A stretch of DNA of 50,093 nucleotides from a virus (taxonomy: Duplodnaviria > Heunggongvirae > Uroviricota > Caudoviricetes): the IMG/VR virus record IMGVR_UViG_3300021431_002946, positions 417,291 through 467,383 of that record, one strand, 5' to 3'. How positions within the stretch are numbered: the first letter of the stretch is position 1; every line of letters begins with the position of its first letter. Below the pieces are notes generated by a model. That model was not told the DNA's origin. It made no database searches and worked only from the letters and a program-made list of their open reading frames with translations. Below, one piece after another: positions 1 to 50,093 of this stretch. The position numbers and the translations under genes were made by a program.

Positions 1-156
1 TGGGAAGCTTGGCAAAAAAATGTTTTAGAGTCTTGGGAAGATATTTGTAAGTATAGTATTACTGATGAACAAACTTCTCTTACAGTTATTGAATCTATTT
101 GGTTTGCTATGCAAGATATTCCTGACATTATAAAAAATGTTTTACAAATTGAATAA
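1..156 (+). CDS. 3' end of hypothetical protein (runs off window start)
   Basis: Frame 1 open from base 1 (WEAWQKNVLESWEDICKY...VLQIE) to TAA at 154-156. Confidence 0.7.
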   Translation, partial: WEAWQKNVLESWEDICKYSITDEQTSLTVIESIWFAMQDIPDIIKNVLQIE

Positions 157-168
157 AAGTATTCATAA

Positions 169-187
169 GAGGCTATTTAATAATAAT
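169..187 (+). promoter_or_regulatory. element-specific motif copy (GAGGCTATTTAATAATAAT)
   Basis: Core CTATTTAAT at 173-181, intergenic; matches motif repeated ~10 times in window. Confidence 0.55.
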
Positions 188-198
188 GGATGATGAAA

Positions 199-230
199 AA
201 TGCCTAGCCAATATGGTTAGGCATTATTTT
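199..230 (+). terminator. hairpin / intrinsic terminator
   Basis: AATGCCTAGCCA-ATA-TGGTTAGGCATT followed by T tract. Confidence 0.6.
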
Positions 231-245
231 TAAAAGGAGAACAGT

Positions 246-740
246 ATGGTATTAAATAGTGAAACATTTAAATCATTTATTAACACTATAGATTGTTATA
301 AAAAAGAAATTGATTTAATGACCAAAAGTTATGGTTGGGTAGGCTTAGGAGATGGAAATAATATCTATCTTTATATGGAATCAAAAGCATTTAAAGAAAA
401 ATCTTTAGCATTATTTGGTTCAAATATTAAATATACAGATGATTCAATGATAGCAACACATAGAACTTTTCAGTGGATAAATAAGATTGGTTTTATTAAA
501 ACTAAAGATTTAACTGAGACTGTAATAAACAGATTAGAACAAATGAGCATGACATATGAGTCTTTAACTAATTATTTTGATGGATCATATGTATCATTTT
601 ATATAACTAGTGACAAAATTATGCTTATTTTAAATACTCCAGACACTGACGCTACTAAAAAAATTGTAGAAAACTATTATAAAACAAAAATAGATAATAA
701 TGTATATGAAACTGAAAATTTGACTATTTACATTCAATAA
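246..740 (+). CDS. hypothetical protein
   Basis: 164 aa ORF, AAGGAG RBS. Confidence 0.8.
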   Translation: MVLNSETFKSFINTIDCYKKEIDLMTKSYGWVGLGDGNNIYLYMESKAFKEKSLALFGSNIKYTDDSMIATHRTFQWINKIGFIKTKDLTETVINRLEQMSMTYESLTNYFDGSYVSFYITSDKIMLILNTPDTDATKKIVENYYKTKIDNNVYETENLTIYIQ

Positions 741-754
741 ATTTATGATATAAT
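727..754 (+). promoter_or_regulatory. sigmaA-like promoter
   Basis: TTTACA-N16-TATAAT with extended TG. Confidence 0.55.
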
Positions 755-783
755 AAAAAATAAAAAAGGAGAATTCAAATAAT

Positions 784-1587
784 ATGAATCTAGATGAAAA
801 GAAGTATGTAGATGTATTTGTAGATTTTGTAAAAGAGGGTAAATTATCTCATCCTTCAAATGATATTGAATACGAGTATGTTATAAGAAAAATACCTCCT
901 GTACGAGTAAATGGATTTAAAGCATATTTAAGAAGCTGTTCTCTTAGACCAGAATTAGAAGATCTTGATGCTTATGATAGATGGTATGATGATCTAACTA
1001 TTGATAAAATTGCAAAAGAAGATTTTGCAAGATGGAATCTTTTAGAAGAAAAAATTACTATTCAATATGGTTGGGAACATTCTATTGCAAATAATATTTA
1101 TAAAGCAGCAAAAGAATATGTTAATGATGCAGAAAAATTGAATTTGTATGATAATAACATTTATGTTGGATATGAATTTTCAGCAAGAGGTATACAAGTA
1201 TTTTTCTATGCTCCTAAAAATGTTGAATTATGCAAAACTTGTAAAAATGGTGTAGGTTCAGCAAAAGTAGAAGTTAATAATGCTTTTAATGCTTTTATTA
1301 GTAAAGCTGAAAAGATTTTACAAGAATATAAGCAAATTGCAAATAGTCAAGGCATTTTTATTGATAAAAATATTAGTAGAATTGAAGTAGATAAAGAACT
1401 TGACGCAAATGGTAATATAATCAAGATTCCTGATCCTGATTATTATTGTGGTAGATGTTTTAGTATTAGTAAATACGATATTTCTTCAAATATTAATTCA
1501 GTAGAAGGTACATCTACATTTGATATTATGTTCTTCTCTATTGTAAAAGACGCATATACATCAAAACAACGTCCTCCTATTAAGTAA
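784..1587 (+). CDS. hypothetical protein
   Basis: 267 aa ORF, AAGGAG RBS. Confidence 0.8.
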   Translation: MNLDEKKYVDVFVDFVKEGKLSHPSNDIEYEYVIRKIPPVRVNGFKAYLRSCSLRPELEDLDAYDRWYDDLTIDKIAKEDFARWNLLEEKITIQYGWEHSIANNIYKAAKEYVNDAEKLNLYDNNIYVGYEFSARGIQVFFYAPKNVELCKTCKNGVGSAKVEVNNAFNAFISKAEKILQEYKQIANSQGIFIDKNISRIEVDKELDANGNIIKIPDPDYYCGRCFSISKYDISSNINSVEGTSTFDIMFFSIVKDAYTSKQRPPIK

Positions 1588-1593
1588 AAATTA

Positions 1594-1622
1594 TTTACAA
1601 GATAAGCAATATATGATATAAT
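1594..1622 (+). promoter_or_regulatory. sigmaA-like promoter of ligA N-half
   Basis: TTTACA-N17-TATAAT with extended TG. Confidence 0.7.
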
Positions 1623-1655
1623 TTAATTATTAAAAATTAAGGAGAATTATCCACA

Positions 1656-2747
1656 ATGACAAGAGAAGAGTATATTGCTAATATTGAGAAGTTAAACTAT
1701 TATACAAAGAAGTATGATGAAGGTAATCCTGAAATCTCAGATGAGGAATGGGATGCACTTTATTTTGATTGCTGCCTCTATGAACAGGAAACAGGTTACA
1801 TTGATCCTAAGTCTCCTTCATCTACAATTCAGTATGATGTTCAGAACGCTCTTAAGAAAGTAACACATAATCATCCTATGCTTTCTCTTTCTAAGACAAA
1901 GGATATTAATGTTATTACAGCTTGGGTAAAGAGAAAGAAAACAATTGTAATGCTTAAGATGGATGGTCTTACTTGTTCACTTAAGTATGAAAATGGTAAA
2001 CTTGTATCTGCTGAGACAAGAGGTAATGGTACTATAGGTGAAGATATTACACAGAATGTAAAAGTAGTACCTTCTATTCCTAAGACAATTCCTTGCAAAG
2101 ATACTGTTATTGTTGATGGTGAGATCATTTGCAAATATAATGATTTTGAAGAATTCATAACTGAGTATAAAAATCCTAGAAACTTTGCATCAGGTTCAAT
2201 TCGACTTCTTGATACAAATGAAGTTGCAAAGAGAAAGCTTACATTTGTAGCTTGGGACCTCATCAATGATGAAGCAGACCTTGATAAAAAGCTTGATAAA
2301 GCAACAAAGCTTGGATTTGAAACTGTTATCTATGAGCTTACTGACATTGATCATCTTGAAGCGCAGCAAGAAAGAATGAAGCAGAAGGCTGCAGCAGCTA
2401 ATTATCCTATTGATGGTCTTGTATATAAGATCAATGACTATGCTGAATATATGGCTGAAGGTGTTAATGATCATGATTATGCAGGCGGAAAAGCTTTTAA
2501 GTTCTATGATCAGCTCTTTGAAACAAAGTTGATCGATATTGAATGGTCAGTTGGTAAGACTGGTACAATTACGCCTATTGCAATCTTTGAGCCAGTTCAT
2601 ATTGAAGGTTCAACTGTTCAGAAAGCTTGTATGCACAATTTGACAATTATGAAAGATTTGCTTGGTAATAATCCTCATGCAGGTCAGAAATTATGGGTAT
2701 TCAAGGCTAACATGATTATTCCTCAGATTAAGAGAGCTGAAAAGTAA
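1656..2747 (+). CDS. ligA: NAD-dependent DNA ligase, N-terminal half (domain Ia, adenylation, OB fold)
   Basis: ISDEEWDAL, HPMLSL, KMDG adenylation motif, TRGNG..GEDIT, NPRNFASGS, DGLVYK, VGKTGTITP, ends ANMIIPQI; lacks Zn finger/HhH/BRCT. Confidence 0.93.
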   Translation: MTREEYIANIEKLNYYTKKYDEGNPEISDEEWDALYFDCCLYEQETGYIDPKSPSSTIQYDVQNALKKVTHNHPMLSLSKTKDINVITAWVKRKKTIVMLKMDGLTCSLKYENGKLVSAETRGNGTIGEDITQNVKVVPSIPKTIPCKDTVIVDGEIICKYNDFEEFITEYKNPRNFASGSIRLLDTNEVAKRKLTFVAWDLINDEADLDKKLDKATKLGFETVIYELTDIDHLEAQQERMKQKAAAANYPIDGLVYKINDYAEYMAEGVNDHDYAGGKAFKFYDQLFETKLIDIEWSVGKTGTITPIAIFEPVHIEGSTVQKACMHNLTIMKDLLGNNPHAGQKLWVFKANMIIPQIKRAEK

Positions 2748-2780
2748 TAAAAGCACATTAAAATAAATTAGAATAAAAAT

Positions 2781-2812
2781 GGGAGCATCCTGGATTACTA
2801 GGGTGCTTCTTA
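2781..2812 (+). terminator. hairpin after ligA N-half
   Basis: GGAGCATCCTGG-ATTA-CTAGGGTGCTTC with G-U pairs; weak T tract. Confidence 0.5.
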
Positions 2813-2834
2813 TATTAAGAAAGGAAAAATTTAT

Positions 2835-2960
2835 ATGGATGTTGACCAATATAAAATATGTAAAAAATCTTTAATATCTTTCGGTATATTTGCTTTGTGT
2901 ATTTACCTTATTGCTTTTATATAATATAATTATTATTTAAAGGTAAATACATATGTTTAA
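2835..2960 (+). CDS. 41 aa single-TM peptide (not in ORF track)
   Basis: AAAGGA RBS; MDVDQYKICKKSLISFGIFALCIYLIAFIYNNYYLKVNTYV; stop overlaps next start. Confidence 0.5.
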
Positions 2961-3693
2961 ATGTAAGATATGTGGACGACAATTTAATCAAAATTATAAT
3001 TTGAATAGACATCTACAAGATGTTCATAAATCATCACCACATTATATACAAGATGATGATCCAAATTTATATAATTTTATTTTTTATATGATAAAAAATA
3101 AAGTTAATAATATGCGATATGTTGGTGCTACTACTCAAAATTCAGTAAAGAAAAGATGGAAGAATGGTAAAGGTTATTCATTTAATAAAGAATTTACTGA
3201 TGATATAAAGTATTATGGTGTTGATAATTTTGAGTTAATTGAATTAGAAAGAAAAACATGTACTGTATATGTTGCTAAAAGATTAGAAGAAGAATATATT
3301 GATAAGTATAAACCTGAATATAATAAAAGCAGATGTGGTATAAAAATAATGTCTCCTAAAATGACATTAGCTGCTCAAAGAAAGTTAAGTAATATACCAG
3401 GTTGGTATGAAAATAATATTAATTCTTGTCGTAAATGGCAAAAGAATAATCCAAATGAAGTTAAAAAAATTGCGCAAAAAAGAAGTATAGCTGGTGCTCA
3501 TTCAAAAGGCAGACCTATTATTTGTATTGAGACTGGAATAATCTATCCTTCTTCAAATAAAGCTGCTCAGATATTAGGAATAAGTCCATCTAAAATATCT
3601 GAATGCTGTAGAGGAAAATCTAAATCTTATAAAAATCAACATTGGAAATTTGTTGATGAAATAGAGGAGAACAATTTAAATGATGAGGACTGA
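2953..3693 (+). CDS. GIY-YIG homing endonuclease-like protein with N-terminal C2H2 finger and C-terminal NUMOD1-like HTH
   Basis: CKICGRQF...LNRHLQDVH; IFYMIKNKVNNMRYVGAT..KKRW; RPIICIETGIIYPSSNKAAQILGI..ISECCRG. Confidence 0.82.
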   Translation: MFKCKICGRQFNQNYNLNRHLQDVHKSSPHYIQDDDPNLYNFIFYMIKNKVNNMRYVGATTQNSVKKRWKNGKGYSFNKEFTDDIKYYGVDNFELIELERKTCTVYVAKRLEEEYIDKYKPEYNKSRCGIKIMSPKMTLAAQRKLSNIPGWYENNINSCRKWQKNNPNEVKKIAQKRSIAGAHSKGRPIICIETGIIYPSSNKAAQILGISPSKISECCRGKSKSYKNQHWKFVDEIEENNLNDED

Positions 3694-4141
3694 ATTACAA
3701 GAAATCCGGTATTTTGCTAGAGATATTGTTAGCGATTATACCATGCTAAAAATGCAACAACATATACATCACAAAAAATTAAGTGTATTTGATCATAGTT
3801 TATCTGTTGCAGTATTATCAGTAAAATATGCAAATTTTTTAAATAAACTATTTCATATTAAATTTGATAAGAAAAGTTTGATTAGAGGCGCAATGTTACA
3901 TGATTATTTTTTATATGATTGGCATGAACCTCATCATAAATTCCATGGATTTACACATCCAAAAATAGCATATAATAATGCTATAAATAATTTTAAAGTA
4001 AATAAGATAGAAAAGGATATAATAAAAAAGCATATGTTTCCTTTGACACCTTTTCCACCAACTAAACGAGAAAGTATTATAGTTTGTATAGCAGATAAGG
4101 TTTGTGCAATACGAGAATATCTAAATAAGAAAGCTAAATAG
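3680..4141 (+). CDS. HD-domain phosphohydrolase
   Basis: FDHSLSVA, GAMLHDYFLYDWH, HGFTHP, HMFPLT, IADK. Confidence 0.88.
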   Translation: MMRTELQEIRYFARDIVSDYTMLKMQQHIHHKKLSVFDHSLSVAVLSVKYANFLNKLFHIKFDKKSLIRGAMLHDYFLYDWHEPHHKFHGFTHPKIAYNNAINNFKVNKIEKDIIKKHMFPLTPFPPTKRESIIVCIADKVCAIREYLNKKAK

Positions 4142-4142
4142 T

Positions 4143-4247
4143 CTTGCTCATTTTGTAAAAGACTATTATAGATTAGACCGTTTTGAAACTCTTGATGAAG
4201 CAATTGAAGCACTAGAAAAATATTTGATTAAAAATAAAGAATATTAA
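4143..4247 (+). pseudogene. possible headless gene remnant
   Basis: Protein-like frame LAHFVKDYYRLDRFETLDEAIEALEKYLIKNKEY* with no start codon or RBS. Confidence 0.3.
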
Positions 4248-4304
4248 CTACAAAAATAAAAAATATTATAGTTTTAAATTATTTAAAAAAAAGGAGTATA
4301 AAAT

Positions 4305-4679
4305 ATGTTTAATATAAGACACGGAATGTTTGAAACCAATAGCTCAAGTGTACATAAATTAGTAATAATGAAAACATCTGATTTTAAATCTTGGGCAAAA
4401 GATATTGATGAATATGGAACTTTAGAAGATATTATGTTTTGGGATAGCTTTGAAAGTGGTCAAACTCCAGAAACTCAAAAATTTAAATCTGGATCTGAAT
4501 TTATAGAAGAAATGATTAAAGAAGGTTGGAAAAGAGAAGAAATTGAAAAGACAGATCTTATTGATTTTGCAGCAAATAATGATTATTTTACATTTGAAAA
4601 TACAGTAAATGATTATGAATATGATAGTGTAACACAAGGAGATATTACTGCGTTTAGTTATAGTGGTTGGGATGGTTAA
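4305..4679 (+). CDS. acidic protein with N-terminal RxGxFETNSS motif
   Basis: MFNIRHGMFETNSSSVH; AAGGAG RBS. Confidence 0.8.
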   Translation: MFNIRHGMFETNSSSVHKLVIMKTSDFKSWAKDIDEYGTLEDIMFWDSFESGQTPETQKFKSGSEFIEEMIKEGWKREEIEKTDLIDFAANNDYFTFENTVNDYEYDSVTQGDITAFSYSGWDG

Positions 4680-4691
4680 AGGAGGAATAAT

Positions 4692-5366
4692 ATGATACAA
4701 GCTAGAATTGGAGCATTTGAAACTAATAGTTCAACATATTGTTCATTATATGTAATGGTTGCTCAAGTTGAAGGTTTAAATATTCCTCCTATTGTTAAAT
4801 TTGAGTCAGGTGGTTCTTGGTCTGATGATGGCTTAAAATGGATATATTGGAGAGCTGAATATGCTAATGAATTAGATAAATTATTTGGTTTATTAAAACA
4901 TTCAGGAGTTAAAGAAATATTTGTTGATAATAAACCTATTGAAGGTGAATATAATGATTGGCATACAAAATTTATGCCTGAAGTTTGTATATTAGCAAAA
5001 TGTTTTGGTGATTTTAAAACTTATGCAGAATGGGATGGTTCAGGCGATGAATGGGAAAATACATCATTTTTAAAGCCTTCAGAAATATTAGCAATTCAAA
5101 ATAAGATTAAAGATCCAAATTATGAAGTTATTTGTACTGATGGAGCTGAAGATAATCCTGAAATAATTGATTTTCCATATATTGATAGAAAAATAACTAA
5201 TGAAGATTTGGAACGAGAAAGAAAAGCAAGACAATACAAAAATGAACCAGATCTATGGATTCCTCAAGATGAAACTGAATTAATTGAAGATACTGAACCT
5301 GAAGATCCATATGATACTTATACAAATAAAATAAAAGATAAAGAAAATAAAAATCGTAAGAAATAA
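4692..5366 (+). CDS. acidic protein with N-terminal RxGxFETNSS motif
   Basis: MIQARIGAFETNSSTY; GGAGG RBS. Confidence 0.8.
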   Translation: MIQARIGAFETNSSTYCSLYVMVAQVEGLNIPPIVKFESGGSWSDDGLKWIYWRAEYANELDKLFGLLKHSGVKEIFVDNKPIEGEYNDWHTKFMPEVCILAKCFGDFKTYAEWDGSGDEWENTSFLKPSEILAIQNKIKDPNYEVICTDGAEDNPEIIDFPYIDRKITNEDLERERKARQYKNEPDLWIPQDETELIEDTEPEDPYDTYTNKIKDKENKNRKK

Positions 5367-5375
5367 GGAGTTTTT

Positions 5376-5615
5376 ATGGTAAAATATGCAGTAGGAAACT
5401 ATAATCCTGCAAATCCAGAAGTAGTAGATTTAAAATCATTAATGTATTTTAATTCTTTATTTCAAGCTGAAATGTATTATATAGATAACTATATAATGCG
5501 ATTTGATAATTCTAAAATTTGTAAAGCAATTTTTACAATTTGTAATAATAGAATTGTAAATGCAGATTATTATAATTTTAAGAGAACAAGTTTAGATATA
5601 AATATTTACAAATGA
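5376..5615 (+). CDS. hypothetical protein
   Basis: 79 aa, AAGGAG RBS. Confidence 0.7.
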   Translation: MVKYAVGNYNPANPEVVDLKSLMYFNSLFQAEMYYIDNYIMRFDNSKICKAIFTICNNRIVNADYYNFKRTSLDINIYK

Positions 5616-5653
5616 CCTATTACTATATATAATATATGTATGAGGTAAATAAT

Positions 5654-5842
5654 ATGGATCAAGCATTTAGAAATCAAATGATTTTTGCAAATGTAGTTAA
5701 TGCAATTATTGAAGCAATAATTGTACTTTTATTAGTTTTATTTAGCGCACCAAATGTAGCATTAACATTTATAACTATATATTCTTTAATTTTTGGAGTA
5801 TGTATAGGATTAGGTTTTTTATTTAGAAATATTATAAAATAA
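5654..5842 (+). CDS. small two-TM membrane protein
   Basis: GAGGT RBS favours start at 5654 (MDQAF); two hydrophobic helices. Confidence 0.7.
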   Translation: MDQAFRNQMIFANVVNAIIEAIIVLLLVLFSAPNVALTFITIYSLIFGVCIGLGFLFRNIIK

Positions 5843-5861
5843 GAGAGGAAATTTTTAAAAA

Positions 5862-6773
5862 ATGAAATTATTAGCTAAATATCAAAATGGTAATTATACA
5901 GTTAAGATTTATGATGATGGAACTAAAATAAGATATAATGACCTTGATAATTTGACTCCTGCATTTGCAGAGAGCATGGATGTTACAATCACTGAAAAAT
6001 GTGATGGTGGGTGTGAGTATTGTTATCTAGGATGCACAATGAAAGGAAAGCATGCTGATTTGAATAATCCTATATTAGATACAGTTCATGCAGGAACAGA
6101 GATGGCAATTAATGCAAATGATTGTTCTCATCCTCAATTAGATGAATTTCTTGAAAGAATGAAGAGTAAAGGTGTTATTGTAAATATGACAATAAATCAA
6201 AAGCATCTTCATAAAAATCTTGATAGACTTAAGAATTGGCAGAATAATCAACTAGTTTGGGGTATTGGTGTATCTCTTACTGATTCATCAGATCCAAATT
6301 TAATTACTGATATAAAGCAACTTAAGAATGTTGTTCTTCATGTAATTGATGGTTGTTTTTCAAAAGAAGATATTGAAAATCTTAAAGGTCATGATATAAA
6401 ACTTCTTATTCTTGGTTTTAAACATAAAGGTAGAGGTATAGATTATTATAATACTCATAAAGATGAAGTAGATAATAATATTGCATTCCTTAGAGATCAT
6501 TTGTATGATTATAAACAAGATTTTGGCGGGTTTGGTTTTGATAATTTAGCAATTGAAGATCTTGAAATGATTAAAAAGGTAGCACCAGAACAATGGTCAC
6601 TGTATCATATGGGATCTGAGGGAGAATTTACATATTTTTTAGATTTAGTTAATAATAAATACGCTGTTTCTTCTATGGAAACTGAAAATATATTTCCAAT
6701 AGAAGAAAATGATACTTTAGATACAATGTTTAAACATATTAGAAAAATACAAGGATTTGATAAGGAGAATTAA
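5862..6773 (+). CDS. radical SAM protein
   Basis: CDGGCEYC = CxxxCxxC [4Fe-4S] motif after ESMDVTIT. Confidence 0.88.
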   Translation: MKLLAKYQNGNYTVKIYDDGTKIRYNDLDNLTPAFAESMDVTITEKCDGGCEYCYLGCTMKGKHADLNNPILDTVHAGTEMAINANDCSHPQLDEFLERMKSKGVIVNMTINQKHLHKNLDRLKNWQNNQLVWGIGVSLTDSSDPNLITDIKQLKNVVLHVIDGCFSKEDIENLKGHDIKLLILGFKHKGRGIDYYNTHKDEVDNNIAFLRDHLYDYKQDFGGFGFDNLAIEDLEMIKKVAPEQWSLYHMGSEGEFTYFLDLVNNKYAVSSMETENIFPIEENDTLDTMFKHIRKIQGFDKEN

Positions 6774-6775
6774 TT

Positions 6776-7018
6776 ATGAGTACAATTAAATGGTTACCAA
6801 CTGCAACAATAAATAATGAATCAGGCGTAACTGTAGTAGGTACTCCAGGTAATGGAGTTGCTTTTTACGAAAGACTATTTAATATATAATAGAGATAAGG
6901 TACTCCAGGTAATGGAGTTGCTTTCCATACAGAAATAGTAAAAATTGGAGATTATGATTATTTAGTTGCTATACCTCATAGTGATAAAATGCTTCCTAAA
7001 ATAATGAGGAAATTATAA
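6776..7018 (+). pseudogene. small ORF interrupted by a 60 bp in-frame duplication/insertion carrying stops
   Basis: MSTIKWLPTATINNESGVTVVGTPGNGVAF then stops; removing one 60 bp unit continues HTEIVKIGDYDYLVAIPHSDKMLPKIMRKL*. Confidence 0.6.
6838..6924. repeat. 27 bp palindromic direct repeat x2 with 33 bp spacer
   Basis: AGGTACTCCAGGTAATGGAGTTGCTTT at 6838-6864 and 6898-6924; ACTCCA/TGGAGT stem. Confidence 0.9.
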
Positions 7019-7052
7019 GAAAAATACAAGGATTTGAAAAAGGAGAATAATT

Positions 7053-7379
7053 ATGTTAGTAGTTGTAGAAATTTATGGCAGTAATTTAATTAAAGTTTGT
7101 GAAGTTTCAGATTTATCAGTTGAGTCTATTCTTGATGTAATGAATGATGATTCTAGTGGGCCTAGTTTTTTTAGCCCAGATCTTGTAGATCAAAAAGAAG
7201 CTCAAATAGATAAATGGTATGATTTAATTGATTTAGATGATATTGATGAAGAAGATGAAGACATATATGATGAAGACGGTAATATAATGCCTGATGCAGA
7301 TTTTAGTAGTTGTGACACTATTGGAACTTTTAAAGTTTTAACTGGAAAATCAGTTTTAATTGAAGGTGAACTCTATTAA
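7053..7379 (+). CDS. very acidic hypothetical protein
   Basis: 108 aa, D/E-rich, AAGGAG RBS. Confidence 0.75.
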   Translation: MLVVVEIYGSNLIKVCEVSDLSVESILDVMNDDSSGPSFFSPDLVDQKEAQIDKWYDLIDLDDIDEEDEDIYDEDGNIMPDADFSSCDTIGTFKVLTGKSVLIEGELY

Positions 7380-7403
7380 TAAAAATAAAATATAGTAAAA
7401 AAC

Positions 7404-7434
7404 AAAAGAGTGATTTAAATATCACTCTTTTTTT
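7404..7434 (+). terminator. intrinsic terminator
   Basis: AAAAGAGTGAT/ATCACTCTTTT stem plus T tract. Confidence 0.8.
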
Positions 7435-7502
7435 ATTAAAAATTATTTACATTAGATATGTTTATATAATATAATATAAAAAGTAAAAATTGGAGAAGAA
7501 TT

Positions 7503-8099
7503 ATGAATATAGATAGATTTAGACAAGCTCAAGCAAATGCTAATGCACAATTAGATTATAATGCTCAGTGGGTAAAGAATTTTTTTAATCAAGTTACGAG
7601 TTATTGGATTAATTACGTTATTGGATTGATAAATCAAATTCAAGATAAATATTTAGATAGTATTATTACTAATAAAATTAAAAAAGAGCCTAATGCAGAA
7701 ACATTGCAATTAATTCAATCTATCCATGCTCCATTATTAGTATTTGATGATATAAAATATAATAATGTATTATATTATAATTATATAAAACATCCAGATA
7801 TATTTAATACTAAGCCTAATAATACAGATTTATGGAAAAATACTAATTTAAAATATGGATATAAAAATCATAGTATTATAGCTGCAAATTTAAAATATAC
7901 TGAATATGATAATGTTTCTTCATATAGAACAGAAATTACATTAAAATTTGATTATCAAACTGAATATGTAAATAGGTATTTTATACCTTGGATTCAAAAA
8001 AGATTAACTAACTATGGATTAAATATACTTGAAATTAATTGGAGTTGTGGAAATATTTATGTAACTATAAAAAATCCCGTATATGATACAAGGAGATAA
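7503..8099 (+). CDS. hypothetical protein, paralog of next gene
   Basis: MNIDRF..., DKYLD..I, YF.P.IQ..L.NYGL, ends KNP; TTTACA/TATAAT promoter at 7446-7475. Confidence 0.8.
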   Translation: MNIDRFRQAQANANAQLDYNAQWVKNFFNQVTSYWINYVIGLINQIQDKYLDSIITNKIKKEPNAETLQLIQSIHAPLLVFDDIKYNNVLYYNYIKHPDIFNTKPNNTDLWKNTNLKYGYKNHSIIAANLKYTEYDNVSSYRTEITLKFDYQTEYVNRYFIPWIQKRLTNYGLNILEINWSCGNIYVTIKNPVYDTRR

Positions 8100-8103
8100 A
8101 AAT

Positions 8104-8676
8104 ATGGATATTGAAAGATTTAATAATGTATATAAAGAAGAAACTAATAAAATTAGTAATAAAAGACAATATGCAACTGAAATTTTTATAGGAGTTTTAC
8201 AATTTTGGCATAAAACAATCTTAAAACAAATAGATAAAATTACAGATGAATATTTAGATAATACTATTGCAGAATGTATAAAAAAAGATCCTTACGCAAA
8301 AACATTTAAATTATATCAAACTTTAAATGTGCCGATTATATATAAGGATTGTATAAAATATAATTATGAATATAATAAGTTTAATTCGCTTTGGAAAAAT
8401 ACAATTGTGCAAGGTAAATGTGAAAATGTAGATATGAGTGTATTAAAAGAATTTGCATATGAAAATCATTATGCACTTGATCGTAGTGAAAAAGATAATT
8501 TTTATTATTTAAAATATTCCTTTACTGCTGAATATGCAACAAAATATTTTATGCCTGCAATACAATATAAATTATCAAATTATGGATTAACAATTGTTAC
8601 TTCATATGTAAGTGGTGGATATGATAATGAAAAGCCATTAATTTATGTAGAAGTTAAAAATCCATGTATAAAATGA
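8104..8676 (+). CDS. hypothetical protein, paralog of previous gene
   Basis: AGGAG RBS favours start 8104 (MDIERF); shared motifs with 7503..8099. Confidence 0.8.
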   Translation: MDIERFNNVYKEETNKISNKRQYATEIFIGVLQFWHKTILKQIDKITDEYLDNTIAECIKKDPYAKTFKLYQTLNVPIIYKDCIKYNYEYNKFNSLWKNTIVQGKCENVDMSVLKEFAYENHYALDRSEKDNFYYLKYSFTAEYATKYFMPAIQYKLSNYGLTIVTSYVSGGYDNEKPLIYVEVKNPCIK

Positions 8677-8688
8677 GGAAAATAATAA

Positions 8689-9216
8689 ATGAATGAAAAA
8701 ATTTTAATTTGTGGCAGAAGTGGTTCAGGAAAAGATACTTTTGCAAAGTTACTTAAACAATTTGGATTAAAAGATGTATGCTCTTATACTACAAGACCTA
8801 GAAGAGATGGTGAAGGAGATACACATATATTTATTTCAGAAAATGAAGTAAATAAATATCCTAATAAGATTGCAATTACTGAAATAAATGGATATACATA
8901 TTTTGCAACTAAAGAACAGCTTGAGGAAGCAGATTATTATATTATTGATCCTAATGGAATTGACTATTTACATTCTCACTTTCCTGAAATTAAGTATAGA
9001 ATAGTATATATTTATGCTGATAGAAAGATTAGAAAGCAAAGAGCAATTGCTAGAGGTGGTAAAAAAGAAGGCAAGATCTTTGTTTCAAGAAATAAATCTG
9101 AAAATGCTCAATTTTCAAATTTTGAAAAGAATTTGTATAAGCAAAATGTAACAGTATTTGTTAATAATGAAGATAATATAGAAAATCTTAAGAATTTTGC
9201 AAAGATGTATTTGTAA
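8689..9216 (+). CDS. gmk: guanylate kinase-like protein
   Basis: GRSGSGKDT P-loop, SYTTRPRRDGEG..HIF, IDPNG. Confidence 0.8.
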   Translation: MNEKILICGRSGSGKDTFAKLLKQFGLKDVCSYTTRPRRDGEGDTHIFISENEVNKYPNKIAITEINGYTYFATKEQLEEADYYIIDPNGIDYLHSHFPEIKYRIVYIYADRKIRKQRAIARGGKKEGKIFVSRNKSENAQFSNFEKNLYKQNVTVFVNNEDNIENLKNFAKMYL

Positions 9217-9225
9217 GAGGTTAAT

Positions 9226-9408
9226 ATGACAGATAAAGAAACTTTAATGAGAATGTTCTCAAAATTAAATTTAAAGATGACTGAAACTCCATATACTTAT
9301 GATGAAACTTGGGCATTTTTGACAGTTTTTTCAGCTGATGGCAGCAATATTAATGGTCATTATATATTTAATACCGATGGTGAATTAGTTTTAGTTGGGT
9401 ATTGGTAA
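9226..9408 (+). CDS. hypothetical protein
   Basis: 60 aa, GAGG RBS. Confidence 0.65.
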   Translation: MTDKETLMRMFSKLNLKMTETPYTYDETWAFLTVFSADGSNINGHYIFNTDGELVLVGYW

Positions 9409-9424
9409 TTAAAGGAGAAAATAT

Positions 9425-9607
9425 ATGACAAACTTAAATTGGACTGATCTTGGAGCTATTGAACCTGGAATATTTGCAAAACATGAATGGGCTTGTAAAT
9501 ACTGTGGTCATAAAGAAATTTCTAGATTTGCACCAAAAGAATATTGTAATGAATGCGCAAAAAAGAAATTTGAACAATATGATCAGTTTAAAAATAAATT
9601 TAGATAA
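9425..9607 (+). CDS. small zinc-ribbon protein
   Basis: CKYC...CNEC, AAGGAG RBS. Confidence 0.7.
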   Translation: MTNLNWTDLGAIEPGIFAKHEWACKYCGHKEISRFAPKEYCNECAKKKFEQYDQFKNKFR

Positions 9608-9639
9608 ATAGAAAGATTTTTATATTAAGGACAAAGAAA

Positions 9640-10362
9640 ATGAAGATAATAGATAAGTATACAGATTTTTATGACTATCTGCAATATACAAATTCAGATG
9701 ATGTATTTACTCTTATAAGAGAAAACTCATATGATTTAACAAAAGCAAATATAGCAGAAAAGATAGGTTTCTGGGCACAATATAATCGTCCAGTCTTTTT
9801 GCTTATGCAAGTATGTAACAGATTTTGGCTCTTTAATGTTCAAACTACAGAAAAGTACGGAAAATGGGGTTATGATAGACATTATGAAATGACTGATGTA
9901 GAGTTGCTTGCAACTTGGGTTGATTATAATACTCCACATATGTCTTTCTTTAGTTTTTATGTAATAGAGTTTGATTGGGACATATCTTATTCATTTACTA
10001 CATATGAGTCTAACGATAAATATTATAAAACAAGATCTGTTGATTATGATAAGGTAAGAAACAAGATAGATATATTAAAGCAAGCAATACACAATAAGAA
10101 CTATGAAATAAAAGGTTCTTATAATTATACTGTTCCAGAGTATAACAATAACTATTTTGTTATGAAGAAGATGCCACTTATAAAGTCATCTGGTCTTATA
10201 CATCTCATAGATCCTGTAGATGTATATAATGCTATGGAAGAGTATTTCTCAAATGTTAAGATGCAGTCTGAAAGAACAGATGCTATTGGAACAACAAATA
10301 ATGATAAAATAAGAAATCATGGATTTGACGTAAAAACTTCATTTAGAAAGTCAAAGCCATAA
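9640..10362 (+). CDS. hypothetical protein (phage-type conserved termini)
   Basis: MKIIDKYTDFYDY... and ...DKIRNHGFDVKTSFRK. Confidence 0.75.
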   Translation: MKIIDKYTDFYDYLQYTNSDDVFTLIRENSYDLTKANIAEKIGFWAQYNRPVFLLMQVCNRFWLFNVQTTEKYGKWGYDRHYEMTDVELLATWVDYNTPHMSFFSFYVIEFDWDISYSFTTYESNDKYYKTRSVDYDKVRNKIDILKQAIHNKNYEIKGSYNYTVPEYNNNYFVMKKMPLIKSSGLIHLIDPVDVYNAMEEYFSNVKMQSERTDAIGTTNNDKIRNHGFDVKTSFRKSKP

Positions 10363-10475
10363 ATAATTTATTTAATATTATTAATTATTTGAAATTATGA
10401 TAAATAAATTTTTATTATAAAAAGATGATAAATATTATTTAAATGATAATGAAATAAAATATAAGGAGATTTAAA

Positions 10476-11900
10476 ATGATACGACCACTTATTGGAGGTG
10501 GCTGTAGTGAATGTAAAGCTACAGATGATAGAGTTGGCAGAGGTAGATGTAAACATCTTCTTTGCCAAAGTTCTTTTAATGCGCTAAAAACTCTTAATAT
10601 TATTCATGAAAGTGGTGGTGAAGCATATCTTGTTGGTGGTTGTGTTAGAGATATGGTTCTTAAAAAGAAACCTCATGATGAAGATATTACTACATCACTT
10701 ACTCCTGATCAAGTAATAAATCTTTTTGAAAGTAAAGGTTATTCTGTAATTCCTACAGGACTGCAGCATGGTACAGTTACAGTAATGATTGATGGAGAAG
10801 GATATGAAATAACTACATTTAGAAAAGATGGTGATTATTCAGATGGTAGACATCCAGATTCAGTTGAGTTTAGTACAAATGTAGAAGATGACTGTAGTAG
10901 AAGAGATTTTACTTTTAATGCTATGTATTTTGATGGTAAACAAATCATAGATACATATAATGGCCAAAAAGATATTGATGATAAAATAATTAGAACAGTT
11001 GGAAATCCTGATGAAAGATTTAATGAAGATGCACTTAGAATGATGAGAGCTATCAGATTTAGTTCAAAATTAGGTTTTGAAATATCTCCAGAAGTTATCC
11101 AGTCTATTAAGAAAAATAAAAAATTAATACGTAATATATCTTCAGAAAGAATTCAATCGGAGTTAACCAAGACGATTCAGGGACCAAATAGAAGATACGC
11201 GTTACAAGTTATGCAAAAAACAGGTTTAATGAAAGAAGTTTTACCTGAACTTGATAGATTAAAATCAGTAAAACAAAAGAGCAAATATCATTATGAGGAT
11301 GCATTTGAACATACAATGACAGTAATGGATAATTGTGATTCAGATGATGCTCAATTACAATTTGCTGCAATGTTTCATGATTTGGGAAAGGGTACTACTA
11401 AACAAGTAGATCCTGATGGAACTGAGCATTTCAAAGGTCATTCTATTGATTCTGCAAGACAAGCAGATGAAATATGCAGAAGATTAAAAATGTCAACTGC
11501 AGATAGAGAAACTATTGTTAAATTAGTTAAATATCATGATAAATTTGATATGGTAGATATGAAAAATTATAGAAGATCTGCAGCTAAATTTGTATATGAA
11601 CATCAAGATTTAACTGACGTAGAGTATCAAAAATTACAAAAATTATGGTTTGCAGATAGAAAAGCGCATATAAATGCAAATTATGAATCATTAATTAAGT
11701 ATACAACTGAATTAAATAAGATACTTGCAGGACCTCATAGAATAAGTGAACTTTCTGTTAAAGGTGATGATCTATTAAAATTAGGTTACAAAGGACCTCA
11801 AATTGGTAAAGCACAAAAGTTCTTATTAAAACAATCTCTTGCGAATAATACAAATGATAAAGATGAGTTAATTAAATTATTAAATGGTTTTAAAGAATAA
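10476..11900 (+). CDS. cca: CCA tRNA nucleotidyltransferase (class II) with HD domain and Cys/His N-terminal extension
   Basis: LVGGCVRD, DEDITT, EITTFRKD, RRDFTFNAM, RFNEDALRMMRA, ISSERI, AMFHDLGK. Confidence 0.92.
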   Translation: MIRPLIGGGCSECKATDDRVGRGRCKHLLCQSSFNALKTLNIIHESGGEAYLVGGCVRDMVLKKKPHDEDITTSLTPDQVINLFESKGYSVIPTGLQHGTVTVMIDGEGYEITTFRKDGDYSDGRHPDSVEFSTNVEDDCSRRDFTFNAMYFDGKQIIDTYNGQKDIDDKIIRTVGNPDERFNEDALRMMRAIRFSSKLGFEISPEVIQSIKKNKKLIRNISSERIQSELTKTIQGPNRRYALQVMQKTGLMKEVLPELDRLKSVKQKSKYHYEDAFEHTMTVMDNCDSDDAQLQFAAMFHDLGKGTTKQVDPDGTEHFKGHSIDSARQADEICRRLKMSTADRETIVKLVKYHDKFDMVDMKNYRRSAAKFVYEHQDLTDVEYQKLQKLWFADRKAHINANYESLIKYTTELNKILAGPHRISELSVKGDDLLKLGYKGPQIGKAQKFLLKQSLANNTNDKDELIKLLNGFKE

Positions 11901-11920
11901 AAGGTTATTTAATTATATAG
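11901..11920 (+). promoter_or_regulatory. element-specific motif copy (variant)
   Basis: AAGGTTATTTAATTATATAG. Confidence 0.5.
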
Positions 11921-11933
11921 AATGGAAGAGCAC

Positions 11934-11966
11934 AATACCTAGATATATTTTATCTAGGTATTTTTA
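11934..11966 (+). terminator. intrinsic terminator
   Basis: AATACCTAGATA/TATCTAGGTATT stem plus T tract. Confidence 0.75.
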
Positions 11967-11987
11967 ATAATGAAAGGAATTTATATT

Positions 11988-12167
11988 ATGTTAGAGCTTG
12001 ATAAACTTTTATTGAATACACCTTATGAAAAATCTGATTTTTCTGAGGAACAAATTAAAGAAATGGAACTTGGATTAAAACAAAATAGTACAATTGATTA
12101 TTGTAATCCACTTATTCCAGTAGAAGAAATGAAAAAATTAAGAGGACCTGCAAAGATTAAATTTTAA
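11988..12167 (+). CDS. small helical-repeat protein
   Basis: AAAGGA RBS favours start 11988; FSEEQIKEMELGL..YCNP..EEMKKLR resembles N-terminal repeats of next gene. Confidence 0.6.
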   Translation: MLELDKLLLNTPYEKSDFSEEQIKEMELGLKQNSTIDYCNPLIPVEEMKKLRGPAKIKF

Positions 12168-12182
12168 TTAAAGGAGAACTAT

Positions 12183-14483
12183 ATGAACAAAATTGAGCTA
12201 ATTTTAGCAGATTCAACTTATGCAGTTGAACAATTTAATAATGAACAGATTGCTACATTAAATGAAATGATAGATAATAAGATTTCAACTGAACAAATAG
12301 CAATTATTGCACATCCAAGTGTAAATGAATTATCTTACAGTGTATTATTTGATTATTTATCAAAAGGTCATTCTATTACATCTCAAGAATATCAAAAATA
12401 CCTTAATATAGATGCATCTCGTATTAATGATATTATTGTAAATGTTTATTTAGGTAAACTTCATGGTTTATCTGAAGAACAAATTAATTTATATGCAAGA
12501 AGAGATGTTTTTAATATTAAAGTTGCAAGATTATTAGTTGAAAAATCTAAAGACGCTTCAACAGATCAACTAAACCAAATAGTAAATGGTAGATTTGGCA
12601 CAAAATCTATAGTTGGTAAACAAGCTATTCAAGATTATTTAAATAATGATTTATCATTAGAAAAATTATTATCTTTAACTGCATGTAATGAACTTACGCA
12701 AGATAATTATGAATATATTAAAAATGCAGATAGTAGAGTATTATCTATAATTAAAGATTTTTATACTCACTTTAATAATAATACAGATAATTTAGTGTAT
12801 AATTATTATGTACAACAGTCTATTCAAATAGATAATAATAATACTTGTGTTACAAATAACATTAAAATAGGTAAAGAGATATTAAATAAAACTATTCATT
12901 TTGATAGTTTAGATACATATAATAAATTTTATACTATGTATAAAATAATTGCAGACTCTGATTCAGATTACCAGAAATATTTACCAAAGTTATTTGAATT
13001 TTATAATTACAATTTTATATCAAATAATCCTTTTATAAAACTAGTAAATATGAAAGATACTGGAATATATTATTTATACAGTAATGATATTAAAATACAA
13101 GAAAATATTTATAATATATTATATTGTTATTATACTAAAAATAAATATATAAATTGGAGTAAAGATATTGCATATTGTGATGAATTTGAAGATTTAGATG
13201 ATTATCTTACTACATTTATAAATACGCATGGTTTTAAAGATTATATTGAAGCAAAATGGGTAAATAAATTAACTGAAAATGGAATGAATATTATTAAAAA
13301 AGGTTTAAATTTATTAGATTATTTATTTGATTTATATAAAACTAAAAAAGATAAAGAAACTGAAATTCCATATTTAAAAGAACATTTAGAGAATATTACA
13401 GATAAATATATATCAGAAGTTATCTATATGAAAGAAAATAAATGTACTAATGATGAAATTCATTTATTTATTGAAAAATATTTATCTAATTATAAATTTA
13501 CACCAACAATATATTTTGATAAAGAAAATGAATATCAAAAAGATTGGTCTATTTCTGAATTTTTATCATTTGAAAATAGCGCAATAACTTTAGATAATTT
13601 ATCTAAATTAAAAAAAGCTAAACTCACAAGTGAAGAAATTAAATATATAGTAGAAAATAACTTAAAACTAGATGATTATTCAATTCAAAAAGATTTAATT
13701 AAACTTTGTATGGAAAATAAATGGACTGATAAATATATCACATATGATGATACAGATACAGAAAAAATTCTTAATAATTATAAATTTTTAAAAACACATT
13801 TTAAAAATAAACCAAAATGTATTGAATATCTCACTTTTTTTGTGAATAAAAAAGATAAATATATAGAAGAGCATTTATTAAAAAATATAAGTAATTTTGA
13901 TGATGAAACTATGTATAAAATAGTATTAGAGTCTTCTAACTTTATAAACTTTGCATTAAAATTAAGTCCAATTATTACAGATTTACATAAATTAAATAGT
14001 ATTTGTGCAGATATTTGTTATAATTCATCTGCTGATGCGATAAAGAATTTTAATATGCAAGATGAAAAAGTTACTGCAGATGTAATAGTTAAATTTTGCA
14101 AAAAAGAAAATATTGCAGTACCACAAGAAATAGCAGAATTATTACCTGCAAATATGGATTCAGTAATTGAAAAATCTGTAGATTATTTTGGTTCAAGTAA
14201 GAACTTTAAACCTATTAAATATGATGATGAAACTATATATGTAGATATTATAGGTAATAAAGCGCTTAAAGGTAGTCATATTATTACATTTAATAAAGAA
14301 AATGAAGGATATGAGTATATTTTTGAAATTGCTCATGAAGATGATACTTTAAATTATTCTGCAAAAATTACTACTAAAAAAGATGTAATAGACGCAATTA
14401 ACAAATCTATTGCACTTATAGAAAATATTGATGAGTATAAAGAATATGCATCAGAATTACAAGAAATGTTAAAAACAATTTAA
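12183..14483 (+). CDS. large hypothetical protein
   Basis: 766 aa ORF, AAGGAG RBS; N-terminal ..EQI..YA.. repeats. Confidence 0.85.
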   Translation: MNKIELILADSTYAVEQFNNEQIATLNEMIDNKISTEQIAIIAHPSVNELSYSVLFDYLSKGHSITSQEYQKYLNIDASRINDIIVNVYLGKLHGLSEEQINLYARRDVFNIKVARLLVEKSKDASTDQLNQIVNGRFGTKSIVGKQAIQDYLNNDLSLEKLLSLTACNELTQDNYEYIKNADSRVLSIIKDFYTHFNNNTDNLVYNYYVQQSIQIDNNNTCVTNNIKIGKEILNKTIHFDSLDTYNKFYTMYKIIADSDSDYQKYLPKLFEFYNYNFISNNPFIKLVNMKDTGIYYLYSNDIKIQENIYNILYCYYTKNKYINWSKDIAYCDEFEDLDDYLTTFINTHGFKDYIEAKWVNKLTENGMNIIKKGLNLLDYLFDLYKTKKDKETEIPYLKEHLENITDKYISEVIYMKENKCTNDEIHLFIEKYLSNYKFTPTIYFDKENEYQKDWSISEFLSFENSAITLDNLSKLKKAKLTSEEIKYIVENNLKLDDYSIQKDLIKLCMENKWTDKYITYDDTDTEKILNNYKFLKTHFKNKPKCIEYLTFFVNKKDKYIEEHLLKNISNFDDETMYKIVLESSNFINFALKLSPIITDLHKLNSICADICYNSSADAIKNFNMQDEKVTADVIVKFCKKENIAVPQEIAELLPANMDSVIEKSVDYFGSSKNFKPIKYDDETIYVDIIGNKALKGSHIITFNKENEGYEYIFEIAHEDDTLNYSAKITTKKDVIDAINKSIALIENIDEYKEYASELQEMLKTI

Positions 14484-14488
14484 ATAAT

Positions 14489-14517
14489 GAGGCTAACAAA
14501 TATGTTAGCCTCTTTTT
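14489..14517 (+). terminator. intrinsic terminator
   Basis: GAGGCTAACA/TGTTAGCCTC plus T tract. Confidence 0.75.
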
Positions 14518-14531
14518 ATATGAGGTAAGAT

Positions 14532-14855
14532 ATGACAATAAAAGAAGTTAAAGATGTAATTAAAAAACTTAAAAGAGAGTCAGTCATTTGTTTTATTAAA
14601 GAACCTATTAAATTACCAGAAAAAATTTATATGGATGATAAAGAATATTTAACATCTAAATTAGAGCAATCAAATAATGGTATAAAAGATGGATATTTAT
14701 TAAAAGGAACTCAATGTCTTGTAATTGATCATCCAAGTTTAGAAGATAATGAAATTGAAATATCTTTTTTCTTTTGTACATATTGTTCAATTAAATCAGA
14801 TGATGATATTTTTGATCTTTGGGATTTTCATATACAAGAATTAGATAATTTATAA
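14532..14855 (+). CDS. hypothetical protein
   Basis: 107 aa, GAGGT RBS. Confidence 0.7.
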   Translation: MTIKEVKDVIKKLKRESVICFIKEPIKLPEKIYMDDKEYLTSKLEQSNNGIKDGYLLKGTQCLVIDHPSLEDNEIEISFFFCTYCSIKSDDDIFDLWDFHIQELDNL

Positions 14856-14859
14856 GTAT

Positions 14860-14922
14860 TTTACATTTGTAAATAAGTTTATTATAATAATTAAATTCTA
14901 TTAAGGACTATTTAATTATATA
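14860..14922 (+). promoter_or_regulatory. tandem sigmaA-like promoter and element-specific motif
   Basis: TTTACA(14860)-N17-TATAAT(14883) then GGACTATTTAATTATATA (core 14908). Confidence 0.65.
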
Positions 14923-14949
14923 TATATTAAAGAAAGGAAATTATTTAAT

Positions 14950-15690
14950 ATGAATAAAGGAGTTAAGATTGGAACTGTAATTGTACTTTTTGTAGTATTT
15001 TTGATTACAGCTATTGTAGTGGCTCCCAGCAAATCAAATAATATACAAGAGACTTATGAATATGTTTCAAATATTCCTAATGCCGCAATGAAGACACCTA
15101 TTGTTAAGGAATCTGAAGAAACTGAAACGTCTGAAACAACAGAAGAAAATGATTATGAAATAGCTAGTGATTTTATACCATTTCCAACTGAAAAAGCAAA
15201 AGAAAAGAAAATAAATATAATGAAATTATCTGAAAAACAGATGAAGAAATTAACTCTTAATCAAAAGGCAAAAGCAGTTGGACTTTCAGTAAAAGCATTT
15301 AAAAATATGACTAGTGTAATTAATCATGAAGCTGGAACTCAAATGGAAGATAAGATCTTAGTTGCAGCTGTTATTTGGAATAGAGTTCGTTGTGAAAAGT
15401 TTCCAAATTCAGTAAATAAAGTAATTAATCAATCTGGACAGTTTTATGATATTAAAAAGGATAAATCTGGTTCTTGGGAAGATAAAAAAGCTCAACTTGC
15501 AATATTGATTGCATATAAGAGATTAAAGAAAAAGCAAATACCTCATAATTTGTTATTCTTTAATAGTATCAGTTATAATACAAAGAATAAGAGAAGATAT
15601 AAGCCTTATAAGCATTATGGTAATTATTTCCTTAAGGACTCTTATTGCTGGTGTGATTGGTGTAAGAAAACGCAGATAAAAGGTATGTAA
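14950..15690 (+). CDS. membrane-anchored SleB-type cell wall hydrolase (Hydrolase_2)
   Basis: N-terminal TM; INHEAG..ILVAAVIWNRV..FPNSV..VINQSGQF. Confidence 0.82.
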   Translation: MNKGVKIGTVIVLFVVFLITAIVVAPSKSNNIQETYEYVSNIPNAAMKTPIVKESEETETSETTEENDYEIASDFIPFPTEKAKEKKINIMKLSEKQMKKLTLNQKAKAVGLSVKAFKNMTSVINHEAGTQMEDKILVAAVIWNRVRCEKFPNSVNKVINQSGQFYDIKKDKSGSWEDKKAQLAILIAYKRLKKKQIPHNLLFFNSISYNTKNKRRYKPYKHYGNYFLKDSYCWCDWCKKTQIKGM

Positions 15691-15712
15691 TTTAGGTTAT
15701 TCCATTCAAGGA

Positions 15713-15822
15713 TGAGTTTTATGATAAACTCAGTTTAATTCCTCCGTATTTTACGGAGGTTTTTCACGCAAACTTTTAGGTCAATTTAGACTCAGTTTGA
15801 AGTCTCCATTTTTATGGAGGTT
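15713..15822. repeat. two imperfect ACTCAGTTT + CTCC/GGAGG hairpin units (62 bp period)
   Basis: ACTCAGTTT at 15728 and 15790; stems CCTCCGTA/TACGGAGG and CTCCAT/ATGGAG; extra TGAGTTT/AAACTCA stem. Confidence 0.65.
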
Positions 15823-15892
15823 AATTTTTTATTTACAAAAGTTGTAAAATATGATATAACATTATATATATAATAAGGAGGTAAAGGCAAAT

Positions 15893-16663
15893 ATGAAACT
15901 TATTGAATCTTATAATACAGATGAATCATTTTTATATGATAAGACTTATATTTTCATAAAAGGTTATGCAACTGCACTTAATCTTAATTATACTTTAAAA
16001 GCTTTACCGCTTGTCAGAAAATTTCATAATGGACAATATAGAAAAGGTGAAGTAGTTGTTGATGGTAAAACATATAAGTTACCATATGTTCTTCATGTAT
16101 TAAAAGTATGTTCTACTTTAATATCATTACATTTACCTTTATCAAATGAAGACTTAGATATATTGTTAGCTTCAGCATTATTACATGATAGTTTAGAAGA
16201 TTGTAAAGAATATTTTCCAACTGGAGATACTGATTTGATGACAGTATATAATTTTCCTAAGCAAATATATAATAATGTTGTATTAGTTAGTAAGCGTGAA
16301 GGTGCAACAGAAGAAGAGTTAGATGAATATTTTAATAAGATTAAGAAAAATAAATTTGCTTTAATGATAAAACTTGCAGATAGATCTCATAATGTAGAAG
16401 ATCTTCATGTAATGAAACCAGATAAACTTCATAAGTATGTTCAAGAAACTAGAGAATGGATATATCCATTAACAACTTATGGAAAAGCAAATTATCCTGA
16501 ATTCAGTAATGGATTTACAATTCTTAAAGCAAAAATTGTATCATTAACTGAATGCACTGAGACAATTATCAGTATTTATGAAAAAGAAATTGAAAGTCTT
16601 AAAGAACAACTTAAAGCAAAAGATAAAGAAATAACAGATCTTAAAAAGAATAAAGGAAAATAA
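15893..16663 (+). CDS. RelA/SpoT-type HD hydrolase (small alarmone hydrolase-like)
   Basis: HNGQYRK, PYVLH, ALLHDSLED, IKLADRSHN; no synthetase domain; promoter TTTACA-N17-TATAAC at 15832-15860. Confidence 0.82.
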   Translation: MKLIESYNTDESFLYDKTYIFIKGYATALNLNYTLKALPLVRKFHNGQYRKGEVVVDGKTYKLPYVLHVLKVCSTLISLHLPLSNEDLDILLASALLHDSLEDCKEYFPTGDTDLMTVYNFPKQIYNNVVLVSKREGATEEELDEYFNKIKKNKFALMIKLADRSHNVEDLHVMKPDKLHKYVQETREWIYPLTTYGKANYPEFSNGFTILKAKIVSLTECTETIISIYEKEIESLKEQLKAKDKEITDLKKNKGK

Positions 16664-17458
16664 ATGAAATTTAATAATTCTAACTATAAAGTATATTTAG
16701 AAAGAATGGATAAGTCTGCAGCTGTTTCTAGTAAAGGACTTATTCTTAAATATGTAAAAGGTAGAGTATTAGACGTTGGATGCGGAAGTGGTGTGCTTCT
16801 TAGACAATTAGATAATGCAAAAGGAATTGATCTAAATATAAATGCAGTAGAAGAATGTATTAAACAAAGATTAGATGCAGAATGTATTTCTTTGTTTGAT
16901 TTAACTGAGAAATTTGATACAATTATCTTTTCGTCTGTATTGCATGAGTTTAGTTCTTATGCAGATAGTGGTAGATTTGGTAAAAAGCCTATTGAAGCTG
17001 CATTATTACAGGCAAGAAATAATTTAGATTATAATGGAAGAATAATTATTAGAGATGGAGTTGCTGGAGATACATATCCTATTATTGTAACTGCTAAATC
17101 AATAGAAGTAGTAGAAGCATTTAAAAAATATATTATAGATGCTCCAATGTGGGATAAAAATGTAAAAGTTAATATAGATAATCTTAAGATAACTGCTCCA
17201 TTTAATATATTAAAAGAATTTATGTTTACTTATACTTGGGGTCCTGAAAGTTATCCTCGAGAAGTAAATGAAAAATTTGGTATTCTTAGACCAGGTTCTT
17301 GGGTAAACCTTATTGAATCTTGTGGTTATAAAATAGATTATATTCAGTATTTTCCTGAAGAATATGAAAAATACTTATCTAAATATTTTGAAGATGACGA
17401 AGTTCTAAATATGATATTCAAAAGGTCAGTAGTACTTATAGTTGCTACTAAAATATAA
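16664..17458 (+). CDS. class I SAM-dependent methyltransferase
   Basis: VLDVGCGSG, GIDL, FSSVLHE, GRIIIRDG. Confidence 0.88.
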   Translation: MKFNNSNYKVYLERMDKSAAVSSKGLILKYVKGRVLDVGCGSGVLLRQLDNAKGIDLNINAVEECIKQRLDAECISLFDLTEKFDTIIFSSVLHEFSSYADSGRFGKKPIEAALLQARNNLDYNGRIIIRDGVAGDTYPIIVTAKSIEVVEAFKKYIIDAPMWDKNVKVNIDNLKITAPFNILKEFMFTYTWGPESYPREVNEKFGILRPGSWVNLIESCGYKIDYIQYFPEEYEKYLSKYFEDDEVLNMIFKRSVVLIVATKI

Positions 17459-17486
17459 AGACTTAGTTCATTCTAAGTCTTTTTTA
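17457..17486 (+). terminator. intrinsic terminator
   Basis: AAAGACTTAG/CTAAGTCTTT plus T tract. Confidence 0.75.
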
Positions 17487-17499
17487 TTTAAAAAAGTTA

Positions 17500-17528
17500 T
17501 TTACAAATATATTATTATTTGATATAAT
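17500..17528 (+). promoter_or_regulatory. sigmaA-like promoter of ligA C-half
   Basis: TTTACA-N17-TATAAT with extended TG. Confidence 0.7.
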
Positions 17529-17556
17529 ATTTTTATAAAATTAAGGAGATTACTAT

Positions 17557-18345
17557 ATGTTAACAATTCCTACAGTTTGTCCTATATGCGGAGCACCTAC
17601 ATCAATTGAAAAGAAGCATGAGACAGAAGTACTTGTATGTACAAATCTTAATTGTGGTGCAAGAGTTGAAGGTAAGATTTTGCAGTTCATTGGTCCTCAT
17701 GGTCTTGATATTGAATCAATGTCTACAGCAACAGTAAGAGACCTTATTAAACTTGGTTGGCTTACAAGAATGGCAGATATATTTACACTTAAGAACCATA
17801 GAACTGAGTGGATTACTCTTAAGGGATATGGTGAAAATTCTGTTGATAAAATCCTTGATGGTATTCCTACATCACTTGAGCTTTGGAAAGTTATTGCTTC
17901 TGCAGGTATTCCTAATGTTGAGAAGCAGACAGCAAAGCTTCTTGCAGATCATTTTGTAACTTGGGATGCATTTAGAAATGCAATTGATACAAGATATGAT
18001 CTTACAAAACTGAATGGTATTGGAGCATTGACTGCAAATACAATTCTTAACTTTGATTATACAGAAATTGATGATGTAATGAATTATATCACAATCAAGC
18101 AGCCTGTAGTTGGAGGTAAGCTTGACAATAAGAGCTTCTGCATTACAGGTAAGCTCAATAACTTTAGTAATAGAGATGAACTTGTAAAGCTTATTGAAGC
18201 TAATGGTGGTAAGATTGCTTCTGTTGGTAAGGGACTTGATTACCTCATTTGTAATGATACAAACTCTACTTCAGGTAAGTCTAAGAAAGCTAAGGATCTT
18301 GGAATTGCGGTTATCACAGAAGATGACTTCATGAAGATGATCTAA
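17557..18345 (+). CDS. ligA: NAD-dependent DNA ligase, C-terminal half (Zn finger, HhH, BRCT)
   Basis: IPTVCPICG..LVCTNLNC; GLDIESMS; LKGYGENS; GIPNV; LNGIGALTA; FCITGKL..RDEL..IEANGG..SGKSKKAKDLGI. Confidence 0.92.
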   Translation: MLTIPTVCPICGAPTSIEKKHETEVLVCTNLNCGARVEGKILQFIGPHGLDIESMSTATVRDLIKLGWLTRMADIFTLKNHRTEWITLKGYGENSVDKILDGIPTSLELWKVIASAGIPNVEKQTAKLLADHFVTWDAFRNAIDTRYDLTKLNGIGALTANTILNFDYTEIDDVMNYITIKQPVVGGKLDNKSFCITGKLNNFSNRDELVKLIEANGGKIASVGKGLDYLICNDTNSTSGKSKKAKDLGIAVITEDDFMKMI

Positions 18346-18354
18346 GGAGCATAT

Positions 18355-18681
18355 ATGTATACAATATATTCAATTTGTATAATAGCAGTATTTATTTTTG
18401 GTGTAGTACTTATAGCATCTCTAATTATAGAATGTATTAGAAATTCAGATATAGCTTTGAAAGTTATGATTATTTCTATAATACTTTTGATTATTGCTGG
18501 TATTGGTGGCTTTGCAATTGAGGGTAAAGCAAAGAGCGAAGTGGTCAATAAGTATATAAATCAAGGTTATACGTTATATGTAAATGGTGTTAAAGTAGAT
18601 CCTGATAATGTATATGTTAAATATTATAAAATTCATATTGATAATAAACAGCATAAGATACTTGCTGTATCTAGAGTGTAA
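18355..18681 (+). CDS. two-TM membrane protein
   Basis: AAGGAG RBS, hydrophobic N-terminal half. Confidence 0.75.
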   Translation: MYTIYSICIIAVFIFGVVLIASLIIECIRNSDIALKVMIISIILLIIAGIGGFAIEGKAKSEVVNKYINQGYTLYVNGVKVDPDNVYVKYYKIHIDNKQHKILAVSRV

Positions 18682-18687
18682 ACTAAA

Positions 18688-19200
18688 ATGAAACTTATTA
18701 CTATTCAACATAAAAATGTATTAGATCAACTTTTAAGTGGTAATAAATATGTTGCTACTAGAAAAGTAGAGAATTTTTTACAGTCTGCGTATAATACTCT
18801 TAAAAAAGAGTATAATTATGAAAATAATCCTGTATTTGCTTGTCCTATTGATAGGTATTGTGAATTTATGGGAGCATCTACTGAAGATACATATTTAATT
18901 GAATTAGATGTACCTGATGAATTTATAAAATTACAAAATTATTACGAATGGTCTGATTTAATTTATTTTTCTGAAAGTCCTGAAGATTGGGACTCAGATA
19001 TAGCAGATTTAGAAAATTTTATAAAAGATACATTAAATGGAAATAGAACAGAGGATAAAGATGAAATTATCCAGGCTACAATTCCTTATATTGAACCTAG
19101 TTGGGTAATATCATATCACGAATTAACAAAGAAGTTTATAAATAAACATATTGGTTCTGGTGGAAATAATATTTTGAAAGAAATAGAAAATTATATTTAA
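18688..19200 (+). CDS. DUF3841-like protein
   Basis: MKLITIQ..., LIELDVP, EW, IQATIPYI..SWV pattern recognised by eye. Confidence 0.55.
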   Translation: MKLITIQHKNVLDQLLSGNKYVATRKVENFLQSAYNTLKKEYNYENNPVFACPIDRYCEFMGASTEDTYLIELDVPDEFIKLQNYYEWSDLIYFSESPEDWDSDIADLENFIKDTLNGNRTEDKDEIIQATIPYIEPSWVISYHELTKKFINKHIGSGGNNILKEIENYI

Positions 19201-19210
19201 GGAATAATTT

Positions 19211-19435
19211 ATGAAGCATGATGTAACAGTATCTGATTTTTTAAGGTGCTTTCTTAATGGTAATAAAGAAGGAGAAGGCCTTATACGAATAGTATATCAA
19301 AATACTAAAAAAGATATTTATTTTGGTACATTAAAAGGATTTTTTGATACAGATAATTATAATGAAATGAAAGATCTTATAGTTAAAACTGCAAATCCTT
19401 GTGGTTTAACTGGTATAGTATATTTACAAGTATAA
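19211..19435 (+). CDS. hypothetical protein
   Basis: 74 aa, AAGGA RBS. Confidence 0.65.
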   Translation: MKHDVTVSDFLRCFLNGNKEGEGLIRIVYQNTKKDIYFGTLKGFFDTDNYNEMKDLIVKTANPCGLTGIVYLQV

Positions 19436-19450
19436 TAATTAGGAGAAAAT

Positions 19451-20032
19451 ATGAATACTTTTACTTGGTTTGTTATTGTTTGGGTTGTTTCAATTGGAAT
19501 AACATATTGGATGTTGTATTATACAGCATCTAATTTTGTAGTTACATTTGCAAAGAATGGTTTATTAGTTAATCCAAATAAAATGCCACATTCTAATGGT
19601 AAATTTTTTACTCTATTGTCTTTTATTCCAATAATAAATATATTTTTTGGATTTTATCTTGGATATAGATATGCTACATCAATGCAAGCAATTTCTGCAA
19701 CTAGTAGTGTAATTTCAGATCCAATGACTGATTTTGAAAAAGAAAAGTTTGCAAAGAAACCTACATTTTTTACTGTTTGTAGTATTTTTGCAGAAAGAGA
19801 AAAACTTGAAGAACTTATTAAAGAAAGAACTGATAGACTTAATAAAATACAGTCTGATCTTAATAATCTATTAGAAATTGCAAAACAGCAAAATTTATTA
19901 GAGGCAGATAAAATTAAAGACGCAAATACAACAGTTCAAACATTAATTGATACAGAAAGAGATTTACTTGACGAATTAAAAGATAGTAAAATTACAGTAG
20001 AAAATTATCTTGAAAGGAGTAAGTTAAAATGA
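19451..20032 (+). CDS. membrane protein with C-terminal coiled coil
   Basis: Two TM segments (FIPIINIFF), helical tail. Confidence 0.75.
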   Translation: MNTFTWFVIVWVVSIGITYWMLYYTASNFVVTFAKNGLLVNPNKMPHSNGKFFTLLSFIPIINIFFGFYLGYRYATSMQAISATSSVISDPMTDFEKEKFAKKPTFFTVCSIFAEREKLEELIKERTDRLNKIQSDLNNLLEIAKQQNLLEADKIKDANTTVQTLIDTERDLLDELKDSKITVENYLERSKLK

Positions 20033-20244
20033 AAGTTCTTTTTAGAGATGTAAATAATAATTTATGTTTAGTTGATGCAATTTCAATTCGTAAAAGTATT
20101 GAAAATCCTAGAGGAATTATAATTCTAGAACGATTTAACATATATACATGCACAGATCTATCACTTTATAATGAATTTAATACTTTAATGCAGAGTGAAC
20201 CTTTTAATAGATGTGTTAATTTTTCAAAATATATATTTAGGTAA
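20029..20244 (+). CDS. hypothetical protein
   Basis: 71 aa, ATGA overlap, AAGGAG RBS. Confidence 0.65.
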   Translation: MKVLFRDVNNNLCLVDAISIRKSIENPRGIIILERFNIYTCTDLSLYNEFNTLMQSEPFNRCVNFSKYIFR

Positions 20245-20249
20245 AAAGT

Positions 20250-20699
20250 ATGGAAAACAAATATATTGAACTTATAGAAAAAGTTAGAGAACGCATTAAA
20301 AATAAAAATGTTGATGATATAATGAATGCGCTTAGCTGGATTACATTATTGCAGTTAGCAAATGTAACAGATAGAGGTCGTTTTTATAATGACTATCTAT
20401 TTATGCTTGTAGATTATGATAGTGCTGTAACAGAAATGTTATATAATCAAGGTTTATTTCCAGGAATGGTCTATCAAGGACTTGAAAAAATAGAAGATTA
20501 TAAAAGATGTGGTTCTATATATGTAGTTTGTTATGAATATCCAAATTATATTGGAATTCCAAAATTTGCAATTCAAGTTCCATATTTTAAATTTAGTGAA
20601 TTAACTCCAAATGAAACACTTCATACTTTTGATAAGTTAATGCAATTAAATAATCAATATGAAAAAGATTTATTTGGTAATGGATTTGATATAGTATAA
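20250..20699 (+). CDS. hypothetical protein, paralog 1 of 3
   Basis: LIE..W..LL..FY.D.LF pattern shared with 20799 and 21277. Confidence 0.75.
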   Translation: MENKYIELIEKVRERIKNKNVDDIMNALSWITLLQLANVTDRGRFYNDYLFMLVDYDSAVTEMLYNQGLFPGMVYQGLEKIEDYKRCGSIYVVCYEYPNYIGIPKFAIQVPYFKFSELTPNETLHTFDKLMQLNNQYEKDLFGNGFDIV

Positions 20700-20725
20700 A
20701 AGGTAACTTTTAGTTACCTTTTTTA
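20698..20725 (+). terminator. intrinsic terminator
   Basis: AAAAGGTAAC/GTTACCTTTT; followed by TTTACA-N17-TATAAT promoter at 20739-20767. Confidence 0.75.
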
Positions 20726-20798
20726 TTTAAAATAATTATTTACAAATATGAAATTCTGTAGTATAATATAATTATAAGTTATTAAAGGAGAAATAAGT

Positions 20799-21245
20799 AT
20801 GATAACAATTGAAAATTTAATTGAAAAGTTAGATAAATTAGATAAAGATGAAAAGCTTTCAGATAGACTTTATGCTTGGAAAAGTTTATTAGAGATTTCA
20901 AGTTCTTATGATTGTGCATATGTTAAAGATAATTTTATATTTATTGGTATACCTCTTGATAATGATGGACTTTCATTGCTTTTTAAATATGATTTAATTA
21001 CTGAAAATTCTTTTGAATTTAAAGGTTGTGAAATAAATAAACTTGAAGAAGGTGTAGAGCCATCATTATTAATTATGTATGAATTAATAAATGATGAACC
21101 TTATCCAGTAATTGCAATGAATACTCCATCTCCTGACATTCCTGAAGATTGTAGAGATACAATTTTTACTGGATTTATTGCTATGTATACAAAAATGAAC
21201 TTTACTACAACAGGTGATGATACTGATTCTCTTGAAATAGAGTAA
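20799..21245 (+). CDS. hypothetical protein, paralog 2 of 3
   Basis: AAGGAG RBS; shared pattern. Confidence 0.75.
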   Translation: MITIENLIEKLDKLDKDEKLSDRLYAWKSLLEISSSYDCAYVKDNFIFIGIPLDNDGLSLLFKYDLITENSFEFKGCEINKLEEGVEPSLLIMYELINDEPYPVIAMNTPSPDIPEDCRDTIFTGFIAMYTKMNFTTTGDDTDSLEIE

Positions 21246-21276
21246 AAATCTATTTATATAAAAAGAGGTAAAATAT

Positions 21277-21747
21277 ATGGATTTTAATTCAATGATTGAT
21301 GAATTAAGTAAAAATATTAAAGAAAATGGTTCTGAAAAAACCATATATTGGGCAATGCTTATTGATGTTTTAATGCGACATGATTGCGCAACTTTTTATA
21401 AAGATAGATTATTTATAATTGTTCCAAGAGACGCTGATAAAATACTTGATGAAATGGATAACTTTGGATTTCTTCCATCTTATTTTGCAGAATTTGATTA
21501 TTCAGAAGTAAAAAAGTTATATAAAAAGAATGGAAAACCTTTAGATCCTCAATATCTATTTTGTTACGAGATTGAAAAAGGTTTAGGTAATCCTGTTCTT
21601 GGTATTGAACTTCCTATCTTTTTTGATTTGTCAATAAATGATGAAGCTCAACAGAATGCATTTAATAAATTGATTAAACTTTACGAAGATGATGATGATC
21701 CATTATTTGATGAATTGGAAATTGATGATGGTTCAGATAATGATTAA
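21277..21747 (+). CDS. hypothetical protein, paralog 3 of 3
   Basis: GAGGT RBS; shared pattern; acidic tail. Confidence 0.75.
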   Translation: MDFNSMIDELSKNIKENGSEKTIYWAMLIDVLMRHDCATFYKDRLFIIVPRDADKILDEMDNFGFLPSYFAEFDYSEVKKLYKKNGKPLDPQYLFCYEIEKGLGNPVLGIELPIFFDLSINDEAQQNAFNKLIKLYEDDDDPLFDELEIDDGSDND

Positions 21748-21872
21748 TTAATAAAAATAATTTTACATTTTATAAAAAGAGAGCTAATTACTCTCTTTTT
21801 TATTTTTATTTACAAAAGGTTATTTAAATAAAATAGGTGATGGATTTGTAATATATTTGTAAAAAATATTTT

Positions 21873-21892
21873 AAAGTCTATTTAATTATATA
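21873..21892 (+). promoter_or_regulatory. element-specific motif upstream of conjugation-like operon
   Basis: AAAGTCTATTTAATTATATA, core at 21878, 42 nt before ATG. Confidence 0.65.
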
Positions 21893-21919
21893 AGTATAAC
21901 TAAAAAGGAGGGTAGTGTA

Positions 21920-22270
21920 ATGAATTCAGTTTGCAGATATATGTGTAAATATAATCCTACAAAATTAGATGCTATTAGAAAGATAGTACGATATTTGGAA
22001 GATAAAAGACTTGATCGTAATTATCATAAAAAGAAACAACATTTTTTGTGGGGACAGATTGATAGATGTAAGTATGGTATGACATGTGCTAAAATACATA
22101 CATATAATTCTGAATATATAAAATTATGTCAAACCGCAGATGCACTACTTTCTGCATATATAGATTCAGATGATATTCAAGATTATCATACAATTTTGAA
22201 TATGTTTAGAGGAACATTTCCAGCTGTATATACGCAGTTTGAAATGCTTATACGTAAGAAAAACGTATAA
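21920..22270 (+). CDS. hypothetical protein
   Basis: 116 aa, AGGAGG RBS. Confidence 0.75.
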   Translation: MNSVCRYMCKYNPTKLDAIRKIVRYLEDKRLDRNYHKKKQHFLWGQIDRCKYGMTCAKIHTYNSEYIKLCQTADALLSAYIDSDDIQDYHTILNMFRGTFPAVYTQFEMLIRKKNV

Positions 22271-22286
22271 AGGAGGGAAAGTATAA

Positions 22287-22688
22287 ATGGAATTATGGAA
22301 TTATACGTCTTTAAAAACACAAGATACAAAGATTTATGATATTGGTGGTTATAAAATTGCAGGAGGTCTTTCTATTGAATTTACAAAGATAGTTGGACCA
22401 GCATTGCTTGTATTTATTGCAGTAGGTTGGGGACTTGGTGCTATATTTGGAATTAGTTTTTGGAATTTTTTGTCTCCACATTTTAAACTTTGGTGGACAT
22501 TAATTTGGATTGGAGCTGGAATAGGTGTAGGTTGTGCATTATGGTATATTCAATTTGCAGGTTATAGATTATATCAGTATTTAGGTGCATACTTTAAACC
22601 TAAAAAGGTTTATATGAATGATTGGAAACATACAGAAGTTACATTAACAAATATACAAATAAAAGGATTAGTAAAACATTTATTGTAA
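22287..22688 (+). CDS. TcpE/VirB3-like conjugation membrane protein
   Basis: WNYT..KIYDIGG..., two TMs, GYRLYQYL..YFKPKKVY. Confidence 0.6.
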   Translation: MELWNYTSLKTQDTKIYDIGGYKIAGGLSIEFTKIVGPALLVFIAVGWGLGAIFGISFWNFLSPHFKLWWTLIWIGAGIGVGCALWYIQFAGYRLYQYLGAYFKPKKVYMNDWKHTEVTLTNIQIKGLVKHLL

Positions 22689-22702
22689 GGAGGTGAAAAA
22701 TA

Positions 22703-24040
22703 ATGCCTGAAGAAAAAGAAAATAAGAAACCAAAGAAAGAGAATAATTTTACAAAACCTAAGGTTAATAATCTTCGTAAGAATGATATTAGAATTATAGG
22801 TGATAATATTCTCTATAATAACGGTATAATTACTGCTTTTTATATTCTGCCTTTAGTTAATTATTCAACTGCAAGTCAGAGTGGTATTAGTTCATCTATT
22901 ACAAAATTAGTAAATATGATTGCAAACTTAAATACAACTAATCCTGAACTCACTTTTACGCTTGAAAGAATTGAAAAGAAGTTAAAAGTTAAAGATGTAT
23001 TACGTAATTTATGTGATACTATACATTTATATAAAGAAGAATATGAAATGCCTCTTGAATTTACTAAAATTATAGGTGATGATGTTCAAGAATATTGTCT
23101 TTTAGGTGTAGATATTCAGCAATCAAATCTTACTGACGTTGAAGATTATACTATCACAGATACAATTAAAGCAATTTTAAAGAATGCTGCAAATAGATTT
23201 GCAGGTCTTGGTAATTTGAAATGTGATCCTGAACTTATATTGGAACAGGAAACAAATATTTACAGATCTTTAAGAAACTCAAATGCAGTTAGAGCTTCAA
23301 AAGATTTTGTATTCTATACTTATGTAAGTAAAGTTTATCCTTCATATATTTTATCTTATGATAAACTTTCATATATTAATGAAAATACATATGAAGATAT
23401 TATGTGTGCAGTTGCTCAAACTGTAACTGATAACTTTGGTTGGTTTGAAATGCATAATGAAGGTGTTGAAATTTTTGGATTAAACTCAGAAACAACATAT
23501 GGTTGTATGCTTAATATTATGTCATTTCCACCTTCAATTGATAGTAATAATTTTCCTATTGATTATCCAAATGTTGTAACAACTATTCAGTGTTTAAATA
23601 AAGATAAAGCAAAGCTTGATCTTAAAAAGATAAGAGCATCAAAAGAATATGAATTCAATCAAGGTGCTGAAGGTGATGCTCAAACTGAAGAAATGGAAAA
23701 AGTTGGTAAAAGTATCAATATTGCAACACAAGCTATTGAAGAATTAGAAGATGGAGATATTCTTTGCCAATTTAATACAAGTATTCTTGTATATGGTAGA
23801 ACTAGAGACGATCTTAAACAAAATGTAATGAGAGTTATTACATCTTGCAAAGATAGAGGTATGTTAGCTTCTAAATCTCTTACACAAGCTTTAGATTTCT
23901 TAGATGTTTATATAAATAAGAAACCTAGACAATATAGGCATATGACAAATATCAGATTTCCTCTTAGCTTCCAATTAAATCATGGCGCTAATGTTGGTGA
24001 TGATGATCTTTGGGTTCCAGCAATAGGAGAAGACTTATAA
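22703..24040 (+). CDS. putative VirB4/TcpF N-terminal region without ATPase domain
   Basis: Follows TcpE-like gene; IGDNILY..TAFYILP..Y start and ILVYGRTRDDL segment; no Walker motifs. Confidence 0.45.
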   Translation: MPEEKENKKPKKENNFTKPKVNNLRKNDIRIIGDNILYNNGIITAFYILPLVNYSTASQSGISSSITKLVNMIANLNTTNPELTFTLERIEKKLKVKDVLRNLCDTIHLYKEEYEMPLEFTKIIGDDVQEYCLLGVDIQQSNLTDVEDYTITDTIKAILKNAANRFAGLGNLKCDPELILEQETNIYRSLRNSNAVRASKDFVFYTYVSKVYPSYILSYDKLSYINENTYEDIMCAVAQTVTDNFGWFEMHNEGVEIFGLNSETTYGCMLNIMSFPPSIDSNNFPIDYPNVVTTIQCLNKDKAKLDLKKIRASKEYEFNQGAEGDAQTEEMEKVGKSINIATQAIEELEDGDILCQFNTSILVYGRTRDDLKQNVMRVITSCKDRGMLASKSLTQALDFLDVYINKKPRQYRHMTNIRFPLSFQLNHGANVGDDDLWVPAIGEDL

Positions 24041-24067
24041 TAAGAGAAAGTTTATAAGGAGAAAATT

Positions 24068-25246
24068 ATGCCAATAAAATTTACAAGTCCATTGGATAAT
24101 AATCAAATGGAAGAAAATGAGATTGATGAAAATCAAATAGATGAAAATGCAAAAAAGGAAAATGTTACTCTTAATACAGATGAATTAAGAAGACGAGATA
24201 TGTCTGTTGCTGATTTATTAGTTTTTGCTACAGAAAATAATTGTTCTGACTTATATATTAAATTATATTCTCCATCTTATGTTTCTAAATTTAATAATTT
24301 AATTCAATTGCCTTGTATACCATTAACAAAAGAAAGATGGCATGAATTTTATAGTTTAATATCAAATGAGTTAAATGCAGAATATGCGGTAAATAGAACA
24401 TTAGATACATCTATAGATATTGATGTGCCTGAAACAAGTGTAAATTATGGTAAAGTAGATTATTATCATTATCGTGCAAATTTTGGTTATTCAGAAGATA
24501 AAAATACAGTTATTTTCAGAATGATTAAACCTAATTTAATCAGTTTTGATAATATTAATTTTAATCCACAATGTACAAACGCGTTATATAATGCATATAG
24601 TCAAAAAACAGGTATTTGTATTGAAACAGGTCCTACTGGTTCTGGTAAATCTACAACTATGGCAGCTTGTATTAATACTTTTACAAGACCTAATGGTCCG
24701 TTAGATAATAAAGTTATTATTACTCTTGAAGATCCTATAGAGAATAAATTTGAATCTACACCTACTGTTTTAATAAATCAAAAAGAACTTGGTTCTGATT
24801 TTAAATCATTTGGTTTAGGTATTAAATCTGCATTACGTGAACATCCTAATGTAATTATTGTAGGAGAAATGAGAGATAAAGAAGTTATTTGTACTACAAT
24901 TGAAGCTGCAAGAACTGGACACTTAGTTTCTACTACGTTCCACGCTTCTGATGTTGGTGGTACTATTTCTCGTATTCTTTTCCACTTAGATAATGATAAG
25001 AACTTAGCATTTGACTTAATTTCTCAATTAAATATTGTTATTTCTCAAAGAATGTTGAAGAGAGACGATAGATATTTAGTTGATACACAATATTTATTGT
25101 TTAATAAAGCAATAAAGAGCCATTTAATTCAAATTATTGAAAATCCAAATCTTAATGTAGCTGTTGAGATAAATAATCTTATTTCGCAGCCTCAGTTATT
25201 ACAAGCTGGATTATCAAAAGACTGGGAATATCCTAACGAAATATAA
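24068..25246 (+). CDS. PilT/VirB11-family secretion ATPase
   Basis: GPTGSGKSTT, TLEDPIE, ALREHPNVIIVGEMRD, AARTGHLVSTTFH. Confidence 0.9.
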   Translation: MPIKFTSPLDNNQMEENEIDENQIDENAKKENVTLNTDELRRRDMSVADLLVFATENNCSDLYIKLYSPSYVSKFNNLIQLPCIPLTKERWHEFYSLISNELNAEYAVNRTLDTSIDIDVPETSVNYGKVDYYHYRANFGYSEDKNTVIFRMIKPNLISFDNINFNPQCTNALYNAYSQKTGICIETGPTGSGKSTTMAACINTFTRPNGPLDNKVIITLEDPIENKFESTPTVLINQKELGSDFKSFGLGIKSALREHPNVIIVGEMRDKEVICTTIEAARTGHLVSTTFHASDVGGTISRILFHLDNDKNLAFDLISQLNIVISQRMLKRDDRYLVDTQYLLFNKAIKSHLIQIIENPNLNVAVEINNLISQPQLLQAGLSKDWEYPNEI

Positions 25247-25316
25247 TTTAAAAATAATCAGTTCTCCATACTTATGGAGGTATAAACTATAAAATAATGA
25301 ATGAGGTTAAAAATAT

Positions 25317-25583
25317 ATGTCAGACTTAAATATTAGAGAAAGGTATAAAATTCTTACTGTTGAAGAAGTAAAGCAAAAGTATGAAAAATGCTCACTTGAA
25401 CAATTAAAGATTTATTTAATTGCTGTTATGAGTGAGTATACTCATCTTGATACTATCAAAGTAAGAAGGCTTGAGATCAAATCAGGTAAAAAAGATACCA
25501 ATATTTATGCTGATTATGAATTAGAAATAAAAGTAATTTTGGAGATGATTCATAATAAATTAGTTCAAAAAACTGGTTGTTGA
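25317..25583 (+). CDS. hypothetical protein
   Basis: 88 aa, GAGG RBS. Confidence 0.7.
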   Translation: MSDLNIRERYKILTVEEVKQKYEKCSLEQLKIYLIAVMSEYTHLDTIKVRRLEIKSGKKDTNIYADYELEIKVILEMIHNKLVQKTGC

Positions 25584-25584
25584 T

Positions 25585-25605
25585 AAAAGACTATTTAATT
25601 ATATA
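25585..25605 (+). promoter_or_regulatory. element-specific motif
   Basis: AAAAGACTATTTAATTATATA, core at 25591, 35 nt before ATG 25626. Confidence 0.65.
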
Positions 25606-25730
25606 ATATTGTGCGGAGGAGAAAAATGGGAAAAGATTATAAAGCAAAGTATTATAAAGAATGTTATAAAAATTCAGAAAAAGAAGCTGAATATTATAAG
25701 AATGAAGCAAAGAAATTTGAAGATCTTTAT

Positions 25731-27233
25731 AATACATCAGCCAGAAAACCCATGACCTTTTAGGTCGTGGGATGAATGGCGTCAGATTTAAAATGCCTAT
25801 ATTTTACTTAAAGACTATTAAATCAGTAAAATATATGATATAATATACATACAGGAAATCTTATTTCCGAGTCTATGAAAGGAGAAATCTGCATATATCT
25901 TACTGTAAAACAACAAGTCAAGCATCTGTCTAAGGAAGAGTATCTTACAATAAAAGAATTGTGTCATACTGCAAAAAATCTTGCTAACGAAGCTATTTAC
26001 AATGTGCGACAGTATTACTTTACTGAAGGAGAATTTCTTAAATACGAAAAGAATTATGCCCTATTGAAGAATAGTCCTAACTATAAATCATTAAATTCCA
26101 ATATGGCACAACAAATCCTTAAAGAAGTTGATGGTTCTTTCAAATCGTTCTTTGGACTTTTAAAACTGGCTAAACAAGGTAAATATACTTTTAAGGATTG
26201 CAAATTGCCACATTATCTTCATAAAGATGGATATACAACACTTGTCATAGGTTTTGTAAGACTTAATGGAAATAAGTTAATACTTCCATTTTCTAACAGT
26301 TTTAAGAAATTACATAAACCTGTTGAAATCACAATACCACCTGTATTGCTTGATAAAAAAGTAAAAGAGATTCGTATTATACCTAAAGCTAATGCAAGGT
26401 TCTTTGAAATTCAGTATATTTACGAAGCTGAATGTGTCCAAAGAAATCTTAATAAAAACAATGCACTTGCTTTGGATTTAGGGATCAATAATCTCGTAAC
26501 AGCTGTATCAAGTAATGGCAAGTCCTTCATTATTGACGATAAAAAGCTTAAATCTATCAATCAGTGGTTCAACAAGGAAAACGCTCGCTTACAGTCTATT
26601 AAAGATAAACAACATTACGGGAAAAAGACTACTAATAGACAAAAAGAGATAGCACGTGATCGTAATAGCAAAGTCAATGATTATATGAATAAAGCTGCTC
26701 GTAAAATCATAGATCACTGCATTTTAAATGATATAGGAATTCTTGTAGTTGGCTATAATGAGACATTTCAGCGTGGTAGTCGTATCGGTAAACAAAACAA
26801 TCAGAATTTTGTCAATATTCCATATGGCCAGTTGCGTAGTAAGCTTGAATATCTCTGTGAACTTAACGGTATTGTGTTTGTAAAACAGGAAGAAAGCTAT
26901 ACGTCTAAATCCTCATTTTGGGATAAAGATGATATTCCTGTCTATAATGCTGATAACCTAAAAGAATATCAATTTAGCGGTAATAGAATATATCGTGGTC
27001 TTTACAAAACAGCGAGTGGTAAAACATTTAATGCCGATGTAAATGGAGCATTAAACATTATGCGTAAAAGTAGCGTTGTGGATCTTAATATCCTATACGG
27101 TAGGGGCGAAGTGGACACGCCCGTAAGAATAAGGATTGCCTGATATTTCAGGTGGAAACTTAAATATCAAACTTCTTAAATAGAGCCGTTAGGCTCTTAG
27201 AAGCCCATTACCTTTAGGTGATGGGTAGTTCAC
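25731..27233 (+). mobile_element. IS200/IS605-family element, TnpB-only (IS1341-like)
   Basis: TTTAT just left; LE hairpin CCCATGACCT/AGGTCGTGGG (25749-25771); RE hairpin CCCATTACCT/AGGTGATGGG ending TTCAC; no TSD; no tnpA. Confidence 0.9.
25875..27143 (+). CDS. tnpB: RNA-guided endonuclease TnpB
   Basis: ALDLGINN (RuvC-I), QEESYTSK, NADVNGALNI (RuvC-III); start codon uncertain. Confidence 0.92.
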   Translation: MKGEICIYLTVKQQVKHLSKEEYLTIKELCHTAKNLANEAIYNVRQYYFTEGEFLKYEKNYALLKNSPNYKSLNSNMAQQILKEVDGSFKSFFGLLKLAKQGKYTFKDCKLPHYLHKDGYTTLVIGFVRLNGNKLILPFSNSFKKLHKPVEITIPPVLLDKKVKEIRIIPKANARFFEIQYIYEAECVQRNLNKNNALALDLGINNLVTAVSSNGKSFIIDDKKLKSINQWFNKENARLQSIKDKQHYGKKTTNRQKEIARDRNSKVNDYMNKAARKIIDHCILNDIGILVVGYNETFQRGSRIGKQNNQNFVNIPYGQLRSKLEYLCELNGIVFVKQEESYTSKSSFWDKDDIPVYNADNLKEYQFSGNRIYRGLYKTASGKTFNADVNGALNIMRKSSVVDLNILYGRGEVDTPVRIRIA

Positions 27234-27250
27234 AATAAAACTAATGAAGA
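27080..27250 (+). ncRNA. putative TnpB omegaRNA (scaffold plus flank-derived guide)
   Basis: Expected position over tnpB 3' end and RE; hairpins AGAGCC/GGCTCT and RE stem; 5' boundary is a guess. Confidence 0.55.
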
Positions 27251-27384
27251 GCTCAAAAATATAAAATCAGAATTTGCAAAATTTAAAATGCAAGTTATGG
27301 ATGTTACTAATAAAAAAGAGAAAAAGTAATCATTAAAGTTGATAATTCGTCTTTATTTCGATATATAAAAATACAATCCACAGT

Positions 27385-27445
27385 TTTTAGTATTCTGCTC
27401 AAAATACTACACAGCAGGTATGTGCTTGTAAATCATACCAACAGT
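27385..27445 (+). ncRNA. putative structured leader (H-type pseudoknot plus hairpin)
   Basis: TAGTATT/AATACTA stem, loop CTGCT complementary to AGCAG (27413-17), then GGTATG/CATACC stem. Confidence 0.4.
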
Positions 27446-27474
27446 TTACCCTACTAGAAAAGGAGAAAAAGAAT

Positions 27475-28635
27475 ATGATTGACATTTTAGACAAAAACGG
27501 ACGTCTATTAGAAAGTACTAATAAAAATGGACTTATCCGCAAATTATTGAAAGAAGGCAAGGCCAAAATAGTACAATATCGTCCGTTTGTGATTCAATTA
27601 TTAAATGATGAAAATAACTCGGAGGATATAAAAATGACAAACGACTTAAAGAAACTTATTGTAATAACAAATTCAGATAAAAGACCTGATACATCAAAAT
27701 TTAATGCAGAAATTACACAACAATGTACTTTCAATCAATTTGTAATATTAGCTACTGAAGGTTTTGAAGTAGAAAATGATACTGGATTGCTTATTGATAT
27801 TGACGGTTTAACTGAAGATTTGTATGATATGCTTAAACCTTATAAAGAGTATATAAAAGACATATATTATTTCAAATTTAATACTAGATTATCTTATTTA
27901 AATGATGAAACTATTTTCGCATTAGATGAAGAAAAACCTAAGTCTATTGAAAAAGAAATAAAACCTCTTTGTGTTAAATTAGATGATAATACTAGTACTA
28001 TGGGACACATTCTTATTTGTGGACAAGCAAGTTCTGGTAAAACTACTTTAGTCAAAAATATTGGATTACAGTTTAAAAAGAATGGTGCTGAAGTTGAATA
28101 TATTTCACCAATACCAGATATTGAAGCGCCTTTTGATACAGTAACTACTTGTAATGCTAAAATTGTTGCAGAAAGACTTGAAGCTTATCATACAGAAATG
28201 ATGGATAGATTTAAGCAAATGCAAAAAGAAAGTGTTAATAATGCAGCAAAATTAAAAAATAGACCAGCAGATAAAATACTTATTATTGATTGTTTATCAG
28301 AATATATGCTTTCTGATGATTATAAATCTGTTGATATTATTAAAAATACATTAGGTAGCATTGCTAGATTAGGCAGAGCTGCTAGAATTATCTTAGTATT
28401 AGTAACGCAAAGACCATCAGGTTCTATTGTTTCTACTTCACTTAAAGATAATATGCAAGATCTTATTATAACTGGTGCATTCAGATCTGATATGTCAGTA
28501 CTTATGTTTGGTGAAGATGTAGAATCATCAAAAACCATTCCATTAGGTAAAGCAACTTATAGAAATCCTTTTATTCAATCTGATACGTCAGATTGTTATG
28601 TATTATTTAATATTGATAATGTAGCAACATTATAA
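27475..28635 (+). CDS. PLMP/RRXRR domain fused to FtsK/SpoIIIE-like ATPase
   Basis: ILDKNGRLLEST..IRKLLKEGKAKIVQYRPFVIQLL; GHILICGQASSGKTT; IARLGRAARIILVLVTQRP. Confidence 0.8.
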   Translation: MIDILDKNGRLLESTNKNGLIRKLLKEGKAKIVQYRPFVIQLLNDENNSEDIKMTNDLKKLIVITNSDKRPDTSKFNAEITQQCTFNQFVILATEGFEVENDTGLLIDIDGLTEDLYDMLKPYKEYIKDIYYFKFNTRLSYLNDETIFALDEEKPKSIEKEIKPLCVKLDDNTSTMGHILICGQASSGKTTLVKNIGLQFKKNGAEVEYISPIPDIEAPFDTVTTCNAKIVAERLEAYHTEMMDRFKQMQKESVNNAAKLKNRPADKILIIDCLSEYMLSDDYKSVDIIKNTLGSIARLGRAARIILVLVTQRPSGSIVSTSLKDNMQDLIITGAFRSDMSVLMFGEDVESSKTIPLGKATYRNPFIQSDTSDCYVLFNIDNVATL

Positions 28636-28644
28636 ATGTAATCA

Positions 28645-28676
28645 GCCAGGAGATGTAAAAATCTCCTGGTTTTTTA
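28645..28676 (+). terminator. intrinsic terminator
   Basis: GCCAGGAGAT/ATCTCCTGGT plus T tract. Confidence 0.85.
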
Positions 28677-28678
28677 AT

Positions 28679-28698
28679 AAAGACTATTTAATAATATA
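28679..28698 (+). promoter_or_regulatory. element-specific motif
   Basis: AAAGACTATTTAATAATATA, core 28684, 40 nt before ATG. Confidence 0.65.
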
Positions 28699-28723
28699 AA
28701 AAAAATAACAATGGAGGAAAATT

Positions 28724-29263
28724 ATGGCAAATGAAAAATTTTTAGATGCCTTTAGAGCTTTAGATACAGAATTAAAAGATCAAGGCTCTACTGTTCTTGA
28801 GTATGAGAATTCATTAAAAGAAGGTAGTGTGGAAAAAGAAAAGCTTAAAGTATGTAGAATTATGAGAAATTATATGAGTCATAATGATACTACATTTTTA
28901 ACTGCTTCAAATGAGCAAATTAAGTTTTTAGAAGCAGAAACAGAAGAAGTATTAAAAAGAGCACATCTTGTAAAAGATGAAATGAAAAGAGTTAAGACAT
29001 TTAAGGCAACTGCACCTATCAAAGATGTAATTGCGGCTCTAGACAAATTTCCAGTTGTGCCTATTGAAACTAAAGCTGGAATTTATTTAGTAGATAAGGA
29101 TATTTTGGTTCATCAATTAGCTGGTGGAGCAAAGAAGATTGCTGTACCTACTAAATTACCTAAATATAAGACAACAACTAAAATGACCAAGATAGAGGAT
29201 CTTACTGAAGGTACTTATATTGTTACCGAGAAAGATGCTTATATTGGTATTATTATTGTTTGA
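28724..29263 (+). CDS. HEPN-like domain plus degenerate CBS-like domain
   Basis: RNYMSH (RX4H) in helical N-domain; LVKDEM..TAPIKDVI..PVVPI. Confidence 0.55.
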   Translation: MANEKFLDAFRALDTELKDQGSTVLEYENSLKEGSVEKEKLKVCRIMRNYMSHNDTTFLTASNEQIKFLEAETEEVLKRAHLVKDEMKRVKTFKATAPIKDVIAALDKFPVVPIETKAGIYLVDKDILVHQLAGGAKKIAVPTKLPKYKTTTKMTKIEDLTEGTYIVTEKDAYIGIIIV

Positions 29264-29273
29264 GGAAATGATT

Positions 29274-29681
29274 ATGAATAAAAAAATTATTGCTATATTA
29301 TTAATATCTACAATGTTATTTGTTACTGCGTGTTCAAATAATATAAATAAACCTAATCCTATACAAGAAACAACTATTACTCAAATTATAAATAAGAATA
29401 AGTTATATGATTGTACTTGGATATATAAGGCTAAGGATGGTTCTAGTGCATCTTTTATATTTAATGAAGACGGAACTGGCGAATATACATCAGGTGGTAA
29501 AACTGGATCTGAAAGTGCATATTTTACAGAAATTACATGGACATTAGAAGATAATAAATTAAGTGTAACTCGTAGAGGTCCTTATACAGATAATTATATT
29601 ATTTGTTTTGAAGGAGATAATCTTATTTTAACTAATGAAAATAATATTTCTACAACATATATTAAAATGGAAAAGAGATAA
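29274..29681 (+). CDS. lipoprotein
   Basis: MNKKIIAILLISTMLFVTAC lipobox; W..F.EDGTG beta-rich domain; GAGG RBS favours 29274. Confidence 0.75.
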   Translation: MNKKIIAILLISTMLFVTACSNNINKPNPIQETTITQIINKNKLYDCTWIYKAKDGSSASFIFNEDGTGEYTSGGKTGSESAYFTEITWTLEDNKLSVTRRGPYTDNYIICFEGDNLILTNENNISTTYIKMEKR

Positions 29682-29711
29682 GTTTTTAGGAATTATTGTG
29701 AGGTGATAAAT

Positions 29712-30509
29712 ATGTACGGAGCGATTTTAGGCGATATGGTAGGTTGTCCATATGAATTTGATCGTGGAAATAAATCAAAAGATTTTACAATGTGGTCTGA
29801 TCAAAATAGATTTACTGATGATACAGTAATGACAATTGCAGTAGCTGATGCATTATTACAATCAAAAGATCAGTCGGATGAAGCAATAAAAGGTGCAGTT
29901 ATAAAATCAATGCTTTATTGGGGATTAAAATATCCAAATGAAGGATATGGAGCAAGATTTGGTTGGTGGTTAAAACAACCTGATCCTCAACCATATAATT
30001 CTTGGGGAAATGGTTCTGCAATGCGAGTATCTTCTGTTGCTTGGTTATTTGATAATATTTCAAAAGTAAGAGAAGTAGCGAAATTAACTGCAGAAGTAAC
30101 ACATAATCATATAGAAGGAATAAAAGGAGCAGAGGCAACAGCATCAGCAATATTTTTAGCAAGAGCTCATCATGATAAAAATTATATAAAAGAATATATA
30201 ATTAATAATTTTGGTTATGATCTTTCTAGAACTTGTGATGAAATAAGACCTACGTATCATCATGTTGAGAGTTGTCAAGAAACTGTACCTGAAGCAATTA
30301 CAGCATTTTTAGAAGGAAATAGTTTTGAAGATGTTATTAGAACAGCTGTTTCTTTAGGCGGAGATTGTGATACATTAACTTGTATTGCAGGCGGAATGGC
30401 AGAAGCATTTTATGGTATTCCAGAAGATATGAAGCAAGAAGTTATAAAGAGGCTTGAACCAGATATGCTTCTTGTATTAGAAAAATTTGATGCAGAAAGG
30501 AAGATCTAA
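29712..30509 (+). CDS. ADP-ribosylglycohydrolase (DraG/ARH family)
   Basis: GAILGDMVG, FTDDTVMT, GNGSAMRVS, THNH, GGDCDT. Confidence 0.92.
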   Translation: MYGAILGDMVGCPYEFDRGNKSKDFTMWSDQNRFTDDTVMTIAVADALLQSKDQSDEAIKGAVIKSMLYWGLKYPNEGYGARFGWWLKQPDPQPYNSWGNGSAMRVSSVAWLFDNISKVREVAKLTAEVTHNHIEGIKGAEATASAIFLARAHHDKNYIKEYIINNFGYDLSRTCDEIRPTYHHVESCQETVPEAITAFLEGNSFEDVIRTAVSLGGDCDTLTCIAGGMAEAFYGIPEDMKQEVIKRLEPDMLLVLEKFDAERKI

Positions 30510-30511
30510 TT

Positions 30512-30787
30512 ATGTTAAGTAGAATTGAACAAGAAACCATTGTCAATTCTAATAATGCAGAAAAAATGGCTGAAGTTTATACAGCAGATCCTGTAATGAT
30601 TAGAAAATTAGATAAAATGGTTGAAAAGTACCCAAATACTTATAAAGTAATTAAACAAGACGATGAATCAAAAACTTATCAGTTTCCAAAAAAATTAATT
30701 AGATTCGGTGCTCCAGTAACTAGAGTCTATACTGAAGAAGAGAAAGCAAAACTTAGAGAACAACTTAATAATATTAGAAAAAAGTAA
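30512..30787 (+). CDS. conserved hypothetical protein
   Basis: 91 aa, EQETIVN..AEVYT..KTY.FPKK. Confidence 0.75.
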   Translation: MLSRIEQETIVNSNNAEKMAEVYTADPVMIRKLDKMVEKYPNTYKVIKQDDESKTYQFPKKLIRFGAPVTRVYTEEEKAKLREQLNNIRKK

Positions 30788-30852
30788 TTTACAGTTTGCG
30801 TTTAATGGATTAAAATATATAAAATATATTAAACGTAAAGGAAATTAAAACA

Positions 30853-31173
30853 ATGCTTTGGATTACTGAAAAAACAAATAAGCCTTTTGAATTTATTGCG
30901 CATCCAATTGATGGTGGAAATTATATTAGATTTAGAATTGATGATGTATTTAATGGAAAAGAAATTGATATTAGATCATCAAAAATTTCAAAAGATAATG
31001 TTCGTTTTATAAGAGAAACATTTGCATCTTTGCCTGAAGAACCATCTGCAGCAATTGGTAAAGCATATTTGTATGATGATAATAATAATTATATTGATAG
31101 TAAAATTATTACTGCAACTCCTATTGAATGGGAATGTGAAGATCCAAAGCTTAGATTAGAGGTTGATTTATAA
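30853..31173 (+). CDS. hypothetical protein
   Basis: 106 aa; TTTACA-N17-TAAAAT promoter at 30788-30816. Confidence 0.7.
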   Translation: MLWITEKTNKPFEFIAHPIDGGNYIRFRIDDVFNGKEIDIRSSKISKDNVRFIRETFASLPEEPSAAIGKAYLYDDNNNYIDSKIITATPIEWECEDPKLRLEVDL

Positions 31174-31323
31174 ATGAAAACTTTTGAACAAGCTCCTTGG
31201 ATTGATTATTTAGATATTGATGAAAAAACTGGAGAAACAATTTTAATGGAAAATACTCCAGAAGATATTCGTAAAAAGTATGAACAATATCTTATAGAAC
31301 AAAATAATAATTCAATGAAGTAA
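31174..31323 (+). CDS. 49 aa protein (not in ORF track)
   Basis: GAGG RBS, TAAATG coupling; MKTFEQAPWIDYLDIDEKTGETILMENTPEDIRKKYEQYLIEQNNNSMK. Confidence 0.65.
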   Translation: MKTFEQAPWIDYLDIDEKTGETILMENTPEDIRKKYEQYLIEQNNNSMK

Positions 31324-31349
31324 TAATATAAGGAGAGTAATTTAATAAA

Positions 31350-31820
31350 ATGAAAAAACTTATACCGATTATTTTAATAACTGCTTTTGTATTAACAGGT
31401 TGTGGTAAAAAGATTGCAAGTGAATCAACAATTATATCTACTACTACAACTACAATTACTACAGAAGCTACAACAACTACAACAGCTAAACCTACAATTA
31501 TTGGTATTTGGCAATGCGGAAATACTTTTTATGCATTTAGAGAAGATAATACTGGCTTTTTATATATGGGTGAAAAGCAAGAATTTAAATATGAATTATT
31601 TGAAGCTGGATCAATTTCATTTGATTTAGGAAATAATAAAATGCAAGCAATGGCGTATTCTTTAGATGGTAATAATTTATTCTTCTCTGATAGTTGGGGA
31701 AATATGACTCGATTTGAAAGAATTACTAATTATGAATTTGAAAAGAGAAAAGATTTAAAGCCTACTCCAACTAAAACACCAACAAAAATACCAAAGAAGA
31801 AAATAACTAAAAAGAAATAA
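31350..31820 (+). CDS. lipoprotein with Thr-rich linker
   Basis: LTGC lipobox; IIGIW..FREDNTG domain similar to 29274. Confidence 0.8.
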   Translation: MKKLIPIILITAFVLTGCGKKIASESTIISTTTTTITTEATTTTTAKPTIIGIWQCGNTFYAFREDNTGFLYMGEKQEFKYELFEAGSISFDLGNNKMQAMAYSLDGNNLFFSDSWGNMTRFERITNYEFEKRKDLKPTPTKTPTKIPKKKITKKK

Positions 31821-31823
31821 ATT

Positions 31824-31849
31824 AAGGTAGTCAAAAGACTACCTTTTTT
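31824..31849 (+). terminator. intrinsic terminator
   Basis: AAGGTAGTC/GACTACCTT plus T tract. Confidence 0.75.
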
Positions 31850-31864
31850 AATGAGGATTTTAGT

Positions 31865-32254
31865 ATGGATGATTTATTTGATATAAATAAAATTCTTGAA
31901 CAATGTCGACAAAAGAATTTATATGAACAAATAGATTCTGAAATTGTAAAGAATATTTATAAGAACGATTCAAAAAAGATAAAATCTATAAAATCAAATG
32001 ATGACGTCGTTTCATTATTATTAGAATTATTAGGTGATTTCTTTGATTATGATGAATTATGTATGTCATATCAAGTTGATTTTTTATCATTTAAACAAGT
32101 AACAAGTCTTCAACTTCCATTAGAAGATGCTCCAACTATAATTGCAATAGTTGATTTAAATGCGCAAGCATGTATCGATGTTGTAGAATTAGATGGACCA
32201 TTATCTAGAGAAGAATTTGAAGATTTCGCAAAAGATTATTATAGTAAACTATAA
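31865..32254 (+). CDS. acidic hypothetical protein
   Basis: 129 aa, GAGG RBS. Confidence 0.7.
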   Translation: MDDLFDINKILEQCRQKNLYEQIDSEIVKNIYKNDSKKIKSIKSNDDVVSLLLELLGDFFDYDELCMSYQVDFLSFKQVTSLQLPLEDAPTIIAIVDLNAQACIDVVELDGPLSREEFEDFAKDYYSKL

Positions 32255-32282
32255 GGAGGTTTTTATGCCTCCTTATTTTTTT
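32251..32282 (+). terminator. intrinsic terminator
   Basis: ATAAGGAGG/CCTCCTTAT plus T tract. Confidence 0.75.
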
Positions 32283-32292
32283 ATAAAAAGTA

Positions 32293-32353
32293 TTTACAAA
32301 TTCATCTATTTGTAATAAAATATATTTACATAGTAATATTTTTGTAATAGAAT
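32293..32353 (+). promoter_or_regulatory. tandem promoters overlapped by two TTACA-N12-TGTAA operators
   Basis: TTTACA-N17-TAAAAT and TTTACA-N17-TAGAAT; palindromes at 32294-32315 and 32326-32347. Confidence 0.6.
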
Positions 32354-32413
32354 AATACTATACGAAGATAAAAATAATTTATCATTCAAAAAATAGTTAA
32401 GTGAGGTGTAACA

Positions 32414-32908
32414 ATGAATAGGACAGAGATGAATGATATAAGAAAGACGTATCGATCTCAGCTAGCGCAGCTACGACTTGAAAAGGGTTATTCGTTGAGA
32501 GATATAACCAAACAGATCGGAATTCCATCTCAGACTTTGCATAATTGGGAAAATGGTACAAATAAGAATATTGGACCAAAGTACAAGAGAGAAGCAATAA
32601 AGCTTGCAAAGTTGTATTCTATTTCAGTGGAGGAACTCAATAATCTTGTTCATAATGCTTGGCTGGATTTTAAGAAGCAGACAAGTAGATATAAGGCAGA
32701 TTTAGAACAGAAGAATTATTTGTTTGAACTTAGAATAAATAATTTTAAGACTCTTCAGCAGGTTGCAAATGCAACAGGTACATCATTGAGTCAGATTCTT
32801 CAGTACGAAAAGGGAGTTAAGACGCCTACTGCAGATGTATTGAATAAGTTGAGTACATATTATAATATTCCATATGAAACTTTATATAATAAGTTGGTGA
32901 ATAGTTAA
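32414..32908 (+). CDS. double XRE-family HTH regulator
   Basis: LRLEKGYSLRDI..TLHNWENG and LRIN..TLQQVANATG..QYEKG..P. Confidence 0.88.
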   Translation: MNRTEMNDIRKTYRSQLAQLRLEKGYSLRDITKQIGIPSQTLHNWENGTNKNIGPKYKREAIKLAKLYSISVEELNNLVHNAWLDFKKQTSRYKADLEQKNYLFELRINNFKTLQQVANATGTSLSQILQYEKGVKTPTADVLNKLSTYYNIPYETLYNKLVNS

Positions 32909-32965
32909 ACTTTCATTTGTATTTTACTTTTTATAAAAAATTTAATATAATTTAAATGTAATTAA

Positions 32966-33002
32966 AAATAGCTCTTGTAACAAAGAGCTATTTAATTATA
33001 TA
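32966..33002 (+). promoter_or_regulatory. element-specific motif embedded in inverted repeat, upstream of ssb
   Basis: AAATAGCTCTT/AAGAGCTATTT, right arm continuing AATTATATA; sigmaA-like promoter at 32923-32951. Confidence 0.6.
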
Positions 33003-33070
33003 AGGTAAAAACGAAGTCATACCTTAATTTATTAAAAAAAACGTAAGATATAAAAGGAGTTTAATTAAAA

Positions 33071-33448
33071 ATGAACAAAGTAATTATGACAGTTACCCTC
33101 GGAGCAGATCCAGAAGTTAAGACAGTAGGCGAGACAAAGTTTTGTAACTTTTCAGGTGCAGTAAACAAGAGACGTGTTAAGGAAGGCGAACCTAACGCTG
33201 ATTGGTTCCAGTTTACAGCATTTGGTGCAACTGCTGATTTCATCGGTAAGTACTTCAAGAAAGGTTCTCAGATGCTTATTACAGGTAATCTGCAGAACAA
33301 TAACTACGAAAAAGATGGTGTTAAGCACTATGGCAACAAGATTATAATTGAGTCTGTTGAGTTCTTTGGAAGAAAGGCTGATGGAGATCAGTCTGGATCA
33401 ACAGCTGAAAGTGCTCCTGCCGCAGGTGGAGAGTACCTCGATTTCTAA
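33071..33448 (+). CDS. ssb: single-stranded DNA-binding protein
   Basis: MNKVI..LGADPE, ADWF..AFG.TA, KKGSQ..G.LQ, tail YLDF. Confidence 0.92.
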   Translation: MNKVIMTVTLGADPEVKTVGETKFCNFSGAVNKRRVKEGEPNADWFQFTAFGATADFIGKYFKKGSQMLITGNLQNNNYEKDGVKHYGNKIIIESVEFFGRKADGDQSGSTAESAPAAGGEYLDF

Positions 33449-33484
33449 TTTCTAATTAGAAAAAGCTGACTTCGTGTTACCTAT

Positions 33485-33517
33485 AAAAGTCCTGGTAATT
33501 TTTATCAGGACTTTTTT
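33485..33517 (+). terminator. intrinsic terminator
   Basis: AAAAGTCCTGGTAA/TTATCAGGACTTTT. Confidence 0.75.
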
Positions 33518-33596
33518 CTATTTAATTTTTTATTTACAAGTTTAAAAATATAAATTAAAATTTAATAATTACAAAAATATAAGGAGGTAAAGGTTC

Positions 33597-33770
33597 ATGA
33601 GAAGTGCAAAGAAACAGATTGAAAAAGAAGCATATCAAAATAAAGTTAATCCTGGACATAAAGAGTCATATCAGCAGCCTTTACGTCCTAGATCTGCTGT
33701 ATTTAAATCAAAGAAAGATTATAATAGACAGCAAGATAAAATAGATATTAAAAAAGGAAAATATGATTAA
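33597..33770 (+). CDS. 57 aa basic protein (not in ORF track)
   Basis: AAGGAGGT RBS, promoter TTTACA-N17-TAAAAT at 33533; MRSAKK...LRPRSAVFKSKKDYNRQQDK... Confidence 0.75.
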   Translation: MRSAKKQIEKEAYQNKVNPGHKESYQQPLRPRSAVFKSKKDYNRQQDKIDIKKGKYD

Positions 33771-33790
33771 CATAAGGAAGTAAGTAAATT

Positions 33791-35428
33791 ATGATATTAA
33801 ATAGTATTGATATTACAAACTGGAAGTGCTTCGATCATAAGCAAATGAATTTTGACAAAATGACTGTTTTGAATTGGAAAAATGGTGAAGGTAAGACTTC
33901 ATTAATTCAAGCAATTGTTTTGTGTTTATTTGATAAAAGACCAGATAATCTTGATTTTGCAAGTTTAATTAAAGATCCTGAGAAGCCTACAAAGATTATA
34001 CTTAGTTTTACTCATAATGCTGCAGCTTATGTTATTGAAAGAGAAGTTGGTAAAACATCAGGTTATAAAGTTTTTAAAGATGATGAGTTAATTAGTAGAA
34101 CTGCAGCAGAAAGTAAAAAGATACTTGATGATATTATTTCAGATTCAGTTCTTACATCATTATGGGGTTACGCACCTCTTGCAAATTCAAATGTTTTAAG
34201 TACAAACTATTTATTTGAAATTCTTGAACAAGAATTTAAAACTGCACTTGATATTAAACAATATTTTAATAATGATAAAAATTATAATCAAAAGCATAAA
34301 TCTACACTTGAAAAGCAGATTACAAATCAAAGTGTAACTCAAGCAGATATTGATAAATTAAAAGCTGAATTAGATGCACTTAATGATAAAATTAAGTCAA
34401 AAGCTTTTATTTCTGATGATGAAATTATTAAGGCAAAGAAAGCAAAAGAAGACTTTGCAAAATATCAATCATTAATGAAGCAATTACCTTCTTCTGTACC
34501 ATATGATAGAGAACTTTGTTTAAGACTTAAAAATTATGGTAATTCAGCTGAAGAGTGGAAAAAGCATTTTGATAATATTGAAAAACAAATTGCAGATGAA
34601 AAGTCAAAATCTGTAGCAAGTCCCTTAGCAAAATATCCAAAGAATGTTATTACTGCACTTATTAATGAAAGTAAGTGTAATTATGACACATGTGCTCTTT
34701 GTGGAGCTAAGAATTTTAAAGAGCCAGAAATAAATTATGATGCTATTGACAATGATAAGATTCAAAGACTTGAAAGAGAACTTGAAGATAGAAGATATAA
34801 TTTTGATGATTATAATAAATCAATTCAGTATTGGGTTCTAAAGAAACAGATTGAAGCTGTTGAATATTCAAAAGATGTTGATTTTGAAAAGATTATTAGT
34901 GGATATAATGAAGAAACTAATAAATTGTATGATGAATATAATACAAAGAAAGCACAATATGAATCATTAGATAAAGATTTTGCAAAGATTTCTGAGTTAA
35001 TGGAAGCTCAAAAGAATTATGATCTTGCAAAGAATTGTATTTCAATTACTGATGAATTTATTCAAAATATAAAAGAATATTATGCTGATGAAATTGTTAA
35101 AAGAGCAGCAGACTTAGTAAAAACAATAAACACAAGATATGTAGATTTGTTTATTGAAAATAATGTATATAAAGCAAAGATTTGGGATAAAGATTTTACA
35201 AAACTTTCAACATTGCCTGTACAATCACTTTCAAATGGTGAGAAAACTTGTGCAGCTCTTGCATTAATACTTTCTATTAGAGATTTATTTATGCCTGAGC
35301 TTCCTCTTATAATGGATGAATCTTTTGTAAATTTGGATGCTGACAATCTTGCAGCAGTAAGAGATATTATAAATAAAGACTCAAATCAGTGGATAATTGT
35401 ATCGCATGATGAACGTCTTGTCAATTAA
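33791..35428 (+). CDS. sbcC: SbcC/Rad50-like ATPase
   Basis: NGEGKTS Walker A, CALCG zinc hook, LSNGE signature, MDESFVNLD, VSHD. Confidence 0.88.
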   Translation: MILNSIDITNWKCFDHKQMNFDKMTVLNWKNGEGKTSLIQAIVLCLFDKRPDNLDFASLIKDPEKPTKIILSFTHNAAAYVIEREVGKTSGYKVFKDDELISRTAAESKKILDDIISDSVLTSLWGYAPLANSNVLSTNYLFEILEQEFKTALDIKQYFNNDKNYNQKHKSTLEKQITNQSVTQADIDKLKAELDALNDKIKSKAFISDDEIIKAKKAKEDFAKYQSLMKQLPSSVPYDRELCLRLKNYGNSAEEWKKHFDNIEKQIADEKSKSVASPLAKYPKNVITALINESKCNYDTCALCGAKNFKEPEINYDAIDNDKIQRLERELEDRRYNFDDYNKSIQYWVLKKQIEAVEYSKDVDFEKIISGYNEETNKLYDEYNTKKAQYESLDKDFAKISELMEAQKNYDLAKNCISITDEFIQNIKEYYADEIVKRAADLVKTINTRYVDLFIENNVYKAKIWDKDFTKLSTLPVQSLSNGEKTCAALALILSIRDLFMPELPLIMDESFVNLDADNLAAVRDIINKDSNQWIIVSHDERLVN

Positions 35429-35443
35429 AAGGAGAATAAATGT

Positions 35444-35659
35444 ATGGATGCGCAAAAATTTATAAGACTTAAAGATATTTATATCAAACTAGATAAAATA
35501 GAATTTTTTTATTTTGTACCAGAAGAATGTACATTATATATTGGTTTAAAAAATAATTATTTTGAAATTGAATTAGATCCTGAAGTTGATGACATCAAAG
35601 CAATTCTTTCAAAAATGAATAGTTTATTTAATTATGAATTAATAGATGTACTTTTATAA
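35444..35659 (+). CDS. hypothetical protein
   Basis: 71 aa, AAGGAG RBS. Confidence 0.7.
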   Translation: MDAQKFIRLKDIYIKLDKIEFFYFVPEECTLYIGLKNNYFEIELDPEVDDIKAILSKMNSLFNYELIDVLL

Positions 35660-35672
35660 TAGGAGGTAAATT

Positions 35673-36362
35673 ATGAATATTTGTATACCATCATCTAGCA
35701 GTTTAGAACTCAAAGCATCAATAGTTAAAATAAATTTTACAATTAATTTTAGTGGACGTAGTATTGATGAAACTTTATTTAAGGTAAATAGAGTAAAGAA
35801 TATGTTGAATGATCTTATTGTTGATAGAAAATCATATGTAAAAGGTTCATATAAGCAATCAACATTAGATATTTCAAAGAAATATTCAGCTACAAATGTA
35901 ACAGATAATTATTATGAAATTAGTATATATTGTAGTTGTGTATTGAATATAAAGAATAAAAAGACTGCTATTGAAGATTTTATTGACCTATATAATTTTT
36001 CAAATGTAAATTATATTAAATTTGATTATGAATTTGATATTACAAATGAAGAAAGAAAGCAAGCAACTACTGATTTGACAGCTCAAATTATTGATAAAGG
36101 AATGAGTCAAATTAGATCAATTATTGAAAAATCTACTGAATTGGCAGGTACAAAGCCATTTTTAAATAAGATAGAAGAACCTGAATTGAGAGCAAAAATT
36201 AGTAATATTATACCTGATTTTACTACACATGAAGCTACTTTTGACTCAGATTTTATTATTACACCTGATTTAGTAGCAGATATGTTTGAAAATACAAATA
36301 TTCATATGCGTAGTACTTTGAACTTATATATTGATTTAAAGTCATCAAAGACTTTAAATTAA
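35673..36362 (+). CDS. hypothetical protein (weak SIMPL/DUF541-like pattern)
   Basis: 229 aa, AGGAGG RBS; fold guess only. Confidence 0.6.
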   Translation: MNICIPSSSSLELKASIVKINFTINFSGRSIDETLFKVNRVKNMLNDLIVDRKSYVKGSYKQSTLDISKKYSATNVTDNYYEISIYCSCVLNIKNKKTAIEDFIDLYNFSNVNYIKFDYEFDITNEERKQATTDLTAQIIDKGMSQIRSIIEKSTELAGTKPFLNKIEEPELRAKISNIIPDFTTHEATFDSDFIITPDLVADMFENTNIHMRSTLNLYIDLKSSKTLN

Positions 36363-36381
36363 AAGACTATTTAATAATATA
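36361..36381 (+). promoter_or_regulatory. element-specific motif
   Basis: AAAAGACTATTTAATAATATA, core 36367, 47 nt before ATG. Confidence 0.65.
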
Positions 36382-36413
36382 AGTATTTAGAAAAAAAGGA
36401 AGGAAATTATTGA

Positions 36414-37442
36414 ATGAAATTAGCAATTTGGAGCGATTTACATGTTGGATGTAGAATGTATCGTACAGATGAAAATAACATCAACAAGTATGAGCAAGCT
36501 ATTTACAAGGCATTAGAAGATTATGCTGAAGTAATGATAAATGAAAATCCAGATTTAATTATCGACTCAGGTGATGTATTTGATAAGGCTAATCCTTCTG
36601 TTCTTGCAATGAATAAATATGCAAGAATTCAACAAAGATTTGAAAGACTTGATATACCTACAATGACAATTTTAGGTAATCATGACTTTAGTTTTCCAAA
36701 TAGAAGAAGTAAATGTAGTGCTGCAGCTATGGCATATCATACATATTTTGCAGATTATGATATTAAATCTGTTGATATTGATGATATTCAATTTGTTATG
36801 ATGCCTTATATTTATGATAAAGATGAAAATATTGAAGCATATTTAAAGAAATGCGAAGAAGTGGCTAAATCTAATCCTTTGACTAAAAAAGTATTAGTAA
36901 CTCATGGTGTTACTGAAAAATATTATAAAGATAGTTTTGTTGGTGACAAAATTATGTTATCTGATGAATTAGTTAGTCTTTTTAATTTAGTAATAATTGG
37001 TCACATTCATACATCATTTGCATATAAACAAGGTAATACATTAGTATTATCTCCAGGTGGATTAATTGATTATCAATCTTATAAAGATAGTACTGGACCT
37101 TGTTTTGTTGATACAGATACTTGGCAATTGAAAAAGATTAAAGTTACAACACCTCATATTATTAAGGTTGATTGTAATGAAAAAAATATAAATGAGACTC
37201 TTAAAAATGTAACATATAATATTTATCAGATTACATATAAAGGTGATACATCAAAAATTGATAATGATTTGTTTATTGAAGCAAAGAATAAAACTTTAAA
37301 TTTAACTATTAATCCTATTGCAGATGAAGTAGTCGAAACAAAGAAAGTTAAGAAAACAGCATTAGATATAATTACTTGGGTATCACAAAATTATCCTGAT
37401 AAAGTTGATCTATTTATTAAGGCAAAGGAGGCTACAATGTGA
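36414..37442 (+). CDS. sbcD: SbcD/Mre11-like nuclease
   Basis: SDLHVG, GDVFD, GNHD, THG, GHIH metallophosphoesterase motifs. Confidence 0.88.
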   Translation: MKLAIWSDLHVGCRMYRTDENNINKYEQAIYKALEDYAEVMINENPDLIIDSGDVFDKANPSVLAMNKYARIQQRFERLDIPTMTILGNHDFSFPNRRSKCSAAAMAYHTYFADYDIKSVDIDDIQFVMMPYIYDKDENIEAYLKKCEEVAKSNPLTKKVLVTHGVTEKYYKDSFVGDKIMLSDELVSLFNLVIIGHIHTSFAYKQGNTLVLSPGGLIDYQSYKDSTGPCFVDTDTWQLKKIKVTTPHIIKVDCNEKNINETLKNVTYNIYQITYKGDTSKIDNDLFIEAKNKTLNLTINPIADEVVETKKVKKTALDIITWVSQNYPDKVDLFIKAKEATM

Positions 37443-37858
37443 CAAAAGAACAACAAGAGTTTGAATATTATTGTCTAGATAAAACTATGCCTTTGCCTGA
37501 AGAATTTCCATTAGTATATAGTAATGGAAATGCAACTAAAAAATTATATTTTAAAGTTGGGCTAAAAGCAAAAATAAAACATATTGATTGTGTAATTATT
37601 TATTCAGCTGTTGAGTTTGAAGATAATCTTGAAAGATTTATGTTTATTCCAGCTGAAATTTTTTATGCAAATCAAAAAAGATTTTTTACGGAGGTATTGT
37701 CATTAGATGAAGTAAAGTCAATTATAAAGATAATACCTACAATTAATATTTTTGAATATACATCTTTATTAGAGTTTACTAATATTTATAAAGATTATAA
37801 AGATTTAGTAATTGAAAATTGGGAAAAACTTGATATGAATAATTTAATAGAAATTTAA
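37439..37858 (+). CDS. hypothetical protein
   Basis: GTG start overlapping sbcD stop, GGAGG RBS. Confidence 0.7.
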   Translation: MTKEQQEFEYYCLDKTMPLPEEFPLVYSNGNATKKLYFKVGLKAKIKHIDCVIIYSAVEFEDNLERFMFIPAEIFYANQKRFFTEVLSLDEVKSIIKIIPTINIFEYTSLLEFTNIYKDYKDLVIENWEKLDMNNLIEI

Positions 37859-37875
37859 ACAGGAGGAAATTTATA

Positions 37876-38289
37876 ATGGATATGCGAAAGTTAGAGCTAC
37901 AAAGAATGATCAATGGAGAACATGGTATAGATTACCATCGTAATATTGATCTGAGTGGCTATACTTTTTATTTAGGTGAATCATTCTTATCATTTGAATT
38001 TTGTGATATTGAAGGATTTACTGTAGTTAAGATTAATTATATTTTTATTACAAGTAAAACAGCTCTACTTAAATTATTTTCGCAAGCAATTGAATTTTGG
38101 AAAGGTTATGGCGTAAATTATGTCTATTATAAGACACATAAACGCAAAGCAAATGTTGCAGAAAAATTCTTGGAAAGTATTGGCTTAAAAGTAATAGAAA
38201 ATGATAATTTTAATGGTTGGAAGCATGACTGGAAGTCTACAAACGGTTTTCCTGAAAAAGAAATTATTGAGGCGATAACTGACAACTAA
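37876..38289 (+). CDS. hypothetical protein (possible GNAT-like fold)
   Basis: AGGAGG RBS; AEKFLESIGLKV resembles GNAT motif B. Confidence 0.6.
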   Translation: MDMRKLELQRMINGEHGIDYHRNIDLSGYTFYLGESFLSFEFCDIEGFTVVKINYIFITSKTALLKLFSQAIEFWKGYGVNYVYYKTHKRKANVAEKFLESIGLKVIENDNFNGWKHDWKSTNGFPEKEIIEAITDN

Positions 38290-38319
38290 ATATATATTAC
38301 AGAAAGGATGTAAAATAAT

Positions 38320-41300
38320 ATGAGCAGGATAAAAAGGTTTGTAGCTGCTTTATGCTGTCTTTGTGTTATTTTTACATCTTTTTTATCTGTATATGCTAAA
38401 GAATATGAAAAATCTGGTGAGACCAAAGATGGTGATAAAACTGCTACATATTATATCTTAAAAGGAAAAAGTTATGATAAACTTTTTGATTTAAAAATTA
38501 CAGATATAAAATCTGGTCAAGATATGATAAATTGGGTCTTTAACTTTAAATCTTTTACTGTAATTAAAAAATGGAAAGATAAAGACGGAAAAACATATTA
38601 TAAAGGTTACTTTAACGCACCAAATTTACAAATGCAAGTAAAAAATGGTGTAATGGCAGATGCAGCAGATGGTTTTACAGATGGTGCATATAAAGTAGAA
38701 GATACAGAATGGTTAGTTAAAGTTGGCTCACATGCTAATACAGAAAATGCAATAACTAGGTATGGTTTTAGTATACCTAGTTATTATTATATGGGAGAAT
38801 ATCCTAATACTCAAATGTCTACAGCTAATTTAGTTATGAATATGACTAAAATTTGTAGCCCATTTTTCGCATTAAAAGCATTATTTGGAGCATCTTTTAT
38901 TGATGCACCAGACGCTTCTTCTTTTAATACAATTACATATGATAATCATACATATATTGATAAAGAAGATAGATTAAGTGAATTTATTCAAAATTATTGG
39001 ATCCCTTATTTCGTAGCAAGAATTGGTACTAATGATTCAAGATTTTCAAAAAAAGGAAATTATACAGATAAAGAATATTTTAAAGATGTCGATGATCTTT
39101 TAAATAAAACTATTTCTGATGAAGAAGTACATTCTGCAGAAAAGTATATTGAAGAAAATAAAGAAAGTTATAAAGAATTCACAAAAATTAAAGTAGCGTA
39201 TAATGCTTGGAAAAATAAAGCATCAACTGTAACTGTTTATACAGGTGATAAAATAAAAACAAATGGTTTTGCAATGCCAAATACAAGCGCTCTTTGGGGT
39301 GATAGATTATCACTTTTAGGTTATGGAGTTTTATGGGATGGAACATTAATTGATATTGCTCATAAACGTCAAGCAGAAACTTGTAAAACAGAAGCTGAAC
39401 CAATTGTTTTTAGATCAAATGCTGAAAAGAAAGATACATTTAAGAGTTGGCTTAATAAAAATGACAAATATAAAACTGCAGTTAGAAATTGGTGGAATAA
39501 AGGCAGTGGTAACAACTCTAAAGAAAATAAAGCAAAATTCTTAATGTCTATTTTATTAGATGAAAAGAGTAATCCAATTGCTAAAAATATGCCAAAGAAA
39601 TGGTCTAATGATGTAATTAATTACTTCAATGGATATTTTAATGGAACTGATGATAAATTACTTGATTTAGTAATTGAATTAATGGGTAGAAATTATTATG
39701 GTGAATACTATTATGTAGGAGCAGATGATAAAGTTCCATCTAATAAGAAAAAATATCCAGTTGGTGGAAAAGGTTCTGCTAAATTTACAGTAGAAGTTGA
39801 AGAACCTGTTTATAAAAATGGTAAAGTTGTTAAAAAGAAAAAAGTAAAGAAAGAAGTTACTTGGAAGCCAACAAATCATAAATATTATTTTATAGACTCA
39901 GGAAATAATGCTATTGAAATAGAAAATAGCGTTGTAAAAAGTTATTACAATATTTGTTTCTGTAATTGGCAAGGTTTTACTTTAAGTGATTGGCTTACAG
40001 ATAGAGCACTTACAATTATGCAAAAATATGATGAAATGGTTGATTTAACTTTTGCATATGATAATTTTATTAAAACATTTAATAATATAAATGCTAATAC
40101 AAAAGGTTTTAATCCTAAAAAGAGTTCAATGACTGGTATTGCATATGGTCAATGTTTAATTAAGAATACAGGTAAATCTGGCCAATGTATATCAAATAAA
40201 TATGGAGAAGATTCAACTTATACTGTTGAAAGAGTATATGCTTCTACACGTGTAAGAGAATTAACAGTAGATTTTAATTATTCTGATTATTTTGGTGAAA
40301 GTAATAAAGGTTATTGGACTAAAAATACAAAAGTTTATGAAAGTCGTACTAAATTAACAAAATATGCTGCAACTGAAGTTATAAATAGAATTAAAGATGT
40401 AACAAGTTCAGCATATTCTGAAGTAATGGGTAATATTATTAAGTTAATAATATTAAATGCAAACTCTGTTAATGACAGAGGCCCAAATGACATGATGAAT
40501 GCTGAAGATGATAGAATTATGCCATTTGATGTTAGTGCATTAACTCCAGAAGATCAAGAAAATTATTCTACTTCAGATCCAAGAGTAAATTTATATAGAA
40601 AAAATATTATTGGATCATTTGTAGCGGATCTTAATTTAAATATTGGAGGTATATTTGCTTGGTTTAGACCACAAGCTACTTTATTAAATATAATTGGTAA
40701 AGTATCAGAACTTTCAGTATTTATGCAACAAATTTGTAGTTTTGATCTTTTAGATAGTTGGGGATTATCTCCAACAACAATGTGGAATAGTGCATTTGGA
40801 TTATTATTAATGAGTGCATTAGCATTATTCTTTGTTGTAAAAACAATTAAAGCAGTTATTGGAGTATGTACAAGTAGTAGTTCTAGTGATGCTAAAATAT
40901 TTATAAGTTTCTTAGTTCTTATAGTTGAGCTTGGAATAATTACATTTATTTATATAAATCCTGAACGAACTTGGAACTTTGTAAAAAAATATGATACTAT
41001 GGTTATGAATTTAGGTGAAATGGCTACAGTATCTACAGATAATAATTTTAAATATCTCTATGGAGATAAAAATGATCTTGAAGTAACATATTATCTTATA
41101 TATCTTGATGCTTGGTCAAGTTATAATACAGGATATGCTATGACTGATGATCAACAATTAATTAAAAAAGATGGTACTCCAGAAGTATTAAATATGTATA
41201 ATCCAGGCATTGGAAATAATGATATTAAGCATTGGTCTATATTATTAGCAGATTCATTTGAATATCATGGAAAATCTAATAGTCCATTTACAAGTATTAC

Positions 41301-42426
41301 TGAAAAAGATTCAAAAGGTAATAATCATGTTATTAATGGACCTTATATAAACAATAATGCTTATAGAGTTGTAGATCATTTTATGGCTCCACGTGTTAAA
41401 TTTACCGAAACTAATGGCGGTAAAAATATAAAAATGCAGGTTACACAAAATGAAAATTACAACGGAAAATTCCAAAGTGGATTTGATGGTTTATTAGTAA
41501 AATTATTAATAGCATTATTTATGTGCTTTATGTCATTAGTTAAATTATTAACATTCTTCTGGCAATGGTATTTAATCTATGTATTATTCTTTAGAGTAAT
41601 ATTAGGTAAAATGGCAGAAAATAAAACATGGAAAGAAATACTTGCACAAACATTTGCACCAACTGTAGCAATATTCTTTATTGGATTATATACAGGTACA
41701 GTATTCCAAGTTGCAATAAGATTATCTGGTCTTGTTGGAATAGTTATAATGTTAGGTTTATTTATTGTAACATTTAAACTTCTTGGATGGTGGTATGAAT
41801 TAAAACGTGGTACTTACTTCCCTATGACTCTAAAACCTATTTATGCAATAGTTGGTCGTGAACAAATCAATAAAGCAATTAAGAAAGAGAAAGGTATTAG
41901 AGAAGGAGAAATGTTGGATGAAGAATGGGCAAATATGTCTTTTGCAGAACAATACGATTACTTATATGACGAAAATGGTAATATGAGAAATGAGCGTAAG
42001 AATGCTAAAGATAGATATAGAAGAGCTGAATTCAGACAACGTCTTAATAGAGATCTTGAAGGAATTGATCAGACTACTGGACGTACTAATCTTGAAGAGT
42101 ATAAGAACAAGCATGCTGGCGAAAATGAAGCTAATAGAAATCTTTATAAGAATTTCCAAAAAATTATGGATGATTATGATCTTGATAGAATTGGTGGAGT
42201 TGATTCTCGTCAAGATATTGAATATTGGAAGCATCAACGTAATAAATTTGGATTCTCAAATGATAAACATATTACAGAAAGTATGCATGAAGCTCAGAAA
42301 CAAGCTAAAATTGAATCTGGAGATCCAAATGCAGAACTTGTTCATGAAGATCCAGAAAAAGCTAAAAATTCTTCAAACAATAATTCTAATAATAACTCAA
42401 CCAACAACAATTCTAACAATAAATAG
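38320..42426 (+). CDS. large exported/polytopic membrane protein (VirB6-like, conjugation)
   Basis: Signal peptide, long extracellular region, TM clusters, charged cytoplasmic tail; paralogous to next gene. Confidence 0.6.
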   Translation: MSRIKRFVAALCCLCVIFTSFLSVYAKEYEKSGETKDGDKTATYYILKGKSYDKLFDLKITDIKSGQDMINWVFNFKSFTVIKKWKDKDGKTYYKGYFNAPNLQMQVKNGVMADAADGFTDGAYKVEDTEWLVKVGSHANTENAITRYGFSIPSYYYMGEYPNTQMSTANLVMNMTKICSPFFALKALFGASFIDAPDASSFNTITYDNHTYIDKEDRLSEFIQNYWIPYFVARIGTNDSRFSKKGNYTDKEYFKDVDDLLNKTISDEEVHSAEKYIEENKESYKEFTKIKVAYNAWKNKASTVTVYTGDKIKTNGFAMPNTSALWGDRLSLLGYGVLWDGTLIDIAHKRQAETCKTEAEPIVFRSNAEKKDTFKSWLNKNDKYKTAVRNWWNKGSGNNSKENKAKFLMSILLDEKSNPIAKNMPKKWSNDVINYFNGYFNGTDDKLLDLVIELMGRNYYGEYYYVGADDKVPSNKKKYPVGGKGSAKFTVEVEEPVYKNGKVVKKKKVKKEVTWKPTNHKYYFIDSGNNAIEIENSVVKSYYNICFCNWQGFTLSDWLTDRALTIMQKYDEMVDLTFAYDNFIKTFNNINANTKGFNPKKSSMTGIAYGQCLIKNTGKSGQCISNKYGEDSTYTVERVYASTRVRELTVDFNYSDYFGESNKGYWTKNTKVYESRTKLTKYAATEVINRIKDVTSSAYSEVMGNIIKLIILNANSVNDRGPNDMMNAEDDRIMPFDVSALTPEDQENYSTSDPRVNLYRKNIIGSFVADLNLNIGGIFAWFRPQATLLNIIGKVSELSVFMQQICSFDLLDSWGLSPTTMWNSAFGLLLMSALALFFVVKTIKAVIGVCTSSSSSDAKIFISFLVLIVELGIITFIYINPERTWNFVKKYDTMVMNLGEMATVSTDNNFKYLYGDKNDLEVTYYLIYLDAWSSYNTGYAMTDDQQLIKKDGTPEVLNMYNPGIGNNDIKHWSILLADSFEYHGKSNSPFTSITEKDSKGNNHVINGPYINNNAYRVVDHFMAPRVKFTETNGGKNIKMQVTQNENYNGKFQSGFDGLLVKLLIALFMCFMSLVKLLTFFWQWYLIYVLFFRVILGKMAENKTWKEILAQTFAPTVAIFFIGLYTGTVFQVAIRLSGLVGIVIMLGLFIVTFKLLGWWYELKRGTYFPMTLKPIYAIVGREQINKAIKKEKGIREGEMLDEEWANMSFAEQYDYLYDENGNMRNERKNAKDRYRRAEFRQRLNRDLEGIDQTTGRTNLEEYKNKHAGENEANRNLYKNFQKIMDDYDLDRIGGVDSRQDIEYWKHQRNKFGFSNDKHITESMHEAQKQAKIESGDPNAELVHEDPEKAKNSSNNNSNNNSTNNNSNNK

Positions 42427-42445
42427 AACATGAAAGGAAATAGCA

Positions 42446-45169
42446 ATGAGACAGATAAATAAGTTAAAAGATATAAAAAAATCTTTAACTAATTTTAATT
42501 GGTTAAAGACAATTAAGTCTGTAACTTGTTTACTTATCATTGCTGTTATCCTCTGTTCTACTGGTATAATGGCTCGAGCTGATATTTGCCAGAACTTTAC
42601 TGGTAGAGAAAATGCAGAAGAAAGAAATAATTTCTCTAGAGCACAAGATCAAAATATTTATAAAATTTGGTCAATGCTTAAAAGTTATGGTATGAATGAT
42701 ACTCAAGCTTGTGCATTTTTAGCTGTTATGTTTTGTGAGGCAAATTGTAATCCAAATACAATTGAAGGTGATTATAGAATTGCAGCTAAATTTAATCAAA
42801 AGAGTAGAACATCTTCATTTAATGAATGGTGGACAGAACATAGAACAGAATATACTAGAAAATTATTATCAACAATTTATGGTGTATCAGATTCAGATTT
42901 AGATAAAGCACAAAAAGGTCATAAATATTCAAAACAATATAGAGTTAATTGTTTAGCATATTTTAATAAAGGTAAAGGTGCTTGTGGTATTGGTTTATGT
43001 CAATGGACAGGTCCTAGAACTGATGGACTATTAAATTTTGCATCTAAACATAATGTAAAATGGTATACTATGGAAACACAGTTAACATATATTATTTCAG
43101 ATAAAAAATTAGGTGGAGATGATTATTATTCTGGAATAATTAGTAGATATAAAAAAGATTGTACAAATAAATCTTTACAAGAATGTGTTAACTGGTTAGT
43201 TGATAAGTATGAAGGTTGTCCTGGTGCTACTACTGCAAAGAAAATTAGAGGTAAGAAAGCTTCTCAATTTTATTTAATAATGCATGGTAAAAGTTGGGAT
43301 AGAAAATATGGAGATAAAATAGTTTCTGGCGCAGGATTAACTCCAGTTGCTCCAGAAAGTGGAATTCAAGATAGATCAATTCTTCGTGAATACGCATCTC
43401 CAGGTATATATTATCCTAGAAATGGTGGTTTCCTTTTAAATACTGAAGATGATCTTAAAAAGAAAAATCAAGAAGTATATCAAGGTTATACAAATACATT
43501 ATTAGGATTAAATGATAATTCTAAAACATATAGTTTATTTGAATTATATGGTGAAGATTTACATTGGTATAGATATATGGGTGAATCTAATTTCCAGCCT
43601 GGATTAGCAGATCACTTATATTCAGGATATAATCAAAATAGAATTGATGAATTAAAAAATATTCAAACTATTTTCTATAGTGCAAATAACTATTTGTCAA
43701 CTCAAGTATATCCTGAAAGACCTAGATGTTTAATGCCAGAAGAAAAGAAATTAGGTTTACAAGATCCTAGAACTGATGCAGAAGTAAAAAGTGCATTTAC
43801 TGGCGCACCATATGTAATAGGTACATTATTTATGTCTATTTCTAAACTTGTATGCTCTTCTGTATCATACTTATTAGGAGATAAGATTATAAAAAATATT
43901 GCTTCAATATTTGATGCAATAGAAACAAAATTAACTCAAAAGAATATTAAAGCAATGATCATGCCAGTAATATATTTGTTATTTGCATTTGCAGTTATTG
44001 CTTTAATCTTAAGTCTTGTTAAGAAAAGTGTATTATATGCTAGAGGTGTAAGTGGTGCACCTAGAGATATTATATTCAGATTTTTAATAAGTATGTTAGC
44101 AATGGGACTTATATTTGCTTGTATTGCAAGACCAACTGTATTTAATAAAGTATTAGTAAATATTGCTTGTGGAATTGATGGATATTTTAATGAAGCATTA
44201 GCAGAATCATTACAAGAAGATGAAGTAATCGCAGTACAAGATAAAAATATGGCTACTGAAGCTGCATTATGGAAAACTTGTATATTTGAACCTTGGTGTA
44301 AAGGACAATTTGGTCTTCCATATGAGCAATTATATACTCAGTATGCAGATCTTTCAGATGCAGATGTAAAAGCGAAGAAAGCAAAATATGATCAAAGTCA
44401 TACTACACAACAAGAAGCTGAAGCAGCTAAATTAACAACTGAATATTATAATAGTGCGCAATTAACTGGTGATGTATTTGTTCCAGTAGGTGGTGGAAAG
44501 AAGATTCGAAATTGGGCAGCATATTTATATTCTTGTGGTACAGATTATCATATTGATAGTACAATGGTACATAAAGAAAATGTAAAAGAAACAACTGCAA
44601 AATGGCCAATTGCAAAAACTACTGCAGGAAATACACAATTATATGCAGATACATTTAGAGTAGTTGATGCACAAATGAATATTTCTCCACAATATTATAC
44701 AGATGGAAGAACAGTAGCAAATTATACTAATTCAAGAAAATTAGATACTCATTATTTAACACAAGGTTTTCAAATGTTATTTAATGCAATGATGCTAATA
44801 TTCTTAATTCCAGCTATATATGAAAAATTAAAGAATTTTATATTATTAATGTCTACAATTTTCCAAATGATCTATAGTTCTTTCTTAGAGTTATTCAAAG
44901 AAAATACAGGTTTTCCTGAATTTACAGAAAGATTTAAAAAGTATTTCTTTGGATATTTTATAGCAAAGATTAAGATCTATGCAATGGTAGTCTCTTATTA
45001 TGTATTAGTTGGAAAAGGTTTTGTAGGAACATTAGTATATATGGTAGTATGTGTAACAATATTAGGACTTACAGTTCAAAATGTATCACAATTTTATAGA
45101 AAAACTAAATATAGAGTCAATATGGCTGCAAAAAGAATTAGTGGTAAACGTGGTCTTTCTAAATCTTGA
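42446..45169 (+). CDS. phage-tail-type lysozyme domain fused to polytopic membrane domain
   Basis: IWSMLKSYG..ACAFLAVMFCEA, GIGLCQWTGPR..LL.FA, W..METQL.YI; C-terminal TMs. Confidence 0.75.
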   Translation: MRQINKLKDIKKSLTNFNWLKTIKSVTCLLIIAVILCSTGIMARADICQNFTGRENAEERNNFSRAQDQNIYKIWSMLKSYGMNDTQACAFLAVMFCEANCNPNTIEGDYRIAAKFNQKSRTSSFNEWWTEHRTEYTRKLLSTIYGVSDSDLDKAQKGHKYSKQYRVNCLAYFNKGKGACGIGLCQWTGPRTDGLLNFASKHNVKWYTMETQLTYIISDKKLGGDDYYSGIISRYKKDCTNKSLQECVNWLVDKYEGCPGATTAKKIRGKKASQFYLIMHGKSWDRKYGDKIVSGAGLTPVAPESGIQDRSILREYASPGIYYPRNGGFLLNTEDDLKKKNQEVYQGYTNTLLGLNDNSKTYSLFELYGEDLHWYRYMGESNFQPGLADHLYSGYNQNRIDELKNIQTIFYSANNYLSTQVYPERPRCLMPEEKKLGLQDPRTDAEVKSAFTGAPYVIGTLFMSISKLVCSSVSYLLGDKIIKNIASIFDAIETKLTQKNIKAMIMPVIYLLFAFAVIALILSLVKKSVLYARGVSGAPRDIIFRFLISMLAMGLIFACIARPTVFNKVLVNIACGIDGYFNEALAESLQEDEVIAVQDKNMATEAALWKTCIFEPWCKGQFGLPYEQLYTQYADLSDADVKAKKAKYDQSHTTQQEAEAAKLTTEYYNSAQLTGDVFVPVGGGKKIRNWAAYLYSCGTDYHIDSTMVHKENVKETTAKWPIAKTTAGNTQLYADTFRVVDAQMNISPQYYTDGRTVANYTNSRKLDTHYLTQGFQMLFNAMMLIFLIPAIYEKLKNFILLMSTIFQMIYSSFLELFKENTGFPEFTERFKKYFFGYFIAKIKIYAMVVSYYVLVGKGFVGTLVYMVVCVTILGLTVQNVSQFYRKTKYRVNMAAKRISGKRGLSKS

Positions 45170-45181
45170 AGACCTAAAAAT

Positions 45182-45202
45182 AAAAGACTATTTAATTTTA
45201 TA
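45182..45202 (+). promoter_or_regulatory. element-specific motif
   Basis: AAAAGACTATTTAATTTTATA, core 45188, 37 nt before ATG. Confidence 0.65.
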
Positions 45203-45224
45203 AATATCTAATAGGAGGGAAATT

Positions 45225-46895
45225 ATGAGCATAATTGTTGTTACAAACGACAAAAAAATACCTAAGGAGTTAAATGACTTTACTGTTGAAAAGTGGTCTG
45301 CTAAAGAATTTTTAGAGAACGCTTATTCCGATGATGGTATAGACGTAGAAGAGTCATTATGGTATCATACAAATATTTTAACAGAAGAAGTATATAATGC
45401 ATTAAAAGCATTTATTGAGAATGGTATTGATATTGTATATTACCGTTTTGATACAGATCCTGCGCCTAATTTTGATGTTGAAGAAGCAGTTCTTCAAGAT
45501 CCTGAAAAACCAGCAGGAGCAGAGCCTGAAGTAGTTCCAAAGCCACAAGCTGAAGTGGCTCCAGCTACTCCAGAGCCAGAACCTCAAATTGAAATAGTTC
45601 CTCCTGCTCCTACAATTAATCCTGAAGAAACAATCTCAACTAGACCTGGATCAAATTATCCTACAGCACCTCAAGTACCTGTTCAACCTCAAGTTGTTCA
45701 GCCTCAGGCGCCTGTAGTACAGAATCCAGCTCCAGTAGAACCTGAACAACCAAAGCCTCAGGTTTCAGATCCATTCAAATTTAATATTCCTCAGATTTCA
45801 ATTCCAGGAATTACAACACCAGCTGCTCCTCAAGCTCCTGTTCAGCCTCAAGCTCCACAGATAGTTCCTCAGCAGCCTCAGATACAGCAAGCTCCAATTG
45901 TTCAGCAACCTGTACAACCACAAGTACAAGTTCCTGTTCAGCAACCTGTTCAGCAACCTGTACAGAATAATGAAAGACCTAATAATTCTGGAATGAGAAT
46001 TAAGATTGCTGGTGGAGATATGTTTAATGGTAATAATCCTGTTGTAAATCCAGAATCAGCAAATCAGTTAGAGGATATAACAGAAGTAGTACCTAAGTCT
46101 GTAGAGAATAATGGTGCAGAAGTAATTATATTTGGTAGCTCAAAAGGTGGTACTGGTAAGACCTTTACTGCTTGTATGAGCGCATATCAATTTGCAAAAG
46201 ATCATCCAAATCTTAGAGTTGCATTAGCAGACTTTGATATTATTGATGGTCAGGTTGCTATTACTACAAACCAAGTTGGTCCTACAGTTCAGGATTTCTA
46301 TATTGATTTTGTAAATGGCAATAAATCATTCGGTGATTTATCTAAGTACAAGGCAACATCTGCAAAATTTAGTAGAAATATTGATTTCTACCTTGCGCCT
46401 GCACAAGATATTCCAGAAATTACAAATGATAATGAATTCTGGAGAACAATATATAATCTTTTAATTAAGAATTATGATGTTGTATTCTTTGATACAGGTA
46501 TTGATTATATGGGTAAAGAACCTATTAGTGAGCTTTATAAAGTTGCAGATAAGATTATTATTACTTGTAATACATCTATCAACTCTGTTAAATCTATTAT
46601 TAAGCAATTACTTACTTTAAGTGGTAAGAGAGCAAATAATATTTTTGACGCAGATGACGATATTCTCAATAGAATTAATATTGTTTTAACTCGTGTATCT
46701 GATGATTATGAAGATGTAAATAATGAAGTTGTTAACAGATTGAGTAAATACGCTCCTATTATTGCTGCATTTGGTAATATTGATGGACTTGTTTATAGAG
46801 TTCAGTGGGGTGGTGCTTGGCAGTTAATTGATAGTCAGGAAGATATTGTTGACAATCTTAGAAGAATAACAGATTTAACAAGTGAGGATGAGTAA
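45225..46895 (+). CDS. ParA/MinD/CpaE-like ATPase with long Pro/Gln-rich linker
   Basis: SSKGGTGKT deviant Walker A, LADFD, YDVVFFDT. Confidence 0.85.
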   Translation: MSIIVVTNDKKIPKELNDFTVEKWSAKEFLENAYSDDGIDVEESLWYHTNILTEEVYNALKAFIENGIDIVYYRFDTDPAPNFDVEEAVLQDPEKPAGAEPEVVPKPQAEVAPATPEPEPQIEIVPPAPTINPEETISTRPGSNYPTAPQVPVQPQVVQPQAPVVQNPAPVEPEQPKPQVSDPFKFNIPQISIPGITTPAAPQAPVQPQAPQIVPQQPQIQQAPIVQQPVQPQVQVPVQQPVQQPVQNNERPNNSGMRIKIAGGDMFNGNNPVVNPESANQLEDITEVVPKSVENNGAEVIIFGSSKGGTGKTFTACMSAYQFAKDHPNLRVALADFDIIDGQVAITTNQVGPTVQDFYIDFVNGNKSFGDLSKYKATSAKFSRNIDFYLAPAQDIPEITNDNEFWRTIYNLLIKNYDVVFFDTGIDYMGKEPISELYKVADKIIITCNTSINSVKSIIKQLLTLSGKRANNIFDADDDILNRINIVLTRVSDDYEDVNNEVVNRLSKYAPIIAAFGNIDGLVYRVQWGGAWQLIDSQEDIVDNLRRITDLTSEDE

Positions 46896-46896
46896 A

Positions 46897-47238
46897 ATGA
46901 ACAAAATAATAATTGATGGTTGCGTACAAAAAGACGCTAAATTGTATGAAGAGATTGCGAATTTCAATATCTCTGCAATAACTGGTGAATATACTTGTAT
47001 TGATGGCACCAAGAAGAATAGATTTACATATATTAGAGTTGTATTTCCACAACAGATTACAAAATATTTGGAAGATATTCTTCAGCCTGGTGCAATGATT
47101 AGAATTTATGGTAAATTAGATTCAGAGCAATATAAAACATCAAGTGAGAAGATCGTATATAATAAGATTTTAGTCGCTAATAAAATTGTAAAAATAAAAT
47201 ATGATAAGGAATTGAAAGATTATGTGGAGGTAGATTAA
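46897..47238 (+). CDS. second SSB-like OB-fold protein
   Basis: MNKIIIDG.., LQPGAMIRIYGKL; no acidic tail; GAGG RBS favours 46897. Confidence 0.7.
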   Translation: MNKIIIDGCVQKDAKLYEEIANFNISAITGEYTCIDGTKKNRFTYIRVVFPQQITKYLEDILQPGAMIRIYGKLDSEQYKTSSEKIVYNKILVANKIVKIKYDKELKDYVEVD

Positions 47239-47239
47239 A

Positions 47240-47728
47240 ATGTTAGGAAAGAAAGGCAAAAAAGTAAGTGAAAATACACCTGCTAAGTCTGCTGAAGAAT
47301 TTACCAAGAATTTACCGCCTATTGCAAAAAAATATGGATTCAGAGTTTCAAGACCTTATGGTTATTTTCATGAAGATGTAGATAACTTGATCATGAAACT
47401 TGAAGATGAGATTAATAATTTGACAAAGGAAAATAAGACTCTTTCTGATAGTTTAGATAAAACAAAAGAAGAGCTTAAAGATGTTAAATCAGAATTCTCA
47501 AGATACAGAATGCAGATTTCATTTATGCCTTTTGGTGAAAAATCAGAAGAAGAAGAAATTGATCAGATTAATGGAATTAAAGATATAAATGCAAATAATA
47601 AACCGTCTATAAAAATTAAACCAGCAAAAACTGATATACAAGCAACTTCTACTTCTGACCCTAACAAAAAGAAAAAATCTACGTTTAATAATTTAATTAG
47701 ACCTAAACAAGACACAAATGGAGGTTAA
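47240..47728 (+). CDS. DivIVA-like coiled-coil protein
   Basis: F....YGYFHEDVDNLI followed by coiled coil. Confidence 0.6.
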   Translation: MLGKKGKKVSENTPAKSAEEFTKNLPPIAKKYGFRVSRPYGYFHEDVDNLIMKLEDEINNLTKENKTLSDSLDKTKEELKDVKSEFSRYRMQISFMPFGEKSEEEEIDQINGIKDINANNKPSIKIKPAKTDIQATSTSDPNKKKKSTFNNLIRPKQDTNGG

Positions 47729-47734
47729 TACAGT

Positions 47735-48328
47735 ATGTCTGCATTAGATAGAATAAATAAATTAAACAGTAATACTGAAAAACCAAATCTCTCAGTTGAT
47801 GCACAACTTTTAGCTGCAAATGATCTTGAAAATCCTGAGAATGAAGAGTTTTTTGGTGGAATGTCAGAAGAGGCAAAAGAATCTTTGTCAAAATCATTTT
47901 CTCAATTTGAAGTTCGTATTGACTCTACTGATCTTATAAAGTCAGATAAGAAAGAAGAATCAACTGGAATAGCTGAGGAATCTGATGCTGAAGAACCAGT
48001 TGAAGAAACAAAAGAAGATGAGTCTAAGGAAGAAGTTAAAGTTGAAGAAAAATCTGATGAAATAAAGATAGAAAAAGAGTCTGAAGATAATAGGCTATTT
48101 AATAATAATAAAGAAGAATCGCATGGTAAGTCTCGTGGTAGACCAAGACGTGAAGTAAAGGAGCAATCACAAATGAGTCAAGAAAATTCTATGGTAGATT
48201 GTAAGCCAATCATGGATAAGTTAGTAAAAGATCTTATTGATGATTTGAAGAAAAATAAGTATTCAATCGGTAGTTTTAGTGACGCCGAAATGAAGATAAT
48301 TTATGATTACATTTATAGTAAACTTTAA
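47735..48328 (+). CDS. acidic protein with AT-hook-like motif
   Basis: E-rich; SRGRPRR. Confidence 0.7.
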   Translation: MSALDRINKLNSNTEKPNLSVDAQLLAANDLENPENEEFFGGMSEEAKESLSKSFSQFEVRIDSTDLIKSDKKEESTGIAEESDAEEPVEETKEDESKEEVKVEEKSDEIKIEKESEDNRLFNNNKEESHGKSRGRPRREVKEQSQMSQENSMVDCKPIMDKLVKDLIDDLKKNKYSIGSFSDAEMKIIYDYIYSKL

Positions 48329-48342
48329 AGGAGGAAACAAAA

Positions 48343-48678
48343 ATGGACGGATTTTATGTATTAGCTAATACATTTACTCCTGTTGCGCTCGAATCTGATT
48401 TCGTAAAAAACATAGTTTCTTATGCAGCAATGATTGGCGGTGCGATTTTAGCAATTTTCTTAATTGTAGGTATTGTTAAAGATGGTATTGCTTACGCTAA
48501 AGGTGGTGGATCAATATTCCCTATCATTGGTAAAGCTTTATTCCTCATTCTTTGTATTGGATTAATATTCTTAGCACTGCAATATAAAAATATTGGTAAT
48601 AAAGCCGCAACGCTTGCAGAAAAAGGAATTAATATAATTGAAACAGAAGTTCGTAAAGCAGTAGATGGCGGAGCATAA
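48343..48678 (+). CDS. small two-TM protein, pilin/VirB2-like candidate
   Basis: Two hydrophobic helices separated by KDGIAYAKGGG; context. Confidence 0.5.
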   Translation: MDGFYVLANTFTPVALESDFVKNIVSYAAMIGGAILAIFLIVGIVKDGIAYAKGGGSIFPIIGKALFLILCIGLIFLALQYKNIGNKAATLAEKGINIIETEVRKAVDGGA

Positions 48679-48721
48679 TTATAGTAAGTAAATTAGAAAA
48701 ATAAAGTAAGGAGGAATATGC

Positions 48722-49291
48722 ATGTCATTGGCTGATTTTATGAAGCAATTGCAAGATCAAGATGCTTCTGGTATTGTATATAGCCAAGTGCCTGAACAAC
48801 CTGTGCGTGTTATTCCGCCTGAAGAAACAGCGGTTAAAATAATTGCGCCAGAATCAAAGGTACTAAATCCAGTTAAAAGTACTCAACCTGCTAAAATTAA
48901 ATTAAAACTGGAAAGACCAAATCCTCAGGCGCCTGAACAACAAATTCAACCGCAAATTCAAGTACCTACTAATCAAACAGAAACTGAAATTATTCCTGAA
49001 CACATAGTTCAAGACATTCAGAATACTATTGAGAAAAATGAAGAACCTGTTCCAGTAGCTCAATTGAGTGAAGAAGAATTATTCATTAAAAGTGGTACTG
49101 AATCTAGTAAAAAAGATATTTGGCTCGACTATTTTGCTCAAGCAAAAGCGAGTCGAAAACATAATCCTGTTGTAGATAGAATGAGATTAGGTAAATTTAC
49201 AATTACACCTGATAATAAAGTTCTTATTCTACCGGACTACGATGTCGTCAATAAAGATCCTGACGATATTTTGAAAGATAGTTGGTTTTAA
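48722..49291 (+). CDS. hypothetical protein with Pro/Gln-rich region
   Basis: 189 aa, AAGGAGG RBS. Confidence 0.75.
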   Translation: MSLADFMKQLQDQDASGIVYSQVPEQPVRVIPPEETAVKIIAPESKVLNPVKSTQPAKIKLKLERPNPQAPEQQIQPQIQVPTNQTETEIIPEHIVQDIQNTIEKNEEPVPVAQLSEEELFIKSGTESSKKDIWLDYFAQAKASRKHNPVVDRMRLGKFTITPDNKVLILPDYDVVNKDPDDILKDSWF

Positions 49292-49404
49292 CCTCCACAT
49301 TAGCTCTATTATTTGGGTCTGTGTGACATTTCCAATAATAGTATATATATAATTTATTTATTTTATTTTATTTATAATGTGCCTGGTTAAATCTCTATAA
49401 AAAG

Positions 49405-49437
49405 AAATGGTATATACTTCGGTATATACCATTTTTT
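49405..49437 (+). terminator. intrinsic terminator with cUUCGg loop
   Basis: AAATGGTATATAC-TTCG-GTATATACCATTT plus T tract. Confidence 0.85.
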
Positions 49438-49751
49438 ATTAATTCTATACATTTTTTATTCCCTAGAGTACATTTATTAGTACTATTATACAAATTATCA
49501 TTTTTTGTATACATATTGCACAAAACCTATACAAAAATATATAACTGCACTTGTACAGATGTACAAATGTTATACATTTATACCAAAAGTGGTTTATTTT
49601 TTTAGAGAATATATTATAATATAATTAGATAAAATAAATACGATTAAGTACTTTATCTTATCTCTCGTTTATCAAGGTAATTACATTATATACCAAGTAA
49701 ACGAAAAAATAAACGAAAAAAATATTACAAAACTGAAAAGAGGAAATTAAA

Positions 49752-50093
49752 ATGAGAAACAGAGTAACCTACATCACAGTAATTACATTAGTAATTATCA
49801 TGTCTGTAGTTTCACTCGCAGGCTGCAACAAAGAACCTAAGTTCAAGCTGATCGCAACAGAAACTACAGTAGAGACAACAACAGAAACAGTAGCACCTAC
49901 AGAGTCTAGCGAGACAACAGTTGCTACAACAGAAACAACTGTAGAAACCACAACTGAGGAAACAATTACAGAGACTACAGTAGAATCTAACTATAAGAAT
50001 AACGACGTAGACTTCGGTAATGATAAGAAGGCTGCTGAAACTCACAAAGATAATAAGGGTGGCAAGGTAACTACAACTAAGTCTCCTTCTAAG
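49752..50093 (+). CDS. lipoprotein with Thr/Glu-rich linker (runs off window end)
   Basis: GAGG RBS; MRNRVTYITVITLVIIMSVVSLAGC lipobox; ETT repeats. Confidence 0.8.
   Translation, partial: MRNRVTYITVITLVIIMSVVSLAGCNKEPKFKLIATETTVETTTETVAPTESSETTVATTETTVETTTEETITETTVESNYKNNDVDFGNDKKAAETHKDNKGGKVTTTKSPSK

Follow-up and report, generated by a model that had tools for sequence, protein, structure and literature searches.

The locus raises the question of why the N-terminal PLMP/RRXRR domain of the OMEGA nuclease IscB should stand at the head of an FtsK-like ATPase gene, behind a structured leader and shortly ahead of a second possible start codon. The window analyzed here (the whole stretch of 50,093 nucleotides) is the end part of a 467-kb circular record, G000, with direct terminal repeats, 27% GC, and 56 tRNA genes, most of them in one ∼11-kb array at 278-289 kb. 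A Pfam search of the 82 large ORFs outside the window, at a threshold of 1e-8, recovered a TrwB-type coupling protein and a VirB4-like ATPase, along with three sigma-70 proteins and RNA polymerase subunits, as well as adhesins and a type I-E CRISPR-Cas set, while none of these ORFs matched a virion family; PilT-like and TcpE-like genes lie inside the window (Pfam). Searches of G000 for Gp23, terminase, and sheath returned no match, and the Gp23 control likewise matched nowhere. Given these conjugation-type genes and the lack of a virion family, G000, which is filed as a virus, is on its incomplete annotation more suggestive of a giant conjugative element than of a tailed phage. The element occurs in gut runs of sheep, goat, and cattle, and at least half of its words are present in 5 of the 20 listed runs, one of which is a possible source. 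G000 also encodes GGDEF/EAL proteins and a PARP-domain protein, and an NAD-dependent DNA ligase in the window appears to be split across 1656-2747, 2953-3693, and 17557-18345, in the order adenylation/OB part, GIY-YIG endonuclease gene, and, 15 kb off, Zn/HhH/BRCT part.

The fusion ORF (27475-28635, + strand, 386 aa) holds the only RRXRR match in the whole of G000. The initial annotation had read its first residues as an IscB-type PLMP/RRXRR domain with neither RuvC nor HNH after it, and HMMER against Pfam bears this out: the match to RRXRR is real, spanning residues 4 to 52 at 31.1 bits for the whole protein and 34.4 bits for residues 1 to 53 (cut-off, 25) and ending at profile position 52 of 174, while FtsK_SpoIIIE passes in the same ORF at 33.9 bits. 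A family profile searched against the PDB retrieved PLMP domains of IscBs, including that of OgeuIscB, at ∼1e-17, its C-terminal part leading to TcpA, EccC, and FtsK, and a motif scan of the fusion protein found no RuvC-I, CxxC, or paired-His motif. The PLMP domain, reportedly named by Altae-Tran in 2021, is delimited by Pfam, the PDB profile, AF2, and conservation to residues 1 to 45 (27475..27609, +); its motif position reads LLES, the literal P-L-M-P being absent and the Met-Pro lost. AF2 models it as a small beta-sheet with one helix (strands at 2-5, 30-34, and 39-42, helix at 18-26; pLDDT, 80 to 88), followed by a disordered linker at residues 46 to 56. The fusion as a whole is predicted to form three domains with low-confidence linkers between them (mean pLDDT, 84; pTM, 0.59).

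The middle one of these domains modifies the annotated order, in which the PLMP domain was grafted onto the ATPase: the two are indeed joined in one protein, but a small alpha/beta domain (residues 54 to 150; 27634..27924, +), which the initial annotation did not mention, lies between them. Identified by AF2 (pLDDT, 83.8) and by homology to a ParA/MinD-like protein at 45225-46895, at whose N terminus it recurs (E value, 7e-17), this domain is receiver/flavodoxin-like, with fold matches that are weak throughout (best Z, 6.0; CpaE 4dn6, Z of 5.9; many receiver domains at Z of 5 to 5.9; none at 8 or above). It had no match in Pfam, PHROG, or the ESM Atlas. Orthologs of the 45225-46895 protein occur in the related elements G001 to G003, and its receiver-like plus ParA/MinD layout resembles the CpaE/TadZ architecture.

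The remainder of the protein (27967..28635, +) is a P-loop domain of FtsK/TcpA fold according to Foldseek (top matches, TcpA 6o1w at E of 1.5e-11 and FtsK 2ius at 4e-11), the PDB profile search, and a motif census. Walker A is intact (GQASSGKT, residues 183 to 190), and the RLGRAAGI and QRP motifs are kept in many relatives of the domain. Translocase ATPases need the Walker B Asp-Glu as catalytic base, and here Walker B reads IIDC (D272-C273), without the catalytic Glu; just 4 of 44 aligned rows have the Asp-Glu, and 11 of the 44 no longer have Walker A. The description as an FtsK-like ATPase thus stands for fold and Walker A but not for an active translocase, which with the Glu missing the domain probably is not. 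A separate TrwB-type coupling protein is encoded in G000, and the fusion is unlikely to be the DNA pump of the element; our guess is that it has an accessory function close to the conjugation genes, in nucleotide binding or in assembly. FtsK-like paralogs at G000:C1:37619-38725, 250996-252028, and 225480-226103, one of them in pieces, all lack PLMP.

A decayed remnant of an inserted IscB would also place PLMP codons in front of a gene, and the initial annotation had itself allowed for a scar confined to this contig with no conserved structure upstream. We find instead a family: RRXRR is present in all of six relatives at 94 to 41% identity, and from an HMMER scan of representatives at 50% identity, where the best 150 were listed and 43 were hand-picked for long or N-terminal matches, it was found in 26 of the 43 (25 above cut-off), comprising 24 with the ATPase, 1 fragment, and 1 further protein (P0135). 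A fusion HMM added 6 more, and the fusion is present in at least 24 clusters at 50% identity, its leader being conserved in a 44%-identical homolog. P0135 (191 aa) consists of three tandem PLMP domains and nothing else (RRXRR, 89 bits in 3 stretches).

Under the neutral alternative, repeated recent insertions and deletions of IscB elements would have left in-frame PLMP pieces, with only the internal Met54 in use. Insertion of IscB elements is indeed seen in these genomes, in one case into a fusion gene; the gene is dispensable (see below), and the fused/unfused label is scattered on the tree. Against it, the frame is open, and pairwise identity in 23 fusions averages 62% for PLMP, a figure that may be inflated by a search profile that contained PLMP, compared with 26% for the middle domain and 27 to 29% for the ATPase. 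The nearest relative of a fused PLMP is another fusion in 22 of 26 cases when compared with 42 IscBs, Met-Pro survives in 1 of 26 fusions versus 40 of 42 IscBs, and T15, R17, G19, R22, and K29, with the basic helix, are retained together with PFTIQL; neither RuvC remnants nor a HEARO core accompany the fusion. The available part of the OgeuIscB structure report has the PLMP motif contacting both RuvC and RNA (PMC9640706), and because of the RuvC contact the loss of Met-Pro fits a domain that has dropped RuvC packing and kept another function. On these comparisons the fusion is an old, conserved family and not a scar, and we regard the neutral account as highly improbable.

The family nevertheless has a mobile history. 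In a quickly built tree covering 34 fused and 17 unfused proteins, the starred branches require three or more gains or losses of the fusion, from which the graft is judged to have happened, or to have been lost, more than once. Unfused relatives (P0007, P0080, P0082, P0108, and P0160) begin at the position of Met54, and some of these may be gene calls at the internal start. Full IscBs occur in the same element family (L002 and L136), and G003 encodes both a full IscB and a separate 308-aa PLMP-ATPase (locus L137) that is 24% identical to the window's protein and belongs to another ATPase subclade. Scans of viral-contig proteins gave no match, and the phage and plasmid collections contained no full-length relative. 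A PLMP scan found at least 80 loci, and among the matches listed 79 had RuvC-I, 1 was incomplete, and none was a fusion; ATPase-motif scans gave 4 viral and 5 genome matches, none of them a fusion. The phage collection held 3 PLMP matches, and the ESM Atlas contains clusters of RRXRR-only proteins of 52 to 63 aa, one mostly viral, which may be stand-alone PLMP genes or IscB fragments.

Comparison with occupied and empty sites delimits what moves. Locus L002 encodes a counterpart with 44% protein identity, the same gene neighborhood, and an interrupted fusion gene. In the complete relatives G001 and G002, which have no RRXRR match, homology to L002 ends 4 nt past a promoter-like motif, where the L002 leader begins, and in G002 it resumes right after the stop codon; because the break spans leader and gene, the two come and go as one unit. 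In L002 itself the fusion gene is interrupted (L002:2776-5988) by an IS605/TnpB element within which lies a complete IscB together with its HEARO RNA. Absent from G001 and G002 and broken by this nested IS in L002, the fusion gene is dispensable. The TnpB in L002 has 77% DNA identity to that of an IS605-type insertion (Pfam OrfB_IS605) just upstream of the window's fusion (25735..27233, +). The latter is missing from L001, a locus of 99% identity in which a 66-aa ORF would be split by it, and since it is absent from so close a relative, it is by this comparison a recent insertion unrelated to the fusion; the TnpB-free locus rules out a link between the two. The promoter-like motif, CTATTTAAnnATATAA, is specific to the element, with 7 copies on the + strand and 0 on the - strand of G000, a record that encodes RNA polymerase subunits of its own in addition to the three sigma-70 proteins; copies lie upstream of 25626 and at 28680-28700 in the window and at L002:2305-2322, and no good copy precedes the window's fusion leader. 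An intrinsic-terminator-like hairpin lies 3' of the fusion gene (28644..28671, +).

The second start is where the initial annotation had placed it, with GGAGG at 27621-27625 and the in-frame ATG of Met54 at 27634 (together 27621..27636, +), and an amino acid census, rare codons, and the starts of unfused proteins make it a likely one. The protein pattern E-x-x-x-M, a proxy for an internal Shine-Dalgarno sequence (SD) plus Met, follows PLMP in 20 of 24 clusters across very different linker lengths (shuffle mean, 2.0; maximum, 8 of 2000; mean of other windows, 0.5). Glu stands at -4 in 19 of the 22 fusions with Met, and the stricter pattern E[DGEAV]..M is found in 17 of 24 fusions versus 0 of 44 IscB controls. 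At the DNA level, both readable loci of the window's clade (the window and L002) use the codons TCG GAG GA, although in G000 1.2% of the Ser codons are TCG and 13.5% of the Glu codons are GAG. That these rare codons are kept while four-fold sites agree in only 26 of 50 cases indicates selection on the SD and ATG at Met54, whose use as a start remains putative. The PLMP frame is itself strongly conserved and has its own SD at start 1. Locus L137 and its subclade (P0101, P0111, P0121, and P0132) have no Met in the post-PLMP linker. Contigs from RNA runs X8 and X9 end at 27642 and 27648, near the internal start, and contigs of this kind cannot show starts.

The leader upstream of start 1 (27385..27474, +, about 90 to 100 nt) was delimited by its identity to that of L002, which is 74 of 100 positions, compared with 58 of 100 for the 100 nt further upstream and a shuffle maximum of 59. 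All elements described in the initial annotation are present, namely, TAGTATT/AATACTA at 27388-94/27403-09, CTGCT at 27395-99, AGCAG at 27413-17, and GGTATG/CATACC at 27417-22/27434-39, but the CTGCT/AGCAG pseudoknot does not hold up: L002 lacks it (at best 3 Watson-Crick pairs), and 4.8% of shuffles yield a loop complementarity of 5 bp by chance. Stem 1 (27388..27409, +; 7 bp with an 8-nt loop) has a pair probability of about 0.6 in the window, and its L002 counterpart shows one compensatory change from A-U to G-C, while ViennaRNA prefers another register there (p of 0.07). A pairing of the 5' strand of the leader with the TACTAG block, proposed by RNAalifold, was rejected, being near the minimum free energy (MFE) in the window and 9 to 10 kcal/mol worse in L002.

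The most conserved element of the leader is a different helix, ACAGC-N8-GCTTGTAA (27411..27431, +), found in all three of the distinct fusion leaders that are readable (the window, L002, and L137). The motif was defined on the window and L002 and loosened in loop length and by one T after L137 had been seen; in the loosened form, ACAGC...GC(U)UGUAA, it is present in 3 of 3 leaders, in 1 to 2 of 5000 dinucleotide shuffles of each, and in 1 of 535 G000 ORF leaders. The L137 leader has a perfect TTACAGC/GCTGTAA helix, and the motif lies 32 to 43 nt from the start codon at all three loci. Stem 2 (GGTATG/CATACC; 27417..27439, +) crosses this helix, so that the two would form either an H-type pseudoknot or alternative folds; in the ungapped register with L002 it has two compensatory pairs and two broken outer pairs, and its predicted pair probability without pseudoknots is 0.05 to 0.1. 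Downstream follows the TTACCCTACTAG block with the SD AGGAG of start 1 (27446..27465, +), a 12-nt block identical in L002. Scans with DNA patterns for further leaders gave 11 chance matches and, in a later round, 0 matches.

Some of these features resemble the 3' end of omegaRNA. The data do not support reading the leader as omegaRNA proper: HEARO has no Rfam match in 25000-29500 at E values up to 5 and none in the L002 fusion leader, while the IscB in L002, as a positive control, scores 99.9 bits. A related pattern, ACRG...CYG.TTA, is nonetheless found upstream of IscB in 43 of 56 distinct regions (shuffle mean, 0.7), and in 18 hand-picked IscB tails the ACRG-type helix is crossed by a second, covarying stem in the same layout as in the window's leader. 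Among omegaRNA 3' ends we observed a subtype with a covarying H-type pseudoknot beyond the end of the HEARO model, in the last 70 nt before iscB (L015, L017, L019-L023, L025, L030, L033, L037, L039, L040, L051, L074, and L085). A pseudoknot descriptor was discarded as proof, as it had been fitted to the window, found 16 of 46 IscB tails (5 with weak A/T pairings) and 1 of 535 G000 leaders, and missed L002. The parts of the IsrB report available describe PLMP as stabilizing a terminal hairpin that contains the SD and contacting the SD, and its authors suggest expression control (PMC9581776); for OgeuIscB, the domain is described as recognizing terminal hairpins (PMC9640706, available portion). 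The ACAGC helix is likely the counterpart of the base of the omegaRNA terminal hairpin and the predicted docking site of PLMP.

PLMP might instead have been kept as a protein-protein or folding module, the leader being only an efficient 5' UTR inherited from IscB. The likeness of PLMP to the N-terminal domain of IF3, noted in the accessible text of PMC9581776, is in keeping with this, as is the behavior of a covariance model of the 18 IscB tails, for which the window's leader was the top match in 63 kb, though at no better than E of 0.013, on the SD part alone with the structured core skipped; on the L002 leader it gave E of 0.4 to 0.6. The ACAGC...GCUGUAA helix, however, goes beyond the SD and recurs before a distant fusion, and the residues retained are the basic residues of the helix, so we consider a purely protein-directed role unlikely.

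If PLMP does bind the leader, the effect need not fall on the ribosome. Leader folding energies are ordinary (z of -0.91 to +0.66, and -0.08 to -0.93 in a second calculation). Several folds compete, a setting in which binding could control transcription by attenuation, or RNA stability or processing; PMC10734217, in the part available, relays a proposed role for PLMP as a regulator of transcription termination at the last loop of omegaRNA. Yet the only terminator-like sites are at the end of the gene, with none in the leader, and the conserved block abuts the SD, which makes such control rather improbable. In the predicted fold the AGG of the SD is unpaired at 0.03, ranking 11th among 255 SD-bearing ORFs with a median of 0.67, and this depends on the stretch folded: with folding ended at the AUG, the occlusion of the SD is weaker (0.58/0.18/0.13). 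Nucleotides 27432-27438, on the 3' side of stem 2, pair alternatively with the start-codon region (27474-27480) in the MFE fold, and in L002 it can pair with the SD.

The idea of an RNA tag carried on the ATPase-fold protein, in which PLMP would hold the leader or a processed piece of it as a tether or localize the mRNA, draws on the same conservation of PLMP and leader. The disordered linker and the pTM of 0.59 suggest, in the model, a freely tethered domain, and the three PLMP domains of P0135 fit a general RNA-binding module. What is seen of the RNA points the other way: contigs from RNA libraries cover the leader in 3 of 4 runs (one, X9, sharing the possible source sample) at depths of 3 to 15, which as contigs cannot prove transcription, and they extend upstream and into the coding region, with no discrete abundant RNA. 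The location of the motif, 32 to 43 nt from the start codon at all three loci, also speaks against a tag, which we rate as unlikely.

A conserved PLMP, a co-inherited leader resembling a terminal hairpin, and a retained native start together make negative translational feedback the simplest reading. We hypothesize, giving it about an even chance, that the locus is a domesticated, graftable PLMP-plus-leader cassette for such feedback with long and short isoforms, both the binding and the starts being predicted. An IscB element would have left the last ∼60 to 100 nt of its omegaRNA and the first ∼45 codons, in frame, before an existing gene for a receiver-like plus FtsK-fold protein, with the old SD and ATG kept. 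Selection would then have retained the RNA-facing and core residues of PLMP and dropped the Met-Pro that packs against RuvC. The long protein would bind its own mRNA at the ACAGC...GC(U)UGUAA helix and at the SD hairpin close by, and so damp initiation at start 1, while Met54 would yield an isoform without PLMP that is the same as the ancestral protein, perhaps through coupling to ribosomes from start 1, which we consider because the internal SD is likewise predicted to be partly paired. The ATPase domain would bind nucleotide or help in assembly, with little hydrolysis, as an accessory of the conjugation/pilus region. We extend this more tentatively, at somewhat less than even, to the proposal that the omegaRNA 3' end makes up, with the first ∼45 iscB codons, a portable and self-contained feedback cassette that mobile elements grafted more than once onto unrelated genes; with the start of the target kept, a regulated tagged isoform would be produced alongside the native one. 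The RNA specificity of an isolated PLMP is uncertain because the contacts of OgeuIscB PLMP with RNA are mainly sequence independent according to the available text (PMC9640706).

Measured against known systems, the fusion is closest to the IscB/IsrB OMEGA proteins (PF14239; PDB 7xht, 7utn, and 11hx; PMC9640706 and PMC9581776), sharing the PLMP sequence (profile E of 1e-17), its N-terminal position directly behind an SD-containing hairpin region, and the ACRG...CYG helix base within ∼70 nt upstream of the start. Unlike them, it lacks RuvC and HNH, the bridge helix, a guide, and the HEARO core (a scaffold of 200 to 400 nt); it has also lost Met-Pro, is fused to an unrelated ATPase fold, and has a likely internal second start. 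Reuse of PLMP with a different partner is seen in IshB (PLMP plus HNH) and IsrB (PLMP plus RuvC) in the part of PMC10734217 available, but those partners are nucleases within IS200/605 elements, whereas the fusion partner is a non-nuclease with no surrounding transposon. TcpA, FtsK, and EccC-EssC (PDB 6o1w, 2ius, and 4lya) resemble the fusion ATPase in fold and sequence; in contrast to them, the fusion model has no visible membrane anchor or gamma domain, and the Walker B Glu is missing. T4 gp32, ribosomal proteins, and IF3 are translational autogenous repressors, and the proposed logic, a protein binding a structure by its own ribosome-binding site, is the same, except that in the fusion the domain that binds RNA would form, with its site, a separable cassette derived from a transposon. 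TldR keeps its guide RNA and DNA targeting, whereas the cassette would keep only the RNA-gripping headpiece and a guide-less leader. The likeness to TldR lies in the domestication of an OMEGA protein for regulation, TldRs being described in the available text as domesticated TnpB regulators (10.1101/2023.11.30.569447).

In full-text literature, to the extent available, we found PLMP only together with RuvC and/or HNH (PMC9581776, PMC9640706, and PMC10734217) and no description of nuclease-free PLMP fusions, of which the supplements of the paper that named PLMP may list some. The nuclease-free PLMP-ATPase fusion would be a variant of OMEGA domestication and of translational autoregulation, both known kinds. 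These fusions isolate PLMP and its putative RNA site, with the residues that contact RuvC naturally lost, so that the proposed role in SD contact and autoregulation can be put to a direct test using a peptide of 45 aa and an RNA of 100 nt. If confirmed, the system would represent a mode of transposon domestication that uses neither nuclease nor guide, and its compact pair of RNA and protein could serve as a translational switch. If the cassette reading is true, elements of this family would carry a natural plug-in RNA operator/repressor pair derived from a Cas9 ancestor, and autoregulation would be the native job of PLMP.
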